A stretch of DNA of 64,000 nucleotides from Eubacteriales bacterium (GTDB lineage Bacteria; Bacillota; Clostridia; Oscillospirales; CAG-272): contig JAZOLZ010000007.1 of the NCBI GenBank assembly GCA_045653505.1, positions 4,447-68,446 on the forward strand. Reading direction: 5' to 3'. The position numbers were made by a program, and so were the translations under genes. Below are positions 1 to 64,000 of this stretch, piece after piece; the stretch's first letter is position 1; each line of letters opens with the position of its first letter. Under the pieces are notes generated by a model. It made no database searches and was not told where the DNA came from. It saw only the letters and a program-made list of their open reading frames with translations.

Positions 1-1052
1 GACGATATAATATTAATCTTGAAACACGTGAACAGTTCCTTGATGAATATCCTGACTTCGTTGCAGGTCTTGCTGTCGGAAAAATCAAAGATAGAAACAA
101 GGCAGAAAGCAAACCAATTAAGATTAGAAAAGGCGTTTTCAACGAAATCAAAGAACTTTGGGAAAAAATCAACCAAAGATATTTGCTCTATTATGATGTG
201 GAACTTAACGATGCACTTGATACGGCAATTTTAGAAATACTTGAAAAGCCGGGCATTTTTAATGGTGTCGTTTTGAGTAGTGAACGAGATATTGTCCGTA
301 GTGATGGCTCGCAAATGTCAACCGAAGCTGGGGTTGGTGTACAATATACCATTTCTCGTCCTATTGCCTATAATGTGTTCCTGAAGCGAATTATGCACAC
401 CACAAATATTCCTCTTGCAGTTATGCACAAGGCTATGTGTGAATACGCAAAAAAACACGGAAATATCAATAGCGACTATATCAATGAAAGCACCGTTGTC
501 GTATTCTGCAAAGAGTTTTATGATTGGAAAATTGCACATTTACAAGGGCATTTCCATTATAAAAAGAGTTCTATCGCCACAAGAGAAACAGCGCTTACCT
601 ATGCGGATGGTACTCCGAGAGATGAAATTGCACAAGGTCGTATCGGCACAAAAATTGTTGCGGGCACGCCAAGTGATAAATACCTGTATGACACCTATGC
701 TTACGATTCTCCTTTGGAAAAGCAAAACATTACCTCGGACATTGAATCCGTAACGGTATATGGCAAAATACCGAGAAGCAGTATTGCTATTCCTACTATT
801 ACGGGTGGAACATACAGCCCCGACTTTATGTATGTTGTGACTCGTACCTCAGGAGAAAAGGAACTCAATGTTATCGTTGAAACAAAGGATGTAGAAAACA
901 AGACGGAGTTGCGTGGCACAGAAGAAGCAAAAATAAAATGTGCCGAATTGTTCTTTAGTATACTCGAACAAGACGGCTACAAAGTATATTTCAAAACCCA
1001 AATCAATAATAAACAAATGAAACAGATTATTGATGAGGTGTTGAGTTGTTAA
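1..1052 (+). CDS. Type III restriction endonuclease Res subunit, C-terminal part (5' end lies outside the window)
   Basis: Frame 3 is open from base 3 (RYNINLETREQF...), so the ORF-track Met at 183 is internal. The C-terminus has a PD-(D/E)xK nuclease signature as in type III Res proteins (YSPDFMYVV ... NVIVETKD ... LRGTEEAKIKCAELFF). Confidence 0.65.
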   Translation, partial: RYNINLETREQFLDEYPDFVAGLAVGKIKDRNKAESKPIKIRKGVFNEIKELWEKINQRYLLYYDVELNDALDTAILEILEKPGIFNGVVLSSERDIVRSDGSQMSTEAGVGVQYTISRPIAYNVFLKRIMHTTNIPLAVMHKAMCEYAKKHGNINSDYINESTVVVFCKEFYDWKIAHLQGHFHYKKSSIATRETALTYADGTPRDEIAQGRIGTKIVAGTPSDKYLYDTYAYDSPLEKQNITSDIESVTVYGKIPRSSIAIPTITGGTYSPDFMYVVTRTSGEKELNVIVETKDVENKTELRGTEEAKIKCAELFFSILEQDGYKVYFKTQINNKQMKQIIDEVLSC

Positions 1053-1069
1053 AAGTTAAGGAGAACAGT

Positions 1070-1231
1070 ATGACAGAAGAACAAGTTAAGTTTTTATGTA
1101 AATGGATTGTTGATAACAGCAATCGTCCATTGAATGAATTAGAAAAAGAACTTATTAAGCAAGCAATCGACAATTCTAAAAATCCGCAAGAGATGGTTGT
1201 ATCCGTTTTGGCACTGTTGAAGAATATGTAA
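1070..1231 (+). CDS. hypothetical small protein (53 aa)
   Basis: Lies in ORF 1046-1231. The ATG at 1070 follows AAGGAGAA. The gene abuts the res stop (1050-1052), suggesting co-transcription. No recognisable motif. Confidence 0.4.
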   Translation: MTEEQVKFLCKWIVDNSNRPLNELEKELIKQAIDNSKNPQEMVVSVLALLKNM

Positions 1232-1285
1232 AAATGAAAAAACGTTCTCCTTCATCGAAATAACAATCGAAGCTATGGAGTAAAA

Positions 1286-1816
1286 ATGGATAATATAACA
1301 TACAAAGCACTGCGTTTATTACAAAACATATTTTCTTTGAAAGATATCAACAAACTTATTCTTCCTCTAAATAACGAGTACAAACCTGAAGAAGAATATA
1401 GTTATTTTTCAACGGAAGATTATTATCCAATAATTTACGAAGAATCAGTTTCGTTGATTATTGAAATAGCCGTTTTGATGCGCAGAGAAGCTGAACAATT
1501 AGATAAGTATAAAGAAAGTCTTAACGCAAAAGTAAAATATTCAAATGTAAGCAAAGATATTGAAAACAGCAAAGATATCTCTTTTTTGAATACACTTTCT
1601 AAAATAGTCCACTCTGACGACATTTTGCTTGAAGTAAAAGATAGACACGGGAATATAGGTTATAGTTACGAGTTGGATAGAGATTGTTATTTTACGGGCT
1701 TTGCTTTATGTAAAGGAACAGACAAAAACAATGTTCCGCAGACAATAAAAATTGATATTAAACGCTTTTGTATCAATGTATTTATGTTTAAGGCAGATAG
1801 ATGTGATATGATGTAA
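1286..1816 (+). CDS. hypothetical protein (176 aa)
   Basis: Clean ORF with GGAG upstream of the ATG, co-oriented between res and the HNH gene. No motif recognised. Confidence 0.5.
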   Translation: MDNITYKALRLLQNIFSLKDINKLILPLNNEYKPEEEYSYFSTEDYYPIIYEESVSLIIEIAVLMRREAEQLDKYKESLNAKVKYSNVSKDIENSKDISFLNTLSKIVHSDDILLEVKDRHGNIGYSYELDRDCYFTGFALCKGTDKNNVPQTIKIDIKRFCINVFMFKADRCDMM

Positions 1817-1827
1817 AGGAGAAAGAA

Positions 1828-2523
1828 ATGCCCTTTAATGAAAAAATAAAAGAAGAAGCAATGATAGCATGTGGGCGACACTGCTGCGTCTGTCATAAAT
1901 TTTGTGGTAACAAAATGGAAGTCCATCATATAACTCCACAAAAAGACGGTGGTGAAGACACGTTTGAAAACGCTATCCCCCTTTGCTTTGAATGCCACGC
2001 AGAAGTGGGGGCTTATAATACTAGTCACCCTAAGGGCGTTAAGTTCTCTAAAACTGAATTAAAGCGTCATCGCGATAATTGGTATAACCGTGTTAAACAA
2101 GGTAATGTGACAAGCGATACAATTCCACCAATGAAATTATTGCGTGAAGAAGGATTTGAAAATACCCCACTCGTTCGCATAACATCGGGAATACAACTAT
2201 TAAATGCTTTGAGTGGGTGTTGTGGAGCTCAACATAATTACGAAGAACCCAAAACAAGAGAAGAAGCATCTATTATCAGTGAATTTCAAAAAGAAATTGA
2301 ATATTTATCGGATGCTGATTCTCTTGTGGAAGAAAGTGAAAGAGTGCTGATAGGGTTTGATTTAAATGACTTAATAACTAAAATGGACGAAAAAGGTTTT
2401 TGGATTTTTACAGGAAGAGAAAATGTAGTTTTAACGGGTGGTGCAATCAGAACTCCTGAAAACTTTCCGCTATTACATATTTACATCTTGAAGAAAGACA
2501 ATATAATAATCAAAAACGATTAA
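1828..2523 (+). CDS. HNH endonuclease domain protein with unrecognised C-terminal domain
   Basis: The N-terminal ~70 aa carry a Cys box plus HNH motif: CGRHCCVCHKFCGNKMEVHHITPQKDGGEDTFENAIPLCFECH. AGGAG lies upstream. The gene starts 12 nt after the previous stop. The C-terminal ~140 aa are unassigned. Confidence 0.8.
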   Translation: MPFNEKIKEEAMIACGRHCCVCHKFCGNKMEVHHITPQKDGGEDTFENAIPLCFECHAEVGAYNTSHPKGVKFSKTELKRHRDNWYNRVKQGNVTSDTIPPMKLLREEGFENTPLVRITSGIQLLNALSGCCGAQHNYEEPKTREEASIISEFQKEIEYLSDADSLVEESERVLIGFDLNDLITKMDEKGFWIFTGRENVVLTGGAIRTPENFPLLHIYILKKDNIIIKND

Positions 2524-2538
2524 ACCATTTACAGAAGT

Positions 2539-2570
2539 AGTCCGGTGTACAAGAAAATGTACACCGGACT
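2539..2570 (+). terminator. hairpin after the HNH gene (terminator-like, weak T tract)
   Basis: agtccggtgtac-aagaaaat-gtacaccggact forms a 12-bp perfect stem 16 nt after the stop. The downstream T run is poor. Confidence 0.4.
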
Positions 2571-2592
2571 ATTGACTTTTACGAAACTTAAA

Positions 2593-2637
2593 ATTGGTAT
2601 AGAGTTGGTATAGTTTTCGGTGTTAAAGTTGGTATTA
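2593..2637 (+). repeat. three direct copies of (A/G)TTGGTAT(A/T), candidate recombinase arm-type sites
   Basis: attggtatag (2593), gttggtatag (2604) and gttggtatta (2628) lie about 120-160 bp upstream of the tRNA-fragment core. Confidence 0.4.
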
Positions 2638-2757
2638 GAAGCGAAAATTACTTGAAGAAACGAACAAAAAGCCTCAAAATAGACGCATTTTAGGGCATAA
2701 AACGCACGAAAATCAAGAAAAATCGCATTTCAACGCCACTTTTACGGTAGAAAAGCA

Positions 2758-2801
2758 CTCCTAAGGGTTAGTTACAGGTTCGATTCCTGTTGCGGGTGCC
2801 A
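2758..2801 (+). other. tRNA 3'-half-like fragment (anticodon loop to CCA), putative att site of an integrated element
   Basis: The sequence ctcctaa-gggtt-agtt-ACAGG-TTCGATT-CCTGT-TGCGGGT-G-CCA has a canonical T arm, a 3' acceptor strand and CCA. No matching 5' acceptor strand or D arm lies upstream. The loop would read as anticodon CCT (Arg), which is tentative. Confidence 0.6.
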
Positions 2802-2803
2802 AT

Positions 2804-2840
2804 AAGAACGTAAATCGAACAAGGTTTACGTTCTTTTTCT
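2804..2840 (+). terminator. rho-independent terminator after the tRNA fragment
   Basis: aagaacgtaaa-tcgaacaagg-tttacgttctt is followed by tttt. Confidence 0.6.
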
Positions 2841-2986
2841 TTGCAAAAAATCAAGGGCGGGACAACAAGCCCCACCCTATAAAGTTTAATATTAAAGTTT
2901 ACAATTCCCGCCCAATAAGTATAAAACAAGCAGATGTTCAGGAACGTGGACGTCTGACCGCTTTTGTAAAAGTTTTTAGTTTTCCG

Positions 2987-4210
2987 TTAAATTGCTGCAA
3001 CCAAACTCTTAACAATTCCCTCAAGAGACGACTCGGAACGTTTTTTAACAATATCCGAAAAGTCCATATCTAATGAAAGAAATGTCAATCCTTTTTGTTT
3101 TCTTAAAACATCTAATCCTTCCTTGCCATACATATATATGAGATTTGAAATATACGTATTTTTTGCTTGCTCACTATGGTAAAGAATCATAATTTCATCC
3201 ATTTTATTAAAGAGTTCCATAATGATATCTTTATCCGTGATGTCAAGAGAGTGTCCCATAACAATAAGTGAAGCAAATTGCTTAGGCTCTTTAATTTCTT
3301 TTAACCAATTCATATAGTCCAAATCGGTATTATATTGAGTTCGCTGAAAATACTTTTTAAATTTCACAAAAGATACGTCTATTGAAGTTACCTCATCGGA
3401 AGAATCAGGATTGATACCAATAATTATTTTATTCTTTATATCCCCGTGTAAATGAAAAATTTCTGAACTTAAATAGAATTGCTCGTAACTACTTGTATAG
3501 TTAAAACTAATAGCTTTGTCAATATGCGTAATTGCTGGACATTTTTTAAGTGTATGCTGTTTGATTTCTAATAAAGTTGGCTCTATAAAAGCTTCTAAAT
3601 ATAATCGTAATATTTTAGCCAAAATGTTTAATTCTTCAAGTAAATGTTCAATAATTTTTTCTTTATTTACAATAATTAACCCCGAACCTAAAGGATATTC
3701 CTTAGCAAAATCATCTATTACACTGTGTGAAGGACCACCAACAATACCCGAATTGTAATCTTTAAGAAAGAAATTAAAATTCTTAATTATGTATGTTTGT
3801 TCTTTATTAACTTCGTGAAAGCGAACTTTAACTGTGGCTTTTTTCAAAAAAGCCTTAAAGGCATCTAAAACATAGGCGATTTCCTTTTCAAAATCTATCC
3901 ATCCAACTCTATTATCAAATATCTTTAATAAATACTGAAACCATAAGTTAGTTTTTGATAAATCAATCAACTGCCCAACAATGCGCTCATCCAACACAGT
4001 GCCTTCATAAACTATTTTATGGGCATTATAACATTCGCCAATGAAAGCATCTTCATTTTGCAACCTGCTATCGCCAAAAACATCAGCAATGGTTTTCATT
4101 TCGGGCTTATAATTTTTAACAAGAAAATCTATTGTATGTAAAAAGTTGTCATATCTCGTTGGTAACTTATGATAAAGGTCAAAACCGTTGCCAAGTAAAA
4201 GTATATTCAT
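2987..4210 (-). CDS. AbiH-family abortive-infection protein
   Basis: The N-terminus MNILLLGNGFDLYHKLPTRYDNFL matches the hallmark start of the AbiH family (xIxGNGFDLxHxLxTxYxDF). The 407-aa length fits. Confidence 0.7.
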   Translation of the reverse strand: MNILLLGNGFDLYHKLPTRYDNFLHTIDFLVKNYKPEMKTIADVFGDSRLQNEDAFIGECYNAHKIVYEGTVLDERIVGQLIDLSKTNLWFQYLLKIFDNRVGWIDFEKEIAYVLDAFKAFLKKATVKVRFHEVNKEQTYIIKNFNFFLKDYNSGIVGGPSHSVIDDFAKEYPLGSGLIIVNKEKIIEHLLEELNILAKILRLYLEAFIEPTLLEIKQHTLKKCPAITHIDKAISFNYTSSYEQFYLSSEIFHLHGDIKNKIIIGINPDSSDEVTSIDVSFVKFKKYFQRTQYNTDLDYMNWLKEIKEPKQFASLIVMGHSLDITDKDIIMELFNKMDEIMILYHSEQAKNTYISNLIYMYGKEGLDVLRKQKGLTFLSLDMDFSDIVKKRSESSLEGIVKSLVAAI

Positions 4211-4275
4211 TCTTTCTCCTTTGTTCTTTTGTAAGTATTTCGGCGAGAGAGATTATTCTTCTATTTGCGAATATG

Positions 4276-4467
4276 CTACCATCTTGAATTGCTTAAAAAG
4301 GTTAAAAGTTCGTTTATATCTTTTGCCCTAGAATAAGCGTCAATAGCGTTAAGCCAATTTGCTTTTTGTTGGTTAGATAAGCTCATATCATTACAAATCA
4401 TTTGTTTTATGATTTCGGTTTTTGCTTTCTCTAATCCTTTTTGAATAATATAATCGTTTAAATTCAT
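4276..4467 (-). CDS. hypothetical small protein (63 aa)
   Basis: ORF lies between the RhuM-family and AbiH-family genes on the same strand. No motif recognised. Confidence 0.4.
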   Translation of the reverse strand: MNLNDYIIQKGLEKAKTEIIKQMICNDMSLSNQQKANWLNAIDAYSRAKDINELLTFLSNSRW

Positions 4468-4523
4468 ATTTGTCCTTTCATTTTATCACAGTAAATATAA
4501 CAATACCCGTCATATTTATAAAA

Positions 4524-5531
4524 TTAATCTTCCTTTTTACCTATGAGTTTTTTTACTTCTTTATCAAAGTCAGAAGTGATTTTTTGTGTCTTATTAAACA
4601 CATCGTATTCATGCGTGGCCTTGCGTTCCGCATCAAGTTTAGACACAGTGCCTTTGCCTTGCAAAATCTTATATTTACGGAATTCCAAAAAGGCGTTGAT
4701 TGCTTCTGCAAATTGTTGCATTGTAAATGTGCGTTCTTCTTCGATTAAATCTTCCACATAGTCAAAGAAGCCAGAAACTGTTCTTTCCAACTTTTTAATT
4801 TGCTTTTCTTCAAGATAATTTTTAGCAATCGTTACGTCAGATTTCAAAATCCTTCCGTCTGGGGAGTGTTTCCAAGTCGTAAGTCCCATATTTTCTTTAG
4901 AACTGTCCGCTTTAGAATAAACGATTTCAGCGGCAGTTTGTCCGGTAATAGCATAGTGGAACTTGTTTTGAACCGTAGCATAAAATTCTTGCGTAATAGT
5001 AGAGTTTTTATCGTAGTCGATACTACACTCAGCAAAAATATCGGTAATTAGTTGCCAAATTCTACGTTCACTTGCACGAATGGAGCGAACTCTTTCCAAA
5101 AGTTCACGGAAATAGTCTTTACCAAAAACCGTTTCGCCTTGTTTTAAGCGTTCGTCATCCAAGACAAAACCTTTTTTAATAAACTCTTTTAATACCTTTG
5201 TTGCCCAAATACGGAATTGTGTAGCACGGTGGGAGTTGACGCGATATCCAACGGAAATAACGGCATCAAGGTTGTAGAATTTGATATTTCTTGATACTTG
5301 ACGAGTGCCTTCAGTTTGAACTACCGAGAAATCCTCGGCAGTTCCTGACTCTTGTAATTCTCCATCTTGATAGATATTCTTTAAATGTAAGGAGATGTTG
5401 TCGGCGGAACAATCAAAAAGTTCTGCCATACCACGTTGGGTAACCCAAATGGTTTCGTCCTTTATCGCAACCTTAACCTTAATATCTTCTTGGTCTATGT
5501 TGTATAAAACAAATTGAAGTTCATTAGCCAT
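4524..5531 (-). CDS. RhuM-family protein
   Basis: TIWVTQRGMAELFDCSADNISLHLKNIYQDGEL ... KFYNLDAVISVGYRVNSHRATQFRIWATKVLKEFIKKGFVLDDERLK is a typical RhuM-family core. Confidence 0.8.
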   Translation of the reverse strand: MANELQFVLYNIDQEDIKVKVAIKDETIWVTQRGMAELFDCSADNISLHLKNIYQDGELQESGTAEDFSVVQTEGTRQVSRNIKFYNLDAVISVGYRVNSHRATQFRIWATKVLKEFIKKGFVLDDERLKQGETVFGKDYFRELLERVRSIRASERRIWQLITDIFAECSIDYDKNSTITQEFYATVQNKFHYAITGQTAAEIVYSKADSSKENMGLTTWKHSPDGRILKSDVTIAKNYLEEKQIKKLERTVSGFFDYVEDLIEEERTFTMQQFAEAINAFLEFRKYKILQGKGTVSKLDAERKATHEYDVFNKTQKITSDFDKEVKKLIGKKED

Positions 5532-5737
5532 TATTCCACCTCCACAATTTCCATAATGTCAGCTATATCGCATTTAAGTGCAGAGCAGATTTTTACAAGC
5601 ATTTCAGTATTAACGTTTTCGTTTTTGCCGAGTTTAGCCATAGTGTTTGTTGAAATGCCTGCGGCGATACGTAATTCTTCTTTCTTCATATCTTTATCTA
5701 TGAGAAGTTTCCATAGTTTTTTGTAGCTTACTGCCAT
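5531..5737 (-). CDS. XRE-type helix-turn-helix transcriptional regulator (68 aa)
   Basis: HTH pattern ELRIAAGISTNTMAKLGKNENVNTEMLVKICSAL. Its stop overlaps the RhuM start by 1 nt (ATGA-type junction at 5531). Confidence 0.8.
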   Translation of the reverse strand: MAVSYKKLWKLLIDKDMKKEELRIAAGISTNTMAKLGKNENVNTEMLVKICSALKCDIADIMEIVEVE

Positions 5738-5927
5738 TTTTACAACTCTCCATATTGTAGTTTATATTATTGTAGCATATATAAAAATAAAAATCAAGGC
5801 ATTCTTTGCGTTCGCCAAGATTTACTTGTTGAACACAGAAAGTATTTTCATTCCCTTTGTCTTTCTCAAAAGTTTCTTAAAACTTGATTTGTTGAGTATA
5901 TGACGTGCGCTTGTCTTTAACAAGTAG

Positions 5928-6158
5928 AGTAAAATCGGCAATTACGATGCTGTTTCCCTAGGGTTAAAAATTGCATATTACAGAAAACTGCGTGGTTTAA
6001 CTCAAGAGCAACTCGCTGAAAAAATAGACAAAAGTGCGGCATTTATAGGTCACGTTGAAGCCCCGAATGTAGACAAAGCAATTTCACTTGACACATTGTT
6101 TGATATTGCCGAGGCTTTAGATATACCCGCACATAAATTTTTCATGTTTGAGGAATAA
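5928..6158 (+). pseudogene. XRE-type HTH gene without a usable start codon (remnant)
   Basis: The open frame reads SKIGNYDAVSLGLKIAYYRKLRGLTQEQLAEKIDKSAAFIGHVEAPNVDKAISLDTLFDIAEALDIPAHKFFMFEE*. A TAG sits immediately upstream at 5925-5927. There is no ATG/GTG/TTG before the HTH. Confidence 0.45.
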
Positions 6159-6164
6159 ATTATC

Positions 6165-6198
6165 CTGAGGTTAGAATTATGCTAACCTCAGTTTTTTA
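6165..6198 (+). terminator. rho-independent terminator
   Basis: ctgaggttag-aattatg-ctaacctcag is followed by tttttt. Confidence 0.7.
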
Positions 6199-6208
6199 TT
6201 GTTTTACC

Positions 6209-6237
6209 TTGCAATCTACTGCGTTTTATGGTATAAT
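6209..6237 (+). promoter_or_regulatory. sigma-A-type promoter for the Fic gene
   Basis: TTGCAA, a 17-nt spacer, then TATAAT with an extended -10 (TGgTATAAT). Confidence 0.5.
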
Positions 6238-6267
6238 ATAGTAGAGTTTATAACTAAAGGAGAAAAT

Positions 6268-6876
6268 ATGGCACTTGAAAACAAACTCGGAATAACCGAT
6301 TCTGCAGAGCTTGCCCGCGAAGAAGAACGAATAAGCAAAACACGAGCAGTAGAACTTTTTGAAACTAATTTTCTTTCTTCTCTTACCCCTGGAACGTTTG
6401 ACGCTCTTTCTAAAATACACGCTTCCCTTTTTTCTGACATATACGATTTTGCGGGTCAGATACGGACAGTGAATATGTCAAAGGGGAATTTTAGATTCGC
6501 TCCGCTTATGTATCTCTCTACCGCACTTGAAAATATCGAAAGAATGCCTCAGAGCACGTTCGATGAAATCGTTGAAAAATACGTTGAAATGAACGTGGCT
6601 CACCCTTTTAGAGAAGGTAACGGACGTGCAACTCGAATTTGGCTTGACCATATATTCAAAAACGAAATTGGAATGGTTGTGGACTGGAGTCTTGTGGATA
6701 AAGAGGATTATCTTCTTGCTATGGAAAGAAGTCCTATTAAAGATATTGAAATAAAACATCTTTTAAAAGGCGCTCTTACCGACAAAGTGAATGACCGACA
6801 GGTGTTTATGAAAGGTATTGACCACAGCTATTACTACGAGGGTTATACTACCTTTAAGGCAGAAAATTTGAAATAA
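6268..6876 (+). CDS. Fic-family protein (AMPylase type), class III architecture
   Basis: Fic motif HPFREGNGRATRIW. The ATG at 6268 follows AAAGGAG. The C-terminus has SYYYEG, which fits the inhibitory (S/T)xxxE(G/N) motif. Length is about 202 aa. Confidence 0.85.
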   Translation: MALENKLGITDSAELAREEERISKTRAVELFETNFLSSLTPGTFDALSKIHASLFSDIYDFAGQIRTVNMSKGNFRFAPLMYLSTALENIERMPQSTFDEIVEKYVEMNVAHPFREGNGRATRIWLDHIFKNEIGMVVDWSLVDKEDYLLAMERSPIKDIEIKHLLKGALTDKVNDRQVFMKGIDHSYYYEGYTTFKAENLK

Positions 6877-6882
6877 GACTTA

Positions 6883-6908
6883 GGCAGTCAGATTGACTGC
6901 CTTTTTTA
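6883..6908 (+). terminator. rho-independent terminator
   Basis: ggcagtc-agatt-gactgcc is followed by tttttt. Confidence 0.7.
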
Positions 6909-7012
6909 TTATCGTAACGTTATACATATTTTTAAGTGTTTGACATTTGTTTTACGGTGTGATATATTTTATTTAAGACCAGAGTTAACATTTTTCTTTA
7001 GGAGGTCAGGTA

Positions 7013-7366
7013 ATGTATCTTGAATACACAAACGCACACTACATTGGAGACGTAAACGCGGACGGGCAAGAACACGGCTAAGGTACATTGTTTTATGACA
7101 ACGGCGAAATATATGATGGTGATTGGCGTGATGGCAAGCGACACGGAAGATGCATTATATCTTATAAGAATGGCAGTAGATACGAAGGTCAGTTTTCAAA
7201 TAACGCTTTCAACGGACGTGGCAGGCTTATCCAGAATGACGGTATTGAGATGGAGGGTAACTGGAGTAGCGCGAGTAATGCTACAGACGTAACCTTCTCA
7301 AGTGGCGGCAAAGTTTCAAAGGGATATATTGAAAACTGGGGTTTCAAGAGAATAGATAATAAATGA
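7013..7366 (+). pseudogene. MORN-repeat protein interrupted by an in-frame TAA
   Basis: The ATG at 7013 follows AGGAGG. The reading MYLEYTNAHYIGDVNADGQEHG is stopped by TAA at 7079-7081. It continues in the same frame as GTLFYDNGEIYDGDWRDGKRHGRCI... with MORN repeats (YxGxWxxGxxxG). The Met at 7088 has no RBS. Confidence 0.55.
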
Positions 7367-7416
7367 AATTCATTATAATGAACTTTGCTTAAAACAATAA
7401 ATATTGCCCTAAAATG

Positions 7417-7446
7417 TAAAAGGCGCTTTACAAAAAGCGCCTTTTT
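7417..7446. terminator. bidirectional terminator at the right edge of the AT-rich island
   Basis: aaaaggcgcttt-acaa-aaagcgcctttt has A and T tracts on both sides. Confidence 0.7.
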
Positions 7447-7447
7447 G

Positions 7448-8980
7448 TTATGCTTTTTTAGTAAGTAGTTTGTGTTTTGCTTTGTCCTTTAATGATTTAT
7501 AAAGGGTTGAGATAACAAGATAAAGGGAGAGAAAAATACAACTGCTAAAGACTATTTTTATTATAAGAAGTCCTACGGTTGTAGACTGGCCGTTTATCCT
7601 AAAAAGGGTATGCGAGGTATAGGCGCTTAGGATAGCGCAGATAAGCGGGATGAGAATACTGCCTATAGGATGTATCTCAAATTTTATCCTCTTTCTTAAC
7701 CTGATAAACGACAGAATAAAGTTATACGCCTCCATAACTATTATTACTACGGCGTAACCCATAATACCCATTTTTGGTAAAAGAATTATGACAAGAATGA
7801 CGGATAGAAGTGAGTCTGTGATGTTTACCCACATTGAATATACGTGCTCGCCTATGCCCTTTAATATCGCATCGGTGACGTGGTCAAGATACATAAGCGG
7901 GATTACAAGTGAAAGGACGGCTATGTAATAACCAACATCGTATGAGGAGTAGATTATATAACCGAGTTCCTCTGCAAAGAGAAATATGAATATAGACACT
8001 GCAATCGCAAACACAAGTGTGGTGTTAAGTGAGCGATCGGCAATACTTTTCATTCTATATTTATTTCCTCTGCCCTCTGCCTCAGCAAACTCGGGTACTA
8101 AAAGTCCCGAAAACGAGGAAAGAGGAGACATAGGATAAAGTATCAGCGGTAGCGCCATACCGTGCAAAATACCGTAAAGGCTGAGAGCCTCACTTGCGCT
8201 TTTGCCACTCTCTGCCACTTTTATCGGAATAAGGGTATGCTCTACGGCTAAGAGTGCTGAGCGTATATTGGCTGAGACGCTTAGGGGTACTGCCATACCG
8301 AATACGTCTTTAAGTTTACTCTTATCAGAGGGCGATTTTTTATAGAGAAGTAACCTATCTATAATAAACTGTAGGAAAAGAAGAAGAGCGCAGAAAATCT
8401 CACCGAGGGTATTGGAAAGACAGAGGTAGATGCAAGCCGTCTCTACGCTTAGTTTTTTTGATACAAAAAGTATGACAAAGACTATACGGAAGGCTTGAGA
8501 GATTACGTGAGTGGCAGAGTTGCGTTTTACCCGCCTTACTCCGACAAAATAGCCCGAGAGGACAGAGGAAATTGCCGCAGGAAAAAGTGAAAAGGCGAGG
8601 ATTATAAGCGGCTTTAATGCTCTTTGGTCTCTTAAAATATGTTCTGATATTACCGGAGAGAGGAATAAAAGAGCGGCGCTTGACGCCAAACTGAAAAGGG
8701 ATGCATAGAAAAAGCCTGCGCGTAAAACCGCTGTACTTGAGCCACTGCCCTCCCCTTCCTTTGCCACAAGGCGCGTCATAGTGAGACTTATACCGCCACC
8801 GGCAAATGTCAGTGCAAAATTGTAGACGGTCATTATTACGGTAAAAAGCCCTATTCCCTCTGCCCCGACTGCCTGCGTTACAAAGGCATTAAAGAAAAGA
8901 TTTACCGTGCGCATTCCTATTGCTACTGAGGATAACAGAATGCCGTTTTCAAAAAATCGCTGTTTATTTGACTTTACCAT
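7448..8980 (-). CDS. MOP-superfamily flippase (polysaccharide biosynthesis / SpoVB-like)
   Basis: A 510-aa polytopic membrane protein. The N-terminus (GILLSSVAIGMRTVNLFFNAFVTQAVGAEGIGLF) is typical of SpoVB/MurJ-like proteins. Confidence 0.65.
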   Translation of the reverse strand: MVKSNKQRFFENGILLSSVAIGMRTVNLFFNAFVTQAVGAEGIGLFTVIMTVYNFALTFAGGGISLTMTRLVAKEGEGSGSSTAVLRAGFFYASLFSLASSAALLFLSPVISEHILRDQRALKPLIILAFSLFPAAISSVLSGYFVGVRRVKRNSATHVISQAFRIVFVILFVSKKLSVETACIYLCLSNTLGEIFCALLLFLQFIIDRLLLYKKSPSDKSKLKDVFGMAVPLSVSANIRSALLAVEHTLIPIKVAESGKSASEALSLYGILHGMALPLILYPMSPLSSFSGLLVPEFAEAEGRGNKYRMKSIADRSLNTTLVFAIAVSIFIFLFAEELGYIIYSSYDVGYYIAVLSLVIPLMYLDHVTDAILKGIGEHVYSMWVNITDSLLSVILVIILLPKMGIMGYAVVIIVMEAYNFILSFIRLRKRIKFEIHPIGSILIPLICAILSAYTSHTLFRINGQSTTVGLLIIKIVFSSCIFLSLYLVISTLYKSLKDKAKHKLLTKKA

Positions 8981-9113
8981 ATACTCTCCGAGGTGTTTTA
9001 ATACTAAAATATATGATAAATGAGCGAGAAATATAAAAATTTTACACTCTTAGGTTGAAAAAAATAAAGATATATGCTAAAATAGGATTAAAATAAAGTA
9101 ACGGAGAGAAAAC

Positions 9114-9818
9114 ATGGCAAAAAAACACAAGAATTCAAACTACGTCACTGAAAAGACGATAGCAAAAAAAGAGAGCCAGGAAAAGGCTATCAAGAAAAAG
9201 GAAATGACTAAGTTAATTACTTACATATCCATTGCAACAGCATCAGTGCTTGCAATCGTTGCTCTTATAGTATTACTCGTAGTATTTGCAGCACCCAAGC
9301 CTACACACCACGCAACAATTAAGCTGGTAGGATATGATGAGACTATACACGTTGAACTTTACGGCGACCTTGCACCCGAGACTGTTGATAACTTTGTAAA
9401 GCTTGCAAATGATCACTTCTACGACGGTCTGACCTTCCACAGAGTTATTAAGGACTTTATGATCCAGGGCGGTGACCCCAAGGGTGACGGCACAGGCGGA
9501 AGTGACAAGACCATCAAGGGCGAGTTTAAGGCAAACGGCTTTAACAACACGCTTTCCCACACAAGAGGCGTTATCTCTATGGCAAGAAGCGGTAATAACG
9601 TGAGTGGATTTGACACAGCATCCTCCCAGTTCTTTATCGTGCATAAGGACAGCCCCCACCTCGACGGTCAGTATGCGGCATTCGGTAGAGTTATCGAGGG
9701 TATGGACATTGTTGACGATATCTGCGAAAACACACCCGTTATACCCAACTCCGACGGTGCTGTTTCCAGCATAAATCAGCCCGTAATTGAGTATATCACT
9801 ATCCACCAGGCACACTAA
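9114..9818 (+). CDS. cyclophilin-type peptidyl-prolyl cis-trans isomerase with N-terminal membrane anchor
   Basis: FHRVIKDFMIQGGDPKGDGTGG, SMARSG and QFFIV are cyclophilin motifs. A TM helix lies at about residues 35-58. Confidence 0.9.
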   Translation: MAKKHKNSNYVTEKTIAKKESQEKAIKKKEMTKLITYISIATASVLAIVALIVLLVVFAAPKPTHHATIKLVGYDETIHVELYGDLAPETVDNFVKLANDHFYDGLTFHRVIKDFMIQGGDPKGDGTGGSDKTIKGEFKANGFNNTLSHTRGVISMARSGNNVSGFDTASSQFFIVHKDSPHLDGQYAAFGRVIEGMDIVDDICENTPVIPNSDGAVSSINQPVIEYITIHQAH

Positions 9819-9830
9819 ACGTTTGATTTA

Positions 9831-9874
9831 AAATAAAAAAATGACTGCCCGAAAGCAGTCATTTTTTTATTTAT
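9831..9874. repeat. 44-bp direct repeat, copy 1 (contains a bidirectional terminator hairpin)
   Basis: aaataaaaaaatgactgcccgaaagcagtcatttttttatttat is identical to 10392-10435. The hairpin is atgactgc-ccgaaa-gcagtcat. Confidence 0.9.
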
Positions 9875-10037
9875 CCTTATTTTTGGTCAAAACATATTTG
9901 GGATTTTGTAAAATCAACCCATCAGGGGTTGCAACAATTTCAACCTCGCTTTTAAGTCCATACCTATCTCGTAAATCTTTTGGTATAACTATTCTGCCGA
10001 GTTTATCGAATTGTTTTATTACTCCAATTTTTTGCAT
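9867..10037 (-). CDS. AbrB/SpoVT-family DNA-binding protein (56 aa)
   Basis: MQKIGVIKQFDKLGRIVIPKDLRDRYGL has the SpoVT-AbrB swapped-hairpin motif (GRIVIPK). The ATG at 10037 follows AAGGAG. Confidence 0.75.
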   Translation of the reverse strand: MQKIGVIKQFDKLGRIVIPKDLRDRYGLKSEVEIVATPDGLILQNPKYVLTKNKDK

Positions 10038-10150
10038 TTTTTTATACTCCTTGGAAAGCAAAATACTAAATTCTTATCTTTAACACAATTATAGCAAAAA
10101 AATATGTTAGAGTCAAGTAAATTCTTAAGATTAACACATTTGGAGTTGTT

Positions 10151-10393
10151 ATGAAAATTTATGATTTTAACGGTAATAAGAACGTTTGCGGCGAAAGAAT
10201 AAAAAAAGCGAGAAAAGATTTAAAACTTACGCAGGCAGAACTAGCGGCTAAACTGCAAATCGAAGGCGTAAATATAGAAAGAGACAGTGTAAGCAGAATT
10301 GAGATAGGCACACGCTTTGTTGCAGATTACGAACTGTTGGCACTGTGCAAAATCCTGAAGTTAAGCGCCGACTTCCTTTTAGGTTTAGAATAA
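10151..10393 (+). CDS. XRE-family HTH transcriptional regulator (80 aa)
   Basis: GERIKKARKDLKLTQAELAAKLQIEGVNIERDSVSRIEIG is a classic Cro/C1 HTH. Confidence 0.8.
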   Translation: MKIYDFNGNKNVCGERIKKARKDLKLTQAELAAKLQIEGVNIERDSVSRIEIGTRFVADYELLALCKILKLSADFLLGLE

Positions 10394-10435
10394 ATAAAAA
10401 AATGACTGCCCGAAAGCAGTCATTTTTTTATTTAT
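10392..10435. repeat. 44-bp direct repeat, copy 2 (terminator)
   Basis: Identical by eye to 9831-9874. Confidence 0.9.
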
Positions 10436-10445
10436 AGGCGTTTTA

Positions 10446-11360
10446 TTAGCCCTGAACCATCTTCTGGATCTCAGCTGCGAAGTCCTCTTCTCTCTTCTGA
10501 AGACCCTCGCCCTTGTCAAAGCGAACGTAGCCTGTAACCTTGATCTCGCCACCGAGTTCCTTTGCTACAGAAGCAACGTACTTTGCTACTGACATGGAAT
10601 CATCCTTAACGTAAGCCTGCTCAAGAAGGCAGTTGTTCTCATAGAACTTGCCAAGTCTACCCTCAACGATCTTTTCAAGAACTGCTACGGGCTTGTTAGC
10701 CATCTTGGGATCCTGCTGCATCTGCTTGATGAGAATGTTCTTCTCCTCCTCAAGAACTGATGCGGGAACGCTTGCCTTATCAAGATACTGAACGGGCATA
10801 GCTGCAACCTGGAGTGCTACGTTCTTTGCGCACTCAGCGAAGCCTGCATTGTCCTCAAGGTTGGTCTCAAAGCTTACAACAACACCTGTTGTACCAAGAC
10901 CGTGAATATAAGTGGAAACTGCGCCCTCTATTACTACAAAGCGACGGATAGAAAGTTTTTCACCGATAGTGTATGTCTTCTCGGAAAGAGCTTCCTGTAC
11001 TGTGCCGCCGTTAACAAAGTCAGATGCAAGAAGTGCATCAACATTAGCGGGCTTGTTTGCGATAATTGACTTAAGAATATCCTTTACAAACTCCTGGAAA
11101 ATTGCGTTCTTAGCAACGAAGTCTGTCTCAGAGTTAACCTCTACTATTGCAGTTGTATTGCCGATTGTGAGAACGTCTACAAGACCCTCAGCCGCAATTC
11201 TGTCTGCCTTTTTAGCGGTAGCTGCCATACCCTTCTCACGAAGGATCTTAACTGCTGCCTCAAAGTCACCGTTAGCCTCAACAAGTGCATTTTTGCAGTC
11301 CATCATACCGCAGCCTGTCTGCTTACGAAGTTCTGCAACATCTTTAGCTGTAAATGCCAT
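10446..11360 (-). CDS. tsf: translation elongation factor Ts
   Basis: MAFTAKDVAELRKQTGCGMMDCKNALVEANGDFEAAVKILREKG is the UBA-like N-terminus of EF-Ts. The gene lies downstream of rpsB. Confidence 0.95.
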   Translation of the reverse strand: MAFTAKDVAELRKQTGCGMMDCKNALVEANGDFEAAVKILREKGMAATAKKADRIAAEGLVDVLTIGNTTAIVEVNSETDFVAKNAIFQEFVKDILKSIIANKPANVDALLASDFVNGGTVQEALSEKTYTIGEKLSIRRFVVIEGAVSTYIHGLGTTGVVVSFETNLEDNAGFAECAKNVALQVAAMPVQYLDKASVPASVLEEEKNILIKQMQQDPKMANKPVAVLEKIVEGRLGKFYENNCLLEQAYVKDDSMSVAKYVASVAKELGGEIKVTGYVRFDKGEGLQKREEDFAAEIQKMVQG

Positions 11361-11407
11361 TTTTATATGCTCCTTTTTATTATTCTTAGAAAATCTGAAG
11401 CCTAAGA

Positions 11408-12157
11408 TTAAGCCTCAACAGTCTCTTCTGCTACTTCCTCAGTAGCCTCTACGTCAGCATCGGTAGCCTCGGTAACACCGCCGCGTGCCTCGATAACTGC
11501 GTTTGCAAGAGCTGAACCGATAAGCTTGATAGCGCGGATAGCGTCATCGTTACCGGGGATGATGTAATCTGCATCATCAGGATCACAGTTGGTATCTACG
11601 ATAGCAACTACGGGAATGCCAAGCTTCTTAGCCTCAAGAACCGCATTTCTCTCCTTACGTGTATCTACGATGAATACAACTGAGGGGAGCTGCTCCATGT
11701 CCTTGATACCGCCGTATGACTTCTCAAGATCCTCAATCTCCTTGAGCTTCTTTGCAACTTCCTTCTTAGGAAGAAGATCGAAGGTACCGTCAGCCTGCAT
11801 CTTCTCAAGATCCTTAAGTCTCTTGATAGACCTTCTGATAGTCTTGAAGTTGGTAAGCATACCGCCGGGCCAACGTACGTTTACGTAGTACATACCGCAT
11901 CTCTGAGCTTCCTCTTTAACGGTCTCAGCAGCCTGCTTCTTTGTACCTACGAAGAGAACTGTGCCGCCTTCCTGTGCAACGGAGGATACGAAGTTGTATG
12001 ACTCCTCGAACTTTTTAACGGTCTTCTGAAGGTCAACGATGTGAATACCGTTTCTCTGTGTGAAGATGTACTCTGCCATCTTGGGATTCCACTTCTTTGT
12101 AGGGTGGCCGAAGTGAACGCCTGCTTCAAGCAACTGCTTGATTGAAATATCGAACAT
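11408..12157 (-). CDS. rpsB: 30S ribosomal protein S2
   Basis: [27 protein letters not shown]. The ATG at 12157 follows AAGGAGGAAC. The ORF-track upstream extension is not conserved-looking. Confidence 0.95.
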
Positions 12158-12449
12158 ATTATGTTCCTCCTTGGTTTTTCCTCCACGTCCCATCAATCTG
12201 CGACTTGTCCCTAACAAGCACCGGCAGACAACAAAGGGCGTGTGTGTAATATTTTTGTCGCGCTTGCGCAACGCAAATTATTATATATTATTCTAAATAT
12301 CTATGCAAGAGGTTTTTTCAAAATATTTGTAAAATTTACAATTTGTTCACATTTTGCGTTTTAGTTTGCCTCAGTTGAGGTTGAAATAAGCGACGCTTTG
12401 TGTTAAAATACTACTATGATTTTTGAAAAAACGAAAAAAGGAATGCCTT

Positions 12450-13175
12450 ATGCAGAAAAAGTCACATATAATAAGGAATATATCGCTAATTTTTGCGCTC
12501 GGATATCTTTTGGTCTTTCTGGCGTTTTACTCGCAGCTATTAGTAACGTTACCGGAGCCGTTAACCATCTTATTTGAGGAAATAAGAATAGTATACGACC
12601 GTCTTATCCCGCCTATTGCCGCGGCGATACTGCTCTTTACCAAGGACACGTTAAAGAGCGCCGCTATCTATGCCCTGCCGATGTCACTTACAAAAGTGGC
12701 ATTTTATCTGCCTTACTCATACCTTTACTATCTCTTGGGATATCACTATGATTCACTTGAGTCACTCTTCCTTGGCCTCTTTGCATCCATTGGTGAAATT
12801 GCCACTTGCTATATAACGGTGCTTTTGCTCTTTATCCTTGCAAGATACCTTGCAAAAAAAGAGGCAAAGATCACCGAGTTCAGAGACCTTGATCTGCAAA
12901 AGGATGTTGTAAAAACGCCGCTCTTGCAAATCGATGGAGCGATAAATAAAGGTGTGTTTTACCTCTGTTTGACTAATTTTGTTTACATTTTGGCTATTAC
13001 AGTATACGATATCGTTGTTTTCCTGTTCTCATATACAAGTATAAAGAGTGAGGAATACATCACAATGCTGCTTGATATCTCGCTTTGTCTTGCTACCTTT
13101 GTTCTATCCTTTATAATAGCGATTTTTATAAAGAATATAATCAAAAGAGAAAAAAAAGCGATGAATAAAAAATAA
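12450..13175 (+). CDS. hypothetical polytopic membrane protein
   Basis: Several hydrophobic helices. The start is uncertain (TTG at 12423 or ATG at 12450). Confidence 0.45.
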   Translation: MQKKSHIIRNISLIFALGYLLVFLAFYSQLLVTLPEPLTILFEEIRIVYDRLIPPIAAAILLFTKDTLKSAAIYALPMSLTKVAFYLPYSYLYYLLGYHYDSLESLFLGLFASIGEIATCYITVLLLFILARYLAKKEAKITEFRDLDLQKDVVKTPLLQIDGAINKGVFYLCLTNFVYILAITVYDIVVFLFSYTSIKSEEYITMLLDISLCLATFVLSFIIAIFIKNIIKREKKAMNKK

Positions 13176-13231
13176 ATAAAAAGCACATAGCAGTCGTTTT
13201 TTACCTGCTGTGTGCTTTTTTTATGCTATGC

Positions 13232-13813
13232 TTATTCTATGGTGGGATAGGGCGCCTTAGGAGTTTTTTCAAGAATAAAGAAGAAGGGTGAGCCCGGGGA
13301 GTTTATTATCTCAAATTTTGAGATATTTACATAAAAACGGCTTATTGTTTTAAAATACTCATCGAGCATTTTGCCCTCCTCTGCCCCCTCCTCGTGCCCG
13401 GGATATACGGCTAAAACTATAACGCCGTCGGGCAAGAGCAGATCAATTGCGCTCTTTACAGCAATAAGAGTCGTCTCTCTCATCGTGGTGATGTGCTTTT
13501 TACCGCTGCGTGGCAGATATCCTAAATTAAACATACCCGCCTTTATCGGCTCTTTTACATAGTCCTTTACAAGATGGTGGGATGCAAGGATAAGTTTAGT
13601 ATTATTGGGAGCATTATTTTCTTTAAGCAGCGCCTCGGTTGCCTCAAGCGCCTCGGGCTGAATGTCAAAGGCGTACACCCTGCCGTTTGCTCCTACAGTT
13701 TCAGATAAAAAGAGTGTATCGTTACCGTTGCCCATTGTAAAATCAACAGCAACCTCGCCCTCTTTAAGATGGTCAAGTATAAATTGCTCGTGCAGAGCCT
13801 TAAGATCTACCAT
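13232..13813 (-). CDS. class I SAM-dependent methyltransferase (YtqB/MnmM-like)
   Basis: VAVDFTMGNGNDTLFLSETVGANGRVYAFDIQPEA is a SAM-binding motif arranged as in YtqB-type tRNA methyltransferases. Confidence 0.65.
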   Translation of the reverse strand: MVDLKALHEQFILDHLKEGEVAVDFTMGNGNDTLFLSETVGANGRVYAFDIQPEALEATEALLKENNAPNNTKLILASHHLVKDYVKEPIKAGMFNLGYLPRSGKKHITTMRETTLIAVKSAIDLLLPDGVIVLAVYPGHEEGAEEGKMLDEYFKTISRFYVNISKFEIINSPGSPFFFILEKTPKAPYPTIE

Positions 13814-13821
13814 ATTATTGC

Positions 13822-15561
13822 CTATTCCACTGCCCTGCCGTCTTTGGGACGGACAAATGCAGTATAATTTGTTTTATAGATTACGAAGCCGGGCTTTGCA
13901 CCCTGGGGCTTGCGTATATTTTTTACATGAGTGTAGTCAACCGCAACGATATCGCCCGTAGCGCTTGAATAGTATGCGGCAACCTCTGCCGCCTCGGTGT
14001 AATCGGCCTCGCTCGGCTCCTCGCCATGAGTTTTCATAATAACGTGGGAGCCGGGGATATCCTTGGTATGGAACCAGATATCACTCTTTTCCGCCTCCTT
14101 GAAGGTAAGAAAATCATTTTGAGTGTTGTTACGGCCGACAAGAAGAATATATCCGCCGCTTGTTACAAATTTGCGCGGCTTTGACTTACTGCTTTTTTGC
14201 ACCTTATAGCCCTTAAGTTTTGCGCCGTAACCCGCGCGGCAGAGTTCGTCCCTTATATCGTTAAGGTCGTTTTCACACTCGCATTTATCAAGGAACTCAC
14301 AAACGGTATCAAGATACAGAAGTTCCTCCTCGGCAAGGGCAATCTGCTCTTTGAGTATCTGCCTTGCAGTCTTTGCCTTAGCATATTTTTTATAAAGCCT
14401 TTGCGCATTTTGAGAAGGACTTAAGCGACTGTCAAGTTCAATTTTTACAGTAGGACAATCCTCACTGTAGTAATCGATACATTCAAAACTTTGCATACCT
14501 CTTTTTATCTGATAGATGTTTGCGGTTATAAGATCACCGTGCCGCTTGTATTCCTCGCCTTTTTCACTATCAGCAAGAGTATCTCTTTGTAGGGAAAGTT
14601 TTTTTGTTATACGGCTACGGGCATTTGACAAAAGGTTTGAAAGATCGTGCGAGCGACGCTTTATGCTCTCCTTAAGATCACGCTTGGCAAAGTAGAAGTC
14701 AAAAAGATCGGCAAACTTTGAAAAACTTTGCTTTTCAAATCCGTCACCGAAATAACCGATATCGGTATATGAGTAGTCTATGGGAGTGCCGTCCTTATCA
14801 ATAATAACGGTAGGGGTATAACTGTCGGATTTAAGCATACGGCAAAAGTCGTAAAGAACCTCATATAGCCTATCCCTATCAACACCTAAAAGAAGCGCGT
14901 CAATATCCCCACAGGCTCTAAAGACAAGTTCTCTGGCTACCTGTATTGCGACACCGCCAAGGATAGAGGTGATAAATCTGTCTGCCTTTTTTTCCTTTGG
15001 GTATTCACTGTATACCTTATCAAAGTATTCTTTATTAAATTCAAGGGGTGATAATATCTCCCTGCCCTTGGGCTGCTGATACTTAAGCCCGGGCATAACC
15101 TGCCTGATATCGCTATCAGAAAAATCAATTACCTTAAGGGCTGAAATTATCTTTTTGTCACTGTCAAGTAAAATAATGTTTGCATATTTGCCCATTATCT
15201 CGCACAAAAGCTGTTTTTCAGCAAGATAGCCCATCTCATCATATCCCTTAAGAGTGAATACGGCAATACGGTCAAAATCCAACTGTTCAATATCGGTTAT
15301 ACGATATCCTGTAAGGTGCTTGCGCATCTGCATACAGAACATCGGAGCCTTTATGGGATTTTCCTTTACAGTGTCTGAAAGTTGAAGCCTTGGTGAGGAT
15401 GCGGAGGCGTTGAACACAAGGCGCTTGGACTTTTTACCTGAGTGTATAACAAGATCAAGTTCATCACGCAGGGGCTGTAAAACCTTTTCAATTTTAGCGT
15501 CGGGAAAATCGTTTTTTATCTCGTTTATCACCGCACGCATCATACAAGCATCAAATGCCAT
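13822..15561 (-). CDS. rqcH: NFACT-family ribosome quality-control protein (RqcH / FbpA-like)
   Basis: MAFDACMMRAVINEIK..., a 579-aa protein. The C-terminal region (DIWFHTKDIPGSHVIM) is typical of NFACT-R. Confidence 0.85.
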   Translation of the reverse strand: MAFDACMMRAVINEIKNDFPDAKIEKVLQPLRDELDLVIHSGKKSKRLVFNASASSPRLQLSDTVKENPIKAPMFCMQMRKHLTGYRITDIEQLDFDRIAVFTLKGYDEMGYLAEKQLLCEIMGKYANIILLDSDKKIISALKVIDFSDSDIRQVMPGLKYQQPKGREILSPLEFNKEYFDKVYSEYPKEKKADRFITSILGGVAIQVARELVFRACGDIDALLLGVDRDRLYEVLYDFCRMLKSDSYTPTVIIDKDGTPIDYSYTDIGYFGDGFEKQSFSKFADLFDFYFAKRDLKESIKRRSHDLSNLLSNARSRITKKLSLQRDTLADSEKGEEYKRHGDLITANIYQIKRGMQSFECIDYYSEDCPTVKIELDSRLSPSQNAQRLYKKYAKAKTARQILKEQIALAEEELLYLDTVCEFLDKCECENDLNDIRDELCRAGYGAKLKGYKVQKSSKSKPRKFVTSGGYILLVGRNNTQNDFLTFKEAEKSDIWFHTKDIPGSHVIMKTHGEEPSEADYTEAAEVAAYYSSATGDIVAVDYTHVKNIRKPQGAKPGFVIYKTNYTAFVRPKDGRAVE

Positions 15562-15628
15562 AACTATACCTCCTTATATTTTGTAGACTTAAAGACGGTA
15601 GCTGACAAAGTTACCGTCTTTTGGAATT

Positions 15629-15943
15629 TTATCTTTTTCTTTTATTGCTGTTGGCTACCCTAACTCTCGTAACCGTTTTACCTAAAAAGGTGTCACGGCT
15701 TGCAATAAGATTTAACTTTGCAAAATTGGAGAGCGGATATATCGGTGCTTTTAGTTTTGTTTTATACTTTATTATTATTGTACCTACGGTTATGCCGGAT
15801 ACAACAAGGCCGATTATTATGCCCCATATAACGCACAACTCTATGCTTGTTTCACCGGACAGCTCATCACCCGTAGCATAGACGTTCAAGGCAAACACAC
15901 TTAAAAGTGAAGTAAGAAGGATAAAGAATATAATTTTTTTCAT
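15629..15943 (-). CDS. small membrane protein with signal peptide
   Basis: The ATG at 15943 follows AGGAGG. MKKIIFFILLTSLLSVFALNVYA is a signal peptide, followed by one TM helix. It is the last gene of a three-gene minus-strand module. Confidence 0.5.
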   Translation of the reverse strand: MKKIIFFILLTSLLSVFALNVYATGDELSGETSIELCVIWGIIIGLVVSGITVGTIIIKYKTKLKAPIYPLSNFAKLNLIASRDTFLGKTVTRVRVANSNKRKR

Positions 15944-15953
15944 AGTACCCTCC

Positions 15954-17024
15954 TTACATAAACAGGAAATATCCAAGCAGTGATGCAAGGGTTGAAACAC
16001 CTGCAAAAAGGCCAAGGAACAGAGCCGTTATCTTTGGTATGCTTATCGGCAACTCACCGTAAACCTTGCCCGTATGACCGTTCATAGCATAGGTGAATAT
16101 CTTATCCTTCTTTTTACCCTTTTTACGGTAGGTAAGGATATAAAGAGGCATAAGCGCGTACTGCCATCCCGCACGGGTAAGGCGCATACTGAGATTCTCT
16201 GTCACAAGGGTGGTATAACCCGGCGCGGTATCGCGAAGAAGCGCCTCGGAATACTCACGCATCCTGCCCTGCACCTCAGGAGAAACCTCTTCACGCGAGA
16301 TATCACGTTTTTTAGCAACGTAGCCGGACATATAAGCCATATCAAAGTCCTTGTGAGCCTCGGGCGGATAGGGTAAAATCCCCTCAAGCATAGCCTTATC
16401 CTCACTTGATATTGCAGAGGTTACGATGTCCTCAAAGTGTATATCGCCCGAGCGATATATATCGTATCTTGATGTCTCGGTATAACGGTAATCACCCGAG
16501 CGCCATGATCGAACCTTTGTCGCTTTGGCACTAAGGTCACTGCTGGCATCGGCATCGGTTACCCAGAATGGGAAATAGATGCCCTGCATATTTTCTATCT
16601 GTTTTTTGGAAAAATAGTTTTTAGGTACGAATTTGTGCCTCTTTGCAAAGGATAAAAAGGCATCCTTTGCCTCATCACAGCCAAATTTAAAGGGAATGAT
16701 TTTATCAGGCTTAAGCATACCCGATACCTTGCTTGTCATAACGACGGGGTTATGACAATAGTAACAGAAGGTGGCCGCAGTATCCTTATCAGCGACAACC
16801 TCAGCGCCACAACTTTGGCAGATATATTCGTTTATGCTGTCGTTAAATTCCTCATTAGCCTTTGCCCTATGCGCCTCATCTGCCTGCCTTTTGCCTAAGG
16901 TCTCATCAAGCTCTGCCTTAGTAAAGTCACTAAGACAAAACTCACATGAGAATGCCTGCTTATCGGCATTAAAGGTCAAGGGAGCATCACAGTTTGGACA
17001 CTTATATGTAATTGTAGACTGCAA
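15954..17024 (-). CDS. double zinc-ribbon protein with C-terminal TM anchor
   Basis: YKCPNCDAPLTF...FSCEFC and YICQSCGAEV...FCYYC are zinc ribbons. The hydrophobic C-terminus is ITALFLGLFAGVSTLASLLGYFLF. Confidence 0.6.
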   Translation of the reverse strand: MQSTITYKCPNCDAPLTFNADKQAFSCEFCLSDFTKAELDETLGKRQADEAHRAKANEEFNDSINEYICQSCGAEVVADKDTAATFCYYCHNPVVMTSKVSGMLKPDKIIPFKFGCDEAKDAFLSFAKRHKFVPKNYFSKKQIENMQGIYFPFWVTDADASSDLSAKATKVRSWRSGDYRYTETSRYDIYRSGDIHFEDIVTSAISSEDKAMLEGILPYPPEAHKDFDMAYMSGYVAKKRDISREEVSPEVQGRMREYSEALLRDTAPGYTTLVTENLSMRLTRAGWQYALMPLYILTYRKKGKKKDKIFTYAMNGHTGKVYGELPISIPKITALFLGLFAGVSTLASLLGYFLFM

Positions 17025-17061
17025 GGATACACCCCCTTTTTATAAAAGGATAGTCTTGTGA

Positions 17062-18321
17062 TTATTTTTTATGACCGCACTCGGAGCAGAACTTTGCCTC
17101 GGGTGAATTGGACTTACCGCACTCGGTACAGAACCAAGCGGTATTTATAGGCTTTGCCTTACCGCACTCAGAGCAGAATTTGCCGCCATTTACAGCACCG
17201 CAGGAGCAGGTCCAACTTCCGTTATCTGCCTTTGCCTTACCGCACTCAGAACAGAACTTGCCGCTATTGGTTGCGCCGCAGGAACAGATCCAACCTGTCT
17301 TATCTGCTTTTTCTCTGTCCGACTTCATCTGCTGACGGTTAGTCTCTGACGCGCTCGCCATAAAACTGCCGCCTGCGCCCATGCCCATACCCATACCCAT
17401 AAATGCCTGGGCAGAGCCTTGGCTGTTGGAGCCGGCTGCTTCAAAGCCGCGTGCCATAGCGCCCTGTACGTAGCCCTCACGCACGCTTGCGTCACCGAGC
17501 ATAGCACCCTGATTACGCATATTGATAAGTTGTTTACTCTCATCATCGTAGGAAACAGATGCGATACCCACTGCGAGCACCTCGAAGCCACGCAGATTTT
17601 TCCACGTCTGGTCAAGTTCATCTGCCATATACTTAGAGAGTTCAGGTGACTTTGATGCTACGTAAGAGATACGCACGCCGTCTGCTGACATCTTGTTAAT
17701 TGATGCGCTTATCGCCTCAAGGAACTCGGAAAGATACTGCTCGTTTATTGAGTTAATATCTACTCTGTCCTCGTTTTTGGGAATAGCCTCACTGTAGAAC
17801 TTAATGGGGTCTGTAACCTTTATTGAATAGGTACCGTGAGCGCGCAAGAAAAGTTCTGCATTATAGAAGTTGTCAAAGTAGTTTACAGGAGTACGGGTGC
17901 CAAACTTGATACCCTTTATCTCCTGAAGATTGATGAAGTATGCCTTTTGCTTATACGAGGGCACACCACCGAATTTGACACGCGCAAATGCATCCTTTAA
18001 GGACTGGCCGAACTGACCTGCAAAGAGAGAGGGAGCGGATGAGTTATCTACCTTGTAGTAGCCCTCCTCTGCGGTAAAGTCCACTATCTTACCACCCTCA
18101 ACAAGGAGCATAAACTGATTAGGATATACGTGGATAACCGAGCCGTTTGAAATAGTATCATCTGTACCCTTGACGTTATTGTTGCGTTTGTCATTTGGAC
18201 GTACCTTTACGCCCTTGGTGAATACGGTAGTATCACTCATTTCATAGGCCTCAATAACCTCCTGCCACTGATCTGCAAGAGCACCGCCGATTGCCTGGAA
18301 AGTTGCCTTAATAATTCCCAT
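17062..18321 (-). CDS. SPFH-like (YdjI / virion-core-protein-like) protein with three tandem C-terminal zinc ribbons
   Basis: The N-terminus MGIIKATFQAIGGALADQWQEVIE is typical of the family and paralogous to 36888-38012. The C-terminus repeats WxCSCGAxNxGKFCSECGKAK three times. Confidence 0.7.
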   Translation of the reverse strand: MGIIKATFQAIGGALADQWQEVIEAYEMSDTTVFTKGVKVRPNDKRNNNVKGTDDTISNGSVIHVYPNQFMLLVEGGKIVDFTAEEGYYKVDNSSAPSLFAGQFGQSLKDAFARVKFGGVPSYKQKAYFINLQEIKGIKFGTRTPVNYFDNFYNAELFLRAHGTYSIKVTDPIKFYSEAIPKNEDRVDINSINEQYLSEFLEAISASINKMSADGVRISYVASKSPELSKYMADELDQTWKNLRGFEVLAVGIASVSYDDESKQLINMRNQGAMLGDASVREGYVQGAMARGFEAAGSNSQGSAQAFMGMGMGMGAGGSFMASASETNRQQMKSDREKADKTGWICSCGATNSGKFCSECGKAKADNGSWTCSCGAVNGGKFCSECGKAKPINTAWFCTECGKSNSPEAKFCSECGHKK

Positions 18322-18399
18322 TTTTATTCTCCTTTCGGAACAATATTATTTTATGAAGGGGCTACGCCCCGAGTTTGCTTAAATTCAGTAAATAAGCGT

Positions 18400-19728
18400 T
18401 TAATAGCCGTATTTTTTGCGTTTGAGCAAAAGGCATACGACCGTAACTATGGTAGCAAGCATCTCTGCAACAGCTACCGACATCCATATACCGTCTATAC
18501 CAAGGAATATCGGCAAAATAAGTATTGCCGCAATCTGAAATACGATAGTACGAAGGAAGGATATGATTGCCGACGTGACACCGTCATTAAGCGCGGTGAA
18601 GAATGAAGAGCCGAGAATACCTATGCCAGAGAAAATAAAGCCAAAGGCAAATATTGAAAAACCACGAATGGTAAGGGCTAAAAGATCAGCATCATAGGAT
18701 AGGAATATGTACGAAAGCGGGTACGAGAGCAGCTGTGCAAGAGTAAACATTGCCAAGGAAGCAATACCGATAATAACACCGCTCTTGTTAAGAAGACTTT
18801 TAAGCTCATCCTTATTGCCTGCGCCAAAGTGGTAGCTGACTACCGGGGACAGGCCTACGACAAAGCCTATGAAAGTAGAAATGAAGGTGAAATTGACGTA
18901 CATCATTACACCGTACGCAGCAACACCCGCCTCACCTGCATAAACCATAAGCTGAATGTTGTAAAGCATGCCGACAAGTGACATGGCTACGTTTGCAAGA
19001 AGCTCGGAAACACCGTTGGTACAGGTCTTGAAAAGAGGGTAAAACTCAAGCTGTGTTTGAGTAAGACGCAAAAGGCTTGAGTTGTTGTGTGAAAAATAAG
19101 CTATGGCAAGAATAGCAGCAACAAACTGGCTTAAAATAGTAGCCGCCGCTGCCCCGCCAAGACCTAAGCCAAAAAGACCGACAAAAAGCGCATCAAGAAT
19201 CATATTGGTTACGCCTGAAATAAGCGTAACGCAAAGTCCGAGCTTGGGCTTTTCAGCAGTAACGAAAAGGGTCTGAAACTCAAGCTGTGTCATAAGCGCA
19301 GGCATACCGATAAAGGATATGGTGCCGTAAAGCACACAGTCCTCAAGCAACTGCCCCTCGGCGCCCATAAGCGCCGCAACCGGGCGAACGGTAAGTATAC
19401 CGATAAGAGCTAAAGCCACACCCACGGCAAGTGAGGTATAAACAACTAAAGAAAACGTAGCGTTTGCCTTATCCTTTTGCCCCTCACCAAGATATTTGCC
19501 GATAAGCGCACTACCGCCCGAGCCAAACATAAAGCCAAATGCAGACAATACCGATATGTAAGGAAATATGAAGTTAAGCGCCGTAAATGCTGTGGCACCT
19601 GCGAAGTTTGAAACAAAAATACCGTCCACAACACAATATATCGACGTAAAAACCATCATAATGATGGGAGAAATTGTAAACTTAAGTAGTTTTTTGTAGT
19701 TAAAATGATCTGATAACTGTATCTGCAT
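18400..19728 (-). CDS. MATE-family efflux transporter
   Basis: A 442-aa, roughly 12-TM protein. The N-terminus (FTISPIIMMVFTSIYCVVDGIFVSNFAG) is MATE-like. Confidence 0.8.
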   Translation of the reverse strand: MQIQLSDHFNYKKLLKFTISPIIMMVFTSIYCVVDGIFVSNFAGATAFTALNFIFPYISVLSAFGFMFGSGGSALIGKYLGEGQKDKANATFSLVVYTSLAVGVALALIGILTVRPVAALMGAEGQLLEDCVLYGTISFIGMPALMTQLEFQTLFVTAEKPKLGLCVTLISGVTNMILDALFVGLFGLGLGGAAAATILSQFVAAILAIAYFSHNNSSLLRLTQTQLEFYPLFKTCTNGVSELLANVAMSLVGMLYNIQLMVYAGEAGVAAYGVMMYVNFTFISTFIGFVVGLSPVVSYHFGAGNKDELKSLLNKSGVIIGIASLAMFTLAQLLSYPLSYIFLSYDADLLALTIRGFSIFAFGFIFSGIGILGSSFFTALNDGVTSAIISFLRTIVFQIAAILILPIFLGIDGIWMSVAVAEMLATIVTVVCLLLKRKKYGY

Positions 19729-19805
19729 ATTTTTTCCTTTTGAGAATATTTTAACAACAGATATTTAAAGCCCGCCTCCTTAGGCAGGCTCTAAAAGATG
19801 AGATA

Positions 19806-20126
19806 GTAGTTATCTCAAGTTTTCGCTTCTATTATTAATTTTGAGATAAAACCGTCGTTATTTGACCACTGGCCGTAGTTATCTCAAGTTTTCGCTTTTG
19901 ATGTTAATTTTGAGATAAAATCGGTGATGCTCACACCGCTAGGCGTAGTTACCCTATCGGCTTTCGGTTTTAGTTTTAATTTCGAGATAAATGTTTCGTT
20001 CTTCAACCCGTCAGCCGTAGTTATCTCAAGTTTTCGCTTTTGATGTTAATTTTGAGATAAAATCGGTGATACTCACACCGCTAGGCGTAGTTACCTACGT
20101 CAAGGTGTGAGAGCGCCGATTTTATC
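19806..20126. repeat. tandem array of about 4.6 hairpin-containing units of ~70 nt
   Basis: Units start with GTAGTTA at 19806, 19875, 19945, 20017 and 20087. Units 2 and 4 differ at one base. Each carries tatctcaa...ttgagata inverted repeats. Confidence 0.85.
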
Positions 20127-20132
20127 CAAAAT

Positions 20133-20858
20133 TTAGTTATCCCAGTTGTGGTAAACAGCGTTGACGTCGTCATCCTCATTAAATTTATCAAGCATCTTTT
20201 CCATGTTGTCAATGTCGTCCTGATTTTCAAGGGTGACGTAGGTGGTAGGAACCTTTGCTACGTCTGCGGTGTCTATTTTGTAGCCGAGAGATATTATGGC
20301 ATCACGAACTGCGTCAAGATCGGCAGGGGCGGTGTAAATGTTGTACTCACCCTCATCCGACTGAATGTCCTCAGCACCGCACTCAAGTGCGTCCTCCATA
20401 ATCTTATCCTCGTCTATCTCCTCATCCTCATCGATGATGGTGATAACACCCTTTTCCTCAAACATAAAACTTACACAGCCGCTCTGACCCATATTGCCAC
20501 CGTACTTATTGAACCAAGCGCGCACGTTACCTGCAGTACGGTTACGGTTGTCAGTCGAGGTCTCAACTATAACGGCAACGCCTGAGGGACCGTAGCCCTC
20601 GTAAACTATTTCCTCATAGTTTATATCGCTGTTATCTGTGAACTTTTTGATAGTACGCTGAATGTTATCGTTAGGAACGTTGTTGGCCTTTGCCTTTGCA
20701 ATAAGGTCACGGAGTTTGTTATTGTTGTTGGGGTCCGGGCCGCCCGCCTTGATGGCAATAGCCATCTCCTTACCTATTTTGGTGAAGATTTTTGCCTTTG
20801 CGGCATCGGCTTTTTCCTTTTTATGCTTAATGTTGTTCCATTTTGAATGTCCTGACAT
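20133..20858 (-). CDS. yebC: YebC/PmpR-family transcriptional regulator
   Basis: MSGHSKWNNIKHKKEKADAAKAKIFTK is the invariant YebC start. Confidence 0.95.
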   Translation of the reverse strand: MSGHSKWNNIKHKKEKADAAKAKIFTKIGKEMAIAIKAGGPDPNNNNKLRDLIAKAKANNVPNDNIQRTIKKFTDNSDINYEEIVYEGYGPSGVAVIVETSTDNRNRTAGNVRAWFNKYGGNMGQSGCVSFMFEEKGVITIIDEDEEIDEDKIMEDALECGAEDIQSDEGEYNIYTAPADLDAVRDAIISLGYKIDTADVAKVPTTYVTLENQDDIDNMEKMLDKFNEDDDVNAVYHNWDN

Positions 20859-20879
20859 ATATGTTCTCCTAAGGTTTAA

Positions 20880-22643
20880 TTATATTTTTTCCGGACTTTG
20901 CATACAGATAAGTCCAAGGGCTGTGCCCAAAACTGTTTTGGTTGCGTTTGTAAGAGCAAGACGGTTATCCCTCTCATCTGCGTTATCGCAGGAGAGAATC
21001 TTGCACTCGTGATAGAAGCGGTTAAATGCCGCGCAAAGGTCAAGGATGTAACGGGTTATTACACTCGGCTCATAATCGTCAAGAGACTGCTTAACACGTT
21101 CCGGGAATACGGAGATGGTCTTTGCAAGTTCAAATTCAAGTGAATTAAGTTCCGCCCCACCCATCTTACCAACACTCTTTGCCTTTTCAAGCACTGAGCA
21201 GGTACGCGCATAGGTGTACTGCGCATAGGGGCCTGTGTTACCGTCAAATGAAAGAGCATCCTCCATAATGAAGTTGATATCCCTCATACGGTTGTTGGAC
21301 AGATAGTAGAATATTACAGCGCCAACACCGACTGCCTCTGCAATTCTTTCACACTCAGCCTCATCGGTGTGCTTTTCCTTAGCAATATCCTTTACCCTGC
21401 CTATAGCCTCTTTAAAGAGATCCTTTAAGAGGATAACGTTACCTGTACGTGTAGCAAGTTTTGCACCGTTGATGCTTACAGTACCGTAAGGCACGTGGAC
21501 AAGACCGTCATGCCAATCATATCCCATAAGCTCCACTACCTTAAACCACTGCGCAAAGTGCAAGGACTGCGCGGCACTTGTTACGTAGATAGCCTTATCA
21601 AAGTTATACTCACCCTTGCGATATACTGCCGCAGCGATATCACGTGTGGGATAAAGAGTTGAACCGTCACGTTTAAGGATAAGACAGGCAGGCATACTGT
21701 AATCGGAAAGATCAACTATAGACGCGCCGTCATCTATCTTTAAAAGACCCTTATCCCTGAGTTTTTGCACCTCAGCAGGCATCTTGTCGGTATAGAAGGA
21801 CTCACCCTTGTAGGAGTCAAACTCGATACCGAGCATCTTATAGGTCTTTTCGTACTCCTTAAGGCTTACCGAGACAAACCACTTCCAAAGTTCAAGATTT
21901 TCCTTATCGCCCTTTTCAAGTTTGGTGAATTCAAGACGGGATTTGTCACCAAGGTCGGAATGCTTTTTCTCCTTAGCCTCTGCCTCAGAAAGACCGACAA
22001 CACTCGCCTCTTCTTCATCCTTAATGGCGTTGTTTATCTTGACGTAAAGAGAAACGAGTTCGTCTACCCCGCCCTCTTCAACCTTTTCCTTACTGCCCCA
22101 GAGCTTGTAAGCAACTATAAGTTTACCAAACTGAGTACCCCAGTCACCAAGATAGTTGATGCCCACACACTTGTAGCCCGAAAACTCGTGGATGAGTTTT
22201 AAGGAGTGGCCGATAACGGTTGTACCAAGGTGGCCGATATGGAAGGGCTTTGCCACGTTGGGAGAGGAGTAGTCAAGAACTACTGTCTTGCCCTCACCCT
22301 CCTTCGAGGAGCCGAATTTATCACCCTCTGTAAGCACGTCGTTTACCACACGGCTTGCAAAGGATAAGGGATTAATTTTAAAATTAAGATAGCCGTTTAC
22401 CGCGCTTACAGATGAGAACTCATCACATACGATTTTTTCACTGAGTGCGCTTGCTATCTGTATGGGTGAGCGACGCAAGGTCTTTGAAAGCCTGAAGCAA
22501 GGCAGAGCGATATCGCCCATAGAATTGTCGGGCGGATACTCCAGCATAGAGAAAACCTCACCTTGGCTGAGTGTGGCACCGTCAAAGCATTCACTTACTG
22601 CATCACTGATTATTTTTGCTGTTTTATGTTTAAGTTTAAGCAT
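20880..22643 (-). CDS. argS: arginine--tRNA ligase
   Basis: SSPNVAKPFHIGHL (HIGH motif) and a C-terminal anticodon-binding domain. The ATG at 22643 follows GAGGAAGG. The ORF-track TTG at 22658 is less likely. Confidence 0.95.
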   Translation of the reverse strand: MLKLKHKTAKIISDAVSECFDGATLSQGEVFSMLEYPPDNSMGDIALPCFRLSKTLRRSPIQIASALSEKIVCDEFSSVSAVNGYLNFKINPLSFASRVVNDVLTEGDKFGSSKEGEGKTVVLDYSSPNVAKPFHIGHLGTTVIGHSLKLIHEFSGYKCVGINYLGDWGTQFGKLIVAYKLWGSKEKVEEGGVDELVSLYVKINNAIKDEEEASVVGLSEAEAKEKKHSDLGDKSRLEFTKLEKGDKENLELWKWFVSVSLKEYEKTYKMLGIEFDSYKGESFYTDKMPAEVQKLRDKGLLKIDDGASIVDLSDYSMPACLILKRDGSTLYPTRDIAAAVYRKGEYNFDKAIYVTSAAQSLHFAQWFKVVELMGYDWHDGLVHVPYGTVSINGAKLATRTGNVILLKDLFKEAIGRVKDIAKEKHTDEAECERIAEAVGVGAVIFYYLSNNRMRDINFIMEDALSFDGNTGPYAQYTYARTCSVLEKAKSVGKMGGAELNSLEFELAKTISVFPERVKQSLDDYEPSVITRYILDLCAAFNRFYHECKILSCDNADERDNRLALTNATKTVLGTALGLICMQSPEKI

Positions 22644-22654
22644 TTTTACCTTCC

Positions 22655-23476
22655 TCAAAGAGAATTTTTCATTTTAATGTAGCCTGTGTGCTTTGGGGCG
22701 GAACAACTGAACTTTGCAGAAATAAGAGGCGTTTCATTCATAGAATGCGCAAGAGCAACCTCCACATTTTCATCAACGTAAAATTCGCCATCCCTCTCAG
22801 TCACCGTAATTACAGGCGTAGCCTCTGAACACTCAATCATACCGGTGTATTTATCTATCAGTTCGCTGTCAGGGGCATCATCGGGATAATTAAGACGCAT
22901 AGGTGAAATAAGAAGCGCCTTATAGTTCTTGTCCTTTTGCCATAAGGCAAAGCCCTCAAGAATAGCCGCGGCAACCTGCTCTGGAGTAACATAGGTGGTA
23001 TCAACGATAAGAGAATAATTGCTAAGATCCTTGATATCTACACCGTACTGCTCAAGATAACGCTTTTTCTCACTGGCGCGGCGCTCCTTGGTAGCAATTA
23101 CCGTCTCCTCAAAGGTAGCAGAATGCTCGCCCTTGCGGTTAGCACACATAATGCGTGCGGCACTCGTTTCTATGTCGGTAGAAAGATATACCTTAAAGGT
23201 GCCCTCGGTAAAATACCAGGCAAGGCGAGAATCGATTATAAGAGGCTTGTCCACAAGCGAAAGCGCTTTAAGTCCGTCATCAACCTCGTGATCTATCTCG
23301 GGATGTGTCTCCATATACACGTTAAAGGAAACAACGTCCATACCGTACTTTTCGGCAAGAGAGCGGATTATTGTGCCGACAGAATAATACTCGGCACCAA
23401 GACTGTCCATAAGAAATTTGGCTACGGTGCTTTTACCGCTGCCAAGATCACCTGCAAGTGAAATCTTATCTGTCAT
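22655..23476 (-). CDS. cytidylate-kinase-like P-loop protein with C-terminal extension
   Basis: P-loop GDLGSGKSTVAKFL and a CMP-kinase-like family layout. About 90 extra C-terminal residues of unknown fold. Confidence 0.55.
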   Translation of the reverse strand: MTDKISLAGDLGSGKSTVAKFLMDSLGAEYYSVGTIIRSLAEKYGMDVVSFNVYMETHPEIDHEVDDGLKALSLVDKPLIIDSRLAWYFTEGTFKVYLSTDIETSAARIMCANRKGEHSATFEETVIATKERRASEKKRYLEQYGVDIKDLSNYSLIVDTTYVTPEQVAAAILEGFALWQKDKNYKALLISPMRLNYPDDAPDSELIDKYTGMIECSEATPVITVTERDGEFYVDENVEVALAHSMNETPLISAKFSCSAPKHTGYIKMKNSL

Positions 23477-23654
23477 ACACTACCCCACAATAAAAATATT
23501 TTAACTATAATATTATATAATTATTTTTGCCGCTTGTCAACCGTACTTTTGCAAAAAGACAAATAAAAGAAAAATAACTTTTGCCATTTTCATCTAAGTG
23601 TGAATAAAAAAAGAAATTACAGAAAAAAATAGTAGCACTACTAAATGAAAGGAA

Positions 23655-24350
23655 ATGAAAATGGAACAAAAGTTTAAATTCTCCAAAAGTCCGCTTATCA
23701 GCAAGATAATTTACGGCGCCGTTATCGCAATACTCTGTATTACGGCAATTATCATCGGGCTTGTAGCGGCAAATCAAAAGACAGATGAGGTGCCCGAAAA
23801 CAACAATCCTCCCTTAACCGACCAGACACCCGAAAACAACACCCCTCCCGCAGAGGAGCCGCCCAAGGAAGAAAACACGAAAAAGGAGCTTGTTTTCGTA
23901 TCACCCACAGAGAGCGGAAAAATCATCAAAAACCACTCTGCTACAGTACCCGTATTCTCCCTTACTCTCGGAGAGTGGCGCATACATCACGGAATTGATA
24001 TTATGACAGACCCCGACGTCAGTGTCTTTGCAAGTGAGGAGGGTGAGGTGAGCGCCATTTACAATGACCCAAGATACGGCGTGAGTGTAGAGATAACGCA
24101 CGAGGGTGATATAAAAACGGTGTACTCCAACCTTAAGGATGACCTTAGCGTTAAGGTAGGAGATAAGGTGAAGAAGGGCGATGCTATCGGTACTGTAGGC
24201 GACACTGCTACAAGCGAAATTGCCGAGGAGCCGCACTTGCACTTTGAGGTGCTGGCTAAGGACGTATCGGTGAACCCCCTTGATTATATCAGCGAGGAAA
24301 GTAAACAGACCTCGCTCGGAATTGAAAATCCACCCGATACAGAGGTTTAA
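23655..24350 (+). CDS. M23-family metallopeptidase, membrane anchored
   Basis: HHGIDI ... PHLHFEV are LytM/M23 motifs. There is an N-terminal TM helix and a P/E-rich linker. An alternative ATG lies at 23661. Confidence 0.85.
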   Translation: MKMEQKFKFSKSPLISKIIYGAVIAILCITAIIIGLVAANQKTDEVPENNNPPLTDQTPENNTPPAEEPPKEENTKKELVFVSPTESGKIIKNHSATVPVFSLTLGEWRIHHGIDIMTDPDVSVFASEEGEVSAIYNDPRYGVSVEITHEGDIKTVYSNLKDDLSVKVGDKVKKGDAIGTVGDTATSEIAEEPHLHFEVLAKDVSVNPLDYISEESKQTSLGIENPPDTEV

Positions 24351-24468
24351 TAAAATAAAATGCAAGCGGTCTAAAAGCCACTTGCATTTTTGCGTTTTGT
24401 ATGTTATAATTACTTATCCGTACTCAAGGCTCAAGGTATGGGCCGACGGTGCTTTGGAGGACTTTAAA

Positions 24469-25677
24469 ATGATTAATATAGCCATACTCGGTTTTGGCGT
24501 TGTTGGCGGCGGCGTTGCCGAACTTTTAAGCCGGAACAAAAACGAAATCTTTAAACTAACAGAAAAAGAAATAAATATCAAGTATATTCTCGACCTTAAG
24601 GATTTCCCTGACAGTCCCTTTGGCGACAGAATAGTACACGATTACGATATTATTCTCGGTGACCCTACGGTTGATATTATCGTAGAGACTATGGGCGGCT
24701 CTCACCCCGCTTACGAATATACGGCGGCGGCACTTTCACAGGGCAAGAGCGTGGTTACCTCAAACAAGGAGGTCGTTGCCGCTTTTGGCGAGCAATTTAT
24801 GAACCTTGCCAACGCAAACGGCGTGGTGTACCGCTTTGAGGCGGCAGTAGGCGGCGGAATACCCGTACTCTCACCCATTATCGACTGCTTAAGACACAAC
24901 AGAATAAGCGAAATACGCGGTATCCTCAACGGTACTACAAACTATATCCTCACTAAGATGTTTACCCTTGGCGAAAGTTTTGATAATGCTCTTAAGGACG
25001 CCCAGGCAAAGGGATATGCAGAGGCAAACCCCGCATCCGACGTCAAAGGCATTGATGCCGCAAGAAAAACAGTAATACTCACAGCCCTTATGACGGGCAA
25101 ATTGACAAGCCCCGAAAAACTCTCGACAGAAGGTATTGAAAACATAACGAGAGATGACGTAATTATCGCAGAAAAATTAGGTTACAAAATACGCCTTATC
25201 GGCAGATGCATAAAGCAGCAGGAAAAGATCTATTCTATGGTTGCGCCCTTCCTTGTTCCAAATGATAATATGCTTGCAAACGTAAGCGGCGTGTATAACG
25301 CAATTGAGGTAATAGGCGAGCCGATAGGTAACGTTATGTTCTACGGTCAGGGCGCCGGCGGCGGAGCAACTGCCTCGGCAATCGTTGGCGATATTGTAAA
25401 CGTTATTACACATAAAAGACACTATGCGATACCCGAAATCAAAAAGGCAATGGAAGCCTTTCCGAGTGAGATCGGTGGATTTGTCTGCAGGCATATGTTC
25501 GTTTACAAGGCTAAGTATAAGGAAAAGGTGCTTGAGACCTTTGGTAAGATAGCACTTGAGGAAAACGGCAAGATTGCCGTAATCACAGAGCCGATAAGTG
25601 AGGAAAAGGCAGGCAATATCTGCAATTCACTGCTCTATAATGGCATCTTCCACTTCAGCCACATTCGTATTCTTTAA
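24469..25677 (+). CDS. hom: homoserine dehydrogenase
   Basis: MINIAILGFGVVGGGVAELL (Rossmann fold) and GILNGTTNYILT. The ATG at 24469 follows GGAGG. The upstream ORF extension overlaps the M23 gene. Confidence 0.9.
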   Translation: MINIAILGFGVVGGGVAELLSRNKNEIFKLTEKEINIKYILDLKDFPDSPFGDRIVHDYDIILGDPTVDIIVETMGGSHPAYEYTAAALSQGKSVVTSNKEVVAAFGEQFMNLANANGVVYRFEAAVGGGIPVLSPIIDCLRHNRISEIRGILNGTTNYILTKMFTLGESFDNALKDAQAKGYAEANPASDVKGIDAARKTVILTALMTGKLTSPEKLSTEGIENITRDDVIIAEKLGYKIRLIGRCIKQQEKIYSMVAPFLVPNDNMLANVSGVYNAIEVIGEPIGNVMFYGQGAGGGATASAIVGDIVNVITHKRHYAIPEIKKAMEAFPSEIGGFVCRHMFVYKAKYKEKVLETFGKIALEENGKIAVITEPISEEKAGNICNSLLYNGIFHFSHIRIL

Positions 25678-26949
25678 TTTTACAAGACCGCGTTGCTCCG
25701 ACAGATGCTTTACTCTGTCGGAGCCTTTTATTGTTGCGCCAAGAGAAAGAATAACTAAAAATAAAAGCAAAAAATCAACTGAAGAAATTATGTAAATGCT
25801 ATCAAAAAAGGCGCCGAGAGCCAAAAAAAGAATGAACAGTGTTTCAAATATTGGAACAGTGATTTTTGGAAATACAAAACTAAAGCAGCTCTTACCGTAA
25901 TAGTACCAGCACACAACAGTGGAAAAGGCAAAAAGAAAAATAAGCAAAAGCAGAGTGTATCCCGAAAGAGAGCCGAGGACTGAGGAAAAGGCGGAAATTA
26001 TAAGGGACATACCGTTTTTATAGGACGAAAAATCCGGTACGGCAAGAAGGATCGAAAAGGCTGAGAGCATACAAAGAAGTGTGGTGTCAAAAAAGACCTC
26101 ACACATACCTAAAAGCCCCTGCTCGACGGGGTCGGCAGATGTGTTTTTTATATGCGCAAGGCTTGAGGTGCCTGCACCTGCCTCGTTAGAAAGTATACCC
26201 CTGGCATAGCCCTCGCTTATCCTTTTTGAAAAAAGAAACGTTAGTATACCACCACCGATACTCTCGGGGGTAAATGCGGATTTTATAATAAGTTCTATCA
26301 CGCCAGGCAATTTTGATGTGTTAGTAAAAATCACCCAAAAAGACAGCAAAATGTAAATTACAGTAGTCAAAGGTATGATATAAGCCGTTATTTTTTCTAT
26401 GTTGCTGCCAAACTTAGTAATTGCAATTACAACTAAAACAACGAGAACAGCGGCAGTAATCGCAGGTGATAAATCGCACTCTCTTGCGCTGTCAAGAATA
26501 GCATTTGCCTGCAGGGCACTGCCCATAGTAAGGGCAATCAAAATACACAAGAATGCGTATAGCACACCAAGGGGCTTGCCGTGTTTTTTAAAGCTGTACT
26601 GTACAATCCTCATCATACCCGATGTGCCGTGTTTTTTTAAAAGATCAATTGATAAAACCGTCTCGGAGTATTTTAAAACCGAGGAGAAAAGCGAAGAAAT
26701 AAACAGCCAGAAAACACTGCCAGCGCCCCCTAAAATTATGCCCATTGCAACGCCGCTTATATTACCTACGCCAAGAGTACCGGCAAGAGCAAGGCACAGA
26801 CTCTCCGTACTCCTTTTTTTATCTCTTTTAAATGAGGATACAAGCACCTTTATGCTTTTTATGGGATGAAGAATAAAAAATGCCCTCAGTTTTATCAGAA
26901 GATACAGACCGCCAAAAGTTATTAAGATAGGTAAAATTACTGTAGACAT
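25627..26949 (-). CDS. alanine/glycine:cation symporter (AGCS) family transporter
   Basis: LAGTLGVGNISGVAMGIILGGAGSVFWLF is the AGCS signature region. Polytopic. Confidence 0.8.
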   Translation of the reverse strand: MSTVILPILITFGGLYLLIKLRAFFILHPIKSIKVLVSSFKRDKKRSTESLCLALAGTLGVGNISGVAMGIILGGAGSVFWLFISSLFSSVLKYSETVLSIDLLKKHGTSGMMRIVQYSFKKHGKPLGVLYAFLCILIALTMGSALQANAILDSARECDLSPAITAAVLVVLVVIAITKFGSNIEKITAYIIPLTTVIYILLSFWVIFTNTSKLPGVIELIIKSAFTPESIGGGILTFLFSKRISEGYARGILSNEAGAGTSSLAHIKNTSADPVEQGLLGMCEVFFDTTLLCMLSAFSILLAVPDFSSYKNGMSLIISAFSSVLGSLSGYTLLLLIFLFAFSTVVCWYYYGKSCFSFVFPKITVPIFETLFILFLALGAFFDSIYIISSVDFLLLFLVILSLGATIKGSDRVKHLSEQRGLVKLKNTNVAEVEDAIIEQ

Positions 26950-26999
26950 AAAAAAGACCCTCCGCTAAAATGTATGCGAAAGGGTCTTTTGTTATTAAA

Positions 27000-27470
27000 T
27001 TAAAAAATCAGAGTTATGAGCGTATAGAGCACAACAGCACCTATTATTACACCGAAAATAATGTTGGTGACAAAATCAAGCCTTTTTCCTTTTTCCTCAT
27101 CAATCCTGTCAAGTTCCTTATCCTCCTCACTCTCCAGCATATCCTCGGGTATCTCGTACTCCTCCTCGGATACATCGTCAAGAGCAAAGTCGTACTCCCC
27201 TGCCTTTATCTTTTCAAGCCTCTCGTTTGCCGAAAGCAGAATAAGATTTGTAGCATCTATTACAGGCGTGTCGTAGGCATCGCACATAGAAAGTTTATTA
27301 GCAAGACTGTGCATAGCATCCTCTATCTCACTTACTTCCCTGCCGAATTTTGCTTTTTCAATCTCTGCCTCACAAGAGGGGCAAAGAAGTCTTGGATTGC
27401 CAAAGCCGCTCATTGTGAGAATAGCGCCATCCTCATTCGCTTGATTTGTGCAAAGACAACAACTTTTCAT
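27000..27470 (-). CDS. hypothetical Cys-rich protein with C-terminal TM helix
   Basis: CCLC...CPSC motifs, an acidic middle region and a hydrophobic tail. Confidence 0.5.
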   Translation of the reverse strand: MKSCCLCTNQANEDGAILTMSGFGNPRLLCPSCEAEIEKAKFGREVSEIEDAMHSLANKLSMCDAYDTPVIDATNLILLSANERLEKIKAGEYDFALDDVSEEEYEIPEDMLESEEDKELDRIDEEKGKRLDFVTNIIFGVIIGAVVLYTLITLIF

Positions 27471-27632
27471 TTACGCCTCTCCTTTTTGTATTTCGCCACG
27501 CAGTTTTTGTCTGAACTCGGTAAGATATTCCTTATAAAGCGCTTCCTTCTCCTTGATTTCGCTCTCGGTAAGAGGGCGCTCCGCCTTTATTCTCGCAAGT
27601 TCGTTTATTCTGTCAATCTTTATTTTTTCCAT
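27471..27632 (-). CDS. DUF896 (UPF0291, YnzC-like) small protein
   Basis: Not in the ORF track (53 aa): MEKIKIDRINELARIKAERPLTESEIKEKEALYKEYLTEFRQKLRGEIQKGEA. The pattern is typical of this family. Confidence 0.6.
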   Translation of the reverse strand: MEKIKIDRINELARIKAERPLTESEIKEKEALYKEYLTEFRQKLRGEIQKGEA

Positions 27633-27849
27633 ATCTACTCCGATGGGATCAAAATATTTACGTGAAATATTATACCCGTTTTATAAGTCGGTGTCAACAT
27701 TTTTAAAAAAATGTTTAAATACGGAGCAAAAAGAGAATAAGATATAAGCCGTTTTGTGAGCATTTTATAAAATTTTTGTTAAATGCCTTGCAAAGTTACA
27801 CTGTTTATGTTACAATTACTGGGATAATAAAATTTGAAAGGTATTTGAT

Positions 27850-28236
27850 ATGCAGAACTATTTACTTCTTATGCTCGAGGGTGAAGCAGACCCTTGGTCA
27901 TCTCTTATTTCTATCGGTCTTATCGTAGTAATGTTCGTAGTGCTCTACTTCTTTATGATCCGTCCCCAGAAGAAGCAGCAGAAGGAACAGCAGGATATGC
28001 GTAACAGCCTTGCAGTAGGCGATGAGGTTACAACTATCGGCGGTATTATCGGTAAGGTAGTTTCTATCAAGGGCGAGACCTTTGTGCTTGAAACAACCAA
28101 GGAAAAGACACACATCCGTTTCCTTAAGGGTGCTGTAGGCTCTATCGACGTTAAGGCTGAAGATATTGCTAAGGCTGTTATTGAGGAGCAGAATGCTGAG
28201 GCCGAGACTGAAGCAAAGGCTGTAGAGACAAAATAA
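27850..28236 (+). CDS. yajC: preprotein translocase subunit YajC
   Basis: FFMIRPQKKQQKEQQDMRNSLAVGDEVTTIGGIIGKVVSI. Confidence 0.85.
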   Translation: MQNYLLLMLEGEADPWSSLISIGLIVVMFVVLYFFMIRPQKKQQKEQQDMRNSLAVGDEVTTIGGIIGKVVSIKGETFVLETTKEKTHIRFLKGAVGSIDVKAEDIAKAVIEEQNAEAETEAKAVETK

Positions 28237-28297
28237 TTTGTCATAAATAAAAGAACTCCCGAATAGATTATACCAGTCTATTTGGGGGTCTTTTTTT

Positions 28298-28699
28298 ATG
28301 AAAAAGAGAAAAAAACAAAGTGCTATCAGTATCTTGATTATTAACGTTTTATTTTATATGATCACGCCTCTTATTATCTCACTGTTATTTACCGCCCTTG
28401 CCTGTCTTTACAAAAATCCGCTTGATCTTACCGGTATTCTCGGTCTTTTATCTCTTTTAATCTCGGGAGCCGTGTGCGGATTTGTAAACGTAAAAACGAA
28501 CAAGGATAAGGGTATAAAAATGCCCCTTATATCTTCTCTTATTGCCACCCTTGTGCTTTTTGTCGCATCCCTTTTTGTTTGTGGCACAGAGGGTATTTTG
28601 AGAACATTAATGAACTGTGCGTGCTATATTCTTTCATGCCTGCTTTTTGCCACCCTTGCAAAAAGAGAAAGAAGGCATAAAAGAAAAAGAAGAGTGTGA
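28298..28699 (+). CDS. hypothetical membrane protein
   Basis: Four hydrophobic segments and a basic C-terminus. Confidence 0.45.
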   Translation: MKKRKKQSAISILIINVLFYMITPLIISLLFTALACLYKNPLDLTGILGLLSLLISGAVCGFVNVKTNKDKGIKMPLISSLIATLVLFVASLFVCGTEGILRTLMNCACYILSCLLFATLAKRERRHKRKRRV

Positions 28700-28793
28700 T
28701 TAATAGATTTTTGACCGTTTTTGACAATATTTATTTACAAAAAAGCAAAAATGCTTGGAACCGAACATCCAAGCATTTTTTGTTTGTTTTTAG

Positions 28794-29630
28794 TTATACA
28801 AGGCCGAGACGCTTTATGTAAAGCGGCAGACTCTCCTCAAAATTAACACCGTAAAATCTTGCATCCTTATCATCTATTGTCCTTTGCATACAGTCAAGAA
28901 CAAAGTCAACCGCAATTGTAAGGGACTCCTCAAGACTCTTGCCGCTCATAAATGCGCCTACTATAACCGAGGCAAATATATCACCGGTGCCGTGGAATGA
29001 GTAAGGTAATTTTTTGGTAAAATAGTAGAAGTATTTATCATTTTGACTGTCGTACATATACGCGCCAATAGTATCGGGTGTAAAACTAACGCCGCTGATA
29101 ACGGCAATCTTAGCGCCAAGGGCAGTAAGTTTTTTAAGTACATCCTTTATATAATCCTCATCATACTCAGTAACGTAGGGTATATCGAGCATAAAGGACG
29201 CCTCTGTAAGATTAGGGATAATTATATCGGCCTTTGATGAGAGTTTTGCCATGTTTTTTGCAAACTCAGGGCTGAATCCCTTATAAAGTTTGCCGTTATC
29301 TGCCATAACGGGGTCGATGATTATTTTGCAGTTTTCTCCACCAAATCTATCAAAGAAATCGGAAACAAGGGAAAGCTGCTCAAATGAGCCAAGATATCCC
29401 GTGTAGATTGCAGAGAAATCGATATCAAGATCACTAAAGGTATCGGATATAGGCTGTATCTCGTCAGTTAAGTCCTTAAATGTGTATTTCGAGAACATCG
29501 TATGGGTTGAAAGCACTGCTGTAGGCAAAACAGCCGTCTCAACACCTGCAGCCGAGATAATCGGCAAAGCAACTGTAAGCGAGCACTTGCCGACGCAGGA
29601 GATGTCCTGGATTGTGATTATTCTTTTCAT
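28794..29630 (-). CDS. pyridoxal/pyridoxamine kinase
   Basis: IQDISCVGKCSLTVALPIISAAGVETAVLPTAVLSTHT and GTGDIFAS are ribokinase-fold PdxK motifs. Confidence 0.8.
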   Translation of the reverse strand: MKRIITIQDISCVGKCSLTVALPIISAAGVETAVLPTAVLSTHTMFSKYTFKDLTDEIQPISDTFSDLDIDFSAIYTGYLGSFEQLSLVSDFFDRFGGENCKIIIDPVMADNGKLYKGFSPEFAKNMAKLSSKADIIIPNLTEASFMLDIPYVTEYDEDYIKDVLKKLTALGAKIAVISGVSFTPDTIGAYMYDSQNDKYFYYFTKKLPYSFHGTGDIFASVIVGAFMSGKSLEESLTIAVDFVLDCMQRTIDDKDARFYGVNFEESLPLYIKRLGLV

Positions 29631-29641
29631 TTTCTTCTTTC

Positions 29642-30862
29642 CTATTCCTTAATAATTTTTATTCTTGCGCCAAGGCGTAAAAGTTTTTTATCTATACCGC
29701 TGTAGCCGCGTTTGATAAGCGAGGCGCAGGCGATTGAGGACTGCCCCTTTGCATAAAGTGAGGTAAGCAGCATTGCCGCGCCTGCCCTTAAATCACAGGC
29801 AGTTACGTCAGCAGAATGAATTTTTGATTTATAAATTTCACATCCGTGTGAAAAACGGCGTGATTTTATACCGAATTTTTCAAGCTCACTAAGATAACCA
29901 AAACGATTATACCACACGCCCTCACATATTTTGCCGCCGCCGTATTTGGCAAGAAGCGGAGCAAAAAGCGGAGCAATATCGGTGGGAAAAAGCGGATAGG
30001 CGCCTGTCATAATCTCGGTGTAACGCACACCGTCTTCTTTAAGAGCAACCGTACCGTCCTTTATATCAAAGGTAAAGCCCATATTTATAAGTTTATTTTT
30101 GGCATAGCCAAGACCCTCATGCGACAAAACGCGTACCTCGCCGCCTGTCATAGGGCCAAGCAAAAGATAGGTACCTGCCTCAATGGGATCGGGCGGAATA
30201 GTTATAAAGGAACCATGAAGGCTTGAACCGATAACTGTAATGCGACCGGCGTCCTTATATATCTTAGCCCCCGCATTTTTCAAAAATTCAATAAGAGTAT
30301 CAATATGCGGTTCTCTTGCCGGATTGATTATTTTTGTAATACCAAAGGCACTTGCGGACAAAAGCAACGCATTGACGGTTGCACCTACCGAGGTCTTTAA
30401 AAAAACGATGGTGTTACCGACAAGACGCTTTGATAAAAGTATACCGTTATCTAAGGTTGCGCCTAAAGATATTGCAGAGGATATATGCATATCTATCGGC
30501 CGAATGTCAAAGTTACATCCACCGATATCCGACAGTTCATATCTGCCAAACCTAGCAAGGCATCCACCCAAAAGATAGATAGACGCTCGCAGTGATGACA
30601 TAAGCGCCAAGGGAACTCTTTTATAGTTAAGCGAGCGTGTATCTATTGTAAGAGTGTTGTTACTGAAATTGATATTCGCCCCAAAATCTGCCAGTATTTG
30701 CAAAGCATTGTTTACATCTATGATGTCAGGAACATTTTTTATTACACTGACACCGTCGAGTAAAAGTGTGGCAAATATGATAGGCAGCACGGCATTTTTG
30801 GCACCGTCTATTTTTACATCCCCCACAAGAGGGACACCGCCCTCAACTATAAAATCTTCCAT
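29642..30862 (-). CDS. murA: UDP-N-acetylglucosamine 1-carboxyvinyltransferase
   Basis: VEGGVPLVGDVKIDGAKNAVLPIIFATLL, 406 aa, EPSP-synthase fold pattern. Confidence 0.8.
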   Translation of the reverse strand: MEDFIVEGGVPLVGDVKIDGAKNAVLPIIFATLLLDGVSVIKNVPDIIDVNNALQILADFGANINFSNNTLTIDTRSLNYKRVPLALMSSLRASIYLLGGCLARFGRYELSDIGGCNFDIRPIDMHISSAISLGATLDNGILLSKRLVGNTIVFLKTSVGATVNALLLSASAFGITKIINPAREPHIDTLIEFLKNAGAKIYKDAGRITVIGSSLHGSFITIPPDPIEAGTYLLLGPMTGGEVRVLSHEGLGYAKNKLINMGFTFDIKDGTVALKEDGVRYTEIMTGAYPLFPTDIAPLFAPLLAKYGGGKICEGVWYNRFGYLSELEKFGIKSRRFSHGCEIYKSKIHSADVTACDLRAGAAMLLTSLYAKGQSSIACASLIKRGYSGIDKKLLRLGARIKIIKE

Positions 30863-30926
30863 AAGTTATCCTTTTTTGGTTATTGGATACACTTATATAA
30901 TATTCCTTTGGGGTATTTTAGTGATT

Positions 30927-32012
30927 TTATTTTTCCTTATAATAGGCTACGGCAAGACGGGTAACTAAACTGTAACTTATAGTACCCTCAGTGCCCTGCA
31001 GTTTAAGATAGGTATCGTTAACCGTATCGGATACGTCACCTATAAAGGTATCGGCATAGTATCTTATCACTGCGTTTGATGCCTTTATATCGTTTTTAAT
31101 GGGTGTGGGCATAGAGGTATAAAGTTCTCTGTATGCGTCAACGTCGTGCCGGGCGTAGGATGATATAACGTATTCAAATATATTGAGATAACCGCTGTAG
31201 CGTATAAAATCGTCATCCGAATTAATGCAAGTCAGAAAGGCAACGAAATTAGCCTCATTCTCTCGCGCTATGCCTCTTTGATGCGCAAACTCGTGCGCTA
31301 CGGTAAACGGTCTATTATAGTCTGTATAAACGGTATTGACGTTTGCCTCACCCGTAAAGTAACTGTATATACCGGATATACCTGCATAACCGAAAAGATC
31401 GTCCATAAGGATAACCTTTGCCCTTGTCTCAAAGGTCTTTAATATCCCGTATTCATCCTCAATTTTTTTATATGCTTTGCACAGTTTATCCGAGAGTGTG
31501 TCAAGGTCATAGGGCATCACGGATGCGCCGTCTTCACCGTAATTGATTTTTTCACTTAACGGCACGAGTTCTGATATAATATTCTCAAGAGTATTTTCAA
31601 TATCCTCTCTCGTTATCTCTGTATCGGTATAGCCGAGTTGTTCTTTAAGCGGCGCTGCCTGATATCCAAAGCCGAGAGTGAGGGTAAAGAGTGAGTAAAA
31701 GAGAGTTAAAACCGAGACAAAGCCAACGACAAAGCGCACACGCTTAACCTTATCCTTAAAAGAAACTACCGCACGCCAGACAACAAGCGCCAGAATGGGG
31801 ATTATCAAAAAGACAAGTATCTGCGCTAAGGAAAACGGCAAAGGATTTGTCATAGAGGCAATGAGCGAGCGGAAGAAATATCCCACACTCTGATTATACC
31901 CTGTGGCAAAGCCGTCAAGGTTTGATATAAGAATACCGAAAATCAAGGAGAAAATAAAAAACGCAAAAAGAACGACGGAATAAATCGGTACATATTTAAG
32001 TATCTTTTTCAT
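30927..32012 (-). CDS. DUF3810-family membrane protein (HExxH-like metallopeptidase motif)
   Basis: Three N-terminal TM helices. HEFAHQRG is typical of DUF3810. Confidence 0.65.
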   Translation of the reverse strand: MKKILKYVPIYSVVLFAFFIFSLIFGILISNLDGFATGYNQSVGYFFRSLIASMTNPLPFSLAQILVFLIIPILALVVWRAVVSFKDKVKRVRFVVGFVSVLTLFYSLFTLTLGFGYQAAPLKEQLGYTDTEITREDIENTLENIISELVPLSEKINYGEDGASVMPYDLDTLSDKLCKAYKKIEDEYGILKTFETRAKVILMDDLFGYAGISGIYSYFTGEANVNTVYTDYNRPFTVAHEFAHQRGIARENEANFVAFLTCINSDDDFIRYSGYLNIFEYVISSYARHDVDAYRELYTSMPTPIKNDIKASNAVIRYYADTFIGDVSDTVNDTYLKLQGTEGTISYSLVTRLAVAYYKEK

Positions 32013-32069
32013 ATTTCCTCCTTTTTTGTATTTTAAAATAGTTTGCCTTAGTTTTTAAATTATATAAGC

Positions 32070-33680
32070 CTAAAGTTTTTCAAATCTTTTTGCCATAGGA
32101 ATAAGCAAAAGAATAGCAAATACGGTACTAAGGGCTATCAAAATAAGTAACTGCACTATAATCGCCACAGTCTGCAATCCTAAAAATGCCATTAAAATGC
32201 TGAGTGACATAATGCCGACACCGATTACCATCTGCCCCATCATTGTAACAAACGTAGCAAGAGACTGCTTTATGGGCTGCGCCTCATTTTCATAATCAAA
32301 TTTGGGAAAGGCGGTGTTTATAAACATACCGAAAAATGCATTAAAGATATTTGCCACTTGCGGTGTGAGAATATAAAAGACCATCTCAAAGGGGCCTGCC
32401 TTACCCACTATGCCAAGGGCAATGCTTGTCAAAAGCGTGGGGATAGCGCATATTATAGTATGCGGCAGAGTCTTTGCCAAAAGCACCTCATATGACTTTA
32501 CGGGCATACTTTTAATTATCCATAGATTTTTGCCCTCAAGCGAAAGGGCCGATGAGGATATCGTGCAAAGGGATGCAAAAAAGATGATTGCACCGATAAA
32601 TATCGGAGCCAAAAGACTGCTCATAACACTGTTTATCATAGGGTCTTCAAAGAAACTGTTTATAAGCATATTTATCTCACCCGTACCAAAGAGCGCAAGC
32701 ACGGCTATGAGCACCATAAAGATAAGTCCCATCGCTCCGTTAAGAATATAGGTAGCGCTTGAAAAGAAACGTCCAAGTTCCTTTTTGGTAAGAGAAATAA
32801 GCGCAGTATTCTTTTTTGAAACCGTTTTCTTATAAGCCTTTTTGCTCTGTGACTTACGGTCGGTTACGATTTTTACGTAATTTTTGGAAATAATAAAATA
32901 GCAAAGCGAGGATACGCCCACACATACGGCTAAGAGCACTATGATCTCAAGGGGGGCAAGCAGTGCCGCATCGCCAAGAAATTTTACAGGGCTCATAGTA
33001 CTTGCAAGCGCGCCCGCATTTGCACCGAGGTCCTCAATAAAGTTATCCATCCCCTCTGTCATCGCGCTGTAAAGCATAATATAGGATATCACGAATATGA
33101 GCGAAAGTATTACTGTGGATAGGGTCTTGTTTTTCATCTTACGGCTGATAGCGGCAACCAAGGCGCCGACTCCCGCTGCAAGAGAGGTAGCAAGAAGCGG
33201 TATAGCAAGTGAAGAGATTACACCGCCTATTATACCCATAATATCACCCGTATACATAGCGTACACTATGACGGTGGGAACCATTACCACGGCTGTCTCA
33301 ACGTAATTGTATATAAGTACGACGCTTATGCGCATATTTACTATATCGCGTGGGCGAATGGGCATTGACAAAAGCAGATCGTTGTCCTTTGACTCAAAAA
33401 GTTCACTCTTAGTCTCAAAAATAGACATAAAGAAGACTAGAGAGAATGCAACCAAAAGGAAAAGAGCAAAATAAAGCCAGGAAAGACCGAGGTCTGCAAG
33501 AGGGACTAAAATTACTGCGTAAAGCGAGCACAGAGCAACAAATATACCTATAACAAAAAGGTAAAGGGCCGCAAAGCCAACCTTTTTCAGATTACTTGCC
33601 TTGTTTGCGTTTTTTACACCGCCTGAAAGCATAACGTTAAGGGTGCCGCTTATCTTTATATATATAAGGGTTTTAAGCAT
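32070..33680 (-). CDS. ABC-2-type transporter permease (putative)
   Basis: Large polytopic protein. The ATG at 33680 overlaps the ATPase stop (ATGCTTAA). An alternative start lies at 33707. Confidence 0.55.
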   Translation of the reverse strand: MLKTLIYIKISGTLNVMLSGGVKNANKASNLKKVGFAALYLFVIGIFVALCSLYAVILVPLADLGLSWLYFALFLLVAFSLVFFMSIFETKSELFESKDNDLLLSMPIRPRDIVNMRISVVLIYNYVETAVVMVPTVIVYAMYTGDIMGIIGGVISSLAIPLLATSLAAGVGALVAAISRKMKNKTLSTVILSLIFVISYIMLYSAMTEGMDNFIEDLGANAGALASTMSPVKFLGDAALLAPLEIIVLLAVCVGVSSLCYFIISKNYVKIVTDRKSQSKKAYKKTVSKKNTALISLTKKELGRFFSSATYILNGAMGLIFMVLIAVLALFGTGEINMLINSFFEDPMINSVMSSLLAPIFIGAIIFFASLCTISSSALSLEGKNLWIIKSMPVKSYEVLLAKTLPHTIICAIPTLLTSIALGIVGKAGPFEMVFYILTPQVANIFNAFFGMFINTAFPKFDYENEAQPIKQSLATFVTMMGQMVIGVGIMSLSILMAFLGLQTVAIIVQLLILIALSTVFAILLLIPMAKRFEKL

Positions 33681-34380
33681 CGGCAAGTTCAAGGAATACC
33701 TCTTCAAGAGAAGAGTTGCCCTTTACCTCCTCCATTGTTCCCTCGACTATAAGATTGCCGTCCTTTATTATAGCAACCTTGTCGCAAAGTTTTTCAGCAA
33801 CGTCAAGTACGTGAGTTGAGAAGAATATAGAGCCACCTGCCTCACAGTGCTCGCGCATCATAGCCTTAAGAGTATGGGATGCCTTAGGGTCAAGACCTAC
33901 AAAGGGCTCATCCATAAGGATAAGCTTTGGCGAATGGATCCAAGCGGAGATGATAGCCAGTTTTTGCTTCATACCGTGAGAATAGGTGGCTATCGGCGCA
34001 CCAAGATCAGGCGTAAGGGCAAGGAGATCTGCATAGTAGGATATTTTTTCATCCCTTTCCTTTGCATCAATGCCGTATACGTCTGCTATAAAATTAAGAT
34101 ATTTTATGCCCGAAAGAAAGTCGTAAAGATCGGGGTTATCGGGTATATATGCTATCACCTTTTTTGCCTCAAGGGGCTCAGCTTTAATAGACTTACCGTC
34201 AATATAGATTTCACCATTATCAAAGGAGATAAGGCCTACAGTCGCCTTAAGGGTGGTCGTTTTACCCGCACCGTTATGACCGATAAAGGCGCAAATAACG
34301 CCCCCCGGTATCTCTAAGGTAAGATCGTTTACGGCACATTTTTCGCCGTAGGTTTTTGTAAGATGAGAGATTTTAAGCAT
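33673..34380 (-). CDS. ABC transporter ATP-binding protein
   Basis: Walker A GHNGAGKTT, signature YSHGMKQKL and Walker B LILMDEP. Confidence 0.9.
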   Translation of the reverse strand: MLKISHLTKTYGEKCAVNDLTLEIPGGVICAFIGHNGAGKTTTLKATVGLISFDNGEIYIDGKSIKAEPLEAKKVIAYIPDNPDLYDFLSGIKYLNFIADVYGIDAKERDEKISYYADLLALTPDLGAPIATYSHGMKQKLAIISAWIHSPKLILMDEPFVGLDPKASHTLKAMMREHCEAGGSIFFSTHVLDVAEKLCDKVAIIKDGNLIVEGTMEEVKGNSSLEEVFLELADA

Positions 34381-34566
34381 ATGTCATACCTCTTTGCTGT
34401 ATCTTAGTCGGTTAGGCAATCCCCTCGTATCTATATAAGAAGGGGTCGAAAATTATGATACAATTATACAACACTATACTTTTGGTGTCAATATATTTTA
34501 AAAACTCACGCGCTAAAATATTGTAAATAAAATCAAAACAAAACTAAAATTAATCTATCATAGCAA

Positions 34567-34595
34567 TTGACATAAATGCATTTGTCTATTATAAT
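34567..34595 (+). promoter_or_regulatory. consensus sigma-A promoter for the SDR gene
   Basis: TTGACA, a 17-nt spacer, then TATAAT. Confidence 0.55.
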
Positions 34596-34626
34596 ATTTT
34601 TGACAATCAAAACAAGGAGAATTAAT

Positions 34627-35448
34627 ATGAAAAACGTATGTGTTATTACGGGTGGCGGAAGTGGAATGGGCTTTGCTGCCGCAAAATGTATGCCTAAGGA
34701 CAAAATAATATTGCTCACCGGCAGAACTTTATCAAAACTTGAAAAAGCAGTTGACGAACTTAAATCTCTTGGATACGAGGCTTATGCAAAAACTTGTGAC
34801 ACCTCCAAAAGAGAGCAGGTGCGCGAACTTGCAGAATATGCCGCAAGCCTTGGCGTGATTAAAAACGTAATAAATTCTGCAGGACTTTCTCCTGCTATGG
34901 CTGAACCTGAGATGCTTGTAAGAGTAAACGCTTTAGGCACAGTATATATCAACGAGGAATTCTCTAAACTTATGGGGGCAGGAAGTGTTATTGTTGACAT
35001 TTCATCAAACTCTGCGTATATACTCCCCGGCTTCCTCGCCAGCAAAAAGACCTTTGCCCTTGCAGACAAGGACGAGGAAAAGTTTATCAAAAAAATGCTT
35101 TCTTTACCCAGCAAATTGAAGGGTTACAAGGCATCCGGCCTTGCGTACGGACTTTCTAAAAAGTTTGTAATCTGGTATGCTGCAAAGTCGGCATACGATC
35201 TTGGCCCTAAGGGTATCAGAGTATGCTCATTAAGCCCCGGACTTATTGCAACCGATATGGGTGCGCTTGAGGCTGAGGAGGGCGCTAGCCTCCTTGATAC
35301 AACTGCAGAAAGACGTATGGGCAAGCCCGAGGAGTTGGGTTATGCTATCGCAACGGTTGCCGATGAAAGAAACGGTTATCTTGCGGGCGTTGATGTGCTG
35401 GTTGACGGCGGAAGCGTTGTTGGTAAAAAATTTATAAAGAAAAAGTAA
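34627..35448 (+). CDS. SDR-family oxidoreductase
   Basis: VCVITGGGSGMGFAAAK (TGxxxGxG) and YGLSK (YxxxK). The ATG at 34627 follows AAGGAGA. Confidence 0.85.
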   Translation: MKNVCVITGGGSGMGFAAAKCMPKDKIILLTGRTLSKLEKAVDELKSLGYEAYAKTCDTSKREQVRELAEYAASLGVIKNVINSAGLSPAMAEPEMLVRVNALGTVYINEEFSKLMGAGSVIVDISSNSAYILPGFLASKKTFALADKDEEKFIKKMLSLPSKLKGYKASGLAYGLSKKFVIWYAAKSAYDLGPKGIRVCSLSPGLIATDMGALEAEEGASLLDTTAERRMGKPEELGYAIATVADERNGYLAGVDVLVDGGSVVGKKFIKKK

Positions 35449-35466
35449 TATTTTGATAAAAATCAC

Positions 35467-35517
35467 ATCAGCCCAATGAGCAATCGGCAAAATGTACGCC
35501 TCGCTCATTGGGCTGAT
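35467..35517 (+). terminator. long hairpin after the SDR gene (no clear T tract)
   Basis: atcagcccaatgagc...gctcattgggctgat forms a 15-bp perfect stem. Confidence 0.4.
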
Positions 35518-35639
35518 ATTAATATGGAGGTATTTTAAGCCTTTAAGATTTAAATCCATTATTTACGCACACCAATCCCTGTTTTGCAGAAAAATATCCG
35601 GAATCAAAAAATTAATGCAGAGAAAAACAATACTCTGTA

Positions 35640-35668
35640 TTGACTTTTTACTTTTGTTTTGTTATAAT
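35640..35668 (+). promoter_or_regulatory. sigma-A promoter for tRNA-Pro
   Basis: TTGACT, a 17-nt spacer, then TATAAT, ending 18 nt before the tRNA. Confidence 0.55.
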
Positions 35669-35686
35669 AGTCTGCGTTAAGTATTT

Positions 35687-35762
35687 CGGGATGTAGCGCA
35701 GTTGGTAGCGCGCCTGCTTTGGGAGCAGGATGTCGCAGGTTCAAGTCCTGTCATTCCGACCA
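35687..35762 (+). tRNA. tRNA-Pro (anticodon TGG)
   Basis: CGGGATG acceptor pairs with CATTCCG. D arm GCGCAGTTGGTAGCGC. Anticodon arm CCTGC-TTTGGGA-GCAGG. T arm GCAGG-TTCAAGT-CCTGT. Encoded ACCA end. Confidence 0.9.
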
Positions 35763-35767
35763 AAAAA

Positions 35768-35805
35768 CCAAAGGGAGTAGATTTTTTACTCCCTTTGGTT
35801 TTTTT
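35768..35805 (+). terminator. rho-independent terminator of tRNA-Pro
   Basis: ccaaagggagta-gattttt-tactccctttgg is followed by ttttttt. Confidence 0.8.
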
Positions 35806-35990
35806 GGTTTGTATGACAAGGGTGCAGAACCTGCCTCCTCGTCAGTATGCAGTATTGAACTTTGTAAATCTCGGCTGACGAGGATTAAATTTACTCCTTG
35901 TTTTGCTTGCAAAATTGATGCGTATGTCGCATCAAGGGTAAATTGGGGGCGTTGGTGCTTTGATATACTGTGCCAACGCCTGTTCAACTT

Positions 35991-36012
35991 TCCTGTCATT
36001 CCGACCAAAAAA
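35991..36012 (+). repeat. direct copy of the last 16 nt of tRNA-Pro plus the A tract
   Basis: tcctgtcattccgaccaaaaaa is identical to 35746-35767. Weaker similarity extends into the T loop (ctgttcaac vs aggttcaag). Confidence 0.75.
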
Positions 36013-36046
36013 GACTGTGATTTTGATACATTTCGCTAAAAAGCTA

Positions 36047-36075
36047 TTGTATTTTTCTCCAAAACACTGTATAAT
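36047..36075 (+). promoter_or_regulatory. candidate sigma-A promoter of the PH-like/SPFH operon
   Basis: TTGTAT, a 17-nt spacer, then TATAAT. Confidence 0.45.
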
Positions 36076-36257
36076 AGTGTTGCCAAACTAACTTAATAAT
36101 TGTGATTTGTGGTATTTTTCTATCTTCAGGGATAACTATACCCTTTTTTAGCCACACTTATCTTATGAATTTGATAAAATGCAAATTCCATCTAGTAAGT
36201 GTGGTAATACCCATTTCACATAGAGTTAGTTTGGCGACTATCGGAGTTTGCGTTTTG
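36076..36257 (+). promoter_or_regulatory. structured 5' leader (nested long-range helices), class unknown
   Basis: 12-bp perfect pairing gccaaactaact (36082-36093) with agttagtttggc (36224-36235). It encloses a 9-bp pairing ccacactta (36152-36160) with taagtgtgg (36196-36204). Confidence 0.45.
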
Positions 36258-36290
36258 GTGCGGTTGCTTCGGTAGCCGCACTTTTTGATT
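36258..36290 (+). terminator. intrinsic terminator inside the leader, just upstream of the RBS
   Basis: gtgcggttgc-ttcg-gtagccgcac followed by tttttgatttt. GGAGG lies at 36293 and the ATG at 36304. Confidence 0.6.
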
Positions 36291-36303
36291 TTGGAGGTAA
36301 AAT

Positions 36304-36876
36304 ATGGAGGATTTAAAATTAGCATCCAACGAGGGCATTATTATTCAAAGCACAGACGTTTTATCAGGCACTCGCTTAATGGACGGTTATACCGATGACC
36401 TTATTCTAACTAACTTAAATATCATCTTAATAAAAAGAGGTGTATTTGGAAAGAAAAAAAGTGAGCAAAGATTCCCTGTTTCTGACATCAAAATAATAAA
36501 CAACAAGCCCCAAGTAATGATGAGCAAAATGAATTCTCGCAACGTCGATCAACTGCAAATAGATTTCAAAAACGGAATCCAACATTTTGAGTTTTCCAAT
36601 AAAAACAAAAAAGAAATTGCAAAGTGGATAAAATCTATTCACGAATTATTGAATTGCAAAGAAGACGGCACAACTATGGACGTAGTAACCGATTCATTAA
36701 AAAAGGGTGTAGATTCAATCAAACAAATTTTTGGCATAAAAACAGATACAAAAAACACCAACGATCCACAAACTCAATTTTTAACTGCAAGATGTCACGG
36801 ATGTAAAGCTCCTTTAAAAGGAACAAGAAAACAAATAGTTAGGTGTTCATACTGTGATACCGAGCACACATTTTAA
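36304..36876 (+). CDS. PH/GRAM-like domain protein with C-terminal zinc ribbon
   Basis: The pattern DDLILTNLNIILIKRG...FPVSDIKII...LQIDFKNGIQHFEFSNKNKKEIAKWIKSI resembles bacterial PH-like domains (inference). The C-terminus CHGCKAPL...CSYCDTEH is a zinc ribbon. Confidence 0.55.
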   Translation: MEDLKLASNEGIIIQSTDVLSGTRLMDGYTDDLILTNLNIILIKRGVFGKKKSEQRFPVSDIKIINNKPQVMMSKMNSRNVDQLQIDFKNGIQHFEFSNKNKKEIAKWIKSIHELLNCKEDGTTMDVVTDSLKKGVDSIKQIFGIKTDTKNTNDPQTQFLTARCHGCKAPLKGTRKQIVRCSYCDTEHTF

Positions 36877-36887
36877 CGGAGGTTACT

Positions 36888-38012
36888 ATGGGACTAATCA
36901 AATCATTTGCGGGTGCAATAAGCGGCACCTTAGCCGATCAATGGAAAGACATAATAACTTCAGATGTCTTTGATACCCACACTTTAATTTCTCCTGGAAT
37001 TAGAAAAACGACCGATAACGACAGAGGAAATGATTATAAAGGTTCTTCCGGCGTAATCTCTAATGGATCAAAAATTTTTGTTCCGGAAAACACCGCCGCA
37101 TTTATATTTAGCCAATCAGGTATAGAAGAAATCATCACTGAACCAGGCGGATACATTTATAAAAATGGAGACTCAAGCATCTTTAATGGTGATGGCTTTA
37201 AAAATTCAATTTTTAAGGAATTAGGAAAGAGATTTCAGTACGGCGGTATCACGGATACCAAAAAAGAAATTTGCTTTGTTAATCTAAGGGAAATAAGGGA
37301 TATAAAGTTTGGAACAAGAGGTGCGCAATTATATAACGATATGTTTTACAAATGTGACCTTGAATTATTTGCATTTGGATCATTTACTGTAAAAGTTATT
37401 GACCCCGTAAAGGTCGTTAAAAATTTCGTGCCCGCTGGCACAAACCATTATTCATTTGATGATCCATCTGCAAGAGAGCAGCTAATATCGGATTTTTTAC
37501 AATCATTTATTGTTGCCATTAATTCTCTTTCAAGCGAGTACAGAATCTCTCAAATCCCTTCACAATCAAATGCACTATCAATACAAATTTCCAAAGACTC
37601 TTTAAACGCAGGGTCGTGGGCAAATAGATTTGGCTTCGAAGTCGTTAAGGTGTCGATTGAAAATATAGAATTATCTGATGAATCTAAGGAATTAGTTAAA
37701 AAATATAATGAAAACAGAATGAACTTATCTGCTTATGAAGGCATTTCACAAAAAGCCTCTAATATTGCAGCTCAACAAAAAATTGCAGAAGGTGTAAAAA
37801 ATAATGGCTTTGGTGATATCGGGGGAATGATGTTTGCCACAGGAATGATTCAAGGACTAAATCCCCAAAATGCATCACAAATTGATCAAGGTAAAAAAAT
37901 GTCTTTCAATGAACAAATTGAAACACTAACAAAATTGAAGGGGTTATTAGATGCAGGTATTTTAACTCAAGAAGAATTTGATACTAAGAAAAAAGAAATT
38001 ATGGGGTTATAA
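36888..38012 (+). CDS. SPFH-like (YdjI / virion-core-protein-like) protein with C-terminal SHOCT domain
   Basis: MGLIKSFAGAISGTLADQWKDIITS parallels MGIIKATFQAIGGALADQWQEVIE of 17062-18321. The tail IETLTKLKGLLDAGILTQEEFDTKKKEIMGL is a SHOCT motif. The gene starts 12 nt after the upstream stop. Confidence 0.7.
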   Translation: MGLIKSFAGAISGTLADQWKDIITSDVFDTHTLISPGIRKTTDNDRGNDYKGSSGVISNGSKIFVPENTAAFIFSQSGIEEIITEPGGYIYKNGDSSIFNGDGFKNSIFKELGKRFQYGGITDTKKEICFVNLREIRDIKFGTRGAQLYNDMFYKCDLELFAFGSFTVKVIDPVKVVKNFVPAGTNHYSFDDPSAREQLISDFLQSFIVAINSLSSEYRISQIPSQSNALSIQISKDSLNAGSWANRFGFEVVKVSIENIELSDESKELVKKYNENRMNLSAYEGISQKASNIAAQQKIAEGVKNNGFGDIGGMMFATGMIQGLNPQNASQIDQGKKMSFNEQIETLTKLKGLLDAGILTQEEFDTKKKEIMGL

Positions 38013-38122
38013 TAGTAAAAAAATACAATGTCGCTTTTTTGCTGTAACCAAATTCAAATGGGAGCAAAACTATTCTCCCAAATACACCCATTATAAAATG
38101 GTATCAAGATTTTAGATTACTC

Positions 38123-38164
38123 ACCAAAAAAACAAAAGGAGTAGATTTTTTTACCTTGTTTTTT
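38123..38164 (+). repeat. degenerate copy of the tRNA-Pro 3' tip plus its terminator
   Basis: accaaaaaaacaaaaggagtagatttttttaccttgtttttt versus 35760-35805 accaaaaaaccaaagggagtagattttttactccctttggttttttt. Confidence 0.55.
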
Positions 38165-38432
38165 CAATGTTTTGTTGTTTGTGAGCAGTTTTTCTGTTCT
38201 TTTTTATACTGATAAATTAAGATGTACCGATATCGCAAATCTAATCTGTAAAAAAGTAAATATTTTTGCAAAAAGGTATGGATTTTTTTACAAAAAGGTA
38301 GTATAATATATAGCCGATGAAAAAGAGCTCAACCATAAAGATATCTATGAGAGCATATATAATACCCTCACATCACATCTGAATGATTCTACTCTCACGT
38401 AATCAAAATACTTTTGAAAGAAGGCGTATTCT

Positions 38433-39719
38433 ATGACTCAAACAGCCAGTATCTTTTTGAGTTTGTCCATCGCTTTACTCGCAGGTCTGCTTTTGTCAAG
38501 GCTTGCCAAGCTTGTAAAGCTCCCCGCAGTTACCGCATATCTGATCTCCGGCGTTTTGATCGGGCCTTTCGTGCTCGGATTGCTGAACATTCCGGGAATC
38601 GGTATCACGGCAGACCAAATCGAAGGCTTCGGGCTTATCTCCGATCTTGCCCTTGGCTTTATAGCATTTTCTATGGGAAATGAGTTCAGAATTTCTCAGC
38701 TGAAGAAGATCGGTAAGCAAGCAACCGTAATCGGAGTACTTCAAGCATTGATCACTACCATAGTGGTTGACGTTGCCTTGATCTCGCTGCATTTCGCAAT
38801 GCCTGACACACTCTCCATCCCGGCCGCCATCGTTCTTGCATCGGTTGCGACAGCAACGGCTCCTGCCGCTACGCTGATGGTTATCAAGCAGTACAAAGCA
38901 AAGGGACCGGTTACAGACGTTCTCCTTCCCGTCGTTGCACTTGACGATGCAGTCGGTCTTGTGATTTTTGCCATTTCCTTCGGTGTGGCAAGATCATTGG
39001 GATCAGCAGGCGTAAGTCCGCTTGCTATTGTTCTTGAGCCGCTGATTGAGATTGTTTTGTCGCTGCTGCTCGGCTTTGTGATGGGATTGCTCTTTACACT
39101 CTGCGAGAAGTATTTCCATTCGCGCTCCAAGCGTATGGCAGTTTCGGTTACTTTCATTATGCTGACCGTTGCTATCTCCAACTTGAGGTTTGAAGTTAAC
39201 GGCATACATATTTGCTTTTCATCATTACTTGCCTGCATGATGCTCGGTACAGTATTCTGTAACATCTGCGAGGTTTCTGAGGAACTGATGGAAAGAGCCG
39301 ACAGATGGACTACCCCGGTGCTGATTTTGTTCTTTGTAATCAGCGGCGCGGAGCTTGATCTCTTGGTATTCGCGCAGTGGACTGTCGTGCTCGTTGGTGT
39401 CGTTTACATCATTTCACGTTCTCTAGGTAAATATTACGGCGCAAATATCAGCGCAAGAATGACTAAATCCGACCCCAACATTGTAAAATACCTCGGTATC
39501 ACCTTGCTTCCCCAGGCGGGCGTTGCACTTGGTATGGCCAACAAAGCTATCGAGCTTGGTTACGATGGAGCAATCGTTCATAACATAACGTTATTTGCCG
39601 TCCTGATTTATGAGATCGTCGGACCATTCCTTACAAAAATTGCCCTTACCAAAGCCGGCGATATCAAGGAGGAAGGTCGCACAAGCGCACGTGAAGAACA
39701 CCTTGCCAAAAAGCACTAA
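38433..39719 (+). CDS. cation:proton antiporter (CPA2/Kef-type)
   Basis: LSIALLAGLLLSRLAKLVKLPAVTAYLISGVLIGPFVLGLL is typical of the Na+/H+ exchanger family. About 12 TM helices. Confidence 0.85.
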   Translation: MTQTASIFLSLSIALLAGLLLSRLAKLVKLPAVTAYLISGVLIGPFVLGLLNIPGIGITADQIEGFGLISDLALGFIAFSMGNEFRISQLKKIGKQATVIGVLQALITTIVVDVALISLHFAMPDTLSIPAAIVLASVATATAPAATLMVIKQYKAKGPVTDVLLPVVALDDAVGLVIFAISFGVARSLGSAGVSPLAIVLEPLIEIVLSLLLGFVMGLLFTLCEKYFHSRSKRMAVSVTFIMLTVAISNLRFEVNGIHICFSSLLACMMLGTVFCNICEVSEELMERADRWTTPVLILFFVISGAELDLLVFAQWTVVLVGVVYIISRSLGKYYGANISARMTKSDPNIVKYLGITLLPQAGVALGMANKAIELGYDGAIVHNITLFAVLIYEIVGPFLTKIALTKAGDIKEEGRTSAREEHLAKKH

Positions 39720-39905
39720 AGTGAATATTTCTATTTAATAAAAGCGATGAGATTTTTGCTCTCATCGCTTTTATTATACTAACGGTTATTAAATTTCCCC
39801 GTTCTTCCTTTATCCCCTTTCGCAACTACAATATAAAAACATCTTGTAAACTTTAATTTTATGTGTTAAAATTACTATAGAATATTTTATGAAAAGGAGA
39901 AAAAT

Positions 39906-41432
39906 ATGGCTCATTATCTTGAACTCAAGGACTGTGGACTTGAGGCTATGCGCGAAATCAATCCCCGTCTTGTATCCTATAACGTGGAGATGACCGAGGT
40001 TACAGGCGGCACATTCTGGAAAGCATATACCGAGGCTCAGATTGCGGGAACAGAGGAGTTTCCCAAACTTGAAGGCGGATTTTCAAATCATACTGCTATG
40101 GCAGGACTTATGCAATATTATCCCCCGATTGACACAACAAATGAAAAGCTTATTGCTCTTGCAAAGGAACTTGGCTCAGTTTGGGTACGTGTCAGCGGTA
40201 CGTGGGCAACTAAGACATACTATGACTTTGACGGTACAACGGGCGGCAAGGCTCCCGAGGGATACCAGAGTGTGCTCACACGTGAGCAGTGGTCTAACAT
40301 AATTAATTTTGTAAAGGCAATTGACGGTAAACTTCTTGTATCTGCAAGTAACTGTGCCGGTGACCACAAAGACGGCGGTCCACTTGATCTTACTCAGATC
40401 AAGAAGCTCTTTGCTCTTACCGATGAACTTGGTGGCAAAATTGATGCTTTTGAATTTATGAACGAACCTAATATGCTCCAGGTATCGGGCGCTCCTTTGG
40501 GTTACAACTTTGCCGACTACGTGCGCGACCAGGATATTGCACACGCCTGGGTAAGAGAAAATTACCCCGAGTGCCTTATCGTAGGCCCCTGTAACACAGG
40601 TCTTACCGATGATAAGCCCGGTGATGACCCTATGTCCAAAATGGGATCAGGCATGGGTGATATGATGGTTATGGGCTCTGTCCACGACCTTATGCGCGGA
40701 CATAAGGTAAAGATGGACGTTTACTCTTATCACTACTATAACGGTATTTCAGAGCGTCTTGCATCAATGATGCCTCAGGGTCACTGGCCTGCAGAGGCGG
40801 CTCACACAGATATGTACCTTGCAGTTGCTCCCGCTACCTGCAAGAGCAACACCGTCCCCCGTGACAAGTACGTGCCCGGCGGCGAAATGTGGGTAACCGA
40901 GTCAGGCGATGCAGGCGGAGGTGGAGATACTTGGGCTTCCACATATCTTGACGTTCTGCGTACTCTTAACGAGCTCGGTAGTTTCTGCACCATCACAAAC
41001 GGCGTAATATTCCACAACACACTCGCTTCTTCCGACTACGGTTTCTTACAGCACGGCAGTTTTGACCCAAGACCCAACTACTTTGCCGCCCTTATGTGGA
41101 CAAAGCTTATGGGTAACGTCTGCTATAAGGCAGAGAACCCCGGCAAGGAGGGTGCGCACGTTTACGCTCACTCACGCAAGGACGGTAAGGATGGCTACTG
41201 CTATCTTGTTATAAACAACTCTCTTACAGAGGAGACAACAATCTCTGTCCCCAAGGATGCAACCCTTTACACTCTTTCAGGCAATGGAAATATGAGAAGC
41301 AAGGTTATGTATCTTAACGGCAAGCCTCTCACACTTGGTGAGAACAATGCTCTGCCCTGCCTTTGCGGAGAAAATATCAAAGCAGGAAAATACAAGCTCC
41401 CTAAGGGCTCATGTAGCTTTATAGTTATCTGA
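39906..41432 (+). CDS. clan GH-A glycoside hydrolase, GH79 (heparanase/beta-glucuronidase)-like
   Basis: FEFMNEPN is the acid/base NEP motif and WVTESGDAGGGG holds a nucleophile Glu candidate. The family assignment is tentative. Confidence 0.5.
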   Translation: MAHYLELKDCGLEAMREINPRLVSYNVEMTEVTGGTFWKAYTEAQIAGTEEFPKLEGGFSNHTAMAGLMQYYPPIDTTNEKLIALAKELGSVWVRVSGTWATKTYYDFDGTTGGKAPEGYQSVLTREQWSNIINFVKAIDGKLLVSASNCAGDHKDGGPLDLTQIKKLFALTDELGGKIDAFEFMNEPNMLQVSGAPLGYNFADYVRDQDIAHAWVRENYPECLIVGPCNTGLTDDKPGDDPMSKMGSGMGDMMVMGSVHDLMRGHKVKMDVYSYHYYNGISERLASMMPQGHWPAEAAHTDMYLAVAPATCKSNTVPRDKYVPGGEMWVTESGDAGGGGDTWASTYLDVLRTLNELGSFCTITNGVIFHNTLASSDYGFLQHGSFDPRPNYFAALMWTKLMGNVCYKAENPGKEGAHVYAHSRKDGKDGYCYLVINNSLTEETTISVPKDATLYTLSGNGNMRSKVMYLNGKPLTLGENNALPCLCGENIKAGKYKLPKGSCSFIVI

Positions 41433-41622
41433 TAAATTAAAATATTACTGAAAAAAGAGCAGACATACAAGATTTTCTTGTGTGTCTACTCTTTTTGCTT
41501 ATATGGGGTGGGCTTAACCCATTTGACCGGTCAAATACAATGCTTTCGCTTTTGTCAAAAACAAACATTCTGATAAGAGAATCGCCTGTTGCTTTTGTGC
41601 TCCTTTTGATTTTTATTAGGCT

Positions 41623-41823
41623 ATGAAGGAAATGGGCAGCGCTAAGGCGTATCTTTGCGGTCATATGCACGTTCTTTCATATCACGTAAAAATGGACGGA
41701 ATAATATTAGGTTTTTGCCCGCAAATGTGCGTTACCACAAAGGGCCGCGGCAAGCGCAGCACCTGCCTTTATACGTTTGATGAATCCTTTGATTTAAATG
41801 TTACGCTTGTTGATGAGCCGTAG
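41623..41823 (+). pseudogene. 3' remnant of a metallophosphoesterase gene
   Basis: The 66-aa ORF has only the last calcineurin-like motif (AYLCGHMHVLSY). There is no upstream open frame or RBS. Confidence 0.5.
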
Positions 41824-42030
41824 TATTTTTAAACAAAACCAAGAAGAATGTAAATTTTTATTTACTTTCAAAGCATTTTAAGTTAAAAAATGGCTTAGGT
41901 ATCCTATAAAGATAGGTGTATCTAAGCCATTTTATTATATTAGTCTACGTATAGGTTGACGGTGAGATTACCGTCATGCGTTTAGGTTTTATAAATAGCG
42001 ATAGGTCGGGCTATGTTTTTATATAATGAA

Positions 42031-42690
42031 TTAGCCCTCTGTACCAAACAGGATGCTTTTAAAAAGTTTTGTTGTTTTATCAAGACCTAAAGTTTTTTTG
42101 AATACATCTGTCGATGGACCGCCATTTGTCAAAAGGCCATCTACGTAAAGAGCCGCCTTTTCCTTTTTCGATTCCGGATCAAAATCGGCATCACAGGGAG
42201 CATCAAGATACACCTTGAAATACTCTGCCGTCATCTCATCAAGACGTGATGTTTGTGCCTTTTTGCCTTTTTTTGAAATGCTCTGTGATAACTTTATACT
42301 ATCGTACCAATGCTCACCGGGATCTCTCTCACAGATATCAGCATATCTCTGTTTTACAGTGTCGAGTTTTGAAAGATCGCATGCCCCAGATAGGGTATCG
42401 TAAAGTTCGACAATAAGAGTATCGTTGCCCATAGCGTAAATTCTGTCATAGGAATAAAGGGGCAGATCCTTTTGTTTGGGATTGATAATGAGCGTATCCA
42501 TTTTCATAAGTCCGAAAAATCCTTTAGCCCGCATAATCGAAACGTGACCTAAGCCCTCAGCATTATAGGCAGAGAGTGTAAAGGTCATACCGTTTGCCTT
42601 AAGGGTCTGCATTTCTCCGAGAGGAATGTCTGTAAGGGGATATTTTTCTTTAATAATTTCAAGTATTTTTTCTGTCATATCAAAACTCAC
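42031..42690 (-). CDS. hypothetical protein (219 aa)
   Basis: Clean ORF. No motif confidently recognised. Confidence 0.5.
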   Translation of the reverse strand: MSFDMTEKILEIIKEKYPLTDIPLGEMQTLKANGMTFTLSAYNAEGLGHVSIMRAKGFFGLMKMDTLIINPKQKDLPLYSYDRIYAMGNDTLIVELYDTLSGACDLSKLDTVKQRYADICERDPGEHWYDSIKLSQSISKKGKKAQTSRLDEMTAEYFKVYLDAPCDADFDPESKKEKAALYVDGLLTNGGPSTDVFKKTLGLDKTTKLFKSILFGTEG

Positions 42691-42741
42691 TTTCGTATAT
42701 TTGTATCAATAAAATTTATAAATTAAGGACATTGTTGCCTC

Positions 42742-43158
42742 TTAAAACAGTTCTTTTTTAAACCATTGATGGGCTCTGCCCTGCTCGTAATCAACATCAC
42801 CAAATTTAAAGTAGCCGATTTTTTCATAAAAATCCTTGGCGTGATACTGCGCGTGGATAAGGATAAACGGTATGCCGTTTACTCTTGCATAATCCTCGGC
42901 AAAGGTGACAATCTTTTTACCAATGCCCTGCCCGCGCAAGTGCTTTACCACCGCGATACGGCCAAGGATACATTCTCCGCTTTCCTTTTTTAAAAGACGG
43001 GCTGTAGCTACGGCATCTGTGCCCTCGTATGCAACAAAATGCACTGAATGTGCATCATCATCATTTTCCCCATCACTAAAGCCCTGCTCATTTACAAAAA
43101 TTTGTATGCGTAAATCAAGAGCGTCTTTAGGAAGTTTTTCAAAGACTTTAATTTGCAT
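42742..43158 (-). CDS. GNAT-family N-acetyltransferase
   Basis: RIAVVKHLRGQGIGKKIV is the acetyl-CoA binding motif (Q/RxxGxG/A). Confidence 0.85.
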   Translation of the reverse strand: MQIKVFEKLPKDALDLRIQIFVNEQGFSDGENDDDAHSVHFVAYEGTDAVATARLLKKESGECILGRIAVVKHLRGQGIGKKIVTFAEDYARVNGIPFILIHAQYHAKDFYEKIGYFKFGDVDYEQGRAHQWFKKELF

Positions 43159-43233
43159 TGTAGTATCCCTTTTCGCGTTTTTTGGGGTTGTTTTAGAAAC
43201 TTTAGTTTGCTTTTTGGCACTATATATATTGAA

Positions 43234-44199
43234 TCATGCCTCAAGGTGAGCAAATATTTTATCCCAAACCTCGCTATCCTGGGCAGTCATTCTATGCCAG
43301 TTGAAACTGTTTTTAAAGGCATTTTTTTCTTCATCAGTAGTCAGTTTTTTAGCCTTAAGAGCCTTGGTATAAGTGCTAAAGAAAGCGTCCTTATATGCAA
43401 CGGCATCAGCAGTATAGTTGGGGTTATGCCCCTTGCCGCTTACAAGGCAAAGAGAGATGTTTTTGTTATCTTTAAGAGCCTCAAGAAGTATATCGTAGCT
43501 ATGCTCCTTTTTAACCATATTATCGTTATCCGAGTAGATAAGGAGAGTTTTGGCATTTGTGTTTTTAAGTGTTTCAATACCGTCGCAGTCAACAAAGTCG
43601 GGGTTGGCGTCCTTTTCAAGATTATATATCGCCTTTTGCCAAGGAGATAAAAGACCGCCAAAATACTGCTTTATCATACGCATAGGTGAGACAAAGCCCG
43701 AAATTACAACTGCGTGCGTGATGTCGGGATGGTATGCCGCAATATTCATTGTAGAAAAACCGCCCCAGCTATGACCTATTACGGATATTGAATAGCCGTT
43801 TAAAGCATCAATACCTTTAAGAGATGAAAGACAATCGTCAAGATCAGACAGCGACTGAGAAAGACCGTTGGTGTTTTCACCCTCAGAGGTCATACAACCC
43901 GTATGGTCGTAGGAGAATACCAAATAGCCCGCCTTGGCAATAGTCTCAATCTCACGCATATAGGAAAGGTGACCGCCGCCAAAACCGTGGTCAAAGACAA
44001 CTATCCTGTTTGCCTTAGGATTATCATACCAATAAAAATTGCCCTTTAAGGTATTACCCCTTTTGGATTTAAACTCAAAGGGGTGGTGGTTAAGACCCTC
44101 AAAATCCTTATTAGAAAAATAGAATATCGCGCCACTGTCATCGCACCTGACGTGCATCTGTGACTTAAAGACGTTTACAAAAAATTTATCAAAAATCAT
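43234..44199 (-). CDS. alpha/beta hydrolase
   Basis: Nucleophile elbow GHSWGG, with Asp and His further downstream (SDNDNMV, GKGHN). Confidence 0.75.
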   Translation of the reverse strand: MIFDKFFVNVFKSQMHVRCDDSGAIFYFSNKDFEGLNHHPFEFKSKRGNTLKGNFYWYDNPKANRIVVFDHGFGGGHLSYMREIETIAKAGYLVFSYDHTGCMTSEGENTNGLSQSLSDLDDCLSSLKGIDALNGYSISVIGHSWGGFSTMNIAAYHPDITHAVVISGFVSPMRMIKQYFGGLLSPWQKAIYNLEKDANPDFVDCDGIETLKNTNAKTLLIYSDNDNMVKKEHSYDILLEALKDNKNISLCLVSGKGHNPNYTADAVAYKDAFFSTYTKALKAKKLTTDEEKNAFKNSFNWHRMTAQDSEVWDKIFAHLEA

Positions 44200-44333
44200 A
44201 ATTCCTCCAAAAAGAACCTATTAGTCTTTAAATAGATTTTAGCACATATTAATTTCTTTTGCAAGGGTAAAGGGAGTGGACATTTTAAAAAATATATGTT
44301 AAAATAAGAATATAAAACAAAAGGGAGCCGATT

Positions 44334-45182
44334 ATGGCAAATTTGATTAAGATAGATAGCCTTGAGGTAAGCGAGCTTGACGTATACGTGAGGCTGACGG
44401 GCGCACAGTTAAGAAACAAACTGGAGCCGCAAAAAAGCATATTTATTGCAGAGAGCCCTGAGGTGATAAGAGTGGCGCTAAAGAGTGGGTGCGAGCCTGT
44501 ATCACTGCTGACCGATGAAAGATTTTTGGAAAGCGGGGTTAAGGACATAGTAGAACGCTTTGAGCGTGACTACCCCACCCTGCCTATTTATATTGCGAGC
44601 CGTGATGTGCTTAAGGATTTGACCGGCTTTGAACTGACGCGCGGAGCACTGTGCGCTATGAAAAGACCGCCTGAGAAAAGTGTCCGAGAGTTATGTGAAA
44701 ACGCAAGGCGAATAGCGGTGTTTGAAAACGTGTGCGACTCAACGAATATAGGCGCGCTCTTCCGCTGCGCGGCGGCGTTTGACATTGATGCCGTACTGCT
44801 TACACCAAGCTGCTGTGACGCACTCTCAAGACGCGCGGTAAGAGTAAGCATGGGTACGGTCTTTCAGGTGCCGTTTGCCAGAATTGGCAAGACCAATAAG
44901 GACTGGCCATACCCTGCTATAGATGAACTGAAAAATATGTGCTTTAAAACGGTGGCTATGGCACTTAAGGATGACTCATATTCTATTGAGGATAATACCC
45001 TTAAGGCTGAAGAAAGGCTTGCTATAATCCTTGGTACAGAGGGCGACGGACTGAAAGAAGAAACTATTGCAAAATGCGACTATACGGTAAAAATACCGAT
45101 GTCACACGGAGTTGACTCGCTTAACGTAGCCGCCGCGGGAGCGGTGGCGTTTTGGGAACTGACAAAGCCCTCAAAACCTTGA
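44334..45182 (+). CDS. TrmH/SpoU-family RNA 2'-O-methyltransferase
   Basis: ENVCDSTNIGALFRCAAAF, ILGTEGDGL and IPMSHGVDSLNVAAAGAVAFW are SpoU motifs 1-3. Confidence 0.85.
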   Translation: MANLIKIDSLEVSELDVYVRLTGAQLRNKLEPQKSIFIAESPEVIRVALKSGCEPVSLLTDERFLESGVKDIVERFERDYPTLPIYIASRDVLKDLTGFELTRGALCAMKRPPEKSVRELCENARRIAVFENVCDSTNIGALFRCAAAFDIDAVLLTPSCCDALSRRAVRVSMGTVFQVPFARIGKTNKDWPYPAIDELKNMCFKTVAMALKDDSYSIEDNTLKAEERLAIILGTEGDGLKEETIAKCDYTVKIPMSHGVDSLNVAAAGAVAFWELTKPSKP

Positions 45183-45348
45183 CGGCAGAGAGAAAGAAGT
45201 CAAGAGCGAATAGTGAAGGGTGGAGGTAAAATGCGCACTTAGTTTTACATTTTTGCGCTTTTTAGATAAAAACAAGGCGTTACAGCTAGATACTGTAACG
45301 CCTTGTTTTAAATATGCTCCCTTATTTTTGTTAAACAGATTTTAGTGC

Positions 45349-45549
45349 CTAGTCAATCGCCTCGATAAGAAAACTTACCGGGCGAAAACCGTCATTGCAG
45401 GAGATCATAGCCGAGTGTCTGTTTTTCATCCAGCCGTCATAAAAATCCCCACCGCCGTTTGTTAGCCACAAGGTAATCGGATTTTCATATTTTTCTATAA
45501 GGTCGGCATAGTGCACCATTTTTACAACTGTTATCTTTACCCTTTTCAT
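45349..45549 (-). CDS. TIGR04076-like small protein, apparently lacking the central Cys-rich segment
   Basis: The ends match the family pattern (MKRVKITVVK... and ...ISCNDGFRPVSFLIEAID). At 66 aa it is shorter than I recall for the family. Confidence 0.45.
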   Translation of the reverse strand: MKRVKITVVKMVHYADLIEKYENPITLWLTNGGGDFYDGWMKNRHSAMISCNDGFRPVSFLIEAID

Positions 45550-45557
45550 AATTTCAT

Positions 45558-45827
45558 CTAGTGATTTTTATTGTATAAAAATATGCCAAGTCCTATCTGT
45601 AGTACTGATATTATCAAAGCAAAGCTTAAAGGCAAAATGCCTAAAAGATTGCCCTCATCGATTATAAGAGCCACGCCAAAGAGTGCAAGCGCAAGGACGC
45701 CCACAAGTACGATAAGCGATATAACGGCAGATATTATTTTGTGTGCTTTGGTGACGTTTTTTTCGGGAACAATGAGCATCATAAGCTCGGCATACACCTC
45801 AAAAATTATCTCAAACAAAATCTCCAT
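45558..45827 (-). CDS. small membrane protein (89 aa)
   Basis: Three hydrophobic helices. Confidence 0.4.
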   Translation of the reverse strand: MEILFEIIFEVYAELMMLIVPEKNVTKAHKIISAVISLIVLVGVLALALFGVALIIDEGNLLGILPLSFALIISVLQIGLGIFLYNKNH

Positions 45828-45845
45828 AGCAGTCCTATGCCTTTT

Positions 45846-46406
45846 TTATTTTAATTTAAGTCCGTCAGAGAAAGCCTTACCCACAATCTCGCCGAGAGCG
45901 ATATAGTTATGACCGAATGAGTCATAGGTAATGGGTCTGAAAACAGAAAGGTCTACATTGCCATTTTTATCAAGTATACTCTCATCTGCTGAAATATTAA
46001 CTATTTCACCGACAAGACGGCAACTTTCCTCATCATAACTCTTTACCTTGCACTCAAGCGCTAAGGGTAATTCAAGAAAAATGGGGGCGTCAACGTTGTC
46101 TGCTTTAACGGCACTCCAGCCCGCCTTTTTAATTTTATCGGGTACCTTATTTGCAGATACAACACCAACGTAGTCTGCCGCTACTACGTTATTTACATCG
46201 GCAATACTGACAGTGAATGCGCCTTTTTCAAGAAAATTGTAGGTTGTTTTGTGATCGGCGCTAACACAGATGGATATCTCGTTCTCCTCACTGATGCCAC
46301 CCCAAGCCGCATTCATCGCGTTGGGTACACCACACTCGTCATAGGTGCCGATTATAAATACCGGCATAGGATAAAGAGCAGTTTTTGCTCCAAGATTTTT
46401 TCTCAT
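45846..46406 (-). CDS. flavin reductase-like (FMN-binding split barrel) protein
   Basis: LYPMPVFIIGTYDECGVPNAMNAAWGG is typical of the family. Confidence 0.8.
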   Translation of the reverse strand: MRKNLGAKTALYPMPVFIIGTYDECGVPNAMNAAWGGISEENEISICVSADHKTTYNFLEKGAFTVSIADVNNVVAADYVGVVSANKVPDKIKKAGWSAVKADNVDAPIFLELPLALECKVKSYDEESCRLVGEIVNISADESILDKNGNVDLSVFRPITYDSFGHNYIALGEIVGKAFSDGLKLK

Positions 46407-46499
46407 TTTATTCTCCTCGTCTTTAAAAGTACGGGGTTACCAATTTGAACTGATAACCCCGTTTTAAGACAAAAAATGTCTATGTTTATTTACAAAATC

Positions 46500-48269
46500 T
46501 TATATACGGGCATCCCAAAGGCCGCAGAATGAATCTATCGGGTCATTACCCTTGAATGCATCGGGGCCTGTAAGAAGACCGTTTACAAGAGCATCCATAG
46601 TGCTGGGCTTGGAGTCGTATGCGTTGATGTACGTACGCACCTGTGGAATATCAGCAAGCATTGTGGGAAGGTTAACGCTGATTGCTACAACGGGAAGCTC
46701 AAATACGTACCAAGGGAGTTCTCCGCCGCCCTTTGCGATACCGAAGGTGGGTCTGCCCATACCAACGTCGCAAAGAGTGATTACAAGATCCTGCTCCTTT
46801 TTGAAGTCCTCGATTGCGTGTTTGCCTGCAAAGTAGAGATTAAGGCTGGGCTTTTCGCCTGCTTCAACCATCTTCTTTATCTTTTCAAGAGGACTTTCAT
46901 AGATGAACGCATCAAAGCCCGCCTCTATAAGTTTTTCCTTAAGCACCTCAGCAGGGTTCTTTTGATTGCCGCCGCCCATCGCCATCTTCATAAGCATATC
47001 CATAGGTCCGGGTGCGGGCTTAACGTGTACTATCATAATTCTCTTATACTTTTCAGTAGTAAGAGGAAGAACGCCCTCATCCTTATATTTTACAAGTGTA
47101 ACACTGTCACGGCTGATAGCCTCGGATGCTGCCTTGTACTCTGCCTTACCGATTGCCTCGTTTGCAGGTGCTGCAGGAACAAGAGCCTCCTTTGCCACCT
47201 TGTTAAGACCCATATGAGCCTTAAGGCCAAGGATACGTGTAAGAGCCTCTGTCATACGCTCTTCGGAGATAATACCGCTCTTGTATGCTTCAAGCATAAT
47301 GCCGAAGTCCTCATCGGGATCGTTGAAGAATAAGAACATATCACAGCCTGCGTTAATAGCAAGAGGAAGCATTTGACGTCTTGTCATACGGTCGGTCATT
47401 GCTACCATGTGGCTGGCGTCTGTTACTACCATACCGTTGAAGCCGAGTTTGTCACGAAGAAGACCTGTCATAATATCCTTTTCAAGAGTTGCGGGGAGCA
47501 TCTCTTCATAGGTAATGCCGGGTCTTACCTCTTTCATATACTCGGGCATCATAATGTGACCGCCCATTATTGCGTCAAGGTCGTTATCAATAAGTTCCTT
47601 GTATACGTAACCGTAGGTCTGCATCCACTCCTTTTCATTAAAGTTGTTGATGTTGTTTGCTACGTGAGCATCACGGAAGTCCTGACCGTTACCGGGGAAA
47701 TGCTTTGCAGCGCAGGCAAAGCCGTCTATGGTGTGAGCGCCTGCAAGATAAGCCTTGCTCATCTCGGCTACAAGTTTTTCATCAGTACCGAAGGCACGGG
47801 TGATAACCTCCTGGTTTTGCCAGTTGTAGTGAATGTCACAAACGGGCGCAAACGCCATATTGCATCCAAGCGCCTTTGCTTCCTCGTTAGAGTACTGACC
47901 AAGCATTTTTGCATACTCTGTGTTGCGTGTAGCGCCAATCTTGATACCGCCTGCAATAAAGGTACCGTCTGAGCAAGCACCGTTACCGCCGGTCTCCGTG
48001 TTGCACGCGATGAAGAGGGGGATCTTGGAGTTTGCCTGCAAAATTCTGTTCTGCATCTGTACTGCTACTGCGGGCATATTGTTGTAGCGGCAACCGCCAA
48101 GGTGGTATTTGCCTACTAGGTCCTTAAGATATGCCTCATCTACTCCTGCAGTAAGCTGAAAGAAGAGTTGACCTACCTTTTCTTCATCAGACATAGATGC
48201 AATAGTCTGCTCAACCCACTGAATGTCAGAGTCGTTAAGGTAATAGGGTTTTGCCTTTAAGTTTACCAT
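46500..48269 (-). CDS. glycoside hydrolase family 3
   Basis: AKHFPGNGQD (KHFPGxG motif) and GMVVTDA (nucleophile Asp region). Confidence 0.85.
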   Translation of the reverse strand: MVNLKAKPYYLNDSDIQWVEQTIASMSDEEKVGQLFFQLTAGVDEAYLKDLVGKYHLGGCRYNNMPAVAVQMQNRILQANSKIPLFIACNTETGGNGACSDGTFIAGGIKIGATRNTEYAKMLGQYSNEEAKALGCNMAFAPVCDIHYNWQNQEVITRAFGTDEKLVAEMSKAYLAGAHTIDGFACAAKHFPGNGQDFRDAHVANNINNFNEKEWMQTYGYVYKELIDNDLDAIMGGHIMMPEYMKEVRPGITYEEMLPATLEKDIMTGLLRDKLGFNGMVVTDASHMVAMTDRMTRRQMLPLAINAGCDMFLFFNDPDEDFGIMLEAYKSGIISEERMTEALTRILGLKAHMGLNKVAKEALVPAAPANEAIGKAEYKAASEAISRDSVTLVKYKDEGVLPLTTEKYKRIMIVHVKPAPGPMDMLMKMAMGGGNQKNPAEVLKEKLIEAGFDAFIYESPLEKIKKMVEAGEKPSLNLYFAGKHAIEDFKKEQDLVITLCDVGMGRPTFGIAKGGGELPWYVFELPVVAISVNLPTMLADIPQVRTYINAYDSKPSTMDALVNGLLTGPDAFKGNDPIDSFCGLWDARI

Positions 48270-48295
48270 AAATGTTTCTCCATTTATATATTTTT

Positions 48296-49144
48296 TTAAT
48301 TGCCAAGGTTTTTTAAGAATTCGTTTGTCTTTTTATCCTGATATTCGCCGCCGTACTCAGAAGAAAGCAGTTTGTCAAAGCCAAACGATATAAACTCATC
48401 CCAACTTTCCTTCTCTCGCCTTACAAGTATAGGATAGTAGTAAACGCCGTTTTTATCTGCCGCGTCACGGTCACCCGGAGCGTCACCGCACATAAGCACG
48501 TTTGTTTTTTTGTAGCCTTTTTTCAAAAGTTCGCCAATGCAATATGCCTTGGAGCCGCAGTTTTGCGCAAGGACAATGTCCACATAATCAAGTAAGCCGT
48601 ATTTTTCCCACTCTTCAAGCACTGCATCAAGGTTGGCGCTTGATACGATAGCCACGTCAGCACGCTTGTGCGCAAACTCAAGAGCCTCCTTTGCGCCCTC
48701 AAACGGGAGCTTTACCTCCTCAGGGAGCGCATTTATAGAACGGTTTACTGCCTCTGACCAACTGAGAGCCTTTTTTAAAATAACGGAAGACGGGTTCTTT
48801 TCAATCTCCCTTTTTAAGGCTGAGTTTGAAAGTTCATCTGCATTCTCTGCCCAATAAAGAAGTTCATCAATCCCCTCAATTTTCTTGTAAGTGCCGTTTA
48901 TCTCCAAAAGCGCTATAGCAAGACCCTTAAAGCGATTGATACCGCGTGTCATAGTATAAAGGTTAATATCGTTCCATCTTTTAAGAATAGGCCCAGAGAA
49001 CTGTGAAAGCTCCCACTCATCTACCATGCAGGGGCCAAAGCAACGTATATGCTTTATGTCCATGGTGTCCATAGCACAGCCGTCACTGTCAACACAGATA
49101 AGAAAGTCCTTTTGCTTTTTGTATTCGTCCAAATTAGCAAACAC
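48296..49144 (-). CDS. HAD-family hydrolase
   Basis: ICVDSDGCAMDT (DxD motif I) and CGDAPGDRDAA (motif IV). Confidence 0.7.
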   Translation of the reverse strand: MFANLDEYKKQKDFLICVDSDGCAMDTMDIKHIRCFGPCMVDEWELSQFSGPILKRWNDINLYTMTRGINRFKGLAIALLEINGTYKKIEGIDELLYWAENADELSNSALKREIEKNPSSVILKKALSWSEAVNRSINALPEEVKLPFEGAKEALEFAHKRADVAIVSSANLDAVLEEWEKYGLLDYVDIVLAQNCGSKAYCIGELLKKGYKKTNVLMCGDAPGDRDAADKNGVYYYPILVRREKESWDEFISFGFDKLLSSEYGGEYQDKKTNEFLKNLGN

Positions 49145-49243
49145 TGTTTTTCCTCCGTTTTAGATTCTGAGTAAATTTAAATGTTTTTCAGTCTTTAACT
49201 GTAAAGCGCCCAAAGCGCTGAAAATTCACGCATCAGCGCGAGT

Positions 49244-49723
49244 TCATATTATTCTCTCTTGGCTAAGCCTTTTATATGCCCTTTGTATGTATCTATCTAT
49301 GATGCCCTGCTTTTTAAACTCGTCCTTATACATAAATATCTCAGTTATTACAAGACAAATAGGCACGGCAAGACCGCCTATGCCACCGACAATTATGCCC
49401 TGAACTGTAAGGACAATAAAAAGAACAGCAAAAATGATATGATAAATCGGCTCTGTGGTAATAACGCCCTTTATTCTACACCCCTCTGCCTCATCGGTAA
49501 TTTTGCCGTTAAATCGGGTGCCGTATATAAATCCGTTATCCTTTGTGGGTCTGTCCATATACTCGCACTTAAGGGTAACCTTATCCCCCTTTTCGACATA
49601 ATGGATATAGGGCATGCCAAGGCGAGGATCAAATATGACCCTTTCGTTAACTCTTTTGTTATCCTTTAAAATCTCGATAAGTTCTTCTCTTTTGCAGTCA
49701 AAGAGGTGATTAATAAACTTCAT
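49244..49723 (-). CDS. hypothetical membrane protein
   Basis: Two TM helices in the C-terminal half. Overlaps the upstream gene's stop by 4 nt. Confidence 0.45.
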   Translation of the reverse strand: MKFINHLFDCKREELIEILKDNKRVNERVIFDPRLGMPYIHYVEKGDKVTLKCEYMDRPTKDNGFIYGTRFNGKITDEAEGCRIKGVITTEPIYHIIFAVLFIVLTVQGIIVGGIGGLAVPICLVITEIFMYKDEFKKQGIIDRYIQRAYKRLSQERII

Positions 49724-50418
49724 ATAACACCTCCAAGCTTTTTGATAACGTATCCTGCAAGCATAAGACCTGCAACGCTTGGCACAAAGGAGCAGGATGC
49801 AGGGGCGTGCCTGCCGTTTTCTTCCACGGTGCTTTGCCTCGGTATCTCGCTTGAAAAGATAACATCAAGATGGGTTATAGAGGCAGCCTTAAGTTCACGC
49901 CTCATCACCCTTGCAAGTGGGCAGGTGTGTGTCTTTGATATATCGGATATCATAAGCTTTTGAGGCTCAATTTTATTGCCCGTACCCATTGAAGATATAA
50001 TGGGTATTTGCATCTCTAAAGCAGTTTTTGCTAAGCAAACTTTACTTTTTACGCTATCTATGCAATCAATTATATAATCAGGGCGTTCAGACGAAAGAAT
50101 AGATGAAATATTACTCTCATCAACAAAAACGGGATAAGTGACAACCGTGAGCGAGGGATTGATATCAAGAAGTCTATCCCTTGCAACGTCACATTTCAGT
50201 TTGCCGACAGTTGAGGTAAGGGCAAATATCTGCCTGTTTATATTACTCTCACTCACCTTATCGAAGTCAATGAGTATAAGTTTACCCACGCCACTGCGCG
50301 CAAGCGCCTCTGCTGCGTGACCGCCAACACCGCCGATGCCAAAGACAGCCACACTGCTCTTATTCAGTTTTGCTACAGCCTCTTTACCAAGAAGGCTCTC
50401 TGTCCTTGAAAATCTCAT
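49720..50418 (-). CDS. tcdA: tRNA threonylcarbamoyladenosine dehydratase (ThiF/TcdA family)
   Basis: VAVFGIGGVGGHAAEALARSGVGKLILIDFDKVSESNINRQ. Confidence 0.85.
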   Translation of the reverse strand: MRFSRTESLLGKEAVAKLNKSSVAVFGIGGVGGHAAEALARSGVGKLILIDFDKVSESNINRQIFALTSTVGKLKCDVARDRLLDINPSLTVVTYPVFVDESNISSILSSERPDYIIDCIDSVKSKVCLAKTALEMQIPIISSMGTGNKIEPQKLMISDISKTHTCPLARVMRRELKAASITHLDVIFSSEIPRQSTVEENGRHAPASCSFVPSVAGLMLAGYVIKKLGGVI

Positions 50419-50461
50419 ATTTTTTCCTTTTTAAGTTTATATTACACTAAGCCATTGGCGT

Positions 50462-50838
50462 GAAAATTTTGAGGTAAAAACGTTGTTCTTTTGCGGTGAT
50501 AGTTGCTCATAGTTGCTTATTTTAATCGAGGAAATTTTGATGCAGATTGCGGCTTCTTTGACCCGAAGCCTATCTTACACCTTTAATCGAGGAAATTTTG
50601 AGGTAAAAACGTTGTTCTTTTGCGGTGATAGTTGCTCATAGTTGCTTATTTTAATCGAGGAAATTTTGATGCAGATTGCGGCTTCTTTGACCCGAAGCCA
50701 TAGTTATCTACAGCGAGCCTTGGTCAAAAAGTGTAACCTCCTGATATACTCACTTTAATCGAGGAAATTTTGATGCAGATTGCGGCTTCTTTGACCCGAA
50801 GCCGTAGTCATCTACGGCGAGCCTTGGTCAAAAAGGCG
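50462..50838. repeat. complex tandem repeat array (107-nt block x2, 50-nt sub-block x3, related tails x2)
   Basis: 50464-50570 equals 50593-50699 by eye. tttaatcgaggaaattttgatgcagattgcggcttctttgacccgaagcc occurs at 50521, 50649 and 50754. The tails at 50700-50733 and 50804-50838 are similar. Confidence 0.85.
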
Positions 50839-50860
50839 TGATATGCGCAAAATTTACCGA

Positions 50861-53260
50861 TTAAAACAGATGGAGAACTGTTACTCCCGCATCCCCCTCT
50901 CCATACTCTCCGTGTCGATAACTCTTTATGCGCTTATCGTTTTTAAAGTACTTCCAAAGGGCGGCACGCAGGGCGCCTGTGCCTTTACCGTGAATTATTC
51001 TTATGGGGGAGACGGATGCAAGCATTGCATCGTCTATATATTTATCTACTACAAACCAGGCGTCATCACCTATCATACCCCTTACGTCTATCTCGGTACG
51101 GAAGGAGGATGCTACGGTGCGTTTTACCTTACCCTCGCTTATAGGCTTTTTAGTCTCTTTTGTTTTAAATTTGACATCACCCTCAATAAGGCGCAGTTTA
51201 TCCTCGCCAACCTTGGTTTTAAGAATACCCGAGGTTACGGCGTAAAGACCGTTTTTATCCTTAAGGGCGGTTACCACACCCTCCTTTTCAATGGTAACAA
51301 GGTACACCTTGTCTCCAACCTTTAAGGGGCGTGGGAGAGTATAATCCTCATCAAGAGAAACCTCGCTGAAACCAAAGCCCGAAAGAGCCTGTTCTCCCTC
51401 TCTTATACGCTGACGGATTTCCTCGCGCGCTTTTTGCATCATCTCATTGCGCTTTTCCTTATCCTCCTGGCGCTTAAGATCCTCAAGTTGACGGAAGATA
51501 AACTCGCTTGATGCCCTGGCGGACTCAAGCACCTGACGTGCGCGCTCGGTTTGTTTTACTATTTCCTTTTCGCTCTGGAGAAGTTTTTTGTTTAAAGCCT
51601 CTTCGGCCTCAGCCTTATAGGTCTCATATTCAATACGTAATTTTTCTGCAATCTCGCGCTCGCGCTCCATCTTCATACGGCTGGTGTCAAGCTGCTCAAT
51701 TACGTCCTCAAAGCGCTTATTGTCCTTTTCAATAAGTTCCTCTGCCCTCTTTATAATATCGCTTGGCAAACCAAGTTTTTCACTGATTGCAAAGGCGTTG
51801 GATTTACCCGGTGTGCCGACAACCAACTTGTAGGTCGGGCGCAGGGTGTCAACGTCAAACTCACAGGATGCATTTTGCACCCTTTTTGTCTGCAGAGCAT
51901 AAACCTTAAGTTCGGAATAGTGAGTAGTGGCTAAGGAAAGGGCACCGAGACTCTGCGCGCGCTCAAGCACGGATATGGCAAGCGCCGCGCCCTCTATGGG
52001 GTCTGTACCCGAACCAAGTTCATCAAACAGAACAAGTGTCCTATTTGTAAGCTTAGTAAGAATGTCAACAATATTGACCATGTGGGCAGAGAAAGTCGAA
52101 AGCGACTGCTCAATACTCTGCTCATCACCTATATCGCAAAGTACACCGTCAAAAACACCAACAATACTGGTATCGTTTGCCGGTATCTGTAGGCCTGACT
52201 GTATCATAAGCACAAAGAGACCCACCGTCTTAAGAGTTACCGTTTTACCACCGGTATTGGGGCCTGTAATAACTAGAGTATCAAAGTCATCTCCAAGCGA
52301 TATATCAATAGGCACTACGGTCTTTGCATCAAGTAAGGGATGGCGTGCTTTGTTTAAAGTAATAGTCCTTTTGTCAACTATACTTGGCATTTCTGCCCTC
52401 ATTTTGAATGCAAGCGCCGCTTTGGCAAAAGTAAATGATATGTCGGTTATGTTGTGGTAGTTAAGAGATATTGCAGTTGAAAACTCTGCGCAGTCAGCAC
52501 TTAATGATGAAAGAATACGCTCTATCTCCCTCTCCTCATCATTGGCAAGGCTCTTAAGCTCATTGTTAGCCTCAACTACCGCTAAGGGCTCAACAAAAAG
52601 GGTGGCGCCCGAGGATGATGTATCGTGCACAAGACCCTTCATCTCATTTTTATGCTCTGCCTTAACGGGTACTACGTATCTGCCGTTACGCATAGTAACG
52701 ATATTTTCCTGAAGATATTTTATCCTCTGTCCCGAGACGTAGGACTGCAGCGTTTCTTTGATTTTATTGTTTGCAAGACGTATCTTGCGCCTTATCTCAG
52801 CAAGTGCGGGGCTTGCCTCATCGGCTATCATATCCTCAGATAAAATCGCACGCTTTATGCTCTCTTCAAGTGAACGGTTTGGCATAAGGCGGTTAAATAT
52901 CTCATCAAGAGAAGTGGTAAAAAGTTTATCGGTACTGATGTAATCAAGCATCATCCTTGCGCTGTAAAGAAGCGATGCTATATCCAAAAGTTCCTTTGGT
53001 GAAAGGATAGCGCCTTTATACGCGCGCTCGGCTGAGGGGACTACGCTCTCGGGCGCACTGAAGGTGGGATAGCCCTTGGCATTTATAAGCCTTTTTGCAT
53101 CATCTGTCTGCCTCTGGCGCTTGGTGACAACGTCAAAGTCATCACTCGGCATAAGAGTAAGAGCGCGTGCGCGAGCCCCCTCTGTGGGACAGAGGGAGAT
53201 GAGCATTTCTATTATTTTGTCATACTCAAGACTTTTCAAAGTCTTCTCACTGAAAAGCAT
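50861..53260 (-). CDS. mutS2: endonuclease MutS2
   Basis: Walker A ITGPNTGGKTV, 799 aa, C-terminal Smr domain (IIHGKGTGALR). Confidence 0.95.
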   Translation of the reverse strand: MLFSEKTLKSLEYDKIIEMLISLCPTEGARARALTLMPSDDFDVVTKRQRQTDDAKRLINAKGYPTFSAPESVVPSAERAYKGAILSPKELLDIASLLYSARMMLDYISTDKLFTTSLDEIFNRLMPNRSLEESIKRAILSEDMIADEASPALAEIRRKIRLANNKIKETLQSYVSGQRIKYLQENIVTMRNGRYVVPVKAEHKNEMKGLVHDTSSSGATLFVEPLAVVEANNELKSLANDEEREIERILSSLSADCAEFSTAISLNYHNITDISFTFAKAALAFKMRAEMPSIVDKRTITLNKARHPLLDAKTVVPIDISLGDDFDTLVITGPNTGGKTVTLKTVGLFVLMIQSGLQIPANDTSIVGVFDGVLCDIGDEQSIEQSLSTFSAHMVNIVDILTKLTNRTLVLFDELGSGTDPIEGAALAISVLERAQSLGALSLATTHYSELKVYALQTKRVQNASCEFDVDTLRPTYKLVVGTPGKSNAFAISEKLGLPSDIIKRAEELIEKDNKRFEDVIEQLDTSRMKMEREREIAEKLRIEYETYKAEAEEALNKKLLQSEKEIVKQTERARQVLESARASSEFIFRQLEDLKRQEDKEKRNEMMQKAREEIRQRIREGEQALSGFGFSEVSLDEDYTLPRPLKVGDKVYLVTIEKEGVVTALKDKNGLYAVTSGILKTKVGEDKLRLIEGDVKFKTKETKKPISEGKVKRTVASSFRTEIDVRGMIGDDAWFVVDKYIDDAMLASVSPIRIIHGKGTGALRAALWKYFKNDKRIKSYRHGEYGEGDAGVTVLHLF

Positions 53261-54046
53261 TTATCCTTTTACCTCGTTATAAAATTCAAGTGATTTAAAG
53301 CTCCTCTCAAGATGGTTTAAGAGATATTTCTCGCACGTAGCGGCAAAAATCTCCATATCACCTTCCGGTATCTCGAAAGAAAACAGTTTATTAAGTGGGG
53401 CAAATATACAGTATGAGAGCGCCATTTTTGCCCCTGCGGTTACGATAGATACTATGTATCTTTCCTCGCTCTCATCTATCTCGTTGTGTGGGGTATGCAG
53501 CTGGCGCTTGGAGTTACACTCCATGCACTCAAGACTACCTCCCATAATATCAAACATAAAGTCGCCCTCTGTCTGCCCACAGTTTACGCAGTGTACAGTA
53601 TCCGGCATAAAGCCGATTATAGCCATAAGGCGTATCTCAAAGGCGGCCTTGACCTTTTTTAACGAATAGGTGCCCTTTGATATGGCATAAAGAGTGTTTA
53701 ACGAGAGCCTTAAAAGATCCCTCTCAGCCTCGTTTACCGTAACGTGTGAGAGCACCTCAAGTACATAGGTACCGACTGCCAAACCCTCAATGCTGTCACG
53801 CAGGCCAAAGAAACTCTCGATCAAAGAGGCCTCTTTTACCCAGAAAAAGTCTCCTTTTTTATAAAGCACGAAGGAGGCATAGCAAAACGGCGAGGCCGAG
53901 GACAAAAAACGGCTCTTATGCGTTCTTGCACCCTTGGCTATGGCAGAAACCGTACCCATCTCCTCTGTAAAAATCGTAATAAGCCTATCCGACTCCTTGT
54001 AGTCGACAGATCGGATAACTAAGCCCTTTACCTCAATAGTTTGCAT
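53261..54046 (-). CDS. recO: DNA repair protein RecO
   Basis: VKGLVIRSVDYKESDRLITIFTEEMG and the zinc finger CVNCG...CMEC. Confidence 0.9.
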   Translation of the reverse strand: MQTIEVKGLVIRSVDYKESDRLITIFTEEMGTVSAIAKGARTHKSRFLSSASPFCYASFVLYKKGDFFWVKEASLIESFFGLRDSIEGLAVGTYVLEVLSHVTVNEAERDLLRLSLNTLYAISKGTYSLKKVKAAFEIRLMAIIGFMPDTVHCVNCGQTEGDFMFDIMGGSLECMECNSKRQLHTPHNEIDESEERYIVSIVTAGAKMALSYCIFAPLNKLFSFEIPEGDMEIFAATCEKYLLNHLERSFKSLEFYNEVKG

Positions 54047-54933
54047 TATTCCTCATCAGCGAAGCCGAAGTTCTGAAGATTGAACTCGTTATCGCGCCAA
54101 TTCTTTTTTACCCTTACGTAAAGGTCTAAGAACACCTTTACACCAAGCATATTCTCTATATCCTGTCTTGCGTATGAGCCGACAGTCTTTATAGCCGTGC
54201 CGCCCTTACCGATAATAATACCCTTATGGGTATCCTTTTCACAGTAGATCTCAGCGCGAATGGATACAAGGTCTCTCTTTTCTTTCCACTCCTCGATAAC
54301 GACAGCCGTACCGTGAGGTATCTCCTCATCAAGCGTGCGCAAAAGTTTTTCTCTTATTATCTCAGCAGCCATAACTCTCTCGGGCTGGTCTGTTACTATA
54401 TCGTCCGGGAAGAACCAGGGGGACTCGTGAAGCAGTTTTTCACACTCGCTTACCACCGTGTCAACACCCTTGCCACTTTTTGCGCTGGTGGGAACTACTG
54501 CCATAAAATCAAAGGCGTCGGCATAGGCCTTTATGGTTTTTGCAATATTCTCCTTATGCACGCAGTCGGTCTTGTTGATAACGAGAACTGTGGGGATATT
54601 CTCCCTCTTAAGCCTGTCCATTATCTCCTTTTCTATATCTCCGACCTCTTCCCTTGCCTCAACCACTAAAATTGCACCGTCAGTACCGCCGATAGCATCG
54701 GTAGATGCCTTTACCATATAGTCACCAAGCCTTGTACGTGGCTTATGGATGCCGGGGGTATCAAGAAATACGTACTGATTTTCACCCACTGTGTGAATAC
54801 CTGTGATACGGTTACGCGTGGTCTGAGGTTTTTTTGATACTATAGAAACCTTCTCACCAAGAATTGAGTTAAGAAGGGTGGATTTACCTACGTTGGGTCT
54901 GCCTACTATTGCTATGAAAGCTGTTTTTGTCAT
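54046..54933 (-). CDS. era: GTPase Era
   Basis: G1 GRPNVGKST, G3 DTPG, G4 NKTD and a KH domain at the C-terminus. Confidence 0.95.
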   Translation of the reverse strand: MTKTAFIAIVGRPNVGKSTLLNSILGEKVSIVSKKPQTTRNRITGIHTVGENQYVFLDTPGIHKPRTRLGDYMVKASTDAIGGTDGAILVVEAREEVGDIEKEIMDRLKRENIPTVLVINKTDCVHKENIAKTIKAYADAFDFMAVVPTSAKSGKGVDTVVSECEKLLHESPWFFPDDIVTDQPERVMAAEIIREKLLRTLDEEIPHGTAVVIEEWKEKRDLVSIRAEIYCEKDTHKGIIIGKGGTAIKTVGSYARQDIENMLGVKVFLDLYVRVKKNWRDNEFNLQNFGFADEE

Positions 54934-54957
54934 GTTTTTTCTCCAAAAATACTGTTT

Positions 54958-55431
54958 TTAAAATTCAAGTGCTTTTATAATTTCTCTCTGCGCTGCGCAC
55001 TGCGCCTCCTCATCATCCTTGCCCCTTTCGTGGTCAAAGCCGAGAAGGTGGAGCGTGGAGTGTATTGTAAGGAATGCAACCTCTTTTAAAAAACTGTTGC
55101 CTATCTCCTTTGCCTGCTCTTTTGCACGCTCAAGAGAAAGAACTATGTCACCAAGAGATGCGCCCTCTATACACTCGGCAAGTTCAAAGTCACCGTCCTC
55201 GTAAAGAGGGAATGAAAGCACGTCTGTTGCGCTGTCCTTATCGCGGTATTCCTTGTTAAGGCTCTTAATATACTCGTTGTCCGTAAAGGTGACCGATACT
55301 CTTGCATCGAAGGGAAAATGCTGATGCAAAAGAGTTGCGCATACGGCATCTCTTACTGCCATTTTGAGGTTGTAGTCAACCTCATCCATTTCCTTTGTCT
55401 TGGAAAAATCTATAAAAACTCTTCTTTTCAT
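54958..55431 (-). CDS. ybeY: rRNA maturation RNase YbeY
   Basis: HSTLHLLGFDH metal-binding motif. Confidence 0.95.
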   Translation of the reverse strand: MKRRVFIDFSKTKEMDEVDYNLKMAVRDAVCATLLHQHFPFDARVSVTFTDNEYIKSLNKEYRDKDSATDVLSFPLYEDGDFELAECIEGASLGDIVLSLERAKEQAKEIGNSFLKEVAFLTIHSTLHLLGFDHERGKDDEEAQCAAQREIIKALEF

Positions 55432-56441
55432 TGTCTTTTTTCTTTCTCTATGCGATATTTTGCGCTTTGCGCATCCTTTTCGTATTTATCGTATGCCTTG
55501 ATTATCTTGCGCACAAGGCCGTGACGGACAACGTCTCTCTCCGAAAACTCGAAAAGACCTATACCCTCTATGTCCTTAAGCACACGGTTTGCTATAGCAA
55601 GACCGCTCTTTTTACCAAAAGGTAAATCTGTCTGCGAAAGGTCACCCGTTACTACTGCCTTTGAGTTAAAGCCAAGACGGGTCAAAAACATCTTCATCTG
55701 CTCGGGCGTGGTGTTCTGCGCCTCATCAAGAATGATAAAGGAGTCATCAAGAGTACGACCCCTCATATAAGCAAGGGGAGCAATTTCTATTATGCCTTTT
55801 TCAAGGTGTCTTTGATAGTTCTCACCACCCATAAGCTCAAACAAAGAATCGTAAAGAGGGCGAAGATAGGGGTCTATCTTGCTCTGCAGATCACCCGGCA
55901 AAAAGCCGAGTCTCTCACCTGCCTCCACAGCAGGACGCGTGAGAATTATACGGGATACGCTTTTATTCCTGAGCGCCTCAACAGCCATTGCCACGGCAAG
56001 GAAGGTCTTACCTGTACCTGCAGGGCCGGTGCCAATAACAACGGTGTTCTTTTTTATAAGGTCGATATATCTCTTTTGTCCTATGGTCTTTGCTTTTATG
56101 GGCTTGCCGCGATTGGTAACGCAGATAAGATCCTGCTTAAAATCGTCAAGGCTCTTATCAAGGCCGTCACGCACTGCGCCTATAACGTATTCTACACTGG
56201 TCTCCTCTACCGTCTCGCCGTTGCCTATCATACGCTTAAGATATTCAAGCACTCTTACCGCAAGGTTAACGCATTGCTCCTCGCCCACAACGGCAATACA
56301 GTCACCGCCATCACTGCTGACGCTTTTATTGGATATGCGTACGTCAAAGGCTCTTTCAATAAGGCGTATATTTGAATCAAATGCACCGAAAAGAGCGCCC
56401 GTTGCCTCATTTGACGGTGTTAAAACATATTTTTCTGCCAC
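55428..56441 (-). CDS. phoH: PhoH-family ATPase
   Basis: Walker A GPAGTGKTFLAV, then FIILDEAQN. Confidence 0.95.
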   Translation of the reverse strand: MAEKYVLTPSNEATGALFGAFDSNIRLIERAFDVRISNKSVSSDGGDCIAVVGEEQCVNLAVRVLEYLKRMIGNGETVEETSVEYVIGAVRDGLDKSLDDFKQDLICVTNRGKPIKAKTIGQKRYIDLIKKNTVVIGTGPAGTGKTFLAVAMAVEALRNKSVSRIILTRPAVEAGERLGFLPGDLQSKIDPYLRPLYDSLFELMGGENYQRHLEKGIIEIAPLAYMRGRTLDDSFIILDEAQNTTPEQMKMFLTRLGFNSKAVVTGDLSQTDLPFGKKSGLAIANRVLKDIEGIGLFEFSERDVVRHGLVRKIIKAYDKYEKDAQSAKYRIEKEKRQ

Positions 56442-56455
56442 AGTACTTTCCTTTC

Positions 56456-57607
56456 TCAGCCAATCTCAATCTGTACCTCTTTTGCTATATTCAGCGAATG
56501 GGTGACGTAAGAGGTGAGCATATATTTATCCCCAAAAAATCCACCGTCCGTCCTTAAGGAAATAAGGGTGGAGGTCTTTAAAAGCTCAAGCATTTTACCG
56601 TTAAGCTCCACAGCGGCAAGAGAGGTCATCTCATCGGGTGAGTGAGTCAGCGATATCTCTCTTTTTTGCTGACGGTAGGTAAAGTTAAATTCAAGGGGAA
56701 TTTTTTTATCAAAGATAAAAATGGGGGTATTTTTTTCTATTATAGCATACTCGTTATCAAAATTTCCACCCGATTTTAAAATATTTACAGAAAAATTAAA
56801 TATTTTTATGCTAAAGTCACTAAGAAAAGGGGGGTCAAGTAGTGTTTTTGTACCAAGTTTGCTTATCTCTACGCTTACCGTATCCGTCCTTTTGGCAATA
56901 ACCATGGCCTCAGCATTGACTATTGCACCGCCCAAGGCATCGGGCATAATGCCCGAAACAAGCAGATCCCCTGCCCTGACACTGTCACCCGCCTTTACCA
57001 CGGCATAGCCGCTTTTTACACTGATTTCTTCAATAACACCGTCATAGGCGGCAACGATGTTTGAATATATTAACTGCCCCGGTGTATCCGGGATATCCTT
57101 TTTACGCATCTCGACGTATGCGACACTGCCACGCCTGTTTATGTTTACCCAACCGATATCGGGCGAGGATAAAAGAAGCGAATTTTCAATTTTTGAATTA
57201 TCAAGAGTGTGCCAAAGTGCACCGACAAAGAGACCCGACTCATCCAAAAGTTCTCTTGCTCTTATAGTATCTATCCCATCCTCGCACTCAAGCCGCACGT
57301 CCCAAACAAGGAGCGAAGAGAGAAAAAACAAGAGGCTGACAAGCAATATGCCTGATATAAGACCGTATCGTTTTTTGTTTTTGATAACAAAAGACGGAAT
57401 ACCCAAAATCGGTGAATATGTAAATATTTCTTTGCTAAAAAGACTATTTAAACGTTTTTTGTGCCAGGCACTGATCAAGAACTCGCCATCAGAATTTATT
57501 TTAAAGGACAGTTTTTCTTTAAGAGATTCATTCAAAAAGTAGGTTTTGTGTTCTTCCTTAACCCTAACCTTATAATAGCCAAAAATATAATAATCAAGCC
57601 TTACCAT
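56456..57607 (-). CDS. yqfD: sporulation protein YqfD
   Basis: Follows yqfC with a 14-nt overlap. Single TM helix near residues 90-110. The ATG at 57607 was chosen over the upstream extension. Confidence 0.75.
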   Translation of the reverse strand: MVRLDYYIFGYYKVRVKEEHKTYFLNESLKEKLSFKINSDGEFLISAWHKKRLNSLFSKEIFTYSPILGIPSFVIKNKKRYGLISGILLVSLLFFLSSLLVWDVRLECEDGIDTIRARELLDESGLFVGALWHTLDNSKIENSLLLSSPDIGWVNINRRGSVAYVEMRKKDIPDTPGQLIYSNIVAAYDGVIEEISVKSGYAVVKAGDSVRAGDLLVSGIMPDALGGAIVNAEAMVIAKRTDTVSVEISKLGTKTLLDPPFLSDFSIKIFNFSVNILKSGGNFDNEYAIIEKNTPIFIFDKKIPLEFNFTYRQQKREISLTHSPDEMTSLAAVELNGKMLELLKTSTLISLRTDGGFFGDKYMLTSYVTHSLNIAKEVQIEIG

Positions 57608-57863
57608 ACAAAAACTCCCAGAGTGCAATTTTACCAAAAATCTGCAAAGTGCCGTTTTCAAAAAGAGTGAGGGTTAAGAGGGTGCCCTTTATGGATATTT
57701 TGCCACCGACAAGAGATAAAATAACCTGAGTATCCGAAAAGTCGATTATCTCCTTTACCCCGCTTATAATCACAGATATGCCGCCGCTATATCTGTCTGC
57801 CTCTATATGAAAGTGAGGCGGTCTTTGCGACCTCTGCCTTTTGTCCTTACTCTTTTTGCGCAT
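57594..57863 (-). CDS. yqfC: sporulation protein YqfC
   Basis: About 89 aa. EIIDFSDTQVILSLVGGKISIKGTLLTLTLFENGTLQIFGKI is typical of YqfC. The context (yqfC-yqfD-phoH-ybeY-era-recO) is conserved. Confidence 0.75.
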   Translation of the reverse strand: MRKKSKDKRQRSQRPPHFHIEADRYSGGISVIISGVKEIIDFSDTQVILSLVGGKISIKGTLLTLTLFENGTLQIFGKIALWEFLYGKA

Positions 57864-57930
57864 TTTTGTCCCCCAAATTACATACAAGTTAATTAGATAC
57901 TATTTAACTATATGTAAGGAGAGTAAAAAA

Positions 57931-58863
57931 ATGAATTTAGGGATAGGCACAAACCAAGAAAGCAAGGCGGCTAAGACCTTTTTTATAACCCTTTATTTTG
58001 CTATATTTGCTCTCATCATCATAAATTCACGCACGGTTGGTGACGGGGTATTTGGCGCATTTGTATTTAGTTTTAAGTCGGTCTTACCCTCGCTTTTCCC
58101 CTTTTTTATTCTCTCGGATATGTTTTTATCCCTTGGAATGGATTTTGGTACTGCACTTTTTGAAAGAGTATTCAAGATAAACAAAAAGGGTGCAAATGCT
58201 CTTGTAATCGGACTTTTGTGCGGCTTTCCCATTGGGGCAAAGGTTGCTCTTGACCTTTTGAGACAGGGGCATATAAACAAAGATGAATGTCAGAGGCTTA
58301 TCGGCTTTACTAACAATACAGGGCCTGCCTTTGCCGTGTGCGTTTTAGGTCTTGGAATGCGAGGCAGCCTTTTTGACGGAATTCTGATTTACCTTATCGA
58401 AATAATATCGGCTGTTGCCGTCGGCGCTGTCTTTGGCATAGGAAAGAGGGCATCAAAAGACAAGGCAGTACCACTAAAAAGAATAAAATTCAGCCTCATA
58501 TCTTCAACCAAAGAGGCAGTAAATAAAAGCCTTAATATTGCAGGATTTATTGCTCTTTTTGCCTGTGTAAGTTCGCTTATTAAACTAATACCGTTTGAGA
58601 CGGTAAGATATATGGTGTTATGCCTTGGCGAGGTCTTCAGCGCACTTGAATATTTAAGCAAAAGCAACCTCAATTATCCCGTATCGCTTGCGCTCTCTGC
58701 CTTTGCTTTATGCTTTTCATCCATCTCTGTACATCTGCAAACAGTATCCCTTACAAAGGAAAACGAAATAAGCCTTAAGGGATATTTGTATATGAAGTTT
58801 TTGCAAGGTCTTATTGCCGCGCTTATCGGACTTTTGGTGGGAGTATTCATTAACAGAATGTAA
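57931..58863 (+). CDS. ylbJ: YlbJ-like sporulation integral membrane protein (nucleoside-recognition/Gate domains)
   Basis: LPSLFPFFILSDM...GLLCGFPIGAKVALDL...FTNNTGPAF. The ATG at 57931 follows AAGGAGAG. Confidence 0.65.
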   Translation: MNLGIGTNQESKAAKTFFITLYFAIFALIIINSRTVGDGVFGAFVFSFKSVLPSLFPFFILSDMFLSLGMDFGTALFERVFKINKKGANALVIGLLCGFPIGAKVALDLLRQGHINKDECQRLIGFTNNTGPAFAVCVLGLGMRGSLFDGILIYLIEIISAVAVGAVFGIGKRASKDKAVPLKRIKFSLISSTKEAVNKSLNIAGFIALFACVSSLIKLIPFETVRYMVLCLGEVFSALEYLSKSNLNYPVSLALSAFALCFSSISVHLQTVSLTKENEISLKGYLYMKFLQGLIAALIGLLVGVFINRM

Positions 58864-58876
58864 TTTTTCAAAAGTA

Positions 58877-58912
58877 AAAGCGCTTTGGCGAATAATCGTC
58901 AAAGCGCTTGTT
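58877..58912. terminator. bidirectional terminator
   Basis: aagcgctttg-gcgaataatcgt-caaagcgctt followed by gttttttatttt. It lies between convergent genes. Confidence 0.65.
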
Positions 58913-58924
58913 TTTTATTTTTAC

Positions 58925-59074
58925 TTAAGGCATGGGAACCATAGGGGTGGAGATGCCGGTATCAGTATCCTTGTTGTTATTATTACCGGGATCCTTTTTA
59001 TCACCGCAACCGTCACACGCGAAGAGTGAAAATGCTAAGCAAAGTGTAATGAGTAAAGCGAATAACTTTTTCAT
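58925..59074 (-). CDS. small lipoprotein (49 aa)
   Basis: Not in the ORF track: MKKLFALLITLCLAFSLFACDGCGDKK..., with lipobox LFAC. AAGGAAT lies upstream. Confidence 0.45.
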   Translation of the reverse strand: MKKLFALLITLCLAFSLFACDGCGDKKDPGNNNNKDTDTGISTPMVPMP

Positions 59075-59149
59075 TTCATTATTCCTTTCTTTTAATCGTC
59101 TTAGTTAAAAACCGCCAAAAATGCAATCTTTAGTTTGCAAAATCAAGGT

Positions 59150-60937
59150 TTACTTGCTAAGTCTTGCTTCAAGAGCCTCAAGCTCACTATAAAGTTCACC
59201 GGGTACTCTGTCGCCTACCTGCTTATAGAAGTCACGGATGCCCACACAGTCCTCAAGCCAGAGCTCCTTATCAACAGAGAGAAGGCCCTCAACAACTGTC
59301 TTATCAATATCAAGACCCTCTGTATTGATATCATCTGCATAGGGGATGTAACCGATAGGTGTTTCTTTAGCATCAACCTTGCCCTCGCAACGTGCAAGTA
59401 TCCACATAAGAACACGCATATTGTCGCCAAAGCCGGGCCAGATAAAGTGGCCGTCCTCATCGGTCCTGAACCAGTTAACGTGGAAGATCTTGGGAGGATT
59501 GGTAAGTTTTTTGCCCATATTGAGCCAGTGCTGCCAATAGTCACCCATATCGTATCCTACGAAGGGACGCATAGCCATGGGGTCACGGCGTACTACACCG
59601 ACTGCACCTGCTGCTGCCGCAGTAGTCTCAGATGCCATAATTGAGCCGATGAATGTACCGTGCTGCCAGGATGTTGACTGATATACAAGAGGAGCAGTCT
59701 TTGCACGGCGGCCGCCGAATATAATTGCGCTTACAGGCACGCCTGCAGGCTCGTTGAACTCAGAGGAAATGCAGGGGCAGTTAGCAGCCATAGCAGTAAT
59801 TCTGGAGTTGGGGTGAGCAGCACAGGTGGACTTATCCTTTTTATCATACTTGGATGCATCCCACTTGTTGCCGCGCCAGTCAATAGCGTTTGTAGGAAGA
59901 TTGTCGTTAAGACCCTCCCACCAAACTGTGTTATCATCAAGGTTGTGAGCAACGTTTGTAAAGATAGTGTCCTTAAGACAGGTTGCAAGAGCGTTGGGGT
60001 TGGACTTGTTGTTAGTACCGGGAGCAACACCGAAGAAGCCGTTCTCGGGGTTAACAGCCCAAAGGCCGCCGTCCTTAACACGAAGCCATGCAATATCATC
60101 ACCAACACACCATACCTTATAACCAGCATCCGCATAAATTGCAGGGGGAATAAGCATAGCAAGGTTGGTCTTACCGCATGCTGAGGGGAATGCCGCAGTT
60201 ACGTACTTGATCTCACCGTTTGGAGCCTCGATACCAAGGATAAGCATATGCTCTGCCATCCAGCCTTCCTTACGGCCAAGATAGGATGCAATACGAAGCG
60301 CAAAGCACTTTTTACCGAGAAGAACGTTACCGCCGTATGCAGAGTTAACGCTCCAGATAGTGTTGTCCTCAGGGAAGTGACAGATGTATCTCTTCTCCTC
60401 ATCAACGTCTGCGCACGCGTGTAAGCCCTTGATAAAGTCTGCGCTATCGCCAAGAGATTCAAGAACATTTGTGCCTACTCTTGTCATAATAAGCATATTA
60501 AGTACAACGTATATAGAGTCTGTAAGCTCTATACCGTATTTAGCAAAATCAGAACCGACTACAGACATTGAGTAAGGAATAACGTACATAGGCTTGCCTG
60601 TGTATGAGCCCTTGTAAAGCTTGGAAAGCTTTGCATAGCACTCATCGGGACCCAACCAGTTGTTAATGTTACCTGCATCCTCTTTTTTGCTTGTGCAGAT
60701 AAAGGTCCTGTGCTCAACTCTGGCAACGTCGTTTACCGCAGTGCGGTGAAGATAACAGCCGGGAAGCTTTTCTTCATTAAGTTTAAAAAGTTCACCACTA
60801 GCAACAGCCTGTGCGCGAAGGGCATCAGCCTGCTCCTTGGAGCCGTCGATAAGAATGATATCGGAGGGATTAACCATATCGGCCATCTCTTTGATCCACT
60901 CGTTAACGTGTTTGTTGGATGTTACAAAAGCGTTCAT
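59150..60937 (-). CDS. pck: phosphoenolpyruvate carboxykinase (GTP)
   Basis: FPSACGKTN kinase-1a motif, 595 aa, GTP-type PEPCK pattern throughout. Confidence 0.95.
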   Translation of the reverse strand: MNAFVTSNKHVNEWIKEMADMVNPSDIILIDGSKEQADALRAQAVASGELFKLNEEKLPGCYLHRTAVNDVARVEHRTFICTSKKEDAGNINNWLGPDECYAKLSKLYKGSYTGKPMYVIPYSMSVVGSDFAKYGIELTDSIYVVLNMLIMTRVGTNVLESLGDSADFIKGLHACADVDEEKRYICHFPEDNTIWSVNSAYGGNVLLGKKCFALRIASYLGRKEGWMAEHMLILGIEAPNGEIKYVTAAFPSACGKTNLAMLIPPAIYADAGYKVWCVGDDIAWLRVKDGGLWAVNPENGFFGVAPGTNNKSNPNALATCLKDTIFTNVAHNLDDNTVWWEGLNDNLPTNAIDWRGNKWDASKYDKKDKSTCAAHPNSRITAMAANCPCISSEFNEPAGVPVSAIIFGGRRAKTAPLVYQSTSWQHGTFIGSIMASETTAAAAGAVGVVRRDPMAMRPFVGYDMGDYWQHWLNMGKKLTNPPKIFHVNWFRTDEDGHFIWPGFGDNMRVLMWILARCEGKVDAKETPIGYIPYADDINTEGLDIDKTVVEGLLSVDKELWLEDCVGIRDFYKQVGDRVPGELYSELEALEARLSK

Positions 60938-61330
60938 TTTATATCTCCTTAAATAAAATTACAAAAAATAAGGTTTTGATAAAGGCAAAATCAGTTGTTC
61001 GATATAAGCCAAATTACCACGATAACATTTTAACACAAAATATAAGATATTGCAATAAATATATGGTAAATATTTTATGAACAATATTCATTTTTGTGAG
61101 AAGAGGTGATTTAAAGTAAAACGGAGATTTTGGCTTTAATTTTTGCTTTTTGTCAAAGAAAATCGTACCCTGCTTAGATTTGGTAAATTTTACCATTTTA
61201 AAGAAGAAATGTTTGTAAATGTTTTTGCAATTTTGTCTCTTGTTTTATTTTTTTCTTTGTGGTAAAATGGTATCACTTCCAAAAATTACCAAATTTTACC
61301 AATTTAACAAGAAAAAGGAGAAAAAAGAAA

Positions 61331-62092
61331 ATGGAAAGAAAAGTGAAAATCTTGATTTGTGACGAAAACAGAGACGAAAGAAGAAGAGTTATAGAGTATC
61401 TCTGTAAGAATGGATTAAACGAAATTGAGGAGGCCGAAAACGGCGAGGTAGCCTTTGACCTACTGAGAAGAAATACCTATGACGTGGCAATACTTGACCT
61501 TTGGCTTACAAAAATCGACGGCATTGGAGTCATACGCAGCATTATGAGAGAAAGAGATATTAAAAAGCCGCGCTTTATCCTGACCTCACTTGTAAGCAAG
61601 CAATCCATACTTTTAGAGGCTAGCGAGGCAGGTGCGGATATATGCCTGCTTAAGCCATTTTCTCCCGATTCTCTTCTTATGCATATAGAGTCGCTCTTAA
61701 AACTCGGCCACAATAAGTCGGGTGAGATGCCCGGTGACCTTGAGGGACAGGTTACCAAGATCATACACGAAATAGGCGTGCCTGCCCACATAAAGGGATA
61801 TCAGTACTTAAGATGCGCTATACTTATGTCGATTGAGGACAGCGAGGTGATAAACTCGGTTACAAAGGTACTCTACCCTACCGTTGCAAAGAAATACAGC
61901 ACGACCACCTCGCGCGTTGAAAGAGCCATAAGACACGCAATTGAGGTGGCATGGGACAGAGGCGACGTTGACACGCTCAACTCCTACTTCGGTTACACTA
62001 TACAGAACACAAGAGGCAAGCCCACAAACTCCGAATTTATCGCTATGATCGCCGATAATCTGCGTCTTAAATACAAATACACTACCGTATAA
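61331..62092 (+). CDS. spo0A: sporulation master regulator Spo0A
   Basis: Receiver domain (KILICDEN...ILDLWL) plus the invariant Spo0A C-terminal domain ([16 protein letters not shown]...[17 protein letters not shown]...[13 protein letters not shown]). The ATG at 61331 follows AAAGGAG. Confidence 0.95.
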
Positions 62093-62322
62093 GTTAAATT
62101 CAAAACCGATCGAAATATAGCAAAAATCATAACTTTTTAAACATCACCGTCCTAATTCTTAAAAAATTTTGGTATTTTTTATCATAAAAAAAGAAAAAAT
62201 CCGATTTATCCAAAAGGAAGATCGGATTTTATTAAAGATACCCTCTATAAAAAAGAAAAAAGAGGCACAGAAAAATGTGCCTCTTAATTGATTTTTATTC
62301 TTAAAAGAATTTAAGATGAGGG

Positions 62323-62928
62323 TCAGATGCCTCTTCTTCCCTCCATCGCCCTATAGAGCGTCACCTCATCGGCATACTCTATATCAGCACCGACAGGGAT
62401 GCCGTATGCAAGACGTGAGACGTGGACGCCTTCTATGTCCTTAAGCATCCTTGCAATATACTGCGCAGTGGTATCACCTGAGGGGGTGGGGTTTGTTGCA
62501 AGTATTATTTCCTTTACACTCCCCTGCCTTACTCTGTCAAAAAGTTCCTTTATATTAAGATCGCTTACAGATATATTATCAAGGGGTGAAAGAGCACCGC
62601 CAAGAACGTGATATACACCGCGGTAGCCGCGCACACGCTCCATAACCATAACATCCTTGGCATTTTCAACAACGCAGACGGTGGATTGGTCTCTGCCCTC
62701 ATCGGCACAGATATCGCACATATCGGCATTTGCGCTAAGAGCAAAGCAGGTGGGACACTTGTAGACATCCCTTTTTGCACCAAGGAGCGCATCGGTAAAG
62801 GAAGCAATCTCCTCCTCAGTAAGATTAAGAGTGGCAAAGGCGTATCTTGCCGCAGTCTTTGCGCCGACACCCGGCAGCCTTCTATACTGCTCTATCAGCC
62901 TTTCAATAGGCGCTATATATTCTCCCAT
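62323..62928 (-). CDS. recR: recombination protein RecR
   Basis: LPGVGAKTAARYAF (HhH), the C4 zinc finger CPTC...CDIC and a Toprim domain. Confidence 0.95.
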   Translation of the reverse strand: MGEYIAPIERLIEQYRRLPGVGAKTAARYAFATLNLTEEEIASFTDALLGAKRDVYKCPTCFALSANADMCDICADEGRDQSTVCVVENAKDVMVMERVRGYRGVYHVLGGALSPLDNISVSDLNIKELFDRVRQGSVKEIILATNPTPSGDTTAQYIARMLKDIEGVHVSRLAYGIPVGADIEYADEVTLYRAMEGRRGI

Positions 62929-62931
62929 TTA

Positions 62932-63279
62932 TTAAAACATCCCCGGTATGCTCATATTGCCGGTAATCTTCTTCATTTCCTCGCTTGAGACTGCCTCAAC
63001 CTTTTTGATAGCCTCGTTTACACCTGCTACGATAAGATCCTCAAGGGTCTCGATATCGTCAGGGTCAACTATGTCCTCTGAGAGTTTTACCGAAAGAATT
63101 TCCTTTTTACCGTTTATCTTTACGTTTACGACGCCACCGCCGCAGGATACCTCATATTCACGGCTTTCAAGCTCAGCCTGCATGTTAGCCATATCCTCTT
63201 GCATCTTTTGTGCCTGCTTGAGCATTGACTGCATATTCTGGGGGCCGCCGCCCATTCCCTGTGGTAATCTAACCTTCAT
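62932..63279 (-). CDS. ybaB: YbaB/EbfC-family nucleoid-associated protein
   Basis: NMQSMLKQAQKMQEDMANMQAELE...GGGVVNVKINGKKEI. Canonical dnaX-ybaB-recR order. Confidence 0.95.
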   Translation of the reverse strand: MKVRLPQGMGGGPQNMQSMLKQAQKMQEDMANMQAELESREYEVSCGGGVVNVKINGKKEILSVKLSEDIVDPDDIETLEDLIVAGVNEAIKKVEAVSSEEMKKITGNMSIPGMF

Positions 63280-63290
63280 ATTATCCTCCG

Positions 63291-64000
63291 TTATTTCAAA
63301 GCATCCTCGAGCTCTTGCCCGAAATCGCTTGCTGTTTGTATTTTATTTGCCTCAAAGCTTATATTAATTTCATTTGCAGGGCGGCGCAATTGATCTGCTA
63401 TACCGCTCTTTATAAGCATAATGCTTGGTATATTTTTTGACAGTGACGTAACAAACGCGCCACTCATCTTAACAGTGAAGTTGCCCTGACCGTCCGTGTA
63501 CGCCTTTGATGAGCGCAGTTGCGCGGCAAGAGCCGGCTTAATTGCAGATAAACCTTCAAGAACGTTTGACCAGCCGTTAAACTCAGAATAGGAATTTGTT
63601 GACGTTTTGGATACGTTTTGCGAATTATTATTTACATTTTCTGCAATTTTAGATCCTTTTACAGACGCATTAGTTTTATCATCCTTAGGCGCAGGTGTCT
63701 GCGTTTTTACAGCATCAATGCCGGTCTGCATCCCGTCTGAAGTAACGGGTGCTGAAGAAATAACAGCGCCTGCCTTAAGCATTTTTATCTCCCTCTCAAG
63801 CTCCTCAATGCGCACAACGAGCGCCTCGGGTGAGCCTTGGGACGATGGGTCACACATACGGGTAAGCGTTATCTCTGCAATACCTCTTTTTGCATTTTGC
63901 GCCTTAAGCATATCGCCAAGGGCATCCTCAAGAAGTCTTACGTGATATGCCATTTTTGCCATCGTAAATTCCTTAGAAAGCGAGAGAAGCCTTGTATATT
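63291..64000 (-). CDS. dnaX: DNA polymerase III subunit gamma/tau, C-terminal part (5' end outside window)
   Basis: The frame stays open upstream of the ORF-track Met to base 64000 (...YTRLLSLSKEFTMAKMAYH...). The assignment rests on its position upstream of ybaB-recR. Confidence 0.8.
   Translation of the reverse strand, partial: YTRLLSLSKEFTMAKMAYHVRLLEDALGDMLKAQNAKRGIAEITLTRMCDPSSQGSPEALVVRIEELEREIKMLKAGAVISSAPVTSDGMQTGIDAVKTQTPAPKDDKTNASVKGSKIAENVNNNSQNVSKTSTNSYSEFNGWSNVLEGLSAIKPALAAQLRSSKAYTDGQGNFTVKMSGAFVTSLSKNIPSIMLIKSGIADQLRRPANEINISFEANKIQTASDFGQELEDALK

Follow-up and report, generated by a model that had tools for sequence, protein, structure and literature searches.

A widespread multi-copy leader RNA family with the features of a transcription attenuator in uncultured gut and rumen Clostridia

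The stretch of DNA analyzed here (hereafter, the window) comprises 64,000 nucleotides of contig JAZOLZ010000007.1 from an Eubacteriales bacterium (GenBank assembly GCA_045653505.1) and contains a two-gene operon that is preceded by a structured leader and, further upstream, by a tRNA-Pro gene (Table 1). The first gene encodes a protein whose match to the bPH_1 profile (E = 0.008) is below the cut-off and which, when the exact protein was looked up in other assemblies, was not on record, whereas the product of the second gene is matched by the Band_7_1 (E = 2.5e-13) and SHOCT (E = 7.6e-9) profiles. A reading of the two genes as a defence system was discarded, there being no meaningful PADLOC match. 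A 22-nt segment at the 3' end of the tRNA-Pro gene (35746-35767) is exactly repeated upstream of the leader (35991-36012), and a second copy of the leader in the same genome has the same spacer and arrangement behind a tRNA-Leu gene. To find an empty site, we compared the synteny of the SDR gene with tRNA-Pro and the downstream transporter gene in 60 genomes of the genus; the two flanks were unlinked in all of them, so that the borders of an insertion could not be defined.

Table 1. Features of the leader and its surroundings (window coordinates)
Feature	Positions	Strand	Remarks
tRNA-Pro(UGG), its terminator, 185-nt spacer, 22-nt repeat	35687-36012	+	upstream context
sigma-A-type promoter	36047-36075	+	TTGTAT 36047-36052, 17-nt spacer, TATAAT 36070-36075
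P1 5' arm, UGCCAAACUAACUU	36079-36094	+	at or adjoining the transcript 5' end; pairs with 36223-36238
Asymmetric bulge, AAUA motif, P1-P2 junction	36095-36100	+	A27, T28 and A29 near-invariant
P2 5' strand	36101-36116	+	sequence variable; partner 36206-36220 in the minimum-free-energy fold
P2a side hairpin, GGGA...UAUACCC, then U-run	36128-36150	+	creates a three-way junction
P3 with apical hairpin P4 and A-rich loop	36151-36205	+	minimum-free-energy fold
P3 helix	36151-36161 with 36195-36205	+	sequence variable
P4 apical hairpin	36167-36173 with 36182-36188	+	92% paired across 150 copies
Apical segment, AAAAUGCAAAUUCC	36176-36189	+	complement of the linker
3' strands of P2 and P1	36206-36238	+	fold and covariation
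Linker, UAUCGGAGUUUGCGUUUU (predicted switching segment)	36239-36256	+	most conserved stretch of the family
Intrinsic terminator and U-tract	36257-36292	+	11-bp stem, cUUCGg loop (36257-36282), TTTT-GA-TTTT
RBS, GGAGG	36293-36297	+	ATG of gene 1 at 36304
Gene 1, 190 aa	36304-36876	+	weak bacterial PH-like match; C-terminal CxxC...CxxC
Gene 2, 374 aa, SPFH/Band-7 domain and SHOCT tail	36888-38012	+	profile matches

A preliminary description of this locus, made from the sequence alone, had reported a promoter of the form TTGTAT-17-TATAAT, a perfect 12-bp outer helix P1 (36082-36093 with 36224-36235), a perfect 9-bp inner helix (36152-36160 with 36196-36204) and a strong terminator just before the GGAGG RBS. 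The promoter coordinates agree with the sequence; both helices are perfect as described and extend further, to 16 bp for P1 and to 11 bp for the inner helix, our P3; and the terminator lies where it was placed, ahead of GGAGG. The promoter of the window combines a perfect -10 box with a weak -35 box (three of six consensus matches) and was missed by a consensus promoter scan. Alignment of about 50 copies of the family described below shows that in nearly all of them the -10 box is located at a fixed distance, 5-6 nt, upstream of the first base of P1, and in the majority of these it takes the form TGnTATAAT and is accompanied by a TTGACA-like -35 box. The branched long hairpin that starts with P1 spans 36079-36238 and is followed by the 18-nt linker, with its highly conserved core AUCGGAGUUUGCGUUUU. 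The UAUACCC and the U-run of P2a are near-invariant across the aligned copies, and a shorter subclass of leaders is devoid of the P2a branch. The sequence of P2 is unrelated in other copies, yet an equivalent helix forms, and P3 is a helix of 10-15 bp in each copy, again with sequences unrelated between copies.

Judging from sequence comparison, the leader in the window is a genuine copy of a widespread, multi-copy and hitherto undescribed family of leader RNAs of about 215 nt. We gathered approximately 180 copies, which derive from uncultured Clostridia of the gut and rumen. BLAST matches were detected in 31 of 61 related genomes, with a maximum of 9 per genome; a search with an exact pattern yielded more than 120 matches, all from metagenome-assembled genomes of gut or rumen Clostridia; and a covariance model matched 55 of 151 genomes, which represent 39 of the 97 genera and 20 of the 30 families of the order. 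The number of copies per genome reaches 8-9, and the source genome of the window has three. The 70-nt tail of the leader is 80-93% identical between copies, that is, it constitutes a multi-copy repeat, and many copies are located at contig ends. A search of a plasmid collection for the family returned no match, and one of a phage collection returned a single weak match, in an uncultured faecal phage.

The leader was described previously as belonging to no recognized riboswitch class, and comparison with Rfam bears this out. At the gathering thresholds of Rfam 15, only the tRNA-Pro gene passes in the window; at permissive thresholds, the best matches of the window leader are AniS (21 bits, against a gathering threshold of 50) and L20_leader (19 bits, against 58.7), both of which rest on the terminator, and 13 other copies of the leader gave no leader match at E <= 1. 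A T-box leader was rejected because neither the window nor these 13 copies match the Rfam T-box model and the interior of the antiterminator lacks a conserved UGGN. Also rejected was a retron non-coding RNA, given that no RVT domain is found among the 25 commonest of the 67 downstream families and that the genes in the window encode PH-like and SPFH proteins. Resemblances to integron attC sites and K-turns were dropped because the defining features are absent.

The predicted minimum free energy of the window leader, -80.7 kcal/mol, is far below that of dinucleotide shuffles (-47.5 +/- 4.3 kcal/mol; z = -7.8), none of 200 of which was equally stable, and the opposite strand folds more weakly (-60.1 kcal/mol). 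Across the family, the sense strand gives the more stable hairpin domain in 152 of 157 copies, with a mean difference of 10.5 kcal/mol, and contains 5.8 G-U pairs per copy compared to 1.5 in the antisense strand. The greater stability of the sense fold, together with its excess of G-U pairs, shows that it is the transcribed strand, in single-stranded form, that is under selection.

The structure was further assessed in 150 aligned copies, with 500 shuffles and a control in which the pairing partners were slid by 1-3 columns. P1 is paired in 96.9% of the cells, with both sides changed in 10 of 14 pairs, and the terminator stem in 99.0%, where the same is true of 7 of 10 pairs; the helices are thus kept in relatives, with compensatory changes. 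Two further pairings involve the linker. In the first, the linker pairs with the apical segment (97.4% paired), forming in the window a 14-bp duplex between 36176-36189 and 36243-36256; in the second, it pairs with the terminator region to form an antiterminator (97.1% paired), in the window a 10-bp helix between 36238-36247 and 36266-36275. The latter pairing, which covaries across the family, corroborates the earlier suggestion that 36236-36257 could form an alternative antiterminator. None of the 500 shuffles matched the observed values in any measure except one, the number of further pair types, for which 39 of the 500 reached the observed value; when the partners were slid by 1-3 columns, pairing dropped to 23-52%. 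The two pairings of the linker overlap at GGAGU and are therefore mutually exclusive. Moreover, column 302 of the alignment covaries both with column 262 in the antiterminator (AU in 59 copies, UA in 46) and with column 293 in the terminator, and such three-way covariation is, at the level of the alignment, the signature of alternative pairing. In the short subclass, the linker sequences are different but complementarity to the apical segment is kept through compensatory changes, cognate duplexes being more stable than non-cognate ones (mean -15.3 vs -13.6 kcal/mol; permutation p = 0.0002). In the third copy of the source genome, the two corresponding segments, GUGGGUG and CACCCAC, pair likewise. 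Taken together, the covariation in the aligned sequences supports the outer helix, the terminator and both exclusive linker pairings, that is, the logic of a transcription attenuator.

We consider it probable that 36070-36303 is a member of a large family outside Rfam that functions in cis as a 5' leader, about 215 nt long, and gates transcription of the next gene. Most likely, as the aligned sequences indicate, alternative base pairing decides between a stop at the built-in terminator and read-through. Transcription would start at the conserved promoter, a few bases upstream of P1, and the emerging RNA would fold in the order P1, AAUA bulge, P2, three-way junction with P2a, P3 and apical P4; the conserved linker would follow and then the terminator, ending about 10 nt upstream of the RBS. 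In the predicted OFF state, the linker would pair with the 3' half of the apical hairpin and the A-rich loop, displacing the weak P4 stem, so that the terminator would be free to form, transcription would stop and a short RNA of about 215 nt would be released. In the ON state, the linker would instead pair with the terminator loop and the initial bases of its 3' arm, and this antiterminator would be complete before the remainder of the terminator is transcribed, allowing RNA polymerase to enter the gene. The two pairings would thus oppose termination and read-through, with some factor biasing the choice; candidates are a small ligand, an RNA-binding protein, another RNA, transcription kinetics or temperature. 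The energies calculated for the window (terminator, -18.4; linker-apical duplex, -15.9; antiterminator, -11.0; P4, -4.9 kcal/mol) favour the terminator together with the linker-apical duplex at equilibrium, so that reaching the ON state must depend on kinetics or on a factor. Among the copies listed, the minimum-free-energy structure calculated with RNAfold is the antiterminator in a sizeable share.

The thermodynamic dominance of the terminator also fits a constitutive leader, in which the rod would stabilize the 5' end or act as an insulator and the terminator, as a leaky attenuator of fixed strength, would keep the expression of acquired genes low. A 5'-terminal helix is an mRNA-stabilizing feature, which counts in favour of such a leader, and the diversity of the controlled genes gives no indication of a common signal. 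However, a fixed attenuator needs neither two exclusive, covarying partners of the linker nor a conserved three-way junction, and we regard this explanation as unlikely.

The geometry of the cis-acting attenuator merits separate consideration, in that the linker is located at the base and its apical partner at the tip of a rod of about 35 bp. Within one molecule, the linker-apical pairing would require the rod to bend back sharply at the bulge or the junction, and the pairing might instead act between molecules. Long-range pseudoknots or kissing loops set the expression platform in the ZTP/pfl and cobalamin (L5-L13) riboswitches, where, as in the present family, a distal loop pairs across a spacer of variable length with a 3' segment overlapping the terminator-control element; however, the pairing predicted here, at 14-17 bp, is considerably longer and connects the two ends of the rod. 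The apparent difficulty of base-to-tip pairing of 14-17 bp within one molecule would be avoided if attenuation were driven by RNA, with terminated leaders or an internal antisense RNA pairing with the nascent leader and forcing termination. Antisense RNAs force termination in this manner in the replication control of pT181 and pIP501, and countertranscript-driven attenuation is known also for pAMbeta1. These plasmid systems resemble the present family in the alternative folds of the leader, in the RNA-RNA pairing that decides on a terminator before the RBS and in the association with mobile DNA, whereas the leaders described here are chromosomal or located on islands, precede many unrelated genes and carry the pairing partner in the same transcript. 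The specificity of cognate pairing fits self-recognition, and the near-invariant AnUAUACCC of P2a reads GGGTATAnT on the opposite strand, which is a good -10 box. Nevertheless, no -35 box accompanies this antisense -10 box in the alignment, and TATAAT-like hexamers are common in AT-rich DNA; we assign RNA-driven attenuation a low probability.

The position of the downstream genes speaks for a role in cis. The terminator is present in every copy of the family, the downstream gene is always on the strand of the leader, and the median distance from the beginning of the U-tract to the start of an ORF with an RBS is 28 nt; 97 of 135 copies have this ORF start no further than 40 nt away. In the window, the terminator stem and the RBS are just 10 nt apart (36283-36292), which leaves no room for a separate promoter of gene 1. 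These observations bear on the possibility that the unit is a free-standing gene for a trans-acting small RNA of about 215 nt, the downstream gene being expressed by incidental read-through or from elsewhere. The unit indeed owns a conserved promoter and a strong terminator, and its terminated product would present a conserved apical loop as a possible pairing site for other RNAs; in addition, about 150 nt and a TATAAT-like box lie between the terminator and the next ORF in the second copy in the genome, and the ORF starts more than 80 nt past the U-tract in 21 of the 135 copies. Given, however, that in most copies the RBS directly follows the U-tract, so that the gene lacks a separate promoter, and that a plain small RNA gene has no use for a conserved, covarying antiterminator, we find such a gene improbable.

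The preliminary description had suggested looking for relatives of the leader upstream of PH-like/SPFH operons, but the leader is not tied to these: among 141 first ORFs behind leaders, at least 67 different Pfam families are represented, in addition to BspA-type LRR and zinc-ribbon proteins. The leader-controlled genes often encode surface proteins, along with membrane proteins and mobile-element cargo, and no pathway or metabolic or transport theme was found among the 141 first ORFs. Because the controlled genes share no pathway, sensing of a small molecule is less likely than for typical riboswitches. Nonetheless, features generic to riboswitches are present, namely, a covarying, conserved structured domain upstream of a gene and a platform of mutually exclusive terminator and antiterminator, in line with the original proposal of a structured leader controlling read-through, which the constant terminator supports as well. 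The family thus resembles the terminator/antiterminator leaders of Firmicutes, such as riboswitches, PyrR sites and T-boxes, in its location between promoter and RBS, in the succession of a sensor-like structured domain and an intrinsic terminator, in the conserved segment that pairs with either the sensor domain or part of the terminator, and in the presence of several copies per genome. It differs from these leaders in that it has no Rfam model, a long outer helix conserved in sequence, a promoter within the conserved unit, and a heterogeneous set of accessory, surface and mobile-element genes under its control instead of one pathway.

A P1 of 14-17 bp with a conserved sequence is unusually long and would be less expected in a riboswitch than at a site of recombination or protein binding, and the leader could accordingly be read as an invertible DNA switch. 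The P1 arms, 15-16 nt each, 130 nt apart and located between promoter and gene, would then be the inverted repeats of a recombinase, the promoter would lie outside the invertible segment and expression would be phase-variable, an interpretation that we consider rather implausible. The same holds for the corresponding switch, whereby in the common orientation the interior would sequester the linker and the terminator would turn the gene OFF, and in the flipped orientation a near-copy of the linker would lead to the antiterminator and the ON state. Conservation of the P1 sequence across copies is expected of a shared recombinase site, many copies lie at contig ends, and the surface proteins common among the leader-controlled genes belong, together with restriction-modification systems, to the classical phase-variable functions. 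Most directly, in one copy (L171/L178) exactly the segment between the P1 arms is inverted, the promoter, linker and terminator being unchanged, and the inversion weakens the duplex of the linker with the interior from -18.5 to -8.6 kcal/mol. This copy is located on a prophage-like contig directly behind a gene for a 529-aa large serine recombinase, which looks like a prophage integrase. The layout of the leader is the same as that of cwpV in Clostridioides difficile, where 21-bp inverted repeats flank a 195-bp interior behind an upstream promoter, the terminator depends on orientation and nearly every strain shows both orientations (PMC2784873). In both cases, inverted repeats enclose a segment of 130-195 bp downstream of a promoter, control is exerted through intrinsic termination in the leader, and a surface-protein gene can lie downstream; the exact inversion of one family copy between the repeats adds to the likeness. 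However, the cwpV terminator arises at the junction of the repeat and the invertible segment, whereas the terminator of the present family is constant and lies outside the segment, and the interior of the present family shows strand asymmetry of the RNA type. Furthermore, whereas both orientations of cwpV coexist, 167 of the 168 copies of the present family with both parts detectable lie in a single orientation, and the orientation is constant within lineages. Scanning metagenomes at large for inverted copies recovered only the same contig family; the prophage copy was inverted in all 7 samples, the 15 copies detectable at 16 places of two other loci were all non-inverted, and no mixture of orientations was found among the 7, 10 and 6 samples of the three loci. 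The inverted copy folds worse as found (-44.2 kcal/mol) than when turned back (-53.0 kcal/mol) and so looks like a recent accident. That G-U pairs are strongly enriched on the sense strand and that the variable P2 and P3 are maintained reflects selection on one strand in one orientation, which an inverted-repeat site does not need, and the location at contig ends is equally well explained by the multi-copy tail.

Returning to the cis-acting attenuator, we tentatively propose, as a possibility that we hold to be distinctly less secure than the attenuator itself, that the family is a portable module of promoter and attenuator which puts horizontally acquired cargo genes of gut Clostridia under one common signal; the signal could be a signalling molecule sensed by a new class of riboswitch, a dedicated antiterminator that binds the RNA, or the terminated form of the leader itself. 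If so, the cargo would consist of surface proteins, membrane proteins and genes of phages and islands, and many unrelated accessory genes would be switched together. The family itself offers material for experimental study, including approximately 180 natural variants, one inverted "mutant" and the short subclass that is missing one branch, and finding the signal would define a new type of regulon, built around acquired genes rather than a pathway. If the model holds, synthetic biology in Firmicutes would gain a compact, self-contained part that combines promoter and attenuator, and surface variation in these bacteria would become easier to study, with one conserved RNA device that is absent from databases controlling a changing repertoire of genes for surface proteins, membrane proteins and mobile elements in hundreds of uncultured species of gut and rumen Clostridia.

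The leader between the promoter and the two-gene operon of the window folds into a long nested hairpin, with the layout given in the table below. On the + strand its folding energy is -80.7 kcal/mol, compared with -47.5 +/- 4.3 for shuffled sequences (z = -7.8), and only -60.1 kcal/mol on the - strand. The coordinates in the preliminary description all proved correct against the sequence: the perfect 12 bp of the outer helix P1 are exactly those that it named, and its 9-bp inner helix is contained in P3. Its failure to recognize the fold as any familiar riboswitch class agrees with the Rfam searches of the window leader, which recognized no family at gathering or permissive thresholds; Rfam likewise gave no match on the leader in 13 other copies.

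Layout of the leader and adjoining elements in the window
Feature	Position	Strand	Remarks
Promoter, -35	36047-36052	+	TTGTAT; 17-nt spacer to -10
Promoter, -10	36070-36075	+	TATAAT; long nested hairpin downstream
P1	36079-36094 with 36223-36238		Outer helix
P2	36101-36116 with 36206-36220
P2a	36128-36131 with 36141-36144		Small side hairpin; U-run after it
P3	36151-36161 with 36195-36205
P4	36167-36173 with 36182-36188		Apical hairpin
Linker	36239-36256		18 nt, between hairpin and terminator
Intrinsic terminator	36257-36282	+	cUUCGg loop, U-tract
RBS	36293-36297	+	GGAGG
Gene 1	ATG at 36304	+	190-aa ORF

A BLAST search with a 264-nt query produced matches in 31 of 61 related genomes, with up to 9 copies per genome; identity is 70-77% across the promoter-to-terminator unit and 80-93% in the last 70 nt. 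About 50 copies were fetched and aligned. The exact linker and terminator pattern occurs on more than 120 further contigs, all from metagenome-assembled genomes of gut or rumen Clostridia, with labels including Oscillospiraceae, Acutalibacteraceae, Christensenellaceae, Faecousia, Fimenecus and others. A covariance model, trained on 49 copies and calibrated so quickly that its E-values are rough, detected the leader in 55 of 151 genomes from the order, including 47 of the 127 of high quality, and in 39 of 97 genera and 20 of 30 families. The carriers are without exception uncultured genomes; there was one match in viral contigs, one weak match in a phage collection and none in plasmids. The window's own genome (83% complete) contains three copies, namely the one in the window, a second on contig 23 and, outside the window on contig 1 (G000:C1:7755-7915, - strand), a short, diverged copy that precedes a lipoprotein gene and retains the promoter, P1, the UAUACC hairpin and the terminator.

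The promoter common to the copies is strong, usually TTGACA-like with 17 nt to TGnTATAAT, and ends 5-6 nt 5' of P1. P1 has 14-17 bp and a conserved sequence (UGCCAAAC-N-AAC...) of which variant classes occur, for example GCUACAC and GUCACAC; an AAUA bulge comes after it. P2 and P3 are perfectly paired in the copies, yet unrelated in sequence between them; conserved are P2a (GGG...UAUACCC) with its U-run and the apical hairpin GAAUUUG-RUAAAAAYG-CAAAUUC. Conservation across the family is highest in the linker, AAUCGGAGUUUGCGUUUUU, and in the terminator. P2a is missing from a shorter subclass, whose members measure about 165-190 nt. The near-invariant AnUAUACCC of P2a (36134-36144; same columns in the leader alignments A1 and A3) corresponds to GGGTATAnT on the opposite strand. 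This is a good -10 box lacking a -35; it could be an antisense promoter or merely an RNA constraint. Several contigs carry tandem leaders a few hundred nt apart (L061 2148-2708; L079 3691-4233; L166 1933-2567; G049:C8:61290-61678; G130:C1:38001-38360), each leader with a very small ORF behind it or none; these sets are arrays of leader cassettes.

Of 157 copies, 152 have a hairpin domain that is more stable on the sense than on the antisense strand, with a mean difference of 10.5 kcal/mol; G-U pairs average 5.8 per copy on the sense strand versus 1.5 on the antisense strand, and the P1 mismatches across copies are overwhelmingly G-U rather than A-C. Taken alone, this asymmetry would also be compatible with single-stranded DNA. 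In combination with the fixed promoter before the hairpin and with the terminator and RBS after it, the asymmetry points to a transcript and not to a double-stranded DNA site. Almost every copy is followed by a same-strand ORF with an RBS, as for a leader acting in cis. The distance from the first U of the U-tract to the start codon has a median of 28 nt and is no more than 40 nt in 97 of 135 copies. In the window, the RBS follows the terminator stem after just 10 nt (36283-36292), a spacing that would leave read-through as the only route to expression of the gene.

The conservation of the helices across homologues was scored on alignment A3 (150 distinct copies), and both pairing and two-sided changes were found. 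In P1, 96.9% of cells are paired and 10 of 14 pairs are changed on both sides; the respective values for the terminator are 99.0% and 7 of 10. The linker GGAGUUUGCG pairs with the apical segment UGCAAAUUCC, at the tip of the long hairpin, in 97.4% of cells, with 4 of 10 pairs changed on both sides, counts that are partly constrained by the sampling because about 100 of the 150 copies were collected by a pattern fixing the linker. The possible antiterminator between P1 and the terminator, raised in the preliminary description, pairs AAUCGGAGU with ACUUCGGUU (97.1% of cells; 5 of 9 pairs changed on both sides); its 3' partner is the terminator loop and the start of the terminator 3' arm. The most informative position is column 302, whose covariation partners are column 262 in the antiterminator (AU 59, UA 46, UG 14, GC 6) and column 293 in the terminator (GU 44, UA 44, AU 26, GC 15); a single base there stays complementary to either partner. 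The observed values were matched in none of 500 shuffles for any measure other than 'further pair types' in the 49-copy set (39 of 500), a control that overstates significance because related sequences are not independent. The stronger evidence comes from sliding the partners by 1-3 columns, which lowers pairing to 23-52%, and from the independent short subclass, which, having been collected by covariance-model search, is free of this sampling bias. Linkers in the subclass vary (GAAG, GAGC, GUGCG and others), and matching changes are present in the apical partner; cognate duplexes average -15.3 versus -13.6 kcal/mol for non-cognate ones (permutation p = 0.0002); in the short copy on contig 1, GUGGGUG pairs with CACCCAC at the same two places. 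The 49-copy set agrees with the 150-copy result.

Both linker pairings and their covariation are thus observed; that they control termination, with some factor biasing the choice between the states, is what we infer. The two pairings are mutually exclusive because they overlap at GGAGU. In the OFF state, linker positions 36243-36256 would pair with 36176-36189; this duplex (14 bp, -15.9 kcal/mol) would take the place of the weak P4 stem (-4.9), and the terminator (-18.4) would form. In the ON state, the free linker would pair with 36266-36275 (10 bp, -11.0 kcal/mol), and this antiterminator may form first because its partner is transcribed before the rest of the terminator 3' arm; among the copies listed, the RNAfold minimum-free-energy structure is the antiterminator in a sizeable share. 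The linker lies at the base and its apical partner at the tip of a rod of about 35 bp, so that intramolecular pairing would require a fold-back at the AAUA bulge or at the three-way junction of the hairpin; alternatively, the pairing might occur between molecules.

The one viral-contig copy, L171 (3655-3880, - strand), present also as L178 and L195-L201, has the whole segment between the P1 arms reverse-complemented, with promoter, linker and terminator unchanged. It lies on a prophage-like contig, directly downstream of the gene for a 529-aa prophage-type large serine recombinase. The layout resembles the cwpV switch of Clostridioides difficile, in which a promoter lies outside 21-bp repeats flanking a 195-bp interior and termination occurs in one orientation (PMC2784873). 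Inversion would cost the linker its 15-bp partner (-18.5 to -8.6 kcal/mol), which predicts the ON state. We consider programmed DNA inversion very improbable: 167 of 168 copies share the common orientation, a search for flipped leaders across metagenomes yielded no contig family other than that of L171, the prophage copy is flipped and almost unchanged in sequence in all 7 metagenome samples that carry it (a single base differs in one of them), and at two other loci all 15 detectable copies (16 places) are unflipped. The sense-strand asymmetry in 152 of 157 copies also weighs against it. Turning the flipped copy back improves its fold (from -44.2 to -53.0 kcal/mol), which suggests that the inversion is recent. 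Contig ends often fall within a leader or at its edge, sometimes at the same base in different samples (L185 and L186, starting 239 nt before the gene; L204; G027:C72:1-255; G026:C32); the simplest explanation is the multi-copy conserved tail, and orientation heterogeneity would have this effect too. On present evidence the leader does not belong to the cwpV-type switches; the natural flipped copy offers a ready-made test of the pairing model.

The genes behind the leaders are diverse. Pfam recognized 67 families in the 141 first ORFs, most commonly BspA-type LRR (12), zinc ribbons (9) and LRR_8 (8), followed by Flg_new repeats (4), AMP-binding (3) and SPFH (2); also present are HTH, MazE, dockerin and a phage Ltp-type lipoprotein, and many of the remaining products are lipoproteins or small membrane proteins. 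In the window, gene 1 has a weak bacterial-PH-like match and a C-terminal zinc ribbon, gene 2 encodes an SPFH-SHOCT protein, and neither matches a defence system. The 141 ORFs show no shared pathway; this speaks against a metabolite riboswitch and favours a general signal, a protein or RNA partner, or the absence of any signal.

More often than expected, the leaders lie shortly behind tRNA or tmRNA genes, classical integration sites of islands. Among the 138 loci with at least 600 nt upstream, 20 have such a gene within 600 nt, in the same orientation in 19 (tmRNA in L008, L110 and L123; tRNA in L015, L101 and L165, for example), far above the roughly 2% expected from our own estimate of tRNA density. 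In the window (35687-36012), tRNA-Pro lies before the leader; between them come the terminator of the tRNA, a 185-nt spacer and a 22-nt stretch that repeats the tRNA 3' end exactly. A third, partial tRNA repeat behind the operon (38123-38151) closes a 2.1-kb islet. The copy on contig 23 (L002, ~19760-20390) has a homologous, 76% identical spacer behind tRNA-Leu and its terminator, with a tandem repeat of the tRNA 3' end of about 130 nt including the terminator, longer than that of the window. In these layouts, small att-flanked element remnants seem to have accumulated at tRNA integration sites.

Leaders are also exchangeable. The 98-aa protein behind the inverted leader occurs behind an ordinary promoter without a leader in L197, L202 and L203. 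Strains of a human-gut lineage are polymorphic (L181-L183 versus L179 and L180, positions ~60-700) for an extra block, in which a promoter and a different leader are joined to the first 39 codons of the same gene. The block lies 5' of the resident promoter-leader-gene unit, and both its junctions show CAAAA microhomology; the identical tail of the two leaders suggests swapping or duplication of leaders by recombination.

Among known systems, the leader would work like the terminator/antiterminator leaders of Firmicutes, and it shares with some riboswitches the idea that a distal loop sets the platform. It has the structural features of a riboswitch candidate and lacks the coherent regulon of one. 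Membership in an Rfam family was rejected in the absence of a match, and so was a T-box identity; a retron RNA identity was rejected as well, no reverse transcriptase family being among the 25 commonest families of the downstream genes. The leader represents a new family, unusual in its cargo-centred gene set and its conserved built-in promoter.

What the first reader, a model, noticed from the sequence alone, without database searches (positions are those of the whole stretch)
36304..38012. Two-gene operon: PH-like/zinc-ribbon protein plus SPFH-like protein with SHOCT tail (candidate undescribed system)
The genes are 12 nt apart and AT-rich. They are bracketed by tRNA-derived repeats and controlled by a terminator-containing leader, which are hallmarks of an acquired, tightly regulated module. 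Gene 2 is a paralogue of the core-genome SPFH-like gene at 17062-18321 (near-identical N-terminal motif MGxIKxxxxAIxGxLADQW). However, it has swapped the triple zinc-ribbon tail for a SHOCT oligomerisation/membrane-association motif. Gene 1 replaces the TM-anchored double zinc-ribbon partner with a soluble PH/GRAM-like domain plus a single zinc ribbon. I know of no named defence or stress system with this composition. Membrane-scaffold (SPFH) proteins combined with a lipid/ligand-binding PH-like sensor would fit a membrane-integrity or abortive-infection-type function.
Basis: inference. Interest (0 to 1): 0.7.

Follow-up and report, generated by a model that had tools for sequence, protein, structure and literature searches.

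The report
Acquired PH–zinc-ribbon plus SPFH gene pair
A small horizontally acquired cassette next to a tRNA gene encodes a conserved but uncharacterised pair of proteins, a lipid- or ligand-binding-type adaptor and a membrane-scaffold protein, and it sits behind a previously undescribed structured RNA leader that also fronts many other swappable cell-envelope genes.

Summary
Two co-directional genes lie 11 nt apart: 36304-36876 (190 aa) and 36888-38012 (374 aa). Their GC is 34% against 42% for the window.

- **Gene 2** is a Band_7_1 SPFH protein with a SHOCT tail. It is 36% identical to the core YdjI-like gene at 17062-18321.
- **Gene 1** has no Pfam family. It models confidently as a PH fold plus a C-terminal zinc ribbon resembling the first ribbon of YdjG. 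Neither protein has a transmembrane segment.
- **Conservation:** the pair is a sporadic unit in Firmicutes, Actinomycetota and Mycoplasmatota (16 of 20 genome loci).
- **Acquisition:** a 2.1-kb unit (36035-38124) is shared with another contig, where it follows tRNA-Leu. Here it is flanked by repeats of the tRNA-Pro 3' end.
- **Neighbours:** about a quarter to a third of contexts carry restriction-modification (RM), SIR2-HerA or candidate defence genes. No known defence model matches the pair, and it is virtually absent from plasmids and phages.

Best reading: a TM-less, pspA-unlinked variant of the YdjG/YdjI (SamG/SamI) membrane-scaffold module. A defence role is a live rival.

The leader (36081-36295) belongs to a strongly covarying RNA family not in Rfam. 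That family precedes replaceable envelope-gene cargo.

The parts
35687..35762 (+). tRNA-Pro(UGG), the integration landmark
   Evidence: ARAGORN; Rfam tRNA 69.8 bits
35762..35804 (+). Perfect intrinsic terminator hairpin after the tRNA (T1)
   Evidence: Terminator scan, 20-pair stem; 18-nt perfect inverted repeat I4
35991..36030 (+). Second copy of the tRNA-Pro 3' end (22 nt exact, 35991-36012), followed by half of a tRNA terminator. This stretch is homologous to the tRNA-Leu 3' flank of L006. It forms the left bracket of the cassette.
   Evidence: Direct repeat D4; blastn 85% over 40 nt to L006 1230-1269
36047..36075 (+). Promoter-like site: TTGTAT, 17 nt, TG-TATAAT. It lies 6-7 nt before the first base of the leader helix P1.
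   Evidence: Read from the sequence. The same layout (TTGACT/TTGAAA-like hexamer, about 17 nt, TGnTATAAT) occurs in the other family members. The simple scan instead listed a weaker overlapping site at 36023-36050. Not tested experimentally.
36081..36235 (+). Structured domain of the 5' leader RNA, with helices P1-P5
   Evidence: Covariance model hit at 191.9 bits. 93.9% of cells are paired and 36 of 48 pairs show compensatory changes across 27 distinct copies. z = -7.3.
36236..36295 (+). Conserved linker (GACUAUCGGAGUUUGCG), intrinsic terminator (stem 36257-36282, UUCG loop) and U-tract
   Evidence: Alternative pairing of the linker with the P5 3' strand.
36296..36300 (+). Ribosome-binding site GGAGG for gene 1
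   Evidence: Sequence
36304..36876 (+). Gene 1: soluble basic protein with a PH-like domain (1-115), a linker helix (131-142) and a C-terminal CxxC...CxxC zinc ribbon (159-189). The family has no Pfam model.
36888..38012 (+). Gene 2: Band_7_1 SPFH protein with an N-terminal beta region, an SPFH core (about 125-280), a low-complexity linker (283-337) and a SHOCT bihelical tail (340-372). No TM segment.
38013..38124 (+). 3' UTR conserved with L006. This is the right end of the shared 2.1-kb unit (...TTTTAGATTACTCAC).
   Evidence: blastn: window 36035-38124 = L006 1609-3723 at 75%
38123..38165 (+). Third, degenerate copy of the tRNA-Pro end plus terminator (ACCAAAAAAACAAAAGGAGTAGATTTTTTT...). This is the right bracket of the cassette.
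   Evidence: Direct repeat D2, 29 nt at 93%; sequence
17062..18321 (-). Core paralogue of gene 2: YdjI/SamI-like Band_7_1 protein with C-terminal zinc ribbons
15954..17024 (-). Core partner: YdjG/SamG-like protein with two N-terminal zinc ribbons and a C-terminal TM. Its first ribbon resembles the ribbon of gene 1.
   Evidence: The B. subtilis YdjG N-terminus MIISYKCPNC comes from the primer in PMC8581546.

Best explanation
The locus is a horizontally acquired cassette of about 2.1 kb at the 3' end of tRNA-Pro. It encodes a two-protein, TM-less variant of the YdjG/YdjI (SamG/SamI)-type SPFH module.

Shown:
- Gene 2 is a Band_7_1 SPFH protein with a flexible linker and a SHOCT tail.
- Gene 1 is a basic PH-fold protein ending in a zinc ribbon of the YdjG type.
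- The two genes travel together as a unit across three phyla.
- In this lineage the operon sits behind a promoter, a 155-nt structured RNA and an intrinsic terminator.

Inferred:
- Like other SPFH proteins, gene 2 assembles into large rings or cages on the cytoplasmic face of the membrane. In place of the YdjG/YdjH membrane anchors, the SHOCT tail and the partner's PH domain provide peripheral attachment or cue recognition.
- Gene 1 docks on the SPFH oligomer through its zinc ribbon. This is the one element kept in all partner variants.
- Gene 1 reads a membrane lipid or a peptide cue through its PH domain.
- The complex marks or stabilises perturbed membrane patches, giving an envelope-stress or membrane-integrity function.
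- Expression is kept off by the leader terminator until an unknown signal allows read-through. That signal is shared with other envelope-gene cassettes.
For: Paralogy to a core YdjI-like/YdjG-like pair in the same window comes.

In B. subtilis, YdjI is a soluble SPFH protein recruited to the membrane by YdjG/YdjH (PMC8581546; bioRxiv 10.64898/2026.02.06.704340).

The gene 1 ribbon aligns to the first ribbon of the YdjG-like core protein (hhalign prob 75%, E=2.4e-5). It also aligns to the ribbon of an otherwise unrelated partner encoded downstream of a gene 2 homologue in Neobacillus (prob 88%).

Gene adjacency is strict. A gene 2 homologue starts 11-36 nt after the gene 1 homologue in 16 of 20 genome loci and in every metagenomic context looked up. 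A gene 1 homologue also pairs with a Zn-ribbon-tailed Band_7_1 protein (L033). The PH-ZnR protein is therefore a general Band_7_1 partner.

Neither protein has a TM segment, and gene 1 is net basic (+4 in the PH domain, +4 in the ribbon). SHOCT was predicted to tether domains to the inner membrane leaflet (PMC11237479).

Other cargo behind the same leader RNA is envelope-related: an ECF sigma factor, lipoproteins, DUF6056, a GT14 enzyme and Zn-ribbon/TM proteins.
Against: - No experiment exists on any member of this pair.
- No pspA gene was seen next to the pair in any context, so the PspA link of YdjI does not carry over.
- Membrane association is inferred only. SHOCT did not oligomerise in the one test published, and its function is unknown (PMC3581485).
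- The ribbon similarity to YdjG is short and of modest probability.
- Sporadic distribution, horizontal transfer and frequent RM or defence neighbours fit an accessory or defence role at least as well as a housekeeping stress role.
- Gene 1 diverges much faster than gene 2 (54% against 87% identity with L006; 28-42% against 48-61% elsewhere). That pattern is typical of a sensor under diversifying pressure.
Confidence: 0.45

Rival explanations
1. The pair is a two-gene anti-phage system, acting by abortive infection or superinfection exclusion. The fast-evolving PH-ZnR protein senses a phage product or phage-induced membrane damage. The SPFH-SHOCT oligomer then executes a membrane-level response.
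For: The pair is sporadic and horizontally transferred. The identical gene 1 protein occurs in two different contexts in Clostridium disporicum, one beside an integrase. The cassette sits at tRNA genes in the window, L006 and L009.

Defence or candidate-defence neighbours within about 4 genes:
- Type I RM in L007, L021 and L030.
- SIR2-HerA plus Type ISP in L020.
- MTase plus a DndB/DpdB-like gene in L001-5.
- PDC-S25 in L007.
- PDC-S46 (E=8e-254) plus a serine recombinase in L060.

Gene 1 diverges faster than gene 2. The leader family also occurs in viral contigs as a moron-like unit.
Against: Neither protein matches any PADLOC model. Only about 6-9 of roughly 24 distinct contexts have defence genes nearby, a level expected for any island-borne accessory gene. 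Many contexts are housekeeping.

Gene 1 relatives occur in 1 of 50,697 phage records, in 0 of 72,556 plasmids, and in none of the IMG/VR hits. The pair has no recognisable effector domain such as a nuclease, NADase, pore or protease.
Confidence: 0.3
2. The pair is an HflK/C- or QmcA/NfeD-like regulatory cage. The SPFH oligomer encloses and regulates an unlinked membrane protease, channel or transporter, and gene 1 acts as a substrate or cargo adaptor.
For: The best structural matches of the gene 2 model are cage-forming SPFH complexes that regulate FtsH, channels or partners: HflK/C-FtsH, stomatin and QmcA-YbbJ.
Against: No protease, NfeD or channel gene is conserved next to the pair. Gene 2 lacks the TM anchor of those families.
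Confidence: 0.12
3. The cassette is a decaying hitch-hiker: a redundant paralogue of the core YdjI-like system with no function of its own in this genome.
For: No integrase is present. The att-like repeats are degenerate. A core paralogous pair exists in the same window.
Against: Both ORFs are intact. All invariant family residues are kept: four Cys, E10 and the LT motif. The RBS, promoter and leader are intact and conserved with L006. Gene 2 is 87% identical to its nearest relatives.
Confidence: 0.05

Closest known systems
Bacillus subtilis PspA-YdjG-YdjH-YdjI (SamGHI) module
   Same: Both have a Band_7_1 SPFH protein without a TM segment, encoded next to a zinc-ribbon partner. The ribbon motif is shared: K-C-x-x-C-x-A-P-L ... 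C-x-[YF]-C. The window itself carries a YdjI-like/YdjG-like pair that is paralogous to this one.
   Different: There is no pspA and no YdjH (TPM) gene. The partner is soluble, with a PH domain in place of the NTF2-like domain plus TM. The SPFH tail is SHOCT rather than zinc ribbons. Gene order is reversed, with the partner first. The pair is accessory and horizontally transferred rather than a sigma-W stress operon.
Band_7_1 + SHOCT proteins (Pfam PF13421 + PF09851), annotated 'SPFH domain-containing protein' or COG 'membrane protease subunit, stomatin/prohibitin family'
   Same: Gene 2 is a full-length member at 60-88% identity to hundreds of clusters. This is the commonest SHOCT architecture (PMC3581485).
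   Different: In the papers I searched and read, the obligatory PH-ZnR partner gene and the operon as a unit are not described. The family has no experimental characterisation.
Cage-forming SPFH complexes (HflK/C-FtsH, stomatin, QmcA-YbbJ/NfeD, flotillin, prohibitin)
   Same: The SPFH core and following helices of the model match these folds at E=3e-8 to 1e-5.
   Different: No TM or hairpin anchor, no NfeD or protease partner, and an extra N-terminal beta region (about residues 20-95).
PH-like domains: bacterial PH (bPH, e.g. 3dcx/DUF1696) and the ESCRT-II Vps36 GLUE domain
   Same: Predicted seven-strand sandwich capped by a C-terminal helix. Vps36 also combines a PH domain with zinc fingers and binds membrane lipid.
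   Different: Sequence scores are below every Pfam PH cutoff. The resemblance to Vps36 is fold-level only and homology is not implied. Ligand-binding residues were not tested.
Integrase-less integrative elements at tRNA 3' ends (CIME-like remnants, genomic islets)
   Same: Flanking imperfect direct repeats of the tRNA 3' end, lower GC, and the same unit downstream of a different tRNA in another genome.
   Different: Only 2.1-2.4 kb with no recombinase. The repeats include the tRNA terminator, which fits recombination between homologous tRNA flanks as well as it fits site-specific integration.
Terminator-type riboswitches and leader attenuators
   Same: Promoter, then a conserved multi-helix domain, then an intrinsic terminator, then the RBS of the first gene. 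The RNA stands in front of many different genes.
   Different: No Rfam 15 family matches. No ligand is known, and no obvious antiterminator overlaps the terminator. The downstream cargo is heterogeneous and replaceable.

Membership tests
SPFH / Band_7_1 (PF13421) | Profile match above the curated cutoff | tested here: met
   50.6 bits against a cutoff of 24, E=2.5e-13
SPFH / Band_7_1 (PF13421) | SPFH alpha/beta fold followed by long helices | tested here: met
   Model core pLDDT 85-93. Foldseek hits to HflK/C, stomatin, prohibitin and flotillin at E down to 2.9e-8.
SPFH / Band_7_1 (PF13421) | Assembly into large membrane-associated oligomers | not testable with these tools
   No multimer prediction or experiment was available
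SHOCT (PF09851) | C-terminal bihelical motif above the cutoff | tested here: met
   35.5 bits against a cutoff of 27, residues 346-372. The model shows two helices, 340-355 and 361-372.
PH-like fold (bPH/PH/GRAM clan) | Sequence match to a PH family above the cutoff | tested here: not met
   bPH_1 16.6, bPH_3 15.8, PH 14.7 and PH_2 16.0 bits, all below cutoffs of 22-30
PH-like fold (bPH/PH/GRAM clan) | Seven-stranded beta sandwich closed by a C-terminal helix | tested here: met
   Predicted model only: strands 12-97 and helix 101-115 at pLDDT above 90. The top 50 PDB matches are PH, GLUE or GRAM domains.
PH-like fold (bPH/PH/GRAM clan) | Lipid or peptide ligand binding | not testable with these tools
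   The only indication is a net basic charge of +4
YdjG/YdjH/YdjI (SamGHI)-PspA system | Band_7_1 SPFH protein lacking a TM segment | tested here: met
YdjG/YdjH/YdjI (SamGHI)-PspA system | Zinc-ribbon partner of YdjG type | tested here: inconclusive
   Only the ribbon aligns (hhalign prob 75%, 31 columns). The rest of the protein is a PH domain with no TM segment.
YdjG/YdjH/YdjI (SamGHI)-PspA system | pspA and a YdjH (TPM-domain membrane protein) in the operon | tested here: not met
   The operon has two genes only. No PspA_IM30 or TPM gene appears in any neighbourhood looked up.
Known or candidate anti-phage defence systems (PADLOC-DB 2.0) | Match of either protein to a defence model | tested here: not met
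   Gene 2 has no hit. Gene 1 has one spurious weak REase_II hit at 18.5 bits.
Known or candidate anti-phage defence systems (PADLOC-DB 2.0) | Consistent location in defence islands | tested here: inconclusive
   Clear defence neighbours in about 6 of roughly 24 contexts, and possible ones in 3 more. No background was computed.
tRNA-targeted integrative element | Direct repeats of the tRNA 3' end flanking foreign DNA | tested here: met
   22-nt exact and 29-nt 93% repeats. GC 34% against 42%. The shared unit ends exactly at the repeat.
tRNA-targeted integrative element | Integrase or recombinase within the element | tested here: not met
   Only the two genes lie between the repeats
Any Rfam 15 RNA family (for the leader) | Covariance-model match | tested here: not met
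   Nothing at E<=1 over 35400-38500. Only chance-level hits at E<=10 over 36040-36310.

The most novel reading that the evidence does not exclude
The PH-ZnR/SPFH-SHOCT pair is a new membrane-level anti-phage or membrane-damage-sensing system of Gram-positive bacteria. In addition, its leader is the founding example of a new class of cis-regulatory RNA, riboswitch-like or protein-dependent. That RNA marks hot spots where envelope or defence cargo genes are exchanged, often beside tRNA or tmRNA genes and occasionally in phages.
Probability: 0.25. Interest if true: 0.8.

Novelty: new variant of a known kind. Interest (0 to 1): 0.6.

Why it matters
SPFH scaffolds are universal, yet only a few bacterial ones (HflK/C, flotillins, YdjI) have a known role. 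This pair defines a widespread, unannotated partner family: at least 450 clusters at 50% identity, with no Pfam model. It also suggests that a specific zinc ribbon is the common handle by which different adaptors engage Band_7_1 proteins, whether those adaptors are TM-anchored like YdjG or soluble with a PH domain. That idea is directly testable.

A PH-domain adaptor would also be one of the few cases pointing to a defined role for a bacterial PH-like domain. If the defence reading is right, the pair would add a membrane-scaffold mechanism to the anti-phage repertoire.

Separately, the leader RNA is a strongly supported structured RNA absent from Rfam. It precedes interchangeable cargo and could be a new regulatory class.

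Tried and rejected
- **Sequence searches for gene 1** against Pfam, NCBIfam, PADLOC, PHROGs and PDB gave no significant family. PDB sequence search for gene 2 found nothing.
- **Organism identification failed.** The window's proteins are singletons with no names, and exact look-ups of the window proteins returned no contig.
- **Viral searches.** The search for related loci in viral contigs failed with the deep alignment and found no relative with the shallow one. The one 'phage' record with the pair is an unverified 9-kb virome scaffold without annotation.
- **Structure-aware MAFFT** was not installed, so a covariance model was used instead.
- **A mini-ORF (GTG-CGG-TTR-CTT-CGG-TAG, 'MRLLR') inside the leader terminator** was considered as a translational attenuator. 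It was rejected because a 1-nt insertion in L006, L040 and L058 destroys it (sequence).
- **attC-like (integron) reading of the leader** was considered because of GCCAAAC...GTTTGGC. It was rejected: the core sites do not fit RYYYAAC/GTTRRRY, and the element has its own promoter, conserved loops and terminator.
- **A literature search for the leader sequence** returned only unrelated primers.
- **A second copy of the leader** in the window was not found.
Full report
**1. What is in the sequence**

They lie on the same strand, 11 nt apart, each with its own start. The segment is 34% GC in a 41.7% GC window.

Upstream lies tRNA-Pro(UGG) at 35687-35762, followed by a perfect terminator hairpin. 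The last 22 nt of the tRNA region (TCCTGTCATTCCGACCAAAAAA) recur exactly at 35991-36012. The tRNA end plus the left half of its terminator recurs at 93% over 29 nt at 38123-38151.

Between the second repeat and g1 lie four elements:
- a promoter-like site (TTGTAT, 17 nt, TG-TATAAT, 36047-36075);
- a long structured region;
- an 11-bp GC-rich hairpin with a UUCG loop and a U-run (36257-36295);
- the RBS GGAGG.

The flanking genes are ordinary: a short-chain dehydrogenase on one side and a Na+/H+ exchanger on the other.

**2. The proteins**

g2 matches Pfam Band_7_1 and SHOCT above their curated cutoffs. Its model has a confident SPFH core and matches HflK/C, stomatin, prohibitin, erlin, flotillin and QmcA. 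After the core come a disordered low-complexity linker and the two SHOCT helices.

g2 is 36% identical (E=9e-49) over its first 290 residues to the core gene at 17062-18321, which ends in zinc ribbons instead. That core gene is followed by a protein with two N-terminal zinc ribbons and a C-terminal TM helix, and then by a small TM protein. This is the YdjI/YdjG arrangement of B. subtilis (PMC11237479; PMC8581546).

g1 has no family in Pfam, NCBIfam, PADLOC or PHROGs, only a cluster of sub-threshold PH hits. All database relatives are "hypothetical protein" with no Pfam domain.

A profile search over 1.84 billion representatives finds 755 relatives at E<=1e-3 and 457 at E<=1e-10, almost all 180-210 aa. 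With a 121-sequence alignment, the AlphaFold model reaches pLDDT 84.9. It shows seven strands and a capping helix (1-115), a poorly ordered linker with one helix, and a four-Cys ribbon (159-189). Foldseek returns PH, GLUE and GRAM domains almost exclusively, led by Vps36 and a bacterial PH domain.

Neither protein has a TM segment, and g1 is basic. The invariant family positions are E10, the L35-T36 motif and the four cysteines.

**3. Is the pair a unit?**

Yes. In 16 of 20 species-representative genome loci a g2 homologue begins 11-36 nt after the g1 homologue. The same holds in the metagenomic and isolate contexts looked up:
- a Bifidobacterium-like contig;
- L006 and L027;
- Clostridium disporicum;
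- a multi-species Clostridium protein seen on at least 59 contigs.

Hosts span Firmicutes (Streptococcus, Enterococcus, Clostridium, Lachnospiraceae), Actinomycetota (Actinomyces, Varibaculum, Trueperella, Microbacterium) and Mycoplasmatota.

g2 is far better conserved than g1: 48-61% against 28-42% in the same loci, and 87% against 54% with L006.

Three variants are informative:
- A g1 homologue is paired with a Zn-ribbon-tailed Band_7_1 protein (L033).
- A g2 homologue in Neobacillus is followed, not preceded, by a 198-aa protein that shares only the C-terminal ribbon with g1 (hhalign prob 88%).
- Solo g1 homologues occur in a Lachnospiraceae MAG and in Paucisalibacillus.

The g1 ribbon also aligns with the first ribbon of the window's YdjG-like protein (prob 75%). 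The ribbon is thus the constant feature of Band_7_1 partners, and I infer that it is the docking element.

**4. Acquisition**

Window 36035-38124 aligns at 75% with L006 1609-3723. The aligned stretch covers promoter, leader, g1, g2 and 112 nt of 3' UTR. It ends at the very base where the window's third tRNA-flank repeat begins.

In L006 the unit lies downstream of tRNA-Leu. The 40 nt at window 35991-36030 match the L006 tRNA 3' end plus half of its terminator. A third locus has tRNA-Ala 325 nt upstream of the pair.

No recombinase lies between the repeats. The cassette is therefore either a remnant or trans-mobilised integrative islet, or it was moved by recombination between conserved tRNA flanks. 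I could not retrieve an empty site.

**5. Neighbourhoods**

I scanned 126 neighbouring proteins from 17 loci and then examined selected ones individually. Clear defence genes lie within about four genes in roughly six contexts:
- Type I RM in L007, L021 and L030;
- SIR2-HerA plus Type ISP in L020;
- MTase plus a DndB/DpdB-like gene in L001;
- candidate systems PDC-S25 in L007 and PDC-S46 in L060.

Possible defence or mobile genes lie near three more: a Schlafen-like helicase, RmuC/GIY-YIG/SNF2, and T5orf172. Elsewhere the neighbours are housekeeping genes such as LeuRS, guaA, MatE and peptidases.

In the Clostridium locus the region just upstream of the pair differs between strains, while the downstream side is constant.

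g1 relatives occur in 1 of 50,697 phage records (an unverified virome scaffold) and in no PLSDB plasmid. g2 homologues of this subtype are equally rare there. This is a moderate island or defence association, not a decisive one.

**6. The leader**

The region 36081-36295 folds at -71.6 kcal/mol, z = -7.3, and is conserved in L006. A 32-base pattern from its 3' part found 25 metagenome contigs and 3 viral contigs. Only one of these has a g1-like gene nearby.

In the others the element stands 11-46 nt before unrelated ORFs: lipoproteins, small TM proteins, Zn-ribbon/TM proteins, an ECF sigma factor, DUF6056, a GT14 enzyme and an LRR protein.

Each copy folds on its own into the same P1-P2-(P3)-P4-P5 shape. 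On a covariance-model alignment of 27 distinct copies:
- 93.9% of cells pair, against 72% shuffled and 35-46% slid;
- 36 of 48 pairs show compensatory changes;
- all 11 pairs of P4 covary.

That alignment was fitted to the model, which inflates such counts somewhat. However, P1 covariation is also seen on the plain MAFFT alignment.

Rfam 15 has no match.

The conserved linker GGAGUUUGC can pair with the 3' strand of P5. All ten one-sided substitutions preserve that pairing. The linker was fixed by my search pattern, so this remains a lead only.

At one locus, related contigs share the upstream flank and leader at 94% up to about 10 nt past the terminator. They then carry unrelated cargo and regain homology downstream. 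Copies also lie just after a tmRNA gene, a tRNA array and a tRNA-Leu.

The leader is absent upstream of the pair in all other lineages. It is therefore a lineage-specific control or exchange element, not an intrinsic part of the system.

**7. Interpretation**

The best-supported reading is a TM-less, pspA-unlinked variant of the YdjG/YdjI module. An SPFH oligomer carries a SHOCT tail, and a PH+ribbon adaptor accompanies it. The complex acts at the cytoplasmic face of the membrane in response to envelope perturbation.

The anatomy is shown. The interaction, membrane binding and physiological role are inferred by analogy to YdjI, a soluble SPFH protein recruited by YdjG/H and needed for PspA foci.

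The main rival is an anti-phage function. It is favoured by sporadic distribution, island context and the fast-evolving partner. It is disfavoured by the lack of any effector domain, the lack of defence-model matches and the near absence from mobile replicons.

The module as a pair appears undescribed in the resources searched. I rate it a new variant of a known kind.

Noticed in passing
window 36081-36295; L006 1654-1876; L035-L059; L068-L070: The operon's leader belongs to a structured RNA family of about 215 nt, with a 155-nt five-helix domain, a conserved linker and a terminator. Covariation is very strong and there is no Rfam match. The RNA stands directly in front of heterogeneous, mostly envelope-related genes: lipoproteins, an ECF sigma factor, DUF6056, a GT14 enzyme and Zn-ribbon/TM proteins.
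   Followed up: yes
L038 1-556 vs L039 112-671; L038 3687-3785 vs L039 2077-2175; L038 vs L051: At the same locus in related contigs, the upstream flank plus leader is conserved up to about 10 nt past the terminator. The cargo behind it is unrelated, and homology resumes downstream. The leader therefore marks a cargo-replacement hot spot.
   Followed up: partly
L035 (tmRNA 2002-2362, leader from 2558); L037 (tRNA array 3469-4240, leader from 4459); L044 (tRNA-Leu 8837-8922, leader 8474-8274, minus strand): Leader-plus-cargo units often lie within 180-350 nt downstream of tRNA or tmRNA genes, as they do in the window and L006. This suggests insertion or exchange at tRNA flanks.
   Followed up: partly
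L069 2766-3777 (IMG/VR contig): A diverged copy of the leader precedes a Zn-ribbon/TM protein, next to an ORF that by eye resembles a phage terminase small subunit (not verified by any search). The unit looks moron-like within a viral contig of much higher GC.
   Followed up: no
window 36206-36214 with 36243-36251 (alignment A6 columns 126-134 with 203-211): The invariant linker GGAGUUUGC is complementary to the 3' strand of helix P5 (GCAAAUUCC). Every natural substitution in P5 keeps this alternative pairing, and two of them break P5 itself. This may be a switch, but the linker was fixed by the search pattern.
   Followed up: partly
window 15629-18321 (minus strand): A core YdjI-like (SPFH plus three Zn ribbons), YdjG-like (two Zn ribbons plus TM) and small TM protein operon has no pspA gene adjacent. 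The upstream neighbour is a MatE transporter.
   Followed up: partly
L033 8001-9911; L065 7001-8725: Two partner variants were seen. In L033 a g1 homologue pairs with a Zn-ribbon-tailed Band_7_1 protein. In Neobacillus (L065) a g2 homologue is followed by a 198-aa protein that shares only the C-terminal ribbon with g1. The ribbon looks like the universal Band_7_1 handle.
   Followed up: partly
L019 7998-8558 and 10394-12577; L008 7069-8564: Solo g1 homologues without an SPFH neighbour occur in two places. In Paucisalibacillus one lies near a 727-aa protein with a GTPase P-loop that looks dynamin-like by eye (not tested). In a Lachnospiraceae MAG one lies just after a 252-aa protein of unknown family.
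   Followed up: no
window 35805-35990: A 186-nt stretch between the tRNA terminator and the second tRNA-end repeat has no assigned function. Its last roughly 30 nt look like a degenerate tRNA T-arm and acceptor remnant, possibly left by an earlier insertion.
   Followed up: no
L060-L064 705-6030: In a Clostridium species, the region immediately upstream of the pair varies between strains. Some carry a serine recombinase, the candidate defence gene PDC-S46 and an unknown gene; others carry unrelated genes. Mrr fragments lie downstream.
   Followed up: partly
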